This document shows positions 1-39,726 of a DNA stretch of 39,726 nt, in pieces. Numbering within the stretch: position 1 is the stretch's first letter; each line of letters opens with the position of its first letter. The stretch is from a virus, in UHGV virus genome UHGV-0339228; one strand, given 5' to 3'. The position numbers were made by a program, and so were the translations under genes. A model generated the notes under the pieces. The model was not told the DNA's origin and searched no databases. It saw only the letters and a list, made by a program, of their open reading frames with translations.

Positions 1-640
1 CGGGTTCGCATACAACAAGGAAGTGCCGACAGAAAGCAACAATCCGGCAGATTACCAGTGGTCGAAATATAAAGGGGATGACGGCAAAGATGGTACGGAT
101 GGAGCAATAAAATCCGAAACACCACCAGGCGATAAGACTAAACTCTGGTACGACACGGTAAACAACGTCCTTAAGTACTGGGACGGCGAAAAATGGGTAG
201 AAGCATACACGGGAGACATCGAAGACGCGAAAGATGCGGCAGGAAACGCACAGGAATCCGCCAACACAGCAATCTCCAGTGTCAATAATATAAATACCAG
301 TCTCGAAAAGTACAAGAATGAGGTTCGCGCCGAGTTTAAGAATACCGTAACTTACGTAGACGGCAAGACGGAAGTTATCGATACATGGGTGCGACAGGGG
401 TCGGATGGAGTTACGCCGTTTTTGGAACTGGGTGGAACAAGTAATGACCTTAAGGCAAGGTTGACGAACTCGCGCCTAGGATTTTACGAAGGAGACAAAG
501 GGCTGGCGTATTTTGGAAATGAAAAAGCATATATGCCGGTGGCAGAAGTTGATAACCTAAGCGCCAAAAGGGTTGGTGTAGGTAACTATGCAATGTTGGA
601 CAATGGGGACGGGCATCTGTCACTGATATATATTGAGTAG
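1..640 (+). CDS. C-terminal part of the tail-associated (Tal-like) tail-tip protein; partial at the window start and in-frame with the window end
   Basis: Frame 2 is open from nt 2 with no start context. Residues GFAYNKEVPTESNNPADYQW continue the repeat unit (..GK.Y.GIAYNK.TP..SNNP.DYQW..) seen at the end of the 37997..39726 ORF. The last two nt of the window plus nt 1 form a sense codon (ATC). Confidence 0.6.
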   Translation, partial: GFAYNKEVPTESNNPADYQWSKYKGDDGKDGTDGAIKSETPPGDKTKLWYDTVNNVLKYWDGEKWVEAYTGDIEDAKDAAGNAQESANTAISSVNNINTSLEKYKNEVRAEFKNTVTYVDGKTEVIDTWVRQGSDGVTPFLELGGTSNDLKARLTNSRLGFYEGDKGLAYFGNEKAYMPVAEVDNLSAKRVGVGNYAMLDNGDGHLSLIYIE

Positions 641-649
641 GAGGGACTT

Positions 650-2056
650 ATGGCAGGAACGGGGAGAATCTATGTCACGGCAGTCCGTGGCGTAGGAGAT
701 GTAAACCTTACGCATCAGTACGATGTAGATCTCCGGTTTGATATTGCGTTTGACTGGGGCGGATACAATTATGGCGGTGCACCATACAGCATGAGCTGTG
801 ACGGGCAGAACACCTCCGGAAGCGCAACATTTGCAGTTGGAAGCGGTGGAGGGAACTGGATATGGACAAACATTGGCGGAACTAAGACATTCCGTATTAC
901 GATGCCGACAAGCGGACAGCCCAAGAACATAGGATTTTCCGCAACAATTAACACGGGAATCAACCCGTCCACAATCTCAGCAAGCGGAAGTTACGCACTC
1001 TCGGCTATCACGTGGGAACATACCGTATCTTACAATGCAAACGGAGGAACGGGCGCGCCGGGCAGTCAAAAGAAAATATATGGGTCAAACTTAACCCTAT
1101 CCTCTGCACGCCCTACACGAGACGGGTATGTATTTATGGGTTGGGCAACGTCATCTGCCGGAGAGGTGTCGTACATGCCGGGGTCTACTTACGGCACAGA
1201 TGTGGATATCACCTTGTATGCAGTCTGGCAGATCGCATACATCAAACCCACAATTACCGGACTGACTGCATTGCGGTGCGACTCAAGCGGAACTCCAAAG
1301 AGTGATGGTACATACATTAAAGTCACTGGGAGCTGGCAAGTAGACCGGACGTTAAATAGTTCCAACAAGGCAACCAGTGTCAGGATAGATTATCAGGAGA
1401 CTGCTTCCGGGAGTCCGGTGAAAGCAAGCGAAACATACCCAAACACGACAAGCGGAAAGATTTCTCAAGTAATCGGGAATGGGAAAATATCCACGGGGAG
1501 TGTGTACTTTGTTATCGTTACAATCACGGACTTAAACGGCAGCAAACAAGAAGAGGTGATTGTTCCGGCACAGTTCCGAGCGTTGGATGTTGCAAATAAA
1601 GGAAGAAGTATTGCTTTCGGCGGAACAGCAAGTGACAGAGAAGAGGGATATGATTTCTATCAAGACGTGAGGTTTCACGGAAAGTTATTACTGGGAGATC
1701 AAGAATTGATGGGGATCAAGGAACATGATTCCGGACAGGTGAGAGGGCCGTACTCCAATGTAAACAGCAGTAATCACGTGCAGGTGTGGTTGTATAAGAT
1801 CGGCAAGATCGTACACTGCAAAATTGAGATGCTGGCGCAGTTTCCGAACAGCGGGTATTTCAATGATTTTGACGAGGTGGCCATCCCGGAAGAATTCCGG
1901 CCGAAATATCACGTATTTTGCGCGTGCCCGGAAGTAGTCGCAGGGACGATCATTGGAACTGGAAGATATCGTATAGGAGGCAAGATTTCTCTGGATGTGG
2001 AAAAGAAAGATTATGCAGAGCGGACGATCTGTACATCTTGGATCGCAGCAAGTTAG
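650..2056 (+). CDS. Tail-fibre / receptor-binding candidate with one Listeria-Bacteroides (Flg_new-type) repeat
   Basis: 468 aa. RBS GGAGGG lies 6 nt upstream. The segment SYNANGGTGAPG..PTRDGYVFMGWATS..YMPGSTY..DVDITLYAVW matches the Flg_new / Listeria-Bacteroides repeat consensus. The gene sits between Tal and the lysis genes. Confidence 0.5.
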   Translation: MAGTGRIYVTAVRGVGDVNLTHQYDVDLRFDIAFDWGGYNYGGAPYSMSCDGQNTSGSATFAVGSGGGNWIWTNIGGTKTFRITMPTSGQPKNIGFSATINTGINPSTISASGSYALSAITWEHTVSYNANGGTGAPGSQKKIYGSNLTLSSARPTRDGYVFMGWATSSAGEVSYMPGSTYGTDVDITLYAVWQIAYIKPTITGLTALRCDSSGTPKSDGTYIKVTGSWQVDRTLNSSNKATSVRIDYQETASGSPVKASETYPNTTSGKISQVIGNGKISTGSVYFVIVTITDLNGSKQEEVIVPAQFRALDVANKGRSIAFGGTASDREEGYDFYQDVRFHGKLLLGDQELMGIKEHDSGQVRGPYSNVNSSNHVQVWLYKIGKIVHCKIEMLAQFPNSGYFNDFDEVAIPEEFRPKYHVFCACPEVVAGTIIGTGRYRIGGKISLDVEKKDYAERTICTSWIAAS

Positions 2057-2067
2057 GAGGTGAGAAA

Positions 2068-2592
2068 ATGGGGGATATGATAACCGCCGCTTTTAATGAC
2101 GGTGAAGGATACAAGAGGGTTCCAGGGCTTTGGCAGTGGGATCGTGGTCAGACACTAAAAATCTGTGGGTTGGATTTTCAAAATAAAACAATGGAAGTTC
2201 ATTTTGCGATTGCAGGGAGCGAAACAGCAAAAACGGTAATCGGAGAAGTGAAAGAAAATCACATTCTGGCAAAAATACCGGATACTCTACTGAAAAACGG
2301 GAGAAATATTTGGGCGTTTTTGTATTTGGCAGACACAAAATCCGGTCAGACTATCCGACAGATTGAATGTGTAGTGAATAAGCGTCCGAAGCCGGAAGAT
2401 TATGAAGAACCAGAAGAGGAACACATTCTGGAGGAACTATTGGAGCAACTCAATAAAAAGGGAGACAGGCTGTATCTGGAAGAAAACCGGATGCAGCTTT
2501 TTTCTGGAGAGAATCTACTCAGTGAAGTGGAACTGCCGGAAGGCGGGGGAAGCGAGATCATCACAGAAGATGAGATCAATGGATTGTTTTAA
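2068..2592 (+). CDS. Hypothetical tail-fibre-module protein (174 aa)
   Basis: ATG at 2068 is preceded by AGGAGG (2055-2060) with a 7-nt spacer. The longer ORF from 1918 overlaps the previous gene out of frame and has no RBS. The C-terminus ITEDEINGLF resembles the C-terminus of the next gene. Confidence 0.45.
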   Translation: MGDMITAAFNDGEGYKRVPGLWQWDRGQTLKICGLDFQNKTMEVHFAIAGSETAKTVIGEVKENHILAKIPDTLLKNGRNIWAFLYLADTKSGQTIRQIECVVNKRPKPEDYEEPEEEHILEELLEQLNKKGDRLYLEENRMQLFSGENLLSEVELPEGGGSEIITEDEINGLF

Positions 2593-2612
2593 AGAAAAGG
2601 AGAGAGAAGAAC

Positions 2613-3341
2613 ATGGCAAAATTTTTAGATTTAACAGGACTTGGAACATTTAAAGAGAAAATGCAGGAATGGGCAAATGGTGCATTTCGAAAGAAAACTG
2701 ACAAAGTAGTTTCTACTGATGTTACGTATAAGGGAAAATCGCTGGATGAAGCAATTAAAAGTGGAGAATTTAAGGGAGACAAAGGAGACAGAGGAGAAAC
2801 CGGCGCAGCTGGAGCACAGGGACCAACAGGACCAGCTGGTGCAGTAGGTGCACAAGGGCCTCAGGGATTACAGGGTCCACAAGGTCCGGCTGGGGAAGCG
2901 TTTAAAATCGCTAAGACATTTGCTTCCGTTGATGCGATGAATAAAGGATTTGCATCCGATGGAGTAAAGACTGGGCAATTTGTCATGATTGACACCGGAA
3001 ATGTACAGGATGCTGACAATGCAAAATTATACGTAAAAGGAGCTGAATCCTATACCTACATTACAGACTTATCGGGAGCCACAGGTATGACAGGACCACA
3101 AGGACCACAGGGATTACAGGGGGCAACAGGTCCAGCAGGCCCAGCGGGTGCAAAAGGAGAACAGGGAATTCAGGGTCCAGCAGGAGCCAAAGGTGACAGA
3201 GGAGAAACAGGACCACAAGGACCTCAGGGATTAAAAGGCGAAAAAGGAGACATTGGACCAATGGGACCGCAGGGACCAGCAGGATCAGATGCAAATGTTC
3301 AGGCAATTACAAACACGGAAATTGACGGATTATTCTCATAG
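2613..3341 (+). CDS. Collagen-like (Gly-X-Y) tail fibre protein
   Basis: There are two long G-X-Y tracts ([22 protein letters not shown].. and [21 protein letters not shown]). RBS GGAGAGAGAAGAAC precedes the ATG. The non-collagenous central domain is typical of phage fibres. Confidence 0.7.
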
Positions 3342-3356
3342 GGCGGTGGTGATGCA

Positions 3357-3575
3357 ATGTCGGAGTTTTTAAAACAATTATTTCGGGTGGGGGAGCAAAA
3401 AGCTTCCCCCAAAAAAGTACTAGATTATAGTGGATTACAACATTTATCGGGAAGACTAGCTAATAAATATGTCGATAAAACTCAGGTTCCGTATGCTTTC
3501 GAAAGTATGACGCAATCTGAATATGATCGCTTACGAGTTAAGGACAGCTATACAGTTTATTTGATCATCGGTTAG
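3357..3575 (+). CDS. Small hypothetical protein (72 aa)
   Basis: The ORF has a GGTGGTGA RBS. Its C-terminal TQSEYDRLRVKDSYTVYLI resembles the N-terminal motif of Gram-positive phage tail fibres. Function unknown. Confidence 0.3.
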   Translation: MSEFLKQLFRVGEQKASPKKVLDYSGLQHLSGRLANKYVDKTQVPYAFESMTQSEYDRLRVKDSYTVYLIIG

Positions 3576-3586
3576 GGGGCGAATGG

Positions 3587-5272
3587 ATGGGTGACGAGAA
3601 CAAAGAAGCGATTATGCCAAGATCGGCAGACTTCTCTGGATGGACTGGTTATCAAACAATGGACGGAAACTCCAATTGTCGTGCATGGGCTGATTGGGAA
3701 ACAACTCGTGTATTTCGAAATGGACAAGCTGGGTGGGATGTTAGAATTATTTTAAAAGCGAACAAGACAACATCATCACCTACGTACGGTACTGGGAATA
3801 CGCAAGTCGGTGCTCATCAAACAAATTCTTCTGTAGACACAAAGTATATGACTATCGTGCAGAGCGAAACAACATTTAGAGATGAGACTTTGTTTGTTCC
3901 AGCGGAAGCAGGCGCAGACATACCATTAGCAGCATATGCTAATATCCATATACCGAATGTAGTAAGTAAGAGAATCCAGTTTACAGTTACAGCCAAAAGA
4001 AATCTTTGGTACGTTTATTTTGATGCAAACGGCGGATCTAGTGCTCCTAGTACGCTGAAAAGACATTGGGGCGAAGTTGTATATATTCCAGCTACGTTGC
4101 CAACAAGATATGGTTATACATTTAATGGATGGACAAAGACACAAGGCTCGTCCAATATAAATTACAGTCCTGGAGATCCAATAGGCGATGATTCCGATGT
4201 CACTTTATATGCGGTATGGAGTCAAAATGTTGTAAAAACATGGAGTATTACATATAACGCGAACGGTGGATCTAACGCCCCAGCAAAGCAGACAGCGAAT
4301 GTTGGTCAGTCCATTACGATTACTTACTCAAAACCGACACGCAGTGGATATACCTTTTTAGGCTGGTCTACTTGGTCTGGAGCAACAGAACCCGAAGCAA
4401 TGTTTACACCGGGATATTCTTATACATCTGATTACGATTTAACTTTATATGCAGTGTGGAGGAAAAACCAAACCACACAATATTCTTTATCATTTAGTCT
4501 TCAAGGTGGAAATGGTACGTTCAATCCATTGTACGGGGAATATGGGAATCGGGTGCAAATTCCATATACAAAACCAACGAAAACTGGATATACATTCCTT
4601 GGATGGGCAACTTATTCAGGAGGAAGTGCTTCGTATCAGCCAGGTGAATATTACACTTTATATGGAAATTCCACTTTATATGCTACATGGCAGAAAGAAC
4701 AAACTACTCAATATTGCACAATAACCTTCAATGCAAACGGAGGGTCTGGTGCACCATCAAGTCAACAGAAAGTCGTTGGAGAAACCACTTATATCCCATA
4801 CACTAAGCCGACTCGTTCTGGATATACTTTTCTGGGATGGTCTACATCATCGTGGGCTACATCTGCAGATTATCAACCAGGGTCGACTTATACCCCATAT
4901 GGGAATATGACATTTTACGCTGTTTGGAAACAAAATGTTGTCAAGACATGGAGCATTATATACAATGCAAATGGTGGAACGAATGCGCCAGAAAAACAAA
5001 CTGCAAATGTAGGTCAATCCATTACGATTTCATATTCTAAACCGACACGCAATGGCTATACATTTCTTGGGTGGTCTACGTGGAGCGGTTCTACTGAGCC
5101 AGAACTTGCATATACACCGGGACATTCATATATGTCAGACTATGATATAACTTTATATGCAGTTTGGGAAGAAGATAAAAGAATGTATCTTGGATATGAT
5201 CGTATTAGAAAAATTTATATCGGAAACAGACAGGTAACAGCGGCATACTTAGGAACAGCAAAAATATGGTAA
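3587..5272 (+). CDS. Large tail-fibre / adhesin-like protein with six tandem Listeria-Bacteroides (Flg_new-type) repeats
   Basis: 561 aa with a GGGGG RBS. Six ~75-aa units of the form xYNANGGs.AP..Q...G....I.Y.KPTR.GYTFLGW.T.......Y.PG..Y....D.TLYAVW. Units 2 and 6 are near-identical at the protein level (about 80% nt identity at 4228-4461 versus 4933-5166). Confidence 0.6.
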   Translation: MGDENKEAIMPRSADFSGWTGYQTMDGNSNCRAWADWETTRVFRNGQAGWDVRIILKANKTTSSPTYGTGNTQVGAHQTNSSVDTKYMTIVQSETTFRDETLFVPAEAGADIPLAAYANIHIPNVVSKRIQFTVTAKRNLWYVYFDANGGSSAPSTLKRHWGEVVYIPATLPTRYGYTFNGWTKTQGSSNINYSPGDPIGDDSDVTLYAVWSQNVVKTWSITYNANGGSNAPAKQTANVGQSITITYSKPTRSGYTFLGWSTWSGATEPEAMFTPGYSYTSDYDLTLYAVWRKNQTTQYSLSFSLQGGNGTFNPLYGEYGNRVQIPYTKPTKTGYTFLGWATYSGGSASYQPGEYYTLYGNSTLYATWQKEQTTQYCTITFNANGGSGAPSSQQKVVGETTYIPYTKPTRSGYTFLGWSTSSWATSADYQPGSTYTPYGNMTFYAVWKQNVVKTWSIIYNANGGTNAPEKQTANVGQSITISYSKPTRNGYTFLGWSTWSGSTEPELAYTPGHSYMSDYDITLYAVWEEDKRMYLGYDRIRKIYIGNRQVTAAYLGTAKIW

Positions 5273-5282
5273 GGAGACGAGA

Positions 5283-5564
5283 ATGACAGAAAATGAAGTA
5301 GAAGTAACACTTGCCGAATATAATAAAGAAATCGGCTCGTTAAAGCACCGGATGAATGAGGTGGAAGACATTGTAAATGTGGTACACCAGCTGGCACAGG
5401 AGATGGTAGGGCTGACCAAAGAGGTTGGATTTATGAACCAGACTCTTGTGCAGCTGACCGCAAAAGTGACACATCTTGAGCAGACTCCGGCCAGACGATG
5501 GGATGGAGTTGTCACCACTCTGATTGGTGCAGTCATCGGGGCAGTAGTGGCAATGTATTTTTAA
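5283..5564 (+). CDS. XhlA-like lysis-associated membrane protein
   Basis: 93 aa with an N-terminal coiled-coil and a single C-terminal transmembrane segment (VVTTLIGAVIGAVVAMYF). It lies immediately upstream of the holin. RBS AAGGAGACGAG. Confidence 0.55.
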   Translation: MTENEVEVTLAEYNKEIGSLKHRMNEVEDIVNVVHQLAQEMVGLTKEVGFMNQTLVQLTAKVTHLEQTPARRWDGVVTTLIGAVIGAVVAMYF

Positions 5565-5576
5565 AGGAGAGAAAAT

Positions 5577-5870
5577 ATGGAACAGATCATGAATTATGTA
5601 AAACCAGAATTGATTGTAGTAGCAGTAGTGTTGTATTTTATCGGGATGGGATTAAAACACGCACAGGCAGTAAAGGATAAGTACATCCCGCTTATTTTGG
5701 GCGGGCTTGGCATTGTCCTGTGTGCTGTGTGGGTGTTTGCATCCTGTCCCATCAGTACTGGGCAGGAGATCGCAATGGCGGTATTTACGGCGATTATACA
5801 GGGGATTTTAACAGCCGGATTGAGTACATACGTGAATCAGACCATTAAGCAGATTGGGAAGAAAGAATAA
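5577..5870 (+). CDS. Holin
   Basis: 97 aa with 2-3 predicted transmembrane segments and a charged C-terminus (KQIGKKE). RBS AAAGGAGAGAAAAT. It sits in the lysis cassette upstream of the amidase. Confidence 0.6.
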   Translation: MEQIMNYVKPELIVVAVVLYFIGMGLKHAQAVKDKYIPLILGGLGIVLCAVWVFASCPISTGQEIAMAVFTAIIQGILTAGLSTYVNQTIKQIGKKE

Positions 5871-5897
5871 AACGCGTATAAATATGTGCAAAAACTG

Positions 5898-5926
5898 TTG
5901 ACACACGTGCTGACACGTGCTATAAT
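5898..5926 (+). promoter_or_regulatory. Consensus sigma-70-type promoter with two CACGTG operator-like repeats in the spacer
   Basis: TTGACA (5898-5903), a 17-nt spacer, then TATAAT (5921-5926). The spacer holds the direct repeats TGACACACGTGC and TGACACGTGC, each with a CACGTG palindrome, about 10 bp apart. The promoter lies 22 nt upstream of hicA. Confidence 0.55.
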
Positions 5927-5948
5927 AATACCATGAAAGGAGGAAATA

Positions 5949-6134
5949 ATGAAAACATCAGAACTTGTTAAAATACTCAAGAAGAATGGCTGTTTTTTCG
6001 TGGAACATGGTAAAGAGCATGATAAGTGGCACAGCGATTTAACCGGAAAGGATGTGCGAATCCCAAGACATAAAAGTAAGGAAATCCCGACCGGAACAGC
6101 GGACAGAATACTAAAGGATGTTGGGCTGAAATAA
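5949..6134 (+). CDS. hicA: HicA-family mRNA interferase toxin
   Basis: 61 aa. MKTSELVKILKKNGCFFVEHGKEHDKWH...IPRHK.KEIPTGTADRILKDVGL matches the HicA (YcfA-like) family pattern. RBS AAAGGAGGAAATA. Confidence 0.75.
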   Translation: MKTSELVKILKKNGCFFVEHGKEHDKWHSDLTGKDVRIPRHKSKEIPTGTADRILKDVGLK

Positions 6135-6174
6135 GCCCAATCCTTTGATGAGATAATATAAGGAGGTCAACAGA

Positions 6175-6576
6175 ATGGCAAAATACGTATATCCAGCAGT
6201 GTTTACACCAGAGGAAGATGGGAAATATTCGGTGTTTTTTCCAGATTTAGATGGGTGCTATACTTGCGGAGATGATCTGCAGGATGCAATTGTAATGGCG
6301 GAGGATGTGCTTGCATTTTATCTTTATGATGAAGAAGTAGCACAGAACGAAATACCAAAATCATCTACTACTGCAGAAATTGAGTTAAAAGATGGAGAAT
6401 TTGTGAATTATATCGCATGCGATACCATTGAATACGCAAAAATGCATAATAATCGGGCGGTAAAGAAAACACTGACAATACCCGAATGGTTGAACGAAGC
6501 TGCGACGAGAGCAGGAGTGAATTATTCGCAGGTGCTTCAGGAAGCGCTAATGAGTAAATTGAATATAAGTAGATAA
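6175..6576 (+). CDS. hicB: HicB-family antitoxin (UPF0150 N-domain plus C-terminal ribbon-helix-helix (RHH)-like DNA-binding tail)
   Basis: 133 aa. The N-terminus MAKYVYPAVFTPEEDGKYSVFFPDLDGCYTCGDDLQDAI is typical of HicB. It follows hicA directly, with an AAGGAGG RBS. Confidence 0.75.
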   Translation: MAKYVYPAVFTPEEDGKYSVFFPDLDGCYTCGDDLQDAIVMAEDVLAFYLYDEEVAQNEIPKSSTTAEIELKDGEFVNYIACDTIEYAKMHNNRAVKKTLTIPEWLNEAATRAGVNYSQVLQEALMSKLNISR

Positions 6577-6580
6577 TTTA

Positions 6581-6611
6581 AGAGAGCTTGGAAACAGGCT
6601 CTCTTTTATTG
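6581..6611 (+). terminator. Rho-independent terminator after hicB
   Basis: Stem AGAGAGCTTG / CAGGCTCTCT with a GAAA loop, followed by TTTTATT. Confidence 0.55.
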
Positions 6612-6639
6612 TGCGACATCGCACGGAGGAGGTGAGAAC

Positions 6640-6735
6640 ATGAGCGAACAGAACGAATTTGGAAGAACAACAGCAGAGGAACTGGAAAAAGCATTTGAGA
6701 CAGAAGAACAGGAGGAAGAACAGGAGGAGAAATAA
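6640..6735 (+). CDS. Small acidic peptide (31 aa) translationally coupled to the endolysin
   Basis: Strong RBS GGAGGAGGTGA with a 5-nt spacer. The product is MSEQNEFGRTTAEELEKAFETEEQEEEQEEK. Its stop overlaps the endolysin start (TAATG). It falls below the ORF-track length cutoff. Confidence 0.3.
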   Translation: MSEQNEFGRTTAEELEKAFETEEQEEEQEEK

Positions 6736-7472
6736 TGAGTATTTGTAGAGGAATTGCCGGCAGGAGAGGTAAAAATCCTGTCGGTATTTTTATTCATAAT
6801 GGGGCAGACGGTCAGAATGCTACGACAGCGTATTACAGGAATTACTTACAAAACGCAAACTTGGAAAACGGATTTGCCCATTATTATGTGTGCAGCGATG
6901 GAATCTTACAGGCGGAAGATGACGAAAATTGCGCTTGGCACTGCGGATACTTGAACGGAAATCTCAATTTCTTGAGTATAGAGGTCTGCCAGAGCATGGG
7001 GGACTTGGATACCTTTAAGGCGAACGAAGAAAAAGCATTGCAGTTAGCAGCGCAGAAATGTAAGCAGTACGGAATTACACCAAGTGCAAGCACGATTATG
7101 TTACATCAGGAGGTGTTTGCAACAGCTTGTCCGCATAGATCAGTGGAGATTCACGGCGGAGCAGCAGCAACGAAAGCATATTTTATTAAGCGTATCAGCG
7201 AACTGATGAATGGAAATCAAGTCGCAACAGAAGATCAGGAAGGAGAAGAGACTATGCAGTGTATGTTTACAGTAGAAGGAAAAGGATGTGTTTATTGGAT
7301 GCATGATGGAGTTGTGACAGCTTTAGCACATCCAGACGAGTTAAAAATCATTCAGCAGGTCTATAAGGATAACTTTGGGCATGATATGCCGTGCTACAGT
7401 TGGGGCAAAAATGCACCATGGCATGTGAGACTGATGAACCCATTGTATCGTGAACCGGTTAAATCTATTTAA
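6735..7472 (+). CDS. N-acetylmuramoyl-L-alanine amidase endolysin (Amidase_2 / PGRP fold)
   Basis: 245 aa. The N-terminal domain carries the Amidase_2 hallmarks (..GIFIHNGADG.., AHYYV, CAWHCG..N..LSIEVCQ, ATACPH). The C-terminal half is a putative cell-wall-binding domain. It follows the holin and TA module. Confidence 0.8.
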   Translation: MSICRGIAGRRGKNPVGIFIHNGADGQNATTAYYRNYLQNANLENGFAHYYVCSDGILQAEDDENCAWHCGYLNGNLNFLSIEVCQSMGDLDTFKANEEKALQLAAQKCKQYGITPSASTIMLHQEVFATACPHRSVEIHGGAAATKAYFIKRISELMNGNQVATEDQEGEETMQCMFTVEGKGCVYWMHDGVVTALAHPDELKIIQQVYKDNFGHDMPCYSWGKNAPWHVRLMNPLYREPVKSI

Positions 7473-7479
7473 TAAAAAT

Positions 7480-7520
7480 CCCCTCGGAGATCGCTCTCTG
7501 AGGGGAATAATATTATTTTC
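7480..7520 (+). terminator. Hairpin terminator after the endolysin
   Basis: CCCCTCGGAGA..TCTCTGAGGGG stem followed by AATAATATTATTTT. Confidence 0.45.
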
Positions 7521-7602
7521 TATCAAAATGTATTTTTAATAAATTCAATTCAAACCCCTCTGTGCTATAATATATGTAGTCAATACAAGAGGGGGAACAA
7601 GT

Positions 7603-7782
7603 ATGGAATATCAGATCTACGAATCTTACGATACGTTTTTATTATATCAGGAATTTATGGAGATACCCGGAAATACTTTTAAGTTCCGGTTGCCAGAAGG
7701 GATGATCCTGACAACCGAAATGATGCACACCTTTTTACGGGCTGCGTATATGAGTGTTGGACGGATGGAGTTGCCGTCCTGA
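7603..7782 (+). CDS. Hypothetical 59-aa protein with its own promoter (moron candidate)
   Basis: RBS AGAGGGGGA lies 7 nt upstream of the ATG. Upstream there is an extended -10 TGcTATAAT (7563-7571) and a -35-like TTCAAT. It sits between the lysis genes and the recombinase. It falls below the ORF-track cutoff. Confidence 0.3.
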   Translation: MEYQIYESYDTFLLYQEFMEIPGNTFKFRLPEGMILTTEMMHTFLRAAYMSVGRMELPS

Positions 7783-7799
7783 GAATATTGTATCATTTA

Positions 7800-7849
7800 T
7801 TTTGTACTAAGTATACATCCCCAAATGGGGCTAAACACTTAGTACAAAA
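7800..7849. other. Candidate attP for the adjacent serine recombinase (50-bp imperfect inverted repeat with a central AA)
   Basis: TTTTGTACTAAGT (7800-7812) and ACTTAGTACAAAA (7837-7849) are perfect 13-bp inverted arms. The inner CCCCA / TGGGG arms flank a central AA (7824-7825). The site lies 5 bp beyond the recombinase stop. No U-run follows on either strand, so it is not a canonical terminator. Confidence 0.4.
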
Positions 7850-7853
7850 CAGA

Positions 7854-9248
7854 TTATAAAAAATCTACAGCTTTAATCGTATTGTCATCATTTAGGTAAA
7901 TCTCCTGTATCGTGGATCTCCAAAAAGAACGCTTGTTTTCAGGAGACAGCGAATCATACATTTGCCGAAAGTCAGTTTCTAATAGTTCTTCCACATAGTG
8001 TAAGCTTCTCGTCTCTTCCTCCTCTGGAAAAGCAGCAGAAGCGGAATATTCTTCTTCCAATCTCTGGTACTCCTTATCGTAGTAATCGAAAGAAATCCTC
8101 CCTTTTTGAAATAACAAATTTAATCGTTCCATTTCTTTTCTCAGCTTTTCCGGATCTTTCGTTTTCTTTTGCTTTTTTAGCTCTTCACTGATCTGGTTGC
8201 TGCGGACTTTATACTTTTCGTATTCTCTTTCGAGATTTTCGAGCAAATATTTTTCGACAAGGTTCTGGCTTACCCTATGCCTATACGTGCAAATATGATC
8301 AATAAGCGCTCTGTTGCAACGGTAGTAGCAGTATGTTCTTTTTTCTCCGGTTTTACGGTTGATAATTGATGAGCATCCGGTGCCAACTAATTTCTGTCCG
8401 CACACAGGACAGCGCATCAAACCCGTAAACAGGTATATTCTACCAGACGGCGTGTTTTTAATATTTCTTTTCGATATAATTTGCATCTCATTCCATTCTT
8501 TTTCTGACAGGTATGCCGGACAATAAGGATACCCTCTGTACGTACCTTTATAAAATTCGCTGGACAACATTGTACGTAACATGCCATAACTAAAATCAAC
8601 CCCATAGGTTTCCTGCATGTACCGTACAGCACCTTTTTTGGAGTTATGGCTTTTAAAGTATTTAAAAAAATCCTCCACCATGTGTTCTGTTTCTGGATCT
8701 TTAACCATGCATTTCTTCCCGTCCACGACACCTGTTTTATATCCAAAAGGCATATTTGCATCTCCGAATATTAACTTCCTTTGTCTTATAGATGCTTCGT
8801 TGACAAATTTAATTCGTTCGGATGTGGTGTCTACCTCGTTTTGCCCAATCGACAGCACTACATTTAATTGCAAGCGTCCATCCCGCGTCTCCATGTTTAT
8901 ACCAGGCTCGGATACAGATATCCAGCGCACCCCATGCTCATCTAGCACATCTTGCACCTTATAAAAATCAGACAGGTTGCGAAACCATCTATCCAGCCGC
9001 CAGAAGAGTATTACATCGATTCTATCCTTTTTCACATCCTCTATAAGGGCGTGTATGGCTTTTCTTTTCTTCAGTTCTTTTCTGGCAGTCTTTCCTTCAT
9101 CCGCATAGACGCCTACTATAGACATGTTGTTGTCTGTTGCGTATTGCTCCAAACATTCTTTCTGGGCTTGTAAAGACTTACCATGTACACTCTGCTCAAA
9201 TGTGGATACTCGGATATATATGGCGCACCGTAGTATTTTTTCTGGCAT
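7854..9248 (-). CDS. Large serine recombinase (phage integrase)
   Basis: 464 aa. The resolvase-type catalytic N-domain (CAIYIRVSTFEQ.. with the Ser nucleophile) is followed by a recombinase domain, a zinc ribbon (CPVCG...CYYRC) and a C-terminal coiled-coil. This is the standard large serine integrase architecture. Confidence 0.85.
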   Translation of the reverse strand: MPEKILRCAIYIRVSTFEQSVHGKSLQAQKECLEQYATDNNMSIVGVYADEGKTARKELKKRKAIHALIEDVKKDRIDVILFWRLDRWFRNLSDFYKVQDVLDEHGVRWISVSEPGINMETRDGRLQLNVVLSIGQNEVDTTSERIKFVNEASIRQRKLIFGDANMPFGYKTGVVDGKKCMVKDPETEHMVEDFFKYFKSHNSKKGAVRYMQETYGVDFSYGMLRTMLSSEFYKGTYRGYPYCPAYLSEKEWNEMQIISKRNIKNTPSGRIYLFTGLMRCPVCGQKLVGTGCSSIINRKTGEKRTYCYYRCNRALIDHICTYRHRVSQNLVEKYLLENLEREYEKYKVRSNQISEELKKQKKTKDPEKLRKEMERLNLLFQKGRISFDYYDKEYQRLEEEYSASAAFPEEEETRSLHYVEELLETDFRQMYDSLSPENKRSFWRSTIQEIYLNDDNTIKAVDFL

Positions 9249-9435
9249 TCCGTATCACTCTCCTTTTGTAAAATATATTTAAAATTGGTATAAAAATAAC
9301 AGCCAGCGCAAAACAAACGTTCCGCTTGCGTGACTGCTCCGAAGATGATACAATATTCATGGATTTTAATCGCATATCTTCGGGTATGTAGACCGTCTCT
9401 GTGTTGGTAGCACTGGGGCGGTTTTTTATTTTGTT

Positions 9436-9927
9436 TTATTGTCCTAAAGAATCGAGAGAGTTCATTAAGTCTTCCGTACTCATGCCGGCAGCGGAAGAAG
9501 TGTATGCGTCAGTGATCTGCTTTGCGTATTGGGTGTATACGTCAGTTAATTTCAATGACCATTCTTCATAAACACTGTACTCGTCCCCATTCTTCTGCAT
9601 TAGCGTAGCCATTTCGGAAACGCCCTGATTAGAAATCTCGGCCAGTTTTTCAACCTTGCTATTTGATAATTCAGCAAGCGCATTTAAGTCTCCGGCAATC
9701 GGAGCTGCTTCGTTATTATATTCTTCCACAAGTCCCGGAGTCGCGTCAGCAATCTTCTTTGTATAATCATCGAGAATGCTTTGATATGTCACTTCGACTT
9801 CCGGTTCTTTTTCCGTAGCCTCTGTTTTCGCAGTATTCTCTTTTTCTGGCTCTTTATCTCCGCCACACGCTGTCATGGACAACGCCATAGTTCCAATCAA
9901 CAGCATGGTTACAATTTTCTTTTTCAT
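9436..9927 (-). CDS. Secreted lipoprotein (moron between integrase and repressor; superinfection-exclusion candidate)
   Basis: Likely start MKKKIVTMLLIGTMALSMTACGG (signal peptide plus lipobox Cys), with RBS AGAGAGGAAAAT on the minus strand. The position between int and the repressor mirrors Ltp-type lipoproteins in Gram-positive prophages. The ORF-track start at 9960 is further upstream in the same frame. Confidence 0.55.
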   Translation of the reverse strand: MKKKIVTMLLIGTMALSMTACGGDKEPEKENTAKTEATEKEPEVEVTYQSILDDYTKKIADATPGLVEEYNNEAAPIAGDLNALAELSNSKVEKLAEISNQGVSEMATLMQKNGDEYSVYEEWSLKLTDVYTQYAKQITDAYTSSAAGMSTEDLMNSLDSLGQ

Positions 9928-10014
9928 ATTTTCCTCTCTTCCTCTGTACCTTTTTACCACAATTTATATATAAACGCCGTAGCGATTATACTATTTCCAG
10001 TATTTCCCTGTAGT

Positions 10015-10028
10015 TTCCAGATCTGGAA
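10015..10028. promoter_or_regulatory. 14-bp perfect palindrome TTCCAGATCTGGAA upstream of the small HTH gene
   Basis: Perfect dyad symmetry 21 nt upstream of the ATG at 10049. It shares the CCAGATCTGG core with the palindrome at 10249-10264. Confidence 0.4.
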
Positions 10029-10048
10029 TATACTACAATAAAACCACT

Positions 10049-10246
10049 ATGAAAATACTACTCGATAAGATCATGCGCGATAAAAACCTATCTACTCGGC
10101 AAGTATCCATTGCGACCGGTATATCAAAATCAACCGTCAGTCGCATTGCAAATGGTGAAATATCACCGACAGCCGACACATTGGAATTGCTTGCCAGGGG
10201 CTTAAAAGTCCGAATTTCTGACCTTATCGACTCTCCATATCAATAA
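10049..10246 (+). CDS. XRE-family HTH transcriptional regulator (65 aa)
   Basis: LSTRQVSIATGISKSTVSRIANGE is a classic Cro/C1-type HTH. It is divergent from the lipoprotein and int genes. Confidence 0.65.
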   Translation: MKILLDKIMRDKNLSTRQVSIATGISKSTVSRIANGEISPTADTLELLARGLKVRISDLIDSPYQ

Positions 10247-10248
10247 GT

Positions 10249-10264
10249 GTCCCAGATCTGGGAC
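10249..10264. promoter_or_regulatory. 16-bp perfect palindrome GTCCCAGATCTGGGAC just after the HTH gene
   Basis: Perfect dyad 3 nt after the stop codon. It has the same core as the upstream palindrome and is probably a cognate operator for the HTH protein. Confidence 0.4.
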
Positions 10265-10365
10265 GATTGTCCATTTTCGCGTAAGTTTCCTGATTTTAGA
10301 TTGTTAACTTAATAGAGAGGTACATAAGTACCAAAAAATAGCAGAACAAATGTTCGAACAAAATA

Positions 10366-10394
10366 TTGATTTTTATTCACTGAAATAGTATTAT
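10366..10394 (+). promoter_or_regulatory. Putative promoter flanked by TTCGAA-type operator palindromes
   Basis: TTGATT, a 17-nt spacer, then TATTAT. TGTTCGAACA, a perfect 10-bp palindrome (10351-10360), lies just upstream. TTCGAACATGT (10407-10417) lies just downstream. Confidence 0.35.
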
Positions 10395-10444
10395 ATATTC
10401 AGGGATTTCGAACATGTGTTTTTGCAGTTAGGGGGATGGCGAAA

Positions 10445-10546
10445 ATGGATTACAAAAGCAAGATTATCGAACTTATCAACGGTGTAAGTAATACTGCAAA
10501 ATTAGAGTATCTCTATTATGTGATAAGATCGTTTCTAAAAGGGTAG
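10445..10546 (+). CDS. Small ORF (33 aa) convergent with the cI-like gene
   Basis: GGGGGA RBS then ATG. The product is MDYKSKIIELINGVSNTAKLEYLYYVIRSFLKG. It ends inside the terminator hairpin shared with the cI-like gene. It may be only a transcribed leader or small RNA. Confidence 0.25.
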   Translation: MDYKSKIIELINGVSNTAKLEYLYYVIRSFLKG

Positions 10547-10566
10547 GCTATTGCTTACCCTTTTTT
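10539..10566 (+). terminator. Rho-independent terminator for the short rightward transcript
   Basis: AAGGGTAGGC / GCTTACCCTT stem with a TATT loop, then TTTTTT. The stop codon of the minus-strand cI-like gene (10555-10557) lies inside the 3' arm. Confidence 0.5.
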
Positions 10567-10893
10567 AGAAAGCGATTCGATAAGATGCTTTATGGCTTTC
10601 TTGTCGGATTCATCTAAAGAATAGTAGCAAGATATCATATTAATAATCTCTTGATCTTTCATTATCCGTCCAACTAATGTTCCACTTTCCTCTCTGGAAT
10701 AATTTCCAAAAAAGTCGTTTGGTATCATTTCAAGCACTTCACATAATCTTTCTATAGTATCAGCGTCTGGTTTATTCTTGTTGTTTTCCCAATCGCTTAT
10801 TGAATTATGTTTTGCACCTATTAAATTCGCAAGTTCTTTTTGAGTCATGTTTTTCTTTTTTCTGTATTCTTTTATTTTTTCTCCTAAACTCAT
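10555..10893 (-). CDS. cI-like repressor (XRE HTH N-domain plus C-terminal oligomerisation region)
   Basis: Start at MSLGEKIKEY.. with a GGAGG RBS 7 nt upstream. The HTH is MTQKELANLIGAKHNSISDWENNKNKP. It is divergent from the Cro-like gene across an operator-rich intergenic region. Confidence 0.7.
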   Translation of the reverse strand: MSLGEKIKEYRKKKNMTQKELANLIGAKHNSISDWENNKNKPDADTIERLCEVLEMIPNDFFGNYSREESGTLVGRIMKDQEIINMISCYYSLDESDKKAIKHLIESLSKKG

Positions 10894-10978
10894 TATGTTT
10901 CCTCCTTGCATCTTCTATATTAACACATGGAAATTATATTTTCAATAAAAAAAGTTCGAAAAAATCGAAATTTTAGTG

Positions 10979-11007
10979 TTGACATTCGAATATTTCGAAG
11001 TTATAAT
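10979..11007 (+). promoter_or_regulatory. Consensus early rightward promoter with TTCGAA operators in the spacer
   Basis: TTGACA (10979-10984), a 17-nt spacer TTCGAATATTTCGAAGT, then TATAAT (11002-11007). Further TTCGAA / TCGAAA sites lie at 10955, 10964, 11017 and 11026. Confidence 0.55.
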
Positions 11008-11052
11008 GAAATTAGTTCGAACGAATCGAAAAACGAAAGAGGTGATTACAGA

Positions 11053-11256
11053 ATGTGTGTAGGTGAAAGAATTAAGGCTTACATGGATGAAAAAGGAATT
11101 AAGCAGGTTTTTATTTCACAAAAAACAGGGATATCGAAAGAAAAGCTTTGTTCATCATTAAATGGAAATAGAAAATTGCAATTTGAAGAATATGAGCTGA
11201 TCTGTGGAGCGTTAGATGTAAATACGGACAAGTTTATTAAACCGAAGAAATTGTAA
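11053..11256 (+). CDS. Cro-like XRE HTH regulator (67 aa)
   Basis: Start MCVGERIKAY with RBS AAGAGGTGA 7 nt upstream. The HTH is KQVFISQKTGISKEKLCSSLNG. The ORF-track start at 10927 is an upstream in-frame extension. Confidence 0.6.
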   Translation: MCVGERIKAYMDEKGIKQVFISQKTGISKEKLCSSLNGNRKLQFEEYELICGALDVNTDKFIKPKKL

Positions 11257-11267
11257 AGGAGAACAAA

Positions 11268-12029
11268 ATGAACAATTTAACAGTATTTGAACAAAACGGT
11301 CAGCTACTCACCGACAGTAGAGAGGTAGCAATGATGGTAGGAAAAGACCATGCAAAACTCTTAAGAGATATCAAAGGATATGTCAAACATCTTACTGAAG
11401 CCAATTTTGGATTGAGTGAATATTTCATTGAATCAGAGTACAAAGACAGTACCGGAAGAACACTTCCATGTTACCTCTGCACAAAGAAAGGATGCGACAT
11501 GATCGCCAACAAAATGACCGGAAAGAAAGGTGTCATTTTCACAGCTACATATATTGAAGCATTCGAGAAGATGAAAGATTTCATCGAAAAGGGAACACAG
11601 TACGTTGGCATTCCATTAAAAGAACAGGTGGAATCACTGGAAGTAGTAGCAAGTATGCTGAGAATGAACGATGCGAGCAAGTTGCTGATGCTGAAATGCT
11701 TCTACGATTCTTACCATATTCCAACAGGGTTCTTGCCTAATTACGAGTTTAACGGCAATAGGGAAATGAAGTCACTCACAGCACTGCTGAAAGAAAACAA
11801 TCTCGGAATCAGTGCGGTGCAGTTCAATAAGAAACTTCTATCTTCCGGAATTTTGGAAGAAAAGGAACGCCAGTCAAGTAAGGGAAGAGTGAAAAAGTTC
11901 AAATCACTGACAGAGAAAGGTTTGAAATACGGCGAGAATGCAGTCAGCCCTCATAATCAGAAAGAGGTGCAGCCGTTGTATTACAGTGACACGTTCAATG
12001 AACTGTTTGAGATGGTAATGAATGACTAG
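11268..12029 (+). CDS. Rha-family phage regulatory protein / antirepressor
   Basis: The N-terminus MNNLTVFEQNGQLLTDSREVAMMVGKDHAKLLRDIKGY...CTKKGCDMIANKMTGKKG matches the Phage_pRha family. It has a C-terminal antirepressor-like domain. RBS AAGGAGAACAAA. Confidence 0.75.
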   Translation: MNNLTVFEQNGQLLTDSREVAMMVGKDHAKLLRDIKGYVKHLTEANFGLSEYFIESEYKDSTGRTLPCYLCTKKGCDMIANKMTGKKGVIFTATYIEAFEKMKDFIEKGTQYVGIPLKEQVESLEVVASMLRMNDASKLLMLKCFYDSYHIPTGFLPNYEFNGNREMKSLTALLKENNLGISAVQFNKKLLSSGILEEKERQSSKGRVKKFKSLTEKGLKYGENAVSPHNQKEVQPLYYSDTFNELFEMVMND

Positions 12030-12087
12030 CCGGTTCCACGCCCGGAAGATGCAGAGGACAGTGATAAATAGAAACGAGGTGAAAGAA

Positions 12088-12336
12088 ATGAGGAATATGT
12101 ATTCCAGAAGAAGAGAACAAGAAATTTTACACAATTATATGGAATTTTTGGCATCTAATCACAAAGAGATAGAGCCAGCCACAATGACTGACTCTATATG
12201 TAAGTTGCACAGCGAATTAAATTCCACCACTAATATTAGCATTAAGTTTTGCGGAATTATTCTTGCTATCTTGCTTGCGAATCTTGCGGTAGGCTTCTTC
12301 GTACTTATCAGCAATTTCTTCAGGAGTAAGGTTTGA
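12088..12336 (+). CDS. Hypothetical 82-aa protein with a hydrophobic C-terminus (antisense-overlapped)
   Basis: GAGGTGA RBS 5 nt upstream of the ATG at 12088. The C-terminal CGIILAILLANLAVGFFVLISNFF is transmembrane-like. It overlaps the minus-strand ORF 12217..12402 in antisense. Only one of the two may be real. Confidence 0.25.
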   Translation: MRNMYSRRREQEILHNYMEFLASNHKEIEPATMTDSICKLHSELNSTTNISIKFCGIILAILLANLAVGFFVLISNFFRSKV

Positions 12337-12402
12337 CAAATCCTGATTTCGCAAGTAGAGCATGGCTAATGCTTCGCATTTTGTGCTTGGAAACGTAGCC
12401 AT
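12217..12402 (-). CDS. Hypothetical small protein (61 aa), a minus-strand moron
   Basis: Start MATFPSTK with an AAGGAG RBS 7 nt upstream. It has its own promoter (see 12452..12481). The sequence LTPEEIADKYEEAYRKIRK is hydrophilic and helical. Confidence 0.45.
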   Translation of the reverse strand: MATFPSTKCEALAMLYLRNQDLSNLTPEEIADKYEEAYRKIRKQDSKNNSAKLNANISGGI

Positions 12403-12451
12403 ATCATTTCTCCTTTCCTGTTTACTCGGCATTGGCAGATGCCTGTAAGCA

Positions 12452-12481
12452 AATTATAGGAGATATGGAAACAAATGACAA
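12452..12481 (-). promoter_or_regulatory. Minus-strand sigma-70-like promoter for the 61-aa gene
   Basis: Read on the minus strand: TTGTCA (plus 12476-12481), a 17-nt spacer, then TATAAT (plus 12452-12457). A short hairpin GGCATTGGCAGATGCC lies in the leader. Confidence 0.4.
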
Positions 12482-12628
12482 TAAAGATTCAACAAGAAAG
12501 AGGTGCGATAAAAATCAACTGGAATAAATTTTCGGAGTTGTTTGAAATTTCCGATGACGAAAAAGATTTTTTTGAAATGATCTACCGAAGACGCACCATA
12601 TACAGATGCGTCATAGGAATTCTGATAA

Positions 12629-12955
12629 TCATAATAATCGTGTTGTTATTAACGAGGTAATAACTGACGCAACGATGGAAATTATAAGCGGCCAAAGCTT
12701 ACTGTCAAAGAATTTCTTTCTACGGTAAGCACAGTAACGGAAGTATTTTTCTGTAAGAGAAAAAGTTCTTTCCGGCGCTTCATCAGATGGAGTTGTGTCA
12801 ATAAAAGAATAATTGCTTGATATTAGTTTATATCTCATTAGCGGCTTTTCGGATTTGCCAAGAAAACCTGATGTAACTGTTTTCTTGAACCTCATACAGA
12901 ACAGCTTAAATTTTTCTGGGAATAGCAAGCAAATTTCATCAAAATCAGAATTCAT
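12629..12955 (-). CDS. Hypothetical tail-anchored membrane protein (108 aa), a minus-strand moron
   Basis: AAAGGAG RBS 7 nt upstream of the ATG. A single C-terminal transmembrane segment (LWPLIISIVASVITSLITTRLL). A minus-strand promoter TTGTTT-17-TATAAT (plus 12985-13013) overlaps the tandem repeats at 13007..13036. Confidence 0.5.
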   Translation of the reverse strand: MNSDFDEICLLFPEKFKLFCMRFKKTVTSGFLGKSEKPLMRYKLISSNYSFIDTTPSDEAPERTFSLTEKYFRYCAYRRKKFFDSKLWPLIISIVASVITSLITTRLL

Positions 12956-13006
12956 ACTTTTTCTCCTTTGTTTTTGATAACTACATTATAAAGGAGGGAG
13001 AAAGGT

Positions 13007-13036
13007 AAAACAAGATAAAACGAGATAAAACAAGAT
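13007..13036. repeat. 3 x 10-bp tandem direct repeat AAAAC(A/G)AGAT
   Basis: AAAACAAGAT AAAACGAGAT AAAACAAGAT at 13007-13036. It lies between the divergent minus-strand membrane-protein gene and the plus-strand Bro-N gene, overlapping the former's putative -35. Confidence 0.6.
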
Positions 13037-13049
13037 AACAGGAGGTAAT

Positions 13050-13856
13050 ATGAACGAATTAAAAATTTTTAATAATGAAGAGTTCGGTAAAATCCGAACA
13101 GTGACAATTGACAATGAACCGTGGTTTGTGGGGAAAGATGTAGCAACGGCACTTGGATATGAAAGAGCGGATAACGCAATCAGGAACCACGTTGAAGAAG
13201 ATGACAAGCTGATGCACCAAATCAGTGCATCAGGTCAAAACAGACAAATGTACATCATCAACGAGTCTGGCTTATACGCTTTAATCTTCGGTAGCAAATT
13301 AGAATCCGCAAAAGAATTCAAACACTGGGTGACATCCGAAGTTCTTCCCGCACTCAGAAAGACTGGCTCCTATGAAATGCCGAAAACAAAACAGCGCAAC
13401 GAACGCCTTGCCAGTGTCAACAATGCTGTGAAGATTTTAACGCCGATGCTCCAAGCAGCAGGATGCAACAGTAAAATCCAGCTCCTGACCGCAAAATCAC
13501 TTTATGAGAAAGCAGGAGTAAATCTTCCAATCACGATTGAAGCGGATCAGCAGTATGTAGATACGGTACATATCGCAAGACAAGCAAGGCTTTACTTTCA
13601 GAGTTCAGGCAAGCCGGCAGACAAAGCTGTGAATGAGATTATTCGTAGGTTAGATTTGTCAGAAGACATGTATACGGAAACATGGGAATCCAAAGGAAAG
13701 TGGCAAGGCACTGTTAGAAAATATGCGCCGGAAGTGATCGGGATGGTAGAGCAGTGGTACGCCAACAATGGATATCCAAGAGAAATCCCATACACACAGT
13801 GCGATGGACAAGTGAAGAAATATCATGTCATCGTCAGAGATTCGGATGCTAATTAA
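13050..13856 (+). CDS. Bro-N domain antirepressor (KilA-C / Ant-like)
   Basis: The N-terminus MNELKIFNNEEFGKIRTVTIDNEPWFVGKDVATALGY..NHV is the BRO-N family signature. It has a C-terminal antirepressor-type domain. RBS AGGAGGTAATATG. Confidence 0.75.
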   Translation: MNELKIFNNEEFGKIRTVTIDNEPWFVGKDVATALGYERADNAIRNHVEEDDKLMHQISASGQNRQMYIINESGLYALIFGSKLESAKEFKHWVTSEVLPALRKTGSYEMPKTKQRNERLASVNNAVKILTPMLQAAGCNSKIQLLTAKSLYEKAGVNLPITIEADQQYVDTVHIARQARLYFQSSGKPADKAVNEIIRRLDLSEDMYTETWESKGKWQGTVRKYAPEVIGMVEQWYANNGYPREIPYTQCDGQVKKYHVIVRDSDAN

Positions 13857-13875
13857 AAACGTAGGACAACATATC

Positions 13876-14049
13876 ATGGACAATCCAACCTGCATACATA
13901 TTAGAGAGGTGGTGCAAGTGACTATAAAAAACATCGTAGTAATTAACGGTAAAGAGGTGGAGATCAGAGACCTCCCGGACGCTGAATTGTTTGCAGAAAA
14001 ATTAAACCGGAAAGCTCTGACAGCAAGAAACTATGAGGAAGATAGGTGA
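13876..14049 (+). CDS. Hypothetical small protein (57 aa)
   Basis: An internal ATG preceded by AGGA. The track ORF 13825.. overlaps the Bro-N gene end. Weak. Confidence 0.3.
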   Translation: MDNPTCIHIREVVQVTIKNIVVINGKEVEIRDLPDAELFAEKLNRKALTARNYEEDR

Positions 14050-14190
14050 TGACATGAAGCCAGATATGGAAAAAATCATACAAGTGTTGATATCTCTAAT
14101 CGAAGAACAGGAACACGTAAAAATTGATTACACACTTGAAAAGAGGACAGAAGAGAAAACCGCCTAGGCGGTAGGAAGGGAGGACAAGCC

Positions 14191-14376
14191 ATGAAAAGAT
14201 TAACAGTAAACCAGATTAAGAAATTCATCCAGACGCTGAAATCCACGGAAAGAGTGGATGGTTATTCCGAACAGCAGAAATTACACGCAATCATCTGCCT
14301 GGAAAATTACAGAATGGAGTTGGAAATCCGAGGTAAAAAATCCGTGAAATTAAAGGAGGAAGAACATGGAAATTAA
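14191..14376 (+). CDS. Hypothetical protein (61 aa)
   Basis: GGGAGG RBS 7 nt upstream. No recognisable family. Confidence 0.45.
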   Translation: MKRLTVNQIKKFIQTLKSTERVDGYSEQQKLHAIICLENYRMELEIRGKKSVKLKEEEHGN

Positions 14377-14551
14377 AGGAACATACCACTGCCAGACCAC
14401 TCAGCAGCCCAACACATTAAACAGTTGGGATATCCGCTCCGTATCTGTTGAGTTACCGGAGCAGGACAAGCCTTACTGGATCAGAGCTGGAGTGTCGGTG
14501 ATCGGGTTTATCTTGGTAATGCTGGCGTGGTATCTGGCAGTCGGGTATTAA
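14366..14551 (+). CDS. Hypothetical small membrane protein (61 aa)
   Basis: AAGGAGG RBS 7 nt upstream. C-terminal transmembrane segment VSVIGFILVMLAWYLAVGY. It overlaps the previous gene by 11 nt. Confidence 0.45.
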   Translation: MEIKGTYHCQTTQQPNTLNSWDIRSVSVELPEQDKPYWIRAGVSVIGFILVMLAWYLAVGY

Positions 14552-14638
14552 AAATGAGCACCTACAAAAAGGCTGGGGAGCCGTAGGTACTCTGACAAAA
14601 AATCAAGAATATAGTAACAGATTTTAGGAGGATAAGCA

Positions 14639-14902
14639 ATGGATAGAAATAAAATACATGAACTTTTAGACTTAATTCTTGGGATTCAAGAGCGTGGAGA
14701 AGGTAAGGATGGGTACCCTTATGTAAGCATTGGATTTTCGAACTACGGTGGCAGAATACTTCTCTGCGCGCAAGAAAACGGATTTGTTGCTGATGGAGAT
14801 TACGATCTGTTTGACGGGATTGCAACAGATAAGCAACTAGATGATGCAATCGTTTTGGCAAAAGTATTGCTGGAAAAAGCAGTAGATATGGTGGGCAAAT
14901 AA
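14639..14902 (+). CDS. Hypothetical protein (87 aa)
   Basis: AGGAGG RBS 7 nt upstream. The larger antisense ORF 14562..14990 is judged spurious. Confidence 0.5.
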   Translation: MDRNKIHELLDLILGIQERGEGKDGYPYVSIGFSNYGGRILLCAQENGFVADGDYDLFDGIATDKQLDDAIVLAKVLLEKAVDMVGK

Positions 14903-15027
14903 TATGTACGAATATGCGGAAGAACTGGAAGAAATAACAGATCAAGAAGCGGCTGAAAAAGACAGATATTTTAGGGTGCGCAAAAGGCACTATCAGAATT
15001 ATTGTGATTTTATGGAGGAAATAACAA

Positions 15028-15492
15028 ATGGCAACATTATACGAGATTGATGAAGAGATTTTGAATTGTGTAGATCAGGAAACAGGCGAGATTATCGACC
15101 CGGAAAAGCTGGCACAGCTACAGATGGATTTTGACAAAAAGGTAGAGGGAATTGCTCTCTGGATCAAAAACCTCTTATCTGATGCAGAAGCAATCAAGGC
15201 AGAAAAAAATAAACTGGCTGACCGCCAGAAATCATGTGAAAACAAGGCAAGAAATCTAAAAGAATACCTGTCTGGTTATTTGTGTGGTGAAAAATTTAAA
15301 ACAGCAAGAGTCAGCATCTCTTATCGAAAATCAGAGAGTGTAGAGGTGCAAGATGTTTCAAAACTGGACAAGGAATACTTGAAATTTGCTGATCCTGAGG
15401 TTGATAAAACAAAGGTGAAAAAGGCACTGAAAGATGGTGTTGAACTCTCTGGCGTTGTATTGGTGCAGAATAATAATATTCAGATTCGGTAG
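15028..15492 (+). CDS. Siphovirus Gp157-family protein (accessory protein of the recombination module)
   Basis: 154 aa. MATLYEIDEEIL...IDPEKLAQLQMDFDKKVEGIALWIKNL..EAIKAEKNKLADRQKS.ENKARNLKEYL matches the Sipho_Gp157 pattern. It lies immediately upstream of a single-strand annealing protein. Confidence 0.6.
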   Translation: MATLYEIDEEILNCVDQETGEIIDPEKLAQLQMDFDKKVEGIALWIKNLLSDAEAIKAEKNKLADRQKSCENKARNLKEYLSGYLCGEKFKTARVSISYRKSESVEVQDVSKLDKEYLKFADPEVDKTKVKKALKDGVELSGVVLVQNNNIQIR

Positions 15493-15500
15493 GTACAATC

Positions 15501-16103
15501 ATGGGAAATTTGGATTTATATAACAGGGTGAGAGTTGTTCCGGAAGAAGCGAAGAAACCGATTAAAGGCGGTCGATTGAACGGAATGACGGATATTAACC
15601 CTATGTGGAGAATTAAAGTGCTCACAAGTGAATATGGTCCGTGTGGTATTGGTTGGTTTTACAGGCCAGTTAAAAAGTGGACAGAGCAGGCAGGAGGAGA
15701 AACAGTTGCATTTGTAGATATTGAGCTGTTTGTAAAGGCAGATGGTGAGTGGTCACAGCCAATCTGTGGAACCGGAGGTAGTAAGCTGTCGCAAAATGAA
15801 AGAAATGGACTCTTTGTTTCCGACGAATGTTACAAAATGGCAACAACAGACGCTATTTCTGTAGCTTGTAAGCAACTTGGAGTCGGGGCTGACGTGTATT
15901 TTGAAGCGGATAGAACGAAATATGATTCGCCGTTTGAACGGGTGAAACGTGTGAGAAACGAACTGAGAAAGTACAGATGCTCAGAAGTGGAATTTATGAA
16001 GGTGTATAGGCTAGACGCTATCGAACAGGTGACTGATAGACAAATTAAAGATTTCGCAGAAAGAATGGAGAATGTAAAGCATGACAGTGTGGGTCAGAAG
16101 TAA
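15501..16103 (+). CDS. Single-strand annealing protein (Sak/Rad52- or RecT-like recombinase)
   Basis: 200 aa. The conserved C-terminal core SQNERNGLFVSDECYKMATTDAISVACKQLGVGADVYF resembles the ..SDA.KRA...LGIG..LY motif of phage SSAPs. The position after Gp157 supports this. The exact family is not resolved. Confidence 0.55.
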   Translation: MGNLDLYNRVRVVPEEAKKPIKGGRLNGMTDINPMWRIKVLTSEYGPCGIGWFYRPVKKWTEQAGGETVAFVDIELFVKADGEWSQPICGTGGSKLSQNERNGLFVSDECYKMATTDAISVACKQLGVGADVYFEADRTKYDSPFERVKRVRNELRKYRCSEVEFMKVYRLDAIEQVTDRQIKDFAERMENVKHDSVGQK

Positions 16104-16596
16104 AGTGCAGATGCCGAATTACGTAAAGGAAGGCATCAGATCATTGATAAAGTTGATTTGCGACAAAGATGTCGATGTGAGTATTGCTCTGCACAAAGAA
16201 TCAAAAACAGACCAACAAAGGAAATACTTTTGGACACTGGTAAAAGAACTCCGCAGCTCTATGAAAAACGGACAGACTGAAAATGATGTGTACCTGCAAC
16301 TCTTAAGAGGATACGGAACATCAGATTTGATAAGTCTTCCGTCCGATCAGGTGCATCTTGCAAGAGCTTGTTACCGTATTGTAGAGGTGCAGAGTCAGGA
16401 AGAGTTTGTGAACAAAGAAAATGAGCGCATTACTGTTTACACTTTGCGCTGCTGGAAAGGATTGAGCGAATACGACACAAACGAAGCCTGCATGTTAATA
16501 GACGGAGCAGTGGAAGAGTGCAAGAACCTTGGTATTCCGACGGATACACCGGATGAGATTCGGAAAATGAAAGAGATGTGGGGGATTGAATTATAA
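16081..16596 (+). CDS. Hypothetical protein, possibly NinB/Orf-like recombination mediator
   Basis: 171 aa with RBS GGAGAATG. The DQQRKYFWTLVKEL stretch is reminiscent of the NinB D-Q-N-R-K-L-W region. It overlaps the SSAP gene end. The functional call is weak. Confidence 0.4.
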   Translation: MTVWVRSKVQMPNYVKEGIRSLIKLICDKDVDVSIALHKESKTDQQRKYFWTLVKELRSSMKNGQTENDVYLQLLRGYGTSDLISLPSDQVHLARACYRIVEVQSQEEFVNKENERITVYTLRCWKGLSEYDTNEACMLIDGAVEECKNLGIPTDTPDEIRKMKEMWGIEL

Positions 16597-16613
16597 GCAT
16601 TGATTACAGTGAC

Positions 16614-16973
16614 ATGGCATTCCCAAAGCCGAAGCGAAAGAAAAAGAAAAAAGGTCATCAAAGAGCATCCGGTAGACCTAAGAAGTTGTGGAGCATCTTT
16701 ACAGAAGATATGGATCACTGCATGCACACCGGAGCTTACGGAGTGGAGAGGCATCATGTTTTTAGTCACACATCGAAAGAAATTGAACTTTCGGAAGATT
16801 ACGGATTCATAGCTCCATTGAGACCGGATCTGCATCCAAACGGAACAAGGGCAGGGAAGAATGCATCGAAAGTTGACCGATACTTAAGAAAACGCTGCAA
16901 GGAATATTATTTGCAGCACTACGGAACAGAAGAACAGTTCCGGCAAGAATTTCACTATGTTAGTAAGGGTTAA
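16614..16973 (+). CDS. Hypothetical basic protein with a Cys/His motif (possible nuclease-like recombination-module protein)
   Basis: 119 aa. A lysine-rich N-terminus (KPKRKKKKKGH) and then DHCMHTGAYGVERHHVF. It lies immediately upstream of rusA. The family is not confidently recognised. Confidence 0.45.
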   Translation: MAFPKPKRKKKKKGHQRASGRPKKLWSIFTEDMDHCMHTGAYGVERHHVFSHTSKEIELSEDYGFIAPLRPDLHPNGTRAGKNASKVDRYLRKRCKEYYLQHYGTEEQFRQEFHYVSKG

Positions 16974-17086
16974 ACCTTTGCTATAAATTGTAACCCGTTC
17001 ATGGCTGCTGTGTAGTACGTCACAAATACCTTAAGTAAGCCAGATTCATTGTCTCCCGGTAACTCCGGGAGCAGAAAGGAGAACGA

Positions 17087-17497
17087 ATGATAATTACAAT
17101 TCCGGGAAAACCGGTTGGAAAAGCAAGACCAAGATTCCGCGGAGCCGGATTTAAGGTCATTACATACACACCACCCGCAACCAAGAAATATGAAAAGGAA
17201 GTTGCGAGGATTTATAAACAAAGCGCAGGCGTTCTTTATACAGAGATGCCTCTGAGAGTTCGAATTTTAGCGAAATTTCCGATTCCAGAGAGCTGGTCTA
17301 AGAAGAATAAGGAAAAAGCATTAAAAGGCGAAATAAAGCCGAATAAGAAGCCGGACTTAGACAACATTGCAAAAATCATTTTGGATGGACTAAATGGAGT
17401 CGCATACACCGATGATAAGCAGGTGACCAGTCTGGAAATTGAAAAGGCATATTCGGACACACCTTGTGTGGTGGTCTATATTGCGGAGGATGAGTGA
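17087..17497 (+). CDS. rusA: RusA-family Holliday junction resolvase
   Basis: 136 aa. The sequence GKPVGKARPRF...Y.P..T..YEKEV.......PDLDNIAKIILDGLNGVAYTDDKQV carries the RusA signature. RBS AAAGGAGAACGA. Confidence 0.8.
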   Translation: MIITIPGKPVGKARPRFRGAGFKVITYTPPATKKYEKEVARIYKQSAGVLYTEMPLRVRILAKFPIPESWSKKNKEKALKGEIKPNKKPDLDNIAKIILDGLNGVAYTDDKQVTSLEIEKAYSDTPCVVVYIAEDE

Positions 17498-18363
17498 TGG
17501 CAGAGGTAAAGTGGATAAAGATAGCAACGGATATCTTTGACGATGAAAAGATATTGCTGATAGAGGATTTGCCAGATGCTTATGCAATTATAACAGTCTG
17601 GTTCAAGTTGTTATGTCTTGCCGGGAAGAAGAATAACGGTGGCGTATTCCTGATGAATGACAAGATTCCCTACACAGACAAGATGCTGGCTACAATCTTT
17701 AGAATGAATGAATCTACTGTAAAGTTGGCTTTGAATGCGTTTGAGCAATTTAAAATGATTGAGATAGTGGAGGGAATAATCACGATCCCGAACTGGAATA
17801 AGCACCAGACATTGGATGCTTATGAACGAAAAAAGGAGCGTGACAGGCTGTACCAAGAGGAAAGAAGAGCCAAACAGAGGGCTTTGATTGAAAAATCGTC
17901 TGACAAGTCGTCTGAAAGAACGCCTGACGTCGCTGTTTTAGATATAGATAAAGAAGAAGATAAAGATAAAGAAAGAGATATAAGAGGTAATAGAGTAGAT
18001 TATCAGCAAATAGCTGATATGTATAATGCCACTTGCGTGTCATTCCCTCGCTTAACACGATTATCCGAAAAAAGAAAACGAGCAATTAAAGCAAGATTAA
18101 GAAAATATTCCATTGATGACATTAAGAGGGGGTTTGAGCTTGCAGAGGAAAGTGATTTTCTGAAAGGGGAAAATAACCGGAATTGGTCGGCAACCTTTGA
18201 TTGGATGATGAATGATGCAAATATGGCAAAGATTCTGGATGGGAATTATAAAAACAAAGATGCAAAGCAATCAAAACCGCCAGTAAGCAGAAACCTAAAC
18301 AACTTTGATCGCAGAGAATACGACATGGACTCTCTGGAAGAACAACTACTGAACTCGAATTAA
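17494..18363 (+). CDS. Phage replisome organiser (DnaD-like N-domain plus conserved phage C-terminal domain)
   Basis: The N-terminus MAEVKWIKIATDIFDDEKILLIEDLPDAYAIITVWFKLLCLAGKKNNGGVFLMNDKIPYTD matches the phage replisome-organiser N-domain. The C-terminus ..DYQQIADMYNATCVSFPRLTRLSEKRKRAIKARL...FDWMMNDANMAKILDGNY matches the conserved phage C-terminal (Phg_2220_C-type) domain. Confidence 0.8.
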   Translation: MMAEVKWIKIATDIFDDEKILLIEDLPDAYAIITVWFKLLCLAGKKNNGGVFLMNDKIPYTDKMLATIFRMNESTVKLALNAFEQFKMIEIVEGIITIPNWNKHQTLDAYERKKERDRLYQEERRAKQRALIEKSSDKSSERTPDVAVLDIDKEEDKDKERDIRGNRVDYQQIADMYNATCVSFPRLTRLSEKRKRAIKARLRKYSIDDIKRGFELAEESDFLKGENNRNWSATFDWMMNDANMAKILDGNYKNKDAKQSKPPVSRNLNNFDRREYDMDSLEEQLLNSN

Positions 18364-18374
18364 GGAGGAAGAAA

Positions 18375-19106
18375 ATGAAAGAAGAATTATTAAAAATGGC
18401 ACAGGAGTGTCTCTCCGAGGAAGAAGTAAAGGAAATACTCAAAAAGAAATTTAAGGAATCGATAGAATCGGCAATAGAATCAGCGTTTAGATGGGGAAAA
18501 GCAGAAAGTGCACTGAAGAAAAAAATAGACGAAGTTATGGTGCCGTACATAGAGAAGTATGATTTTTCGGAATACCTTCCAAAGTTGGATACGGTGCTTA
18601 CAGAAATCGTAAATTCCGATGCTTGTATCGAGAATAAAAAGATTCTGGAAAATTTTAAGGAATTATCAATCAAGCAGGAAGAAAAAGAAATGGAAGTCAC
18701 TGATCTGTTTGATGCATGGATTGCAATGTGCGAAAAGAAGATCAGTACAACTGGTCTGAAAGTGGAGTTTTACGATGGACCACGCTACGAATCGGTCAGT
18801 TGCGAGATGCTAATAGAAGAGCGTGAAAGACCTACTTGGAGCTCCTTGCATAGGGCGGTAATCATTTTCGAAAACGAACACGATGAAGAGTTGAATATGG
18901 AAATACCAATATCAAAATGGGATTTTGAAAAAGAGTATACACTTGACAGTTTGGGATGTGTAGACATTAAGTCGTTGAGATACCTTGGGGAATTTGACAT
19001 GCTGTTGCTGAGATTACAAAGAGCGGGAACGAAAATAATCATAAACGAAATGGAAGTAGATGGAGAAATATGTCCAGAAGAAGAACCGGAAGTAAGTTTC
19101 AGTTAG
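18375..19106 (+). CDS. Hypothetical protein (243 aa)
   Basis: AAGGAGGAAGAAA RBS. An acidic helical protein with no recognisable family. It follows the replisome organiser, where a helicase loader is often found. Confidence 0.5.
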   Translation: MKEELLKMAQECLSEEEVKEILKKKFKESIESAIESAFRWGKAESALKKKIDEVMVPYIEKYDFSEYLPKLDTVLTEIVNSDACIENKKILENFKELSIKQEEKEMEVTDLFDAWIAMCEKKISTTGLKVEFYDGPRYESVSCEMLIEERERPTWSSLHRAVIIFENEHDEELNMEIPISKWDFEKEYTLDSLGCVDIKSLRYLGEFDMLLLRLQRAGTKIIINEMEVDGEICPEEEPEVSFS

Positions 19107-19115
19107 GAGGCAAAC

Positions 19116-19244
19116 ATGAACAGAAAAAGATACGGCTTTAGAGTCTACAGGAAACAACCTACCGGATTGAGGCACGGAAATATGGATTTGTTTACGCGCG
19201 GCAGCACAAAGCGGAAGAGGAAGAAAAGGGTGAGAGGAAAATGA
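19116..19244 (+). CDS. Small highly basic peptide (42 aa)
   Basis: AGGAGG RBS 6 nt upstream. The product is MNRKRYGFRVYRKQPTGLRHGNMDLFTRGSTKRKRKKRVRGK. Its stop overlaps the next start (ATGA). Below the ORF-track cutoff. Confidence 0.35.
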   Translation: MNRKRYGFRVYRKQPTGLRHGNMDLFTRGSTKRKRKKRVRGK

Positions 19245-19432
19245 CGAATAATGATCATTTGAACAACATAACGGGAGAAACGGATACGCCAGAAATCTCC
19301 GCAGTGAAAATGCTTTTAGCTAGAATTGAAGAAGATGCAGAACATGGGGATTACGACGGTAATCGTGAAACATATCTAGGACTTTACAAAGCCCAGAAAG
19401 AATGGTTGGAAAGAGAGGTTGAAAATGAGTAG
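19241..19432 (+). CDS. Hypothetical acidic protein (63 aa)
   Basis: Translationally coupled to the upstream small ORF. No recognisable family. Confidence 0.4.
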   Translation: MTNNDHLNNITGETDTPEISAVKMLLARIEEDAEHGDYDGNRETYLGLYKAQKEWLEREVENE

Positions 19433-19682
19433 ACCAGCACATTTTTGGGATAAGTACCGATTCCAGATTGAAGAAATGGTGAAACTCGGATGCACGGATG
19501 AGCATATCCATAAAGTCTTGCATGACATTCAGAAAGTGGAATTTACGAGAGATGATCTTATCCGGTACATGGATAAGACTGGGATTCGGAAAAGAAGAGC
19601 AGCGAAAAGATGGACGCGGAACAAAGAGGTTGAGTGGGAAGGTCTTTGCAAGCAGTTAAGGAGAAAAAATGGGAAAAGTTGA
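19425..19682 (+). CDS. Hypothetical protein (85 aa)
   Basis: ATG at 19425 with GAGAGG 6 nt upstream. Basic C-terminus. Confidence 0.45.
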   Translation: MSRPAHFWDKYRFQIEEMVKLGCTDEHIHKVLHDIQKVEFTRDDLIRYMDKTGIRKRRAAKRWTRNKEVEWEGLCKQLRRKNGKS

Positions 19683-20052
19683 TGATTATACAGCCGGCAG
19701 ATCACAAGGTTTGATTCTGGCAAGAGAGATTGTAAAAAAAGACGGTATCGAAGGACTAGAGAAAGAAATCCAATTCCGGAATATCACAGGAATAAATACA
19801 GCATTAACCAGGAAAGAACTAAACATTGCCTGTGAGAAGATTAAAAGTATGACACTGGACACAATGATGGTGATCGCAGTCGCAACGCTGCATGATGAGT
19901 TCGGTTTTGCCGGGAAACGGTGCAAGAGATTTATCGACCGAATGAACCTGAAAGCAGAGTGTCTGGTGGACGATATGGCAACATGGGATGAGTATACAAA
20001 GATGATTAAAGATGAGATCGGAATCGAGATGACGATACGGAGGAATGACTAA
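19669..20052 (+). CDS. Hypothetical protein (127 aa)
   Basis: AAGGAG RBS 6 nt upstream. No recognisable family. Confidence 0.5.
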   Translation: MGKVDDYTAGRSQGLILAREIVKKDGIEGLEKEIQFRNITGINTALTRKELNIACEKIKSMTLDTMMVIAVATLHDEFGFAGKRCKRFIDRMNLKAECLVDDMATWDEYTKMIKDEIGIEMTIRRND

Positions 20053-20234
20053 TGCCAAAAGTGAAAGAAACACGCTTGCGAAAAGGCGACACGATCAAAT
20101 GCGCTGATGCAGAGGATTGTGTGAGGACAATGAGTGAGTTGGCGGTCTGCGGGATAGAGACAGATTTTCTCTACGAAAAAGATGGAGAGAGTGGTTTATG
20201 GTTGAAAATAACGGGAGGAAAATTAGATGGATGA
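20052..20234 (+). CDS. Hypothetical protein (60 aa)
   Basis: ATGA overlap with the upstream gene. Cys-containing (CADAEDC...C). Confidence 0.4.
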   Translation: MPKVKETRLRKGDTIKCADAEDCVRTMSELAVCGIETDFLYEKDGESGLWLKITGGKLDG

Positions 20235-20538
20235 GAAGAAAGCTAGAGAAGCGATAGAAAGAATACGCAAAATGCGAGATGCGTACAATGCAACATTGCG
20301 CTCACTTCCGCAGAAAACGAGAGAAAGAAGTGATTATAACAATTATGTCGATGCATTTCTAGTAGCAATCGAAGCATTAGAAAAGCAGTTGCCGAAGAAA
20401 GTAGAAAACTGGAATGGACAAGCGTCGTGTCCTAGATGCAAAAGACTGTTTGGAAATATGGCAGATATAGAAATGTTTCGTTATTGGGATTCTGATTGCT
20501 GCAATCATTGTGGACAGAGATTAGATTGGAGTGAGTAA
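20227..20538 (+). CDS. Hypothetical zinc-ribbon protein (103 aa)
   Basis: AGGAAAATTAG upstream. C-terminal CPRC...CCNHC putative zinc ribbon. Confidence 0.45.
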   Translation: MDEKKAREAIERIRKMRDAYNATLRSLPQKTRERSDYNNYVDAFLVAIEALEKQLPKKVENWNGQASCPRCKRLFGNMADIEMFRYWDSDCCNHCGQRLDWSE

Positions 20539-20539
20539 C

Positions 20540-20713
20540 ATGGAAGAAATTAGAGTCGGAGACATAGTGATGTGCGTTGAATATCCAGGTAATCCATGCG
20601 GAATAGTGGTTAAACAGTATCGTCCGACAGCATGCGGACAGCAGACAATGATTAAATGCAATGACGGGCGGTTATTCCACGCACCAACAAGTGATTTTAG
20701 AAAGATAAGGTAA
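20540..20713 (+). CDS. Hypothetical protein (57 aa)
   Basis: GGAGTGAG upstream. Start MEEIRVGDIV. Confidence 0.4.
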   Translation: MEEIRVGDIVMCVEYPGNPCGIVVKQYRPTACGQQTMIKCNDGRLFHAPTSDFRKIR

Positions 20714-20735
20714 TTGGAAGGGGAAAGGAATAATC

Positions 20736-20891
20736 ATGATAGGAAAATGCAAAGCACCAAACACATGTGTATGCAAATACGAACATTGTTGCATAGAATG
20801 CCCAGAAAATGATATTTGCAATATGCAGTGTGTAGATAAGGACAGATATGAGTATTGTGTGGAGTGTCCGGAATATGAGGAGGAGCAATGA
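20736..20891 (+). CDS. Small cysteine-rich protein (51 aa)
   Basis: AAAGGAAT RBS. Eleven Cys residues (CKAPNTCVCKYEHCCIECPENDICNMQC..CVEC). Below the ORF-track cutoff. Confidence 0.3.
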   Translation: MIGKCKAPNTCVCKYEHCCIECPENDICNMQCVDKDRYEYCVECPEYEEEQ

Positions 20892-21058
20892 TTTTATTTT
20901 GTCCAGATTTAACAGGAAAAGAAGAGGTAAAAGCAATGCTTATTGGGAATGGAGATTTTGTTAGACCAGTGTTACATCCGTGTATTAAAGAGAAATGTGT
21001 AGCGTACAAGGATGGAAAGTGCATGAAATACGATAATGAAGTGGAGGCAAAAGAATGA
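20888..21058 (+). CDS. Small Cys-containing protein (56 aa)
   Basis: GAGGAGG RBS. ATGA overlaps at both ends, consistent with translational coupling. Confidence 0.3.
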   Translation: MILFCPDLTGKEEVKAMLIGNGDFVRPVLHPCIKEKCVAYKDGKCMKYDNEVEAKE

Positions 21059-21573
21059 ACGTATTAGAGAAGATTTTGGAAGAGATGAAGAAAATTAAAG
21101 ATGGAAACAGAAAGGAAAAATTGTATGGAAAATATCCGCCACAAAACAAAAGGCAAGAGACTCTAAATGCCTATTCGCAAGGATATGAAGATGGTACGGA
21201 TAATTTTTATAATGCGATTATTCCGATTATCCGTTCCCACATTAACGGTGCTCCAGACATGGATAACGGTTGGATTCCGGTAAGCGAGAAATTGCCGGAA
21301 GTCGGGAAAATAGTAAAAGTTACTGTACACTCATCCGAATGGATTGTGGACTACGATTCGGCCTGGGTTCCGAAAGAAGAAAAGACATACTATCCGGAAG
21401 AATACAATGTGTATGATGGATACATAGATAGAGTGGGCATGTGGAGATTTTACGATGAGGGAGGTTCGGTCAATGATTGCGACAAAGAATTTGGAATAAA
21501 TAAGGAGATTATGTACGATGTCGTGACAGCGTGGATGCCGAAAGAACAGATAGAACCATACAAGGAGAAATAA
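21055..21573 (+). CDS. DUF551-like phage protein
   Basis: 172 aa. The C-terminal region contains GWIPVSEKLPEVGKIVKV, characteristic of the DUF551 domain found in early or middle phage proteins. Confidence 0.5.
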   Translation: MNVLEKILEEMKKIKDGNRKEKLYGKYPPQNKRQETLNAYSQGYEDGTDNFYNAIIPIIRSHINGAPDMDNGWIPVSEKLPEVGKIVKVTVHSSEWIVDYDSAWVPKEEKTYYPEEYNVYDGYIDRVGMWRFYDEGGSVNDCDKEFGINKEIMYDVVTAWMPKEQIEPYKEK

Positions 21574-21574
21574 C

Positions 21575-21766
21575 ATGGACATTTTAATCACAATCGCATT
21601 CCTAGCCCTGTATTACATCCTGGGGCTGGGAACTATGGTAGCACTAATAAGTGGGGTATATGAGGATGCAGAACTGAAATTTGAGGATTATTTAATGGCT
21701 TTGCTCTTTCCGTTTGTACTATTTGTTGTATTTGTGGATTGGGTGGTAAGAAAGATAGTGAGGTAG
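21575..21766 (+). CDS. Small membrane protein (63 aa, two transmembrane segments)
   Basis: Two hydrophobic segments (ILITIAFLALYYILGLGTMVALI and LMALLFPFVLFVVFVDWVV). Confidence 0.4.
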   Translation: MDILITIAFLALYYILGLGTMVALISGVYEDAELKFEDYLMALLFPFVLFVVFVDWVVRKIVR

Positions 21767-21771
21767 AAAAT

Positions 21772-22368
21772 ATGAGAAAATTTAACTGGGACGAATTTAA
21801 AAATGAAGAAAATAAGATTGCAGTACACTGCAAGACAGAAGAGGAAGCGAAAGACTTTTGCGAAAGAATGCATAAGCAAGGAATGAAGTGGTGTTCAGGC
21901 GAAAGCTACCTGAAAGAGACAAATTACGAATTCTGCGAAGAAGAAATATGTTATATCAAAGGAGAGTTTTCGCCGTATCAGTACTATAAAAGCAATGGGT
22001 ATGAAATCTTAGAATGGAGCGATTATATGAACAAAGAATTTACCAAGGCGGATTTGAGAGATGGGATGGTAGTTGAACAGAGAGATGGGGACATGTATCT
22101 TGTATTGGCTGGGATGGTAGTGAGAAAAAGAGGATACAATCGTATAGGCGATTATGATGATGACTTGAAATGCGCAGGTTATACAGGAGGAGACATCGTT
22201 AAAGTCTATAGAATTACTCCGGGATCACTCGGATGCATAGAAGAAGTGTTTGTTAAAAGTAATCTCGAACTCATCTGGGAGCGCAAAGAACCAAAGAAAA
22301 TGACAGTGGAAGAAATGCGACAGAAGCTGGAGGATCTGACAGGAGAGGAAATTGAGGTGATGGAATGA
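21772..22368 (+). CDS. Hypothetical protein (198 aa)
   Basis: ATG at 21772 with GTGAGGT 7 nt upstream. The track ORF from 21739 lacks an RBS. Confidence 0.5.
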   Translation: MRKFNWDEFKNEENKIAVHCKTEEEAKDFCERMHKQGMKWCSGESYLKETNYEFCEEEICYIKGEFSPYQYYKSNGYEILEWSDYMNKEFTKADLRDGMVVEQRDGDMYLVLAGMVVRKRGYNRIGDYDDDLKCAGYTGGDIVKVYRITPGSLGCIEEVFVKSNLELIWERKEPKKMTVEEMRQKLEDLTGEEIEVME

Positions 22369-22571
22369 GAGGAACAACCTTAAAGCATAGGCGTGGCAAG
22401 AAAGAAATGAAGCAGGATCAGAAAGATCACTATGCAGGAATGGCAGAACATGAACCATCGGAAGGAGCAAAAAAGTGGATGCAGAGTCAACCGTACAAAA
22501 CGCACACGGTAGAGGACTGCTTGAAAAAATGGGGAGTAGATACGAAAGGGAGTGTAGTCAATGAAAAATGA
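22365..22571 (+). CDS. Hypothetical basic protein (68 aa)
   Basis: ATGA overlap with the upstream gene. Confidence 0.4.
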   Translation: MRGTTLKHRRGKKEMKQDQKDHYAGMAEHEPSEGAKKWMQSQPYKTHTVEDCLKKWGVDTKGSVVNEK

Positions 22572-22809
22572 AGAGTACTGCATGGAGGGATACAAAGCGC
22601 TTGCGGCTGCTGTGGTGAGTAAAGCGGTACAAGATTATAGGCTTGCATTAAGAGCACTGTACCGGAAACCGAATGACAGGGATGCGCAGCACACGAAAAA
22701 AGAGTGCGAGATATTCTTTCACAAAAATATCGGGCTATATTCAGAATTGGACGGAGAAGCAATTATAAAGGCGGTACGAGAAAGAGTAGAAAAGGAGATG
22801 AGACGTTGA
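22561..22809 (+). CDS. Hypothetical protein (82 aa)
   Basis: Overlaps the upstream gene by 11 nt. No recognisable family. Confidence 0.4.
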   Translation: MKNEEYCMEGYKALAAAVVSKAVQDYRLALRALYRKPNDRDAQHTKKECEIFFHKNIGLYSELDGEAIIKAVRERVEKEMRR

Positions 22810-23222
22810 AGCAGGAATACTTTAAAAACTACAAGAGCAATAAATCGGAGCTTGAGTCCTTGGAAAAAGTACTGGACAAGCTTAAAGCAAAAAGAGAAGA
22901 TATCCCGATTGTTGCCGGGAAGGTGTCGAAATCAGCAGATGAGTTTCCATACATAGAGCAGAGAGTAACTGTGGAAATGAGGGAACCAAGAGCGTCAGAT
23001 CAGGTAGAGCAGAGAATTCGGAAGAAAGAAGTTAGAAAGAGAGAGGTTGAACACCAGATAAAAGCCGTAGAGAGATTTATCGGTGAGATGCCAGAGGGAA
23101 GAGACAAAGATGTAATGGAGATGCTTTATCTAGATGGAATGACGCAAGAAGAGGTTGGGAAAATGCGTGGATACACCAAAGGGAGAATATCGCAGATAAA
23201 CGCGAAATACACAAAAGATTAA
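22806..23222 (+). CDS. ArpU-family / sigma-70 region-4-like late transcriptional regulator
   Basis: Likely TTG start at 22806 with AAGGAG 8 nt upstream. 138 aa. The C-terminal LYLDGMTQEEVGKMRGYTKGRISQI is a sigma-70 region-4-type HTH. This is the canonical position of a late activator, immediately upstream of the packaging genes. Confidence 0.6.
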   Translation: MKQEYFKNYKSNKSELESLEKVLDKLKAKREDIPIVAGKVSKSADEFPYIEQRVTVEMREPRASDQVEQRIRKKEVRKREVEHQIKAVERFIGEMPEGRDKDVMEMLYLDGMTQEEVGKMRGYTKGRISQINAKYTKD

Positions 23223-23303
23223 ACACATTAAACTTTTTGCTATGTTACAATTATAATGTAATCAGTGTATGGTTACGGAATAAATTAACTTTTTCCAACA
23301 TGT

Positions 23304-23345
23304 ACACCGCCGGACTTTCACCCTTTCTCGTCTGGCGGTGTTTTT
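23304..23345 (+). terminator. Strong rho-independent terminator ending the early/middle operon
   Basis: 12-bp stem ACACCGCCGGAC / GTCTGGCGGTGT with one G-U pair and a 14-nt loop, followed by TTTTT. Confidence 0.6.
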
Positions 23346-23346
23346 A

Positions 23347-23393
23347 TGCCGTGACAAACGTAGGGTAGACAGGTTCGACTCCTGTACACGACT
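23347..23393 (+). other. tRNA-like minihelix fragment (T-arm plus acceptor-like stem only)
   Basis: ACAGG-TTCGACT-CCTGT (23369-23385) is a perfect tRNA T-arm. It is flanked by GCCGTGA...ACACGAC, which form an imperfect acceptor-like stem. There is no room for D or anticodon arms. Confidence 0.3.
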
Positions 23394-23590
23394 TCGTGAT
23401 GTAAGATGCAGGCTGCACAGCTGAGGTCTGTTCTGGGAGTGCACACCGGACTTACATTGCAAATGGTACCAAAACGCAGATATCCGCAGATCTGCAAAAC
23501 AAACAAATATAGATTCAGCAATCTATATTTAGTGTAATCAGCGTACCCGAGTGCGGATAGGGTAAAGGGTGTCAATAAAAGGCATCCTAC

Positions 23591-23663
23591 GGGTGTATAG
23601 CTCAGTTGGTAGAGAGATCGGCTGTTAACCGATGTGTCGCAGGTTCGATTCCTGCTATACCCG
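23591..23663 (+). tRNA. tRNA-Asn (anticodon GTT)
   Basis: Cloverleaf: acceptor GGGTGTA / TATACCC, D-arm GCTC-AGTTGGTA-GAGA, anticodon stem ATCGG / CCGAT with loop CTGTTAA (anticodon GTT), variable loop GTGTC, T-arm GCAGG-TTCGATT-CCTGC, discriminator G. No CCA is encoded. Confidence 0.8.
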
Positions 23664-23667
23664 TTGT

Positions 23668-23769
23668 GGACTACTGCAGGGTTTCCTCCTTTTTTCTTAT
23701 AAATTTTGATTGTGTATTTGGTTATTTTGGTTTTTGTTGGCGTTATTAATTCTTATTTTGCAGTAGTCC
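23668..23769. repeat. 11-bp perfect inverted repeat (GGACTACTGCA / TGCAGTAGTCC) bracketing an 80-bp T-rich segment upstream of terS
   Basis: The arms are at 23668-23678 and 23759-23769. The intervening DNA is about 75% A+T with phased T-tracts. The element lies between tRNA-Asn and the small terminase gene. Confidence 0.5.
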
Positions 23770-23828
23770 TAAATTCTTAGCATCCAGTTGATGGGTGCTT
23801 TTATTATGTTTTAAAGGTGGTGAGTCCT

Positions 23829-24398
23829 ATGACAGAAAAACAGAAAATATTTGCAGATGAGTACTTGATTGATCTAAATGCCACACGGGCTTACCGCGTC
23901 GCATATCCAAGCGTAAAGAAAGAAGAGTCAGCAGCAGTAAATGGAAGTAAGTTGCTAAGAAATGCTAAGGTTGCAGAATATATTACCGAAAGAATGGAAG
24001 AGCGGCAGAAGCGGACGGAGATCACGCAGGATCGAGTTTTAAATGAACTGGCTGCCATTGCTTTTTCCAAGGCTTCAGACTACGCGAAAGTAGTTGAGAA
24101 ACAGGCTACAGCAGAAGTAGATGGAAATATTATTCCGCTCGTAGGAGAAGACGGAGAACCGATTCTGTATCGGACCGTAGAATTGGAGCTTACAGATAAC
24201 CTTACTGAGGAACAGCAGCGAGCCCTCGGAACGATTAAAAAGGGGCGCGATGGATTGGAACAGAAGCCCTGCGACAAGGTAAAGGCGCTCGAGCTTCTCG
24301 GCAGGCATTTAGGTATGTGGAATGACAAGCTGGATGTAGCAGGAGATATGGACATGAAGATTGTAGTAGACTATGGTGATGAAGATGAAGGAAGTTAA
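23829..24398 (+). CDS. Terminase small subunit (Terminase_2 / P27 family)
   Basis: MTEKQKIFADEYLIDLNATRAYRVAYPSVKKEESAAVNGSKLLRNAKVAEYI matches the Terminase_2 N-terminal DNA-binding domain. RBS AAAGGTGGTGA. The track start at 23817 is GTG. Confidence 0.75.
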   Translation: MTEKQKIFADEYLIDLNATRAYRVAYPSVKKEESAAVNGSKLLRNAKVAEYITERMEERQKRTEITQDRVLNELAAIAFSKASDYAKVVEKQATAEVDGNIIPLVGEDGEPILYRTVELELTDNLTEEQQRALGTIKKGRDGLEQKPCDKVKALELLGRHLGMWNDKLDVAGDMDMKIVVDYGDEDEGS

Positions 24399-25641
24399 TG
24401 TTGGATTTAACAGAAATTTTAAAGAATTCAATGAGTGCAAGAAACGATATCGACTGGCAAAAGGCTCTGCTGGATCCGGAAAGTCGGTAAACATTGCACA
24501 GAATTTTATCATCAAACTTGGCGATCCAAAGTATAAAGGTGCAAATCTCTTGTGCGTCCGGAAAGTAGACACAACAAACAAGGATAGCACCTATGCAGAA
24601 TTGAAGAGTGCAATATATAAAATATACGGGGATAAAGCAGGATTATTCTGGCAGATCAGAAGTAATCCAATGGAGCTGATCTCGAAAGTGACAGGAAATA
24701 AAGTGATTTTCCGAGGAATGAAAGATGATGGACAGCGAGAAAAAGTAAAGTCTATCACATTTGATGTCGGAAAATTAACATGGATATGGATTGAAGAAGC
24801 AACGGAGCTATATGAAGCGGATGTCGATATTCTCGATGACCGACTCAGAGGTGACTTGTCATTCAATCCATTTTTGTATTATCAGATCACATTCAGCTTT
24901 AATCCAGTGTCAGCAACGCACTGGCTGAAGGCAAAGTATTTTGACATTAAGAGCGATGACGTATACACACACCAGTCTACATACCTGCAGAACCGGTTCA
25001 TAGACGAAGCGTATCACCGACGCATGATGATGCGTAAAGAACGGGATCCGGACGGATATCGGATTTACGGACTTGGTGAATGGGGAGAGACCGGAGGTCT
25101 GATTCTTACAAATTATGTGATTGAGGAATTCGATACATCCCCAGAAAGATTCGATTACATGGTAAATTCACAGGATTTTGGATTCAACCATGCGAACTGT
25201 ATCGGGGAGGTTGGATTCAAGGATGGAGATGTCTACTTATGCCGGGAATTGTATGTATTTGAAAAAGATACATCAGAGATCATACAGTTGGCTGAGGGAA
25301 AATTCCAAAAACGAATCACCATGTATTGCGATTCTGCTGAGCCGGACAGGATTAAGATGTGGCAGAAAGCAGGATACAGAGCATGTCCGGTCAAGAAAGA
25401 GCCGAACAGTGTAAAAGCGCAGATTGATTATCTGAAGCAGCACACGATTCACATTCATCCGTCCTGCGTAAACACGACTAAGGAGATCCAGCAGTGGAAA
25501 TGGAAAAAGGATGAGAAAACGAACACTTTCACGGATGAGCCAGTGAATTTCTTTGATGATGCGATGGCGATGCTCAGGTACTCAATTGAGCAGGAGAGAA
25601 AAGGAAAAGTGAAGTTAAAGACCTTTAGAGGAGGAATATAA
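24373..25641 (+). CDS. Terminase large subunit (PBSX family)
   Basis: Walker A GSAGSGKS, Walker B-like WIWIEEATE, and a C-terminal RNaseH-like nuclease domain. Three in-frame ATGs at 24373, 24379 and 24385; the last (MKEVNVGF) has the best GGTGA spacing. Confidence 0.85.
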   Translation: MVMKMKEVNVGFNRNFKEFNECKKRYRLAKGSAGSGKSVNIAQNFIIKLGDPKYKGANLLCVRKVDTTNKDSTYAELKSAIYKIYGDKAGLFWQIRSNPMELISKVTGNKVIFRGMKDDGQREKVKSITFDVGKLTWIWIEEATELYEADVDILDDRLRGDLSFNPFLYYQITFSFNPVSATHWLKAKYFDIKSDDVYTHQSTYLQNRFIDEAYHRRMMMRKERDPDGYRIYGLGEWGETGGLILTNYVIEEFDTSPERFDYMVNSQDFGFNHANCIGEVGFKDGDVYLCRELYVFEKDTSEIIQLAEGKFQKRITMYCDSAEPDRIKMWQKAGYRACPVKKEPNSVKAQIDYLKQHTIHIHPSCVNTTKEIQQWKWKKDEKTNTFTDEPVNFFDDAMAMLRYSIEQERKGKVKLKTFRGGI

Positions 25642-25642
25642 A

Positions 25643-27001
25643 ATGAATGGGAAAAGACCATATAAGTTGCCGGAACCGCTTTTATGTTCCGCTGATGAAG
25701 AAATTAATATGACATTGATAGACGAATACATTAGAAAGCATGAAGAACGAATGCCAAGGTACAGATACCTTGAGAATCTATACAAAGGATTCCATGATGT
25801 ATTCCGTCTTCCGGAAAAGGAGTCATGGAAGCCGGATAACCGACTGGCAGTGAATTTCCCAAGGTATATCACAGAGACCTTTTTGGGATATGCCTATGGG
25901 ATTCCAGTTAAAAAATCACATCCAGACGAAAAAATAAAAGATGCGATCCTTGAATTTGACCGGGATAATGATATCTCTGACCAGGAATATGAGTTGGCGA
26001 AGAAGTGCTGTATCTACGGACATGCATTCGAGTATTTTTACCAGGACGAAGAAGCAAAGACAAAGACAGTAGTCTGCAATCCAAAAGAACTGTTTGTTGT
26101 CTACGATGATACCGTAAAGAGCCGCGCTCTATTTGCTGTCAGATATGGAAAAAAAGACGATAATGTCACAAGGTATGGCGAGATACTTACAAGGACAGAA
26201 ATTATCCCATTTGACGGAGAAAAGATGCGGGAGGGAATGCCGAACCCATATGGTCGCATCAACTGTGTTGAATATGTACTGAACGATGAGAGAATCGGTC
26301 TGTATGAAGAAGTTGCCGGCATGGTAGAAACATACAACCGAGTGATCGGAGAAAAGGCGAACGATGTAGATTCTTTCGCAGAAGCGTATCTTGCAGTGCT
26401 TGGTGCAGAATTGGACGAGGAAGGCGTTTATAAAATTCGCGACAACCGGATTATAAACTTGTACGGCACAGATAATGCAAAAGATATTATCGTACAGTTT
26501 CTCGGCAAGCCAACGGCAGATGGAACGCAGGAGAATCTTTTGAATCGGCTTGAGGATTTGATTTATCAGACAAGTATGGTAGCGAACATCAGTGATGAAT
26601 CTTTTGGAAATGCTTCCGGAACTTCCCTTGCGTATAAACTGCAGTCTATGAGCAATCTTGCGTTGACGTTCGACCGTAAGAATGAGAAATCAATGAGAAA
26701 GCGGTATAAGCTGTTTTGCTCCTTGGCAACAAATGTTCCAGATCGAGACGCATGGAAAGATATTGATTTTACGACGAGCAGAAATATCCCGAAGAATCTC
26801 TTGGAGGAAGCGCAGACAGCACAGGCGCTTGAAAGCATCGTGTCCAAGGAAACACAGCTGCAGGTTCTCTCGATCGTTAAGGATGTTTCAGAGGAGATTG
26901 ATCGAATGGAGAAAGAGGACAAAAAGAAGCAGGAAACAATCGTAGAGAAGCGGATGTTCGGAGGCGCGGAAGATGAGCAGTCAGGAGTATTGGAAGAATA
27001 G
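25643..27001 (+). CDS. Portal protein (SPP1 gp6-like)
   Basis: 452 aa. The N-terminal ..YIRKHEERMPRYRYLENLYKG.. is characteristic of the SPP1 Gp6-like portal family. It lies immediately after terL. Confidence 0.8.
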   Translation: MNGKRPYKLPEPLLCSADEEINMTLIDEYIRKHEERMPRYRYLENLYKGFHDVFRLPEKESWKPDNRLAVNFPRYITETFLGYAYGIPVKKSHPDEKIKDAILEFDRDNDISDQEYELAKKCCIYGHAFEYFYQDEEAKTKTVVCNPKELFVVYDDTVKSRALFAVRYGKKDDNVTRYGEILTRTEIIPFDGEKMREGMPNPYGRINCVEYVLNDERIGLYEEVAGMVETYNRVIGEKANDVDSFAEAYLAVLGAELDEEGVYKIRDNRIINLYGTDNAKDIIVQFLGKPTADGTQENLLNRLEDLIYQTSMVANISDESFGNASGTSLAYKLQSMSNLALTFDRKNEKSMRKRYKLFCSLATNVPDRDAWKDIDFTTSRNIPKNLLEEAQTAQALESIVSKETQLQVLSIVKDVSEEIDRMEKEDKKKQETIVEKRMFGGAEDEQSGVLEE

Positions 27002-28253
27002 AGAAGAAGAGCAGCGAAAGAAGAATATCAAGGATGAAGCCGAATACGCGAAAGAAATCGAGAAGATCTATGTGAACATGATGGATGAAATTCAGAAAGA
27101 AATTAATGGATTTTACACACGATATGCAAAAGCAGAAGGGATCACAATCGCAGAGGCAAAAAAGCGGGTATCTAAAATGGATATTGATGCATACAGTCGA
27201 AAAGCAGCACAGTATGTAAAGGATAAGAATTTCTCTAAGGAAGCCAATGAGGAAATGAGACTCTATAACGCAGCGATGAAGATTAACCGGCTTGAAATGC
27301 TGAAAGCAAATATCGGAATGCATCTTGTTGGTGGATTTGATGAGCTTCAGAAGTATTTTGAGCAGATCCTGACGGAGAAAACGCTGGAAGAATTTGAACG
27401 GCAGGCAGGTATATTGGGGAAATCCATTCAAAACAATGCGAAGATGGCACATTCGATTGTGAATGCTTCTTTCCACAATGCGAAATACTCAGACCGTATT
27501 TGGATGTACCAGGACATGATGAAAGCAGAACTGTCGAAGCTCTTACAAACAGGTCTGATACAAGGCAAGAATCCAAGAATACTTGCAAGGCACCTTACTA
27601 AACTGTTTGGAGTAAGCCGGGAAAATGCAGAGCGACTGATGATAACGGAGCTGTCGAGAGTGCAGGCAGAAGCGCAGAAACAGTCTTATATCCGCAATGG
27701 ATTTGAAGAGTATGAGTTTATCGCAGAACCTACCGCCTGTCCGATCTGTAGATCGTTGGACGGAAAACATTTTAAAGTATCAAAAATGATGCCGGGAGAA
27801 AATGCACATCCAATGCATCCACGTTGCCGGTGCAGTACAGCAGCATATATGGACGATAAAGAGTATCGAGAGTGGCTGGATGGATACCATAAGCATGGAA
27901 TGGATTTTGAAACTTGGAAGAAGAGGGTTGAAAAGAAATCTGTGTTTGATATAATAAAAGCAGATAAAACAGTCAGCGGACATTCTGGAACGCCTAAAAT
28001 GGCAGAGGCAGGAGCGGTAATAGACCATATCGGAAAAGACGGGAAAGTAGATGTAAGAGCTTTTTATGGAGAGTCGAAATTAAAATCTAAAGATATCCAC
28101 ACAACCGATCATGGGAATCCAAAGCAGCACCCTTATGGAGAACATGGGGAACACGTACATGATTATACATGGGGAGATGATGGTAGACTGAAGAATAAGA
28201 CAACTCGCGAATTAAGCAAAGAGGAAAGAAAGGAGAATGGCGATATATTATGA
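26973..28253 (+). CDS. Minor head morphogenesis protein (MuF / SPP1 gp7 family) with a ~130-aa C-terminal extension
   Basis: The Phage_Mu_F core includes ACPICRSLDGKHF...HPRCRCS. An extra C-terminal region follows, containing DHGNPKQHPYGEHGEHVHDY. RBS GGAGGCG. It overlaps the portal gene end. Confidence 0.8.
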   Translation: MSSQEYWKNREEEQRKKNIKDEAEYAKEIEKIYVNMMDEIQKEINGFYTRYAKAEGITIAEAKKRVSKMDIDAYSRKAAQYVKDKNFSKEANEEMRLYNAAMKINRLEMLKANIGMHLVGGFDELQKYFEQILTEKTLEEFERQAGILGKSIQNNAKMAHSIVNASFHNAKYSDRIWMYQDMMKAELSKLLQTGLIQGKNPRILARHLTKLFGVSRENAERLMITELSRVQAEAQKQSYIRNGFEEYEFIAEPTACPICRSLDGKHFKVSKMMPGENAHPMHPRCRCSTAAYMDDKEYREWLDGYHKHGMDFETWKKRVEKKSVFDIIKADKTVSGHSGTPKMAEAGAVIDHIGKDGKVDVRAFYGESKLKSKDIHTTDHGNPKQHPYGEHGEHVHDYTWGDDGRLKNKTTRELSKEERKENGDIL

Positions 28254-28489
28254 ATAAAGATGAATTAAGACAAATTTTATCTGAGTGTTGTAATGACATC
28301 TCTTTTTCTTACCGAGGACTGGCATCGGGAGTGACGGTTGAAGTCAGAGATTACATCCCAATGTATCAGGCGTGGCACGGTGATGAAACGAAAGAATATG
28401 ATAATGTAGATGATGTTATAAATGATAAATTTTATAGTGGAAAATCATTAAATGATCTAGTCAAAGAAGTAGAAATTGAAGCAATGTAA
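28250..28489 (+). CDS. Hypothetical 79-aa protein translationally coupled to MuF
   Basis: ATGA overlap with the MuF stop. An acidic protein followed by a terminator. Confidence 0.45.
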   Translation: MNKDELRQILSECCNDISFSYRGLASGVTVEVRDYIPMYQAWHGDETKEYDNVDDVINDKFYSGKSLNDLVKEVEIEAM

Positions 28490-28521
28490 TACCATCGGTC
28501 GAGCGGGCTGGTGGTATTTTT
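28490..28521 (+). terminator. Rho-independent terminator inside the head module
   Basis: Stem TACCATC / GGTGGTA with one G-U pair and a 13-nt loop, then TTTTT. Confidence 0.4.
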
Positions 28522-28546
28522 GTACTCATTTTGGAGGTGATGCGAT

Positions 28547-28834
28547 TTGATTGAGGTGAGAATTCGACCAGAGCGAATTAAAATCTCTGGACACGCCGGG
28601 TATGCGGAGCCGGGAAAAGATATTGTGTGTGCAGCTGTGACAGCACTTACACAGACGCTGATTCAGTCGATTGAAAATTTAACAGATGATGAAATAGAAT
28701 ACAGAATATCTCCCGGAAAGGCTGAGATAGAATACAGGAATCTGTCAGAGAAATCAAAAACTCTGGTGGATTCCTTTTTCGTTGGCATTCGCTTGATTGC
28801 CGATGAGTTTCCGGATTATGTAGCAATTATGTAA
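28547..28834 (+). CDS. Prp-like cysteine protease (ribosomal-processing protease homologue; candidate head-maturation protease)
   Basis: 95 aa. ISGHAGYAEPGKDIVCAAVTALTQT contains the catalytic His/Cys dyad of the Prp/YsxB (DUF464) family. GGAGGTGA RBS then a TTG start. Confidence 0.7.
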   Translation: MIEVRIRPERIKISGHAGYAEPGKDIVCAAVTALTQTLIQSIENLTDDEIEYRISPGKAEIEYRNLSEKSKTLVDSFFVGIRLIADEFPDYVAIM

Positions 28835-28916
28835 TTCGCGCCCAAGTCTTGAAGGCGTAAAAAGCTAGGGGAAAGGACCATGAAGAATGTCATTAAACTT
28901 TTAGGAGGTAAAGAAA

Positions 28917-29492
28917 ATGAAGAGCAGGATGTTTAGAATGCTGCAGTTATTTGCAGAAGAAACCGTAGATCATACAGCAGAACCTGATGCGGTGAAAGAT
29001 AGTGTTAATCCGGAAAACACATCTGATGATAGCGGAGAAGAAAAAAAGTACACAGACAAGGATGTGGATGCGATTGTAAACAAAAGATTCGCAAAATGGA
29101 AAACTGAGCAGGAACAGGCGGTAAAGAGTGCTAAGGAAGAGGCAGAAAAGCTTGCAAAAATGAATGCTGAGCAGAAACAGAATTACGAGATCGAGAAGTT
29201 GCAAAAAGAGAATGAAAAACTGAAGCAGGAGGCTGCAAAGGTTGAGCTTAGCAGAAGCGCCACAGGCATTCTTGCAGAAAAAGGAATTGAAGCAACGCAG
29301 GATGTTCTTGATTTTGTTGTAGGGAATGACGCTGATGATACGAATGCAAAAATTGATAAGCTTGTAAAAATCGTGGAATCCCAGCTTAAGAAAGCCGAGA
29401 TCGCCAGAGCAACCGGAACTACACCAAAAACCATGACGAACTCAGGAAGCCAGTTGTCTGAATTTGAAAAGAGACTTGCAAAGTATAAATAA
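28917..29492 (+). CDS. Scaffolding protein
   Basis: 191 aa. A helical, charged, coiled-coil-rich protein immediately upstream of the major capsid gene. The N-terminus MKSRMFRMLQLFAEE carries the LQLFA Prp-type cleavage motif. RBS AGGAGGTAAAGAAA. Confidence 0.6.
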   Translation: MKSRMFRMLQLFAEETVDHTAEPDAVKDSVNPENTSDDSGEEKKYTDKDVDAIVNKRFAKWKTEQEQAVKSAKEEAEKLAKMNAEQKQNYEIEKLQKENEKLKQEAAKVELSRSATGILAEKGIEATQDVLDFVVGNDADDTNAKIDKLVKIVESQLKKAEIARATGTTPKTMTNSGSQLSEFEKRLAKYK

Positions 29493-29506
29493 AGGAGAAT
29501 GCGAAA

Positions 29507-30424
29507 ATGAAGAACAGAGAATTTATGATGTTACAGTTATTTGCGGCAGGAGACAACAATGATATGCCGGTAAGAAGCTACCAGCTTGAGTTTAAAAGCC
29601 TTTTGCAGGCAGTATTTAAAAAGATGTCTTATTTCGCGGATTTTTTCGGCGGCGAACTTGAGGCACTGGATGGAGTCAGAGAAAATGAAACAGCCTTTTA
29701 TGTAAAAACATCAGACATTCCGGTTGTGGTTGGGACCGGATATGATAAAACGAAAACGAAAGCTTTTGGAACGGGAACAGGGAACTCTAGCCGTTTCGGA
29801 GAGAGAACAGAGATTATTTACACTAACACACCGGTTAATTACTCTTGGGGATGGAATTTCCATGAGGGGATTGACCGCCATACCGTAAATAATGATTTTG
29901 ATGTTGCGGTAGCAGATCGCTTGGAACTGCAGTCTCGGGCAAAAACAAAGCAGTTTAATAAGCAGCATGGAAAATTTATTTCCACATCTGCCGGAAAAAC
30001 TTTAAGCGTTACTGATTATACGGCAGACAATGTTTTGAAGTTGTTCAATGAACTTTCTAAGTATTTCAATAATATTGAAGCGGTTGGAACGAAAAAAATT
30101 AAGGTTTGTTCCGATCTGTACAATGCCGTTGTGGATCATCCTCTGAATACGAGTGCTAAAAACTCTACTGTAAACATTGATGGCAATGAGGTTGTGAAGT
30201 TCAAGGGATTCCTTGTAGAGGAGATTCCGGATGAGCTCTTCCAGTCCAAAGAATGTGCCTATGCATATATTGCCGGAGTTGCAAAAGCATTTACTGGAAT
30301 TAACACAGCGAGAACGATCGAATCCGAGGATTTTGACGGTGTAGCTTTGCAGGGAGCTGGTAAGGCTGGAGAATTTATTCCGAATGACAACAAGAAAGCT
30401 GTAGTTAAAGTGTCGGTGGGGTAG
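29507..30424 (+). CDS. Major capsid protein
   Basis: 305 aa. It sits after the scaffold and before the connector genes. The N-terminus [16 protein letters not shown] carries the LQLFA cleavage motif. RBS AAAGGAGAATG. Confidence 0.7.
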
Positions 30425-30426
30425 TA

Positions 30427-30460
30427 CCCTCTGACGATGTAGCCTTAGTTGGCAGAGGGA
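30427..30460 (+). promoter_or_regulatory. Conserved hairpin element CCCTCTG-nn-GAT-nnn-GCCTT-..-AGAGGGA, copy 1, after the capsid stop
   Basis: It starts 3 nt after the capsid stop codon. It is nearly identical in stem and loop-conserved positions to the element at 32842-32875. Confidence 0.45.
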
Positions 30461-30507
30461 AAGTCGGAAAGGCAAAAGTAGGAAAAGCGAAATAGGAGGT
30501 ATGAGTT

Positions 30508-30891
30508 ATGGCATATACACCAACTACATGGAATGACGGCGACGTTATGACAGCAGAGAAACTGAATAAGTTAGAGCAGGGCGTGAAGAATGAGCAGGTT
30601 GGACCAGCAGGACCAGCAGGAGCAGTAGGACCAGCAGGACCGGCAGGAGCAAAAGGCGAAAAAGGCGATCCAGGAGTAGCAGGACCGAAAGGAGACAAGG
30701 GAGATCCGGGCGCACAGGGACCTGCGGGACCAAGTTACACTCTTCCAGCGGCGAATAAAACAACGCTTGGCGGTGTGAAACAGATGGCTTTGATTGCAGA
30801 TTTGTCGACAGAAACAGCGACTGATCTGAAAAACAAAATCAATGCAATTCTTGCTGAAATGAAAAAACAGGGTATCATGGCGAATTCGTAA
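30508..30891 (+). CDS. Collagen-like repeat protein of the head module (head fibre or decoration candidate)
   Basis: 127 aa. The G-X-Y tract is [58 protein letters not shown]. It lies between the capsid and connector genes. Confidence 0.6.
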
Positions 30892-30905
30892 GGAGTTGAA
30901 ATTGA

Positions 30906-31232
30906 ATGCTGGATGATTTAAAAATTCTTCTGGGAATTGATGTTTCTGATAGGGATTCCGATGAAAAGCTTTTACTGATTCTGGAATCTGTGCGAAATCG
31001 TTTGAAACTGCTTCTCGGTGGCATGGAAGTGCCATCGAGTATGCAGCATATCGTTACGGATGTGGCAGTGATCCGTTTTAACCGCATTGGCTCTGAGGGT
31101 ATGTCTTCCCACAGTGTGGCTGGAGAAAGCACTTCGTACAATGAAAATGATTTTTCCGCCTATATGGACGAGATACAAGCGTATCTTGACTCTGTAGACG
31201 GGGCAAAACGGGGGAGGGTGCGATTCCTATGA
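30906..31232 (+). CDS. Head-tail connector protein (gp6-like / SPP1 gp15-like)
   Basis: MLDDLKILLGIDVSDRDSDEKLLLILESVRNRL is the typical N-terminal signature of gp6-like head-tail connector proteins. Confidence 0.7.
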   Translation: MLDDLKILLGIDVSDRDSDEKLLLILESVRNRLKLLLGGMEVPSSMQHIVTDVAVIRFNRIGSEGMSSHSVAGESTSYNENDFSAYMDEIQAYLDSVDGAKRGRVRFL

Positions 31233-31531
31233 GGTATGATAAAGCTGTATATTTTCAAACGGTAGTACAAGGAGTGTATAATCCCACAACAGGAGATTAT
31301 GCGGAAGATTATATAACCGAAACAAAACGGTATGGGAGTGTTTCTGATACTGGTACAGAAACGATGAATTTAGTTTACGGTGAGATTAAGCAAGGGAGCT
31401 TGACCATCCAACTACAGACGCACTATAAGGAGCTATTTCACAGGATTCGCGTTGGAAGGAAAGTATACAGAGTGGATTTTGAACGAAAACTGCGAACAAA
31501 GCATGTGTTTGTGGTATCTGAGGTGCAGTGA
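31229..31531 (+). CDS. Head closure / head-tail joining protein (SPP1 gp16-like)
   Basis: 100 aa, overlapping the upstream stop by 4 nt. Size and position fit the head-tail joining family. Weak motif support. Confidence 0.55.
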   Translation: MRYDKAVYFQTVVQGVYNPTTGDYAEDYITETKRYGSVSDTGTETMNLVYGEIKQGSLTIQLQTHYKELFHRIRVGRKVYRVDFERKLRTKHVFVVSEVQ

Positions 31532-31914
31532 TGGCTACGTTAAAAATCGAAGGAATCGCAACGCTAAATAAAGGTTTGAAGAAGCGGATGGATATGGGTA
31601 AGTTAAAATCTACCGTAAAAAAGAACGGCTCTGCTATGGAATCAAGGGCGAAAAGAAACGCAGTATTCAAAGGACATTACGCATGGGAAGAAGGGAAAGG
31701 CATGGTATTCAAAAAGCCGACAGGGAATTTGAAACGGAGTATAGGTTTAGAAATATCTCCGAATGGACTGAAGGCTACTGTGGAACCGAAGGCAGAGTAT
31801 GCTGCTTATGTAGAATTAGGCACTCGTAAGATGGAAGCCCAACCCTATTTAAAACCCGCATTTGAGGAGCAAAAGAAACAGTTTGAAAAGGATTTGCAGA
31901 AACTTGTGAGGTGA
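31528..31914 (+). CDS. HK97 gp10-family neck/tail-completion protein
   Basis: ..FKKPTGNLKRSIGLEISPNGLKATVEPKAEYAAYVELGTRKMEAQPYLKPAF matches the HK97 gp10 family signature. Confidence 0.6.
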   Translation: MMATLKIEGIATLNKGLKKRMDMGKLKSTVKKNGSAMESRAKRNAVFKGHYAWEEGKGMVFKKPTGNLKRSIGLEISPNGLKATVEPKAEYAAYVELGTRKMEAQPYLKPAFEEQKKQFEKDLQKLVR

Positions 31915-31917
31915 GAT

Positions 31918-32301
31918 ATGGATCCACAGCAAGAATTATTTACAAAATTACTTACAGAGATCAAAGCATTAGGATATGACGTATATGACGGCTTCTTACC
32001 GCCGGATGGTACGCCGTATCCTTTTGTTTATCTTGCAGACAACCACCAGATAGATGATGCCAATAAAACCGCTGTCTTTGGAAGTGTCCATCAGACAATC
32101 CATGTTTGGCACAACAATCCAAGACAGAGAGGAACGGTATCAAAAATGCTGTTGGCGATCAAAACCACATGCAGAAGACTGGATCATACCGAAAATTTTG
32201 CATGGAATGTCCGGAATGTAAATCAGAGGATTCTTCCGGATACAACAACAAAGCGCCCTCTTTTACACGGGTTGCTAGAAATAGAATTTAGTTTTAGTTA
32301 G
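31918..32301 (+). CDS. Tail terminator-like protein (SPP1 gp17-like)
   Basis: 127 aa, positioned between the gp10-like gene and the major tail gene. No strong motif. The call is by synteny. Confidence 0.4.
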   Translation: MDPQQELFTKLLTEIKALGYDVYDGFLPPDGTPYPFVYLADNHQIDDANKTAVFGSVHQTIHVWHNNPRQRGTVSKMLLAIKTTCRRLDHTENFAWNVRNVNQRILPDTTTKRPLLHGLLEIEFSFS

Positions 32302-32314
32302 AGAGGAGAAACGT

Positions 32315-32839
32315 ATGTTTAAAACAGGATTACAGTTATTCGCAGAGGCGGTAGCTGGTAAAAAAATTGTGTATTTATACCGCCTTGCTAAAAATGCTTC
32401 GCAAGAAGCGGGAAAAAATCTTGCATTCACAACAGAAAATGGAAGAACAAAAAGCAAGGACGCAGATTCCACTGCCACAAAGGACGGAGCCATCCGTACA
32501 CCCGGGGCTGCGGAAACAGAAATCACGGCCACTGCTATCCTTGCGAAGAAAGATAAGTTAATCTCTGAGTTAGAGGACGCAATGGATTCGGATGAGTTGC
32601 TTGAAATCTGGGAAGCAAACCTTGAGGATCCGGCAGAAGCTGGTCCGAATAAGTTTAAGGGTATGTATTTCCAGGGATATCTCACGGAATTTGAGATCAC
32701 ATCCTCGGCAGATGAAAATGTAGAGGTGTCTCTTACTTTTGGTGTTAACGGCTCCGGAAAACGAGGGGATGTTACTGTGACTGCACAGCAGCAGGAAATA
32801 GCAGCTTATGCGTTTAAGGATACGACACAGGAATCGTAA
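32315..32839 (+). CDS. Major tail protein
   Basis: 174 aa, immediately upstream of the chaperone and tape-measure genes. It has size and composition similarity to phi13-type major tail proteins. The N-terminus MFKTGLQLFAEAVAG carries the LQLFA motif. Confidence 0.65.
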   Translation: MFKTGLQLFAEAVAGKKIVYLYRLAKNASQEAGKNLAFTTENGRTKSKDADSTATKDGAIRTPGAAETEITATAILAKKDKLISELEDAMDSDELLEIWEANLEDPAEAGPNKFKGMYFQGYLTEFEITSSADENVEVSLTFGVNGSGKRGDVTVTAQQQEIAAYAFKDTTQES

Positions 32840-32841
32840 AC

Positions 32842-32875
32842 CCCTCTGGTGATACTGCCTTGATTAGTAGAGGGA
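32842..32875 (+). promoter_or_regulatory. Conserved hairpin element, copy 2, immediately after the major-tail stop
   Basis: CCCTCTGGTGATACTGCCTTGATTAGTAGAGGGA versus copy 1 CCCTCTGACGATGTAGCCTTAGTTGGCAGAGGGA. They share the stem and the conserved GAT, GCCTT and TT.G positions. Confidence 0.45.
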
Positions 32876-32912
32876 GAATTTGTAAGGCGAAAAACGGATG
32901 ATTATGTACATA

Positions 32913-32937
32913 GGGGGCGGTAAAACCGCTCTCTTTT
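32913..32937 (+). terminator. Attenuator-type terminator between the major tail and chaperone genes
   Basis: GGGGGCGGT-AAA-ACCGCTCTC stem-loop followed by TTTT. This fits the usual step-down in expression after the major tail gene. Confidence 0.4.
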
Positions 32938-32953
32938 AATGGAGGTAAAAAAT

Positions 32954-33364
32954 ATGATGGAATTAACAATTAACGGACAGGTGTACCAGTTTAAATTCGG
33001 AATGGGATTTTTGAGAGAAATCAACAAGCAGACAAATATGCCTGTGGATGGATTGCCGGGAGTAAAAAAAGACGTAGGATTCCGGTATGCGCTTATGAAC
33101 TTAATAAATGGTGATCCGGATGCGTTGGTAAACATTCTCGATGTTGCGAATAAAGGGCAGAATCCGAGAGTGACAAGAGGCCTTTTGGATGAGTATATCG
33201 ACGATGAGGACACAGATATTGATGAGCTTACAGAAACAGTAATGGGTTTCTTGGAGAGTGCCAATGCTACAAAAAAAGCTACGAAAGAGATTGCGGACGC
33301 TGTGGAGAAAGAGAAACAGAGAGTGGAAGAGGAAGAAGCGAAGAAGAGAGAGCTGATGATGTAG
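32954..33364 (+). CDS. Tail assembly chaperone (gpG-like)
   Basis: MMELTINGQVYQFKFGMGFLREINK is the tail-chaperone family N-terminus. GGAGGT RBS 7 nt upstream of the ATG at 32954. The acidic C-terminus is as expected. Confidence 0.65.
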   Translation: MMELTINGQVYQFKFGMGFLREINKQTNMPVDGLPGVKKDVGFRYALMNLINGDPDALVNILDVANKGQNPRVTRGLLDEYIDDEDTDIDELTETVMGFLESANATKKATKEIADAVEKEKQRVEEEEAKKRELMM

Positions 33365-33702
33365 ATTTTGAAGAATCCTACAGAGAGGTGGCGTTGAATT
33401 GTTTCCGGTATCTTGGCTTTAAGAGCTTTGAAGAAGTGGATAGGTTGACAATTCCAGAATACACCTTGCTCATGGAGGCTGTGCAGCTAAGAGAAGTAGA
33501 TAAGGACTATCGAAATCATCTGCAAGCATTCCTGAATTTTGCTGTGAAAGCAGAGAAAAAGGTCGGAAAGAATAAGACTAAACCAGTTTATCAGAGATTC
33601 AGAAAGTTTTTTGATTACGAAAAAGAAGTAGATCGTGTGAGGAACCGAAAGCAAAAAAACGAAAGATTAGACATAATCGGCAGAATGATGAAAGGAGAGT
33701 GA
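33271..33702 (+). CDS. -1 frameshift extension of the tail chaperone (gpGT-like fusion; slippery A_AAA_AAA at 33271-33277)
   Basis: Frame -1 relative to the chaperone is open from 33226 to 33702, ending just before the tape-measure start. The heptamer A AAA AAA lies in the correct phase of the chaperone frame. This is the conserved G/GT arrangement upstream of tape-measure genes. Confidence 0.5.
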   Translation, partial: KKSYERDCGRCGERETESGRGRSEEERADDVDFEESYREVALNCFRYLGFKSFEEVDRLTIPEYTLLMEAVQLREVDKDYRNHLQAFLNFAVKAEKKVGKNKTKPVYQRFRKFFDYEKEVDRVRNRKQKNERLDIIGRMMKGE

Positions 33703-33706
33703 TGGC

Positions 33707-36472
33707 ATGGCAGAAAGTTTTTCCGTAAAGGCAATATTATCTGCGCAGGATAGAGGATTTACGTCTGCTTTCAAATCTGCAATGGGTACCGTAAGCAATT
33801 TAAAAAGCACGCTCACAAGTGGAATCGGATTTGGAATCATGGCCGGAATTGGACAAAAGGCATTTGGTGCTGTCACATCCAGTATTGGCGGTATGGTGTC
33901 GGAATTAAATTCTTCCAGTGCTGCATGGAAAACATTTAACGGAAACATGTCGATGGTTGGCAAAGGCGCTGACGAGATTGCATCTGTAAAAAAGGAATTG
34001 CAAGAGTTTGCAGAAGATACTATTTACAGCGCATCTGATATGGCGAGTACTTACGCTCAGCTGAGTGCAGTAGGTATTAAAAGCACGAACAAGCTTGTAA
34101 AGGGATTCGGAGGGCTTGCGGCGGCAGCTGAGAATCCAAAACAGGCAATGAAAACTTTAAGTCAGCAAGCTACACAGATGGCAGCGAAACCAACAGTTGC
34201 TTGGGCAGACTTTAAACTTATGATCGAACAGACTCCGGCTGGTATATCGGCAGTCGCAAAAGAAATGGGCATGACTACCACGGAGCTGGTGCAGAATGTG
34301 CAGGACGGAAAAATCGCGACAGAAGATTTCTTTGATGCTATCGCAAAAGTCGGCACAAATGACGCATTTACGAAGCTTGCTACAGAGTATAAGACTGTAG
34401 ATCAGGCAATGGATGGTCTGACCGAAACAGTAAGTAATAAGCTGGCACCGTCATTTGATGTTTTATCCGGTCGAGCGATTAAATCTTTGGACGGGATAAT
34501 TAATAAAATTGGAGATCTTGATGGAGATGCAATCGCAGGGAAATTAACTGGATTTCTCGATAAAGCAAGTGGGTACTGGAATGTTTTAAAAACAGAAGCA
34601 TTAGAAGTGAAGACCGCTTTTGGAGATGCTTTTTCCGCAATCGGAGAAGATCTCGGAAAGATCACCGGTGCGTTTGGATCCACGGAAAGCATTAGTTCTT
34701 TTAGTAGTGTAATGGATTCTGCGAGCGGAGCATTGAAAACCTTTGCTGGTTTCTTAGAGGAACATTCTGAAACTATCGCGAAAGTGATTCCTCAGATTCC
34801 TAAGCTTGTCGTTGCATATAAAGGCTTTAAAATTGCAAAAAGTGTTGCCCCGTTTGTAGGTGCATTCACCAGTGCGATTGCAGGTCTTGCCGGCGCAGGG
34901 ATTAGTGCGATTGCCGGAAAATTGCTTGGAATTTCCAAGGGACAGAGAGAAGTTGGAGTGTCGAGTAGGGAAAGCATGAAAAGCACTATGGAATCTGCCA
35001 AAGCATTTATGATGCTTGGTGCAGGCGTTGCTCTGATTAGCGGTGGTTTCTTTTTGCTTGCTCAAGGAGCGAAAGCTGTGGCGGAATCGGGACCATTGGC
35101 TGTTGCTGTTCTAGTTGGAATGGTAGCTGCAATCGCAGGACTTCTGATCGTGGCAAAAATGGTGGCTCCGACATTATCGGCAGGTGCAGCAGGATTTGTT
35201 GCATTCGGAGCAGCTGTTGTTTTGGCAGCGGCTGGAATTGCGGTATTGACCGTATCTGCAATTTCATTGGCGAATGCCGGACCTCTTGCAATTGCAGTGA
35301 TGTTTGGCTTGATCGTAGCAATTGGTGGCTTGATGATTGTAGCGGCAGCAGTAGCACCGGTTCTCACCGCAGGAGCTGTTGGGCTGGTCGCATTTGGAGC
35401 GGCAGCAGTCCTTGTAGGAGCAGCTGTTCTGCTTGCGAGTGCAGGATTGGCTTTGGTTGCAAGTGTGCTCCCTATTGTTGCTGAATATGGCTTGCAAGCA
35501 TCTGTAGCAATCGGAGCATTAGGGGCAGCAATGACAGTGTTTGGAGCAGGGACGATTGTAGCAGGAGCTGGATGTACGGTTCTTGCAGTTGGATTGTTGG
35601 CAGTAGGAGTTGCAGTGCTTGGTGTCACGGTGGGAGTTGTTGCATTTGGAGTAGCGATGACAGCAGCGTGTGTTGGCGTGCTGGCAATGGCAGCGGCACT
35701 GTTGGCGGTTAATTCCAGTATGAAGTCGATTGCAAAGAATGCGAAAACAGCGCAGAAATCTATCGAGAGTATGAAAGATTCTGTAAGTATTGTGAATGAC
35801 GGTCTGGATGCTCTTGGAAATAAAGCGAAAAGTGCGGTGAAATCCATTGTCAGCGCATTTGATTCCGGCGCAGGAAAAGCGAGAAACTCTGGACAGAAAC
35901 TTGGGGACAGTGCAAAAGAGGGTGTACAGAACGGACTACAGCCAACACAGGCAATTGCAATTAGTACTGTTTCCGCTGTGCTTGCCTCTTTTGCGTCTGG
36001 AGCCGGAAGTGCCTACAGTAGCGGTCTAAATATCGGGATGAGCTTCGCAAATGGACTGGCTGCAAGCCTCGGAAGAATACAGGCGATTGCGGCACAGATG
36101 GCGGCCGCGGCAAATTCTGCAGCAGCATCCCGGGCGAGCCTGCCAAAAACAAGAAGTGTTATAGCGGGTGAAATAGAAAATACTCCGATGATCTCAGCTT
36201 ATGGAATGGTCGATGAAATAAATAACAGAATTGATATTCCGGTTATTTCCAGTGCTGATCCAGTCATGACGGCATATACAAGTAGAACTGATACAAAAAA
36301 AGAATTATCTGATGGTTACACCTATCAGCGGAACGCGACATACACAATCGTTGTACCAGTTGAGTACAACGGAAGAGAAGCGGCACGAGTTACGGCAGAA
36401 TTTACGCAGAAAGAGCTGGAGAGTCGAGAGAGTATGAGGATGAGACTGAAAGGAGAACGAAGTCATGTATGA
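33707..36472 (+). CDS. Tail tape measure protein
   Basis: 921 aa. It has an N-terminal helical domain and central Ala/Gly/Val-rich transmembrane-like repeats (two ~62-aa tandem units at about 35081-35458). It sits after the chaperone and before Dit. RBS AAAGGAGAG. Confidence 0.85.
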   Translation: MAESFSVKAILSAQDRGFTSAFKSAMGTVSNLKSTLTSGIGFGIMAGIGQKAFGAVTSSIGGMVSELNSSSAAWKTFNGNMSMVGKGADEIASVKKELQEFAEDTIYSASDMASTYAQLSAVGIKSTNKLVKGFGGLAAAAENPKQAMKTLSQQATQMAAKPTVAWADFKLMIEQTPAGISAVAKEMGMTTTELVQNVQDGKIATEDFFDAIAKVGTNDAFTKLATEYKTVDQAMDGLTETVSNKLAPSFDVLSGRAIKSLDGIINKIGDLDGDAIAGKLTGFLDKASGYWNVLKTEALEVKTAFGDAFSAIGEDLGKITGAFGSTESISSFSSVMDSASGALKTFAGFLEEHSETIAKVIPQIPKLVVAYKGFKIAKSVAPFVGAFTSAIAGLAGAGISAIAGKLLGISKGQREVGVSSRESMKSTMESAKAFMMLGAGVALISGGFFLLAQGAKAVAESGPLAVAVLVGMVAAIAGLLIVAKMVAPTLSAGAAGFVAFGAAVVLAAAGIAVLTVSAISLANAGPLAIAVMFGLIVAIGGLMIVAAAVAPVLTAGAVGLVAFGAAAVLVGAAVLLASAGLALVASVLPIVAEYGLQASVAIGALGAAMTVFGAGTIVAGAGCTVLAVGLLAVGVAVLGVTVGVVAFGVAMTAACVGVLAMAAALLAVNSSMKSIAKNAKTAQKSIESMKDSVSIVNDGLDALGNKAKSAVKSIVSAFDSGAGKARNSGQKLGDSAKEGVQNGLQPTQAIAISTVSAVLASFASGAGSAYSSGLNIGMSFANGLAASLGRIQAIAAQMAAAANSAAASRASLPKTRSVIAGEIENTPMISAYGMVDEINNRIDIPVISSADPVMTAYTSRTDTKKELSDGYTYQRNATYTIVVPVEYNGREAARVTAEFTQKELESRESMRMRLKGERSHV

Positions 36473-37997
36473 TTTTGTAGACACGGGCGAGGTTGGGAGT
36501 GAAAACTCCCTGCCAAGTGAGGCCCTGCAGATTGATGGAGAATACATCGAAAACCTAATTGACGGATACAGAACTCTGTACGTGACCGGTCGTGAGCTTT
36601 TGGGATCGGAAATTTCGGAGAGAGAAATTGATCTTGTGGATGGGTCCGAGTATACGGGAAAGCGAGATACAACCAGAAGCATTACAGTTGGATACCAGTT
36701 GCTTTGCGCATCTCCTAGAGAGTTCCAGGAAAAATTCAACAAACTCTCTGGAATCTTAAATAAGGAACAGGCAAAGCTGATTTTTGCAGATGAACCGGAT
36801 AAATATTTTATCGGGACGAAATCAAGTGTAGGAGATGTGGAGCCAGGCAGATTGAACGTAAAAAGCGAATTTACTTTTTATTGTTGTGATCCACGGAAAT
36901 ATTCTGCAGCGGAAAAATCGTTTACTGCCCATCAGGAAAGCGGATATCAGACGCTTACTATTGTAAATGGTGGTACAGAATCCGTTCCGGTAAGCTACGA
37001 TATCACTCACAACCATGAAAATGGATTTATTGGGATTGCCAGTAAATACGGTGCAATACAACTCGGCAAGATCGAAGAAGCAGACGGCGAAGACTATAAG
37101 GCGTCAGAGATACTGTCAGAGGGGTATAGCCTGTTTCAAGACGATCACGGCACCTCTTATCAGAATCCAGAAAATACCACACAGGGAACACTCGAAGTCA
37201 AGAATGTTGCCGGATATAACGTCATGGCATTAAAAGGTGGACAGGCAACATCCGGGTACTGGAACGGCGGAATGAGAACACTTACTATCCCGGTTGACAG
37301 CGAGGGCAGACGTGGGGCAAAGAACTTTTACTGTTACACGCAGCACTGGTTCGAGACTGGATTGATGGGACAGACGGGAGCACAGACTATTGCGTTTCTT
37401 ACAGGGAAAAATGAAGTGATCTGCTCTATGTCTATTAACAAGAGTGATACGGTTGGTAATACGGCGCATGTGGACTGGTTCGCACCACAAAACAAGAAGA
37501 TCAAGACACTGGATTTCCAGCCGACAGCTTATGAGGGAAACCCGTTTAATTTAAAGATGGGTGGCGGGCATAATGACTTTTTAAAAGAAGGGGATCGGTT
37601 GCGTATTTTCTGGTATGGGCAGTACTATTACTTCACTATCCCGGAAATCAAGGACATGGCGTGCGAGAAGATACAGGTCTGGATCGGGCAGTGGGGAAGT
37701 AGAGATCTTGGAAATCAGCTGGTTACGCACAATTATTTAAAAAGTATCTGGTTCCGCAAGGATAACGTGGAAAAATACAGAGATGTGCCGAACCGGTATA
37801 AGTCCGGAGATGTGGTCTATATTGATGGAAATGATACAGCGGTTTATGTAAACGGGATGAAGCGGATGGAAGATGAAATCCGAGGAAGTAAGCATTTTCT
37901 GGTGCCGCCGGGAGAGACGGAGATCCAGTTCTCCTACTCGGCATTTAGCAGTCCTCCACCAACGATTAAAGCCAAAATAAGGGAGGCGTATTTATAA
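36465..37997 (+). CDS. Distal tail protein (Dit), extended form
   Basis: 510 aa. The N-terminal region is typical of siphovirus tail-component (Dit) proteins, and it sits between the tape-measure and Tal genes. The length suggests an inserted extra domain. Confidence 0.7.
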   Translation: MYDFVDTGEVGSENSLPSEALQIDGEYIENLIDGYRTLYVTGRELLGSEISEREIDLVDGSEYTGKRDTTRSITVGYQLLCASPREFQEKFNKLSGILNKEQAKLIFADEPDKYFIGTKSSVGDVEPGRLNVKSEFTFYCCDPRKYSAAEKSFTAHQESGYQTLTIVNGGTESVPVSYDITHNHENGFIGIASKYGAIQLGKIEEADGEDYKASEILSEGYSLFQDDHGTSYQNPENTTQGTLEVKNVAGYNVMALKGGQATSGYWNGGMRTLTIPVDSEGRRGAKNFYCYTQHWFETGLMGQTGAQTIAFLTGKNEVICSMSINKSDTVGNTAHVDWFAPQNKKIKTLDFQPTAYEGNPFNLKMGGGHNDFLKEGDRLRIFWYGQYYYFTIPEIKDMACEKIQVWIGQWGSRDLGNQLVTHNYLKSIWFRKDNVEKYRDVPNRYKSGDVVYIDGNDTAVYVNGMKRMEDEIRGSKHFLVPPGETEIQFSYSAFSSPPPTIKAKIREAYL

Positions 37998-39726
37998 TGA
38001 ATGAAATCAGAATTGCCGTACTGAATCCACATGACAGGGTGCTTGCATTTTTGGATAACACCCATCGAAACTCTATGCATTATTGGAACGATGAGCTACA
38101 TGAATATCTGCAGGGGACAGCGAATACATACGCATTTACGGTAAGTTCCAAACACGAGGATGCGGCGTATATCGTAGAAGGGAATAAAGTAGCCTTTGTA
38201 TATAACGGAAAAGACTACTATCTGAATATCGTACATGTGGAAAAGGATGAATTTACAGTTACTGCGACAGCATGGTCTTTAAGCTTCGAATTGATCAACG
38301 AGAATGTTGGGGCATACAAATCTGAAAGCGCAATGAGCTTTGAGGAATATGTAACTGCCTTTGATCCGGAACGTACCGTGCGGATCGGGATCAATGAAGT
38401 GTCAGATAAGCGGATTTCAAACGAATGGACAGGTGAGGCAACGGTACTGTCCCGTTTATTTTCCGTGGCGAATGTATTCGATGCGGAGATTGAGTTCCAG
38501 ACTGTGTTAAATGATGATTATTCACTGAAAGAAATTGTAATGAACGTGTATCGGGAACACTCAGACAATAACACGGGAGTTGGGGAGTTCCGGGGAGATA
38601 TTAAGCTGCGGTACGGGAAAAATGTTACCGGCATCCGGAAGGAATCCAGTATCGAAAACCTGTACACCGGTATCCGTCCAACAGGAAAGGATGGACTGAC
38701 TATACAGGGAATTGAGAAAGAAGAGCTGGATGAGAACGGTGTAGTAGAGTTTTATACACAAGGTCCAGATATCCGGGCACCACAGGCAAGAGATCGCTTC
38801 CCATCGAATCTGATAAACAAGGAAGACGGATACATCTTTATGCCAAAATCCTACGATACGGATAATAAAGACAAGCTGTACAGTATGGCACTATTGGACT
38901 TGAAAACAGCATCTGAACCGGTTGTGACTTATGATGTAACGGGGTACTTTGATACTGCTATCGGAGATACCGTGGAGATTGAGGATGAGGAGTACGTTCC
39001 TACATTATATTTGAGTGCAAGAGTATCGGAGCAGGTTCGCAGTTTCACGAATCCGCAAGCAAACAAGACAGTCTTTACCAATTTTAAAGAGCTGCAGCCG
39101 GAAATCTCTGAAGATTTGCTGCAGAAAGTAGAGGATCTGATTAACAAAACAAAGATTTACACAAGCAGTATCTCTACGGATAACGGAATTGTATTTAAAA
39201 ATAATGAAGGCTTTACCAACTTGACTGCCAATGTAATAGATAATGGGGTAGATCGGACAGACAATTTCACAATTCGATGGTTTAAGGATGGGAATCATAT
39301 CTACGCCGGTCGGACCATAAAAGTTCGAGCTTTGGATGTGGAGAGCAAGGCGGTCTACAAATTTGAAGCAAGGGATACGGAGGGAGTCCTAAGGGGATTT
39401 GAAGAAGTAACGGTTACGGATGTATCCGATGGAGAGCCGGGAAAAGACGGAACAACTTATTACACATGGTTTAAATTTGCTGATGACGAGTATGGAAACG
39501 GGATGTCCAGCAGTCCAGATGGAAAGGAATACTTAGGAATTGCCTACAATAAGGTGACTCCAGTAATGTCCAATAATCCGGAAGATTACCAGTGGGCAAG
39601 GATCACCGGAGAGGGCATACCCGGGAAACCCGGAGCGGACGGAAAAACTTACTACACATGGGTAAGGTATGCGGATGATGCCAGAGGAAACGGGATGTCT
39701 GACAGTCCGAATGGAAAATATTACAT
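37997..39726 (+). CDS. Tail-associated lysin-like (Tal) protein, N-terminal 576 codons; the ORF runs off the window end and continues in frame at nt 1
   Basis: The N-terminus MNEIRIAVLNPHDRVLAFLDN... matches the prophage tail endopeptidase / Tal N-domain. The C-terminal part has repeats (G.PG.DG.TYYTW.K.ADD..GNGMS.SP.GK.Y.GIAYNK.TP..SNNP.DYQW). There is no stop before the window end. The gene overlaps the Dit stop (TAATG). Confidence 0.75.
   Translation, partial: MNEIRIAVLNPHDRVLAFLDNTHRNSMHYWNDELHEYLQGTANTYAFTVSSKHEDAAYIVEGNKVAFVYNGKDYYLNIVHVEKDEFTVTATAWSLSFELINENVGAYKSESAMSFEEYVTAFDPERTVRIGINEVSDKRISNEWTGEATVLSRLFSVANVFDAEIEFQTVLNDDYSLKEIVMNVYREHSDNNTGVGEFRGDIKLRYGKNVTGIRKESSIENLYTGIRPTGKDGLTIQGIEKEELDENGVVEFYTQGPDIRAPQARDRFPSNLINKEDGYIFMPKSYDTDNKDKLYSMALLDLKTASEPVVTYDVTGYFDTAIGDTVEIEDEEYVPTLYLSARVSEQVRSFTNPQANKTVFTNFKELQPEISEDLLQKVEDLINKTKIYTSSISTDNGIVFKNNEGFTNLTANVIDNGVDRTDNFTIRWFKDGNHIYAGRTIKVRALDVESKAVYKFEARDTEGVLRGFEEVTVTDVSDGEPGKDGTTYYTWFKFADDEYGNGMSSSPDGKEYLGIAYNKVTPVMSNNPEDYQWARITGEGIPGKPGADGKTYYTWVRYADDARGNGMSDSPNGKYY

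What the first reader, a model, noticed from the sequence alone, without database searches (positions are those of the whole stretch)
7800..7849. Candidate attP: 50-bp imperfect palindrome with a central AA, 5 bp from the serine integrase stop
The outer arms TTTTGTACTAAGT / ACTTAGTACAAAA are perfect 13-bp inverted repeats. The inner arms CCCCA / TGGGG flank a central AA dinucleotide at 7824-7825, exactly at the centre of the 50-bp element. The intervening 6 bp per half-site are not symmetric. Size, quasi-symmetry and a central crossover dinucleotide are the defining features of large-serine-recombinase att sites. Neither strand has a downstream U-tract, so it is not a terminator.
Basis: partly seen in the sequence, partly recalled or inferred. 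Interest (0 to 1): 0.55.

Follow-up and report, generated by a model that had tools for sequence, protein, structure and literature searches.

The report
Phage attachment site (attP) confirmed
The 50-bp palindrome next to the integrase gene is the site where this gut-bacterial virus cuts and joins its DNA into the host chromosome, an ordinary large-serine-integrase attachment site that a 2022 catalogue already lists for a close relative.

Summary
Window 7800-7849 is a 50-bp quasi-palindrome with 13-bp perfect outer arms, CCCCA/TGGGG inner arms and a central AA at 7824-7825. It lies 4 nt beyond the stop codon of a 464-aa large serine integrase (7854-9248, minus strand). The window is the circular form of a Ruminococcus (Mediterraneibacter) gnavus RG-TP1-like temperate phage.

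In prophage contigs whose integrases are 92-95% identical, each palindrome arm is joined to host DNA and the break lies at the palindrome centre. Joining the two host flanks predicts an empty attB (…TTTGTCGGCTCCA-AA-TCCTGTGACGAG…). A 21-nt core of it occurs in 62 human-gut metagenome contigs (all but one or two with the expected flanks), inside an NMT1/SsuA-like binding-protein gene. In the window's lineage attP and attB share CCAAAT, so the exchange falls within 7821-7826. In a lineage whose integrase is 71% identical, with the same site layout and the same target gene, attP and attB share only the central dinucleotide. That fixes the crossover there.

Durrant et al. 2022 (Supplementary file 3, cluster321) already list this attP/attB pair from computation. 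It is correct but ordinary, and no experiment has tested it.

The parts
7800..7849 (.). attP: 50-bp quasi-palindromic attachment site of the phage's large serine integrase
   Evidence: Sequence. Inverted repeat. Both arms are found joined to host DNA in prophage contigs.
7800..7823 (.). P half-site (integrase-distal arm). The motif TTGTACTAA (7802-7810) and CCA (7821-7823) are conserved across relatives. Positions 7811 and 7817-7820 vary between phages.
   Evidence: Alignment of 7 attP variants. Distal junctions L099-L102 carry exactly this arm fused to host CCTGTGACGAG.
7824..7825 (.). Central AA (TT on the integrase strand), the inferred crossover dinucleotide
   Evidence: It is the symmetry centre. 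In the window's lineage the exchange is bounded to 7821-7826 (L014 and L099). In the P0078-like lineage attP CCA-TT-TGG and attB GGT-TT-CGG share only TT.
7826..7849 (.). P' half-site (integrase-proximal arm), with TGG (7826-7828) and TTAGTACAA (7839-7847) conserved
   Evidence: It is identical in prophage junctions L009-L012, L014 and L017, where host DNA replaces everything to its left.
7854..9248 (-). Large serine integrase, 464 aa. The putative nucleophile is Ser15 in the motif YIRVSTFEQ.
   Evidence: Pfam Resolvase 5e-27 and Zn_ribbon_recom 1e-7. PHROG 95 integrase. Translation. It is 96.6% identical to the RG-TP1 integrase and 92-95% identical to the copies in lysogens.

Best explanation
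Window 7800-7849 is the attP site of the phage's large serine integrase, encoded 4 nt away at 7854-9248 on the minus strand.

Shown here: the two arms are the points at which phage DNA is joined to host DNA in lysogens. The partner site attB lies inside an NMT1/SsuA-like lipoprotein binding-protein gene of the gut host, at the codons for T-G-F-G-A-D-K. Integration splits that gene.

Inferred from how this enzyme family is known to work: an integrase dimer binds the two half-sites and recognises the conserved TTGTACTAA and CCA elements in each arm. It pairs with a dimer bound to attB. All four strands are cut with a 2-nt stagger at the central AA/TT, one pair of subunits rotates by 180 degrees, and the ends are rejoined. 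This gives an integrase-proximal and an integrase-distal hybrid site. The non-palindromic AA sets the orientation of insertion.
For: (1) The integrase has the resolvase catalytic domain and the zinc ribbon and matches the PHROG integrase family.
(2) Phage-form contigs carry the intact palindrome between the lysis genes and int.
(3) Prophage contigs with integrases 92-95% identical have host…GTCGGCTCCAAAT|GGGGCTAAACACTTAGTACAAAA-int (L009-L012, L014, L017). They also have lysis-…GTACTAAGTATACATCCCCAAAT|CCTGTGACGAG…host (L099-L102; the RG-TP1-type arm is in L021-L035). One isolate-derived genome (IMG 640963057) has both junctions (L014 and L099).
(4) A 21-nt core of the joined host flanks, TGTCGGCTCCAAATCCTGTGA, occurs in 62 human-gut metagenome contigs. 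All but one or two have the expected flanks on both sides.
(5) The target gene is NMT1/SsuA-like.
(6) Phages with integrases 79% and 71% identical sit in the same gene motif in other hosts. For the 71% lineage all three forms were recovered: attP …GTTCCA-TT-TGGAGTT…, proximal junction …GTTCCA-TT-CGGAGCC… and distal junction …GACTGGT-TT-TGGAGTT…. Only TT is shared between attP and attB. The register is the same as in the window: stop codon, 4 nt, a 24-nt arm, then TT.
(7) Durrant et al. 2022 (PMC10083194, Supplementary file 3, cluster321) independently predicted the same attB and the RG-TP1-type attP.
Against: No recombination assay exists. No lysogen of this exact genome was found, and the exact integrase protein is on record only in phage-form contigs. 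In the window's own lineage the junctions bound the exchange only to CCAAAT (7821-7826). The assignment to AA rests on symmetry, on homology with the 71% lineage, and on the general rule that natural crossover dinucleotides are non-palindromic. Two scans of species-representative genomes found neither the attB nor its left flank, so the host species is inferred from RG-TP1's recorded host and from gut metagenomes.
Confidence: 0.93

Rival explanations
1. The palindrome is a bidirectional transcription terminator or an RNA-stabilising hairpin between the convergent int gene and the 59-codon ORF 7603-7782, and is not a recombination site.
For: It lies between convergent ORFs. As RNA it folds into a strong hairpin on both strands (-23.4 and -29.7 kcal/mol, z = -6.8 and -7.7).
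Against: No U-tract follows on either strand and the scan returns no terminator-like site. A covariation test on 7 attP variants is no better than shuffles (286 of 500 reach the observed value). The junction and empty-site data show that it is the recombination site. A secondary RNA role in the circular form is not excluded.
Confidence: 0.04
2. It is a chance palindrome or an operator for another DNA-binding protein, and the true attP lies elsewhere in the genome.
For: Short inverted repeats are common. Perfect 10-bp-arm repeats are expected about 1.6 times per window.
Against: A 13-bp-arm repeat is expected 0.023 times per window, and the 13-mer occurs nowhere else in the window. Phage-form and prophage-form sequences diverge at the palindrome centre (within a few bases) on both sides in dozens of independent contigs.
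Confidence: 0.01
3. It is attP, but the staggered cut is at AT (7825-7826) rather than at AA (7824-7825).
For: Junctions in the window's own lineage allow any dinucleotide within CCAAAT. One odd contig (L013) would narrow this only to AAT.
Against: AT is palindromic and would remove the polarity of the site. The arms are symmetric about AA. In the homologous P0078-like site, in the same register, only TT is shared between attP and attB.
Confidence: 0.02

Closest known systems
Durrant et al. 2022 LSR catalogue, cluster321 (NZ_NIHO01000002.1:114402-115799), computationally predicted attB/attP pair (PMC10083194, Supplementary file 3)
   Same: The integrase is very similar along the listed sequence (it begins MQEKILRCAIYIRVSTFEQ…, against MPEKILRCAIYIRVSTFEQ… in the window). 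The attB is identical (…GTCGGCTCCAAATCCTGTGACGAG…). The attP is the same except in the distal arm.
   Different: The window's distal arm differs at three positions (G instead of T at 7811, AT instead of TG at 7817-7818), which makes the palindrome more perfect. The catalogue entry is a prediction. It is not in that paper's list of experimentally characterised recombinases (file 4).
Characterised large serine integrase attP sites (phiC31, Bxb1, TP901-1, Listeria A118/LI integrase)
   Same: A site of about 50 bp, two imperfectly symmetric half-sites around a non-palindromic 2-bp crossover, very little identity with attB, and a position next to int. The closest solved catalytic domains are 3guv and the TP901-1 integrase 3bvp.
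   Different: No detectable sequence similarity of the site itself. The 13-bp outer arms are unusually perfect. The site starts only 4 nt after the int stop codon. Assigning the inner and outer motifs to the recombinase domain and the zinc-ribbon domain is inference from the LI integrase-attP model (PMC3783163) and was not tested.
Gene-splitting prophages with serine integrases (A118-like phage in Listeria comK, SPbeta in Bacillus spsM); recalled from general knowledge, not tested here
   Same: Integration interrupts a host coding sequence. Here it is the NMT1/SsuA-like binding-protein gene, and precise excision would restore it.
   Different: There is no evidence here that excision is used as a regulatory switch.
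attP of R. gnavus phage phiRgPS6 (Buttimer et al. 2023, PMC10072058)
   Same: Same host species group, and a related lysis module next to int.
   Different: That site is a 21-bp identical core in an intergenic region. It is a different integrase and a different site. The phiRg integrase genes align with the window's int only in short stretches or not at all.

Membership tests
attP of a large serine recombinase (LSR) | The cognate recombinase has an N-terminal resolvase-type catalytic domain and a C-terminal zinc-ribbon domain with a coiled coil | tested here: met
   PF00239 at 5e-27 and PF13408 at 1e-7. PHROG 95 integrase at 2.7e-100. The weak GvpG match at residues 362-401 lies in a K/E-rich helical stretch that fits the coiled coil (inference). 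The Pfam 'Recombinase' domain PF07508 was not reported at E<=0.001 for this protein, but is on record for the relatives P0014 and P0104.
attP of a large serine recombinase (LSR) | An imperfect inverted repeat of about 40-50 bp around a central non-palindromic dinucleotide | tested here: met
   The same architecture is found in a lineage whose integrase is 71% identical (15-bp perfect outer arms).
attP of a large serine recombinase (LSR) | Prophage-host junctions fall at the centre of the site, and each hybrid site carries one phage half-site | tested here: met
   Both junctions occur in one isolate-derived genome (L014 and L099) and in single contigs of the related lineage (L122+L124, L120+L126).
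attP of a large serine recombinase (LSR) | An unoccupied attB exists that equals the two host flanks joined at the crossover | tested here: met
   A 21-nt core of the predicted attB is found in 62 metagenome contigs. All but one or two have the expected flanks on both sides.
attP of a large serine recombinase (LSR) | attP and attB need to share only the 2-bp crossover, with no long common core and no arm-type sites | tested here: met
   In the P0078-like lineage only TT is shared. In the window's lineage 6 bp (CCAAAT) are shared with attB.
attP of a large serine recombinase (LSR) | The integrase recombines attP with attB unidirectionally, with a 2-nt staggered cleavage | not testable with these tools
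   This needs an in vitro or in vivo recombination assay.
Intrinsic (Rho-independent) terminator | A G+C-rich stem-loop followed directly by a U-tract | tested here: not met
   Hairpins are predicted, but there is no U-tract and no site is returned by the scan.
Tyrosine-integrase attP (lambda type) | A tyrosine recombinase, an identical core shared with attB, and flanking arm-type sites | tested here: not met
   The integrase is of the serine type. In the related lineage the shared core is only 2 bp.

The most novel reading that the evidence does not exclude
Besides being attP, the palindrome may act as a 3' hairpin on int mRNA that depends on the integration state. It starts 4 nt after the int stop codon, so int transcripts made from circular phage DNA would end in a hairpin of about -30 kcal/mol. 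In the prophage that hairpin is split, and int transcription would run into the co-oriented 3' fragment of the host NMT1-like gene. This would be a control of int expression analogous to lambda sib retroregulation. Separately, splitting and restoring the binding-protein gene could act as an excision-dependent switch. Neither idea has any direct support here.
Probability: 0.1. Interest if true: 0.45.

Novelty: already known. Interest (0 to 1): 0.2.

Why it matters
It settles where this group of Ruminococcus gnavus serine-integrase phages integrates. A 2026 survey of 29 R. gnavus phages, which places RG-TP1 in its cluster D, states that integration sites were not identified (PMC13435783). The target is a conserved T-G-F-G-A-D-K-coding stretch of an NMT1/SsuA-like binding-protein gene. 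Relatives whose integrases are 71-79% identical use the same target in other hosts. The result gives a defined attP/attB pair of about 50 bp that could be tested as a recombination tool or used to engineer R. gnavus. As biology it is a textbook case and brings no new principle.

Tried and rejected
- An exact look-up of the window's integrase gave only phage-form contigs, so no junction. The look-up of P0002 gave only a 1.6-kb contig, although that contig does hold a proximal junction.
- Two scans of species-representative genomes, one for the predicted attB and one for its left flank, found nothing.
- The hairpin covariation test on 7 attP variants was uninformative. Most pairs never vary, and 286 of 500 shuffles reach the observed value. 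Symmetric protein half-sites predict the same pattern.
- L013 shows a different host flank right after AA (…GAACATGGAA|TGGGG…). Only 19-26 nt are available and they do not resemble attB. I treated it as an unverified secondary site or a chimera and did not rely on it.
- I looked for the outer attP motif in attB shifted by 5 bp, as in the LI integrase model, by eye. I found no convincing match, so I make no claim.
- Buttimer et al. 2023 describe an attP for phiRgPS6, but it belongs to a different integrase and site.

Full report
**Observation.** Window 7800-7849 reads TTTTGTACTAAGT-ATACAT-CCCCA-AA-TGGGG-CTAAAC-ACTTAGTACAAAA. The repeat finder reports the same inverted repeat with a 2-nt gap at 7824-7825. 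The 13-mer occurs only at these two places in the window, against 0.04 expected. It is the only perfect inverted repeat with arms of at least 13 nt and a spacer of at most 40 nt in the window, and 0.023 are expected per window (7 of 300 Markov simulations). The site lies in a 71-bp gap between a 59-codon ORF (7603-7782, plus strand) and ORF 7854-9248 (minus strand). That ORF's stop codon is 4 nt from the palindrome.

**Context.** ORF 7854-9248 encodes a 464-aa protein with Resolvase and Zn_ribbon_recom domains. It matches PHROG 95 'integrase'. Its sequence begins MPEKILRCAIYIRVSTFEQ, with the usual catalytic-serine motif. An amidase endolysin, a HicA/HicB pair and a holin lie to its left. A helix-turn-helix repressor-like gene and early genes lie to its right.

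The exact integrase is found on a 39,781-nt metagenome scaffold with the same gene order. That fits a circular phage genome. The nearest deposited phage is Ruminococcus phage RG-TP1, induced from Mediterraneibacter gnavus. Its integrase is 96.6% identical.

**Mapping the junctions.** I scanned IMG/VR for each arm of the palindrome.
- The integrase-proximal arm (CTAAACACTTAGTACAAAACAG) occurs in two settings. One is the intact palindrome. The other is preceded by non-phage DNA, …AGTCATCGTTTTGTCGGCTCCAAAT|GGGGCTAAAC… (L009-L012, L014, L017).
- The distal arm likewise occurs intact, or followed by …CCAAAT|CCTGTGACGAGTTCCAGTTCAATGCCC… (L021-L035).
- The window's own distal-arm variant (GTACTAAGTATACATCCCCAAAT) is joined to the same host sequence in L099-L102.
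- One isolate-derived IMG entry (taxon 640963057) has both junctions (L014 and L099).
- The integrases in these lysogens are 91.8-95.3% identical to the window's.

**The empty site.** Joining the two host flanks predicts the attB …CATCGTTTTGTCGGCTCCAAATCCTGTGACGAGTTCCAG…. A 21-nt core of it is present in 62 human-gut metagenome contigs. All but one or two have the expected flanks on both sides. It lies in a lipoprotein gene of the NMT1/THI5 (SsuA-like) binding-protein family, at the codons for T-G-F-G-A-D-K. Integration therefore splits this gene. The upstream fragment ends …GFGAV* in the RG-TP1-type junction (read directly from the sequence).

**Where the strands are exchanged.** In IMG 640963057 the proximal junction carries the host T at window position 7820 and the distal junction carries the phage C. 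With the divergence after 7826, this bounds the exchange to CCAAAT, 7821-7826.

Relatives give a sharper answer. Integrases 79% (P0011) and 71% (P0078) identical are also followed directly by the 3' part of an NMT1-family gene in other hosts. For the P0078-like phage I recovered all three forms:
- attP: GTCTTGTACTAACTATACTGTTCCA-TT-TGGAGTTAGCTAGTTAGTACAAGAC. It has 15-bp perfect outer arms and the same register as the window (stop codon, 4 nt, a 24-nt arm, then TT).
- Proximal junction: …GTTCCA-TT-CGGAGCCGACAAAACT.
- Distal junction: …CTCGTGACTGGT-TT-TGGAGTTAGC.

Here attP (A-TT-T) and attB (T-TT-C) share only TT, so the exchange is at the central dinucleotide. Two contigs carry both junctions (L122+L124 and L120+L126). 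By homology and symmetry the window's crossover is AA at 7824-7825. This last step is inference.

**What is conserved.** Across seven attP variants of the near lineage, TTGTACTAA/TTAGTACAA and CCA/TGG are invariant. The six bases between them, and positions 7811 and 7820, vary. The same motifs recur in the more distant P' arms. This is what two binding sites for one protein would look like.

A hairpin covariation test does not separate the protein-site and RNA-hairpin readings. The RNA would fold strongly, but there is no U-tract and no terminator call. I rank a terminator as a minor rival and a secondary RNA role as a low-probability extra.

**Mechanism.** The steps shown are the site, its two half-sites, the junctions, the attB and the target gene. 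The steps inferred from established knowledge of large serine integrases (for example PMC3783163, listed) are these: a dimer binds each site, the two pair up, all four strands are cut with a 2-nt stagger, subunits rotate and the ends are rejoined. Directionality would be set by the coiled coil and by an excision factor that was not identified here.

**Comparison with what is known.** Durrant et al. 2022 (PMC10083194) list, in Supplementary file 3, cluster321 (NZ_NIHO01000002.1:114402-115799; MQEKILRCAIYIRVSTFEQ…). The entry has the same attB and the RG-TP1-type attP. It is not among their experimentally characterised enzymes (file 4). A 2026 survey of R. gnavus phages, which places RG-TP1 in its cluster D, says integration sites were not identified (PMC13435783). 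The attP described by Buttimer et al. 2023 belongs to a different integrase.

The feature is therefore already catalogued by computation. The window carries an allelic variant with a more perfect palindrome.

**Verdict.** My confidence is about 0.93 that this is attP and about 0.85-0.9 that AA at 7824-7825 is the crossover. The kind of feature is ordinary and interest is low. Its practical value is a defined attP/attB pair for R. gnavus phages.

Noticed in passing
window 7603-7782 (+), with TGCTATAAT at about 7562-7570: A 59-codon ORF sits between the endolysin and attP. It has its own extended -10-like element and a strong ribosome-binding site (AGAGGGGGAAC). It is conserved in RG-TP1 (gp41) and in relatives, and has no Pfam or PHROG match. 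In a lysogen it would lie at the very end of the prophage, next to the host junction, as lysogenic-conversion 'morons' often do.
   Followed up: partly
window 5949-6134 (+) and 6175-6576 (+): A HicA-like toxin (PHROG 353) and a HicB-like antitoxin (PF15919) are embedded in the lysis module between the holin and the endolysin.
   Followed up: partly
L006 2560-2730, compared with L007 4675-4730: A phage with a 90%-identical integrase (P0005) occurs in phage form (L007). It also occurs integrated at a different host site (L006): …CCGTACAAAGCCCTGTTTTCTCCAAAT|GGGG…, inside a small gene near acetyltransferase and citrate synthase genes. By an ungapped comparison by eye, its host arm matches the NMT1 attB arm at 11 of 22 positions, so it may be a secondary attB. 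The intact site was not recovered.
   Followed up: partly
L013 10193-10218 (IMGVR_UViG_3300045988_007480): The integrase-proximal arm is joined right after AA to unrelated sequence (ATCCGGCAGGCGAACATGG). Only 19-26 nt are available. It could be an off-target integration or an assembly chimera.
   Followed up: no
L017 and L019 (IMGVR_UViG_3300045988_017335): The same 35.7-kb contig starts with a host-phage junction and ends with an intact attP. This looks like an assembly from a mixed population of integrated and excised phage, which would imply spontaneous excision in that sample.
   Followed up: no
window 7470-7515: A strong hairpin (AAAAATCCCCTCGGAGA…TCTCTGAGGGGAATAAT, -23 kcal/mol, z = -5.7) lies directly after the endolysin stop codon. 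It is probably the terminator of the lysis operon, although the simple scan did not call it.
   Followed up: partly
window 23505-23530: This is the only other perfect inverted repeat in the window with arms of at least 11 nt (4-nt spacer). It lies in the gap upstream of the ORF starting at 23817 (the large packaging-region ORFs begin at 24373).
   Followed up: no
window 650-2056 and 3587-5272 (+): Two large tail-region proteins carry Listeria-Bacteroides repeat domains (Flg_new, 2e-64 for 3587-5272). They are probably receptor-binding proteins.
   Followed up: no
Genome-contig collection: Neither the attB nor its 26-nt left flank was found in any species-representative genome. Yet a 21-nt core of the attB occurs in dozens of gut metagenome contigs and the left flank in the prophage contigs, and RG-TP1's recorded host is M. 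gnavus. The representative genome may differ at this locus or be masked there.
   Followed up: no
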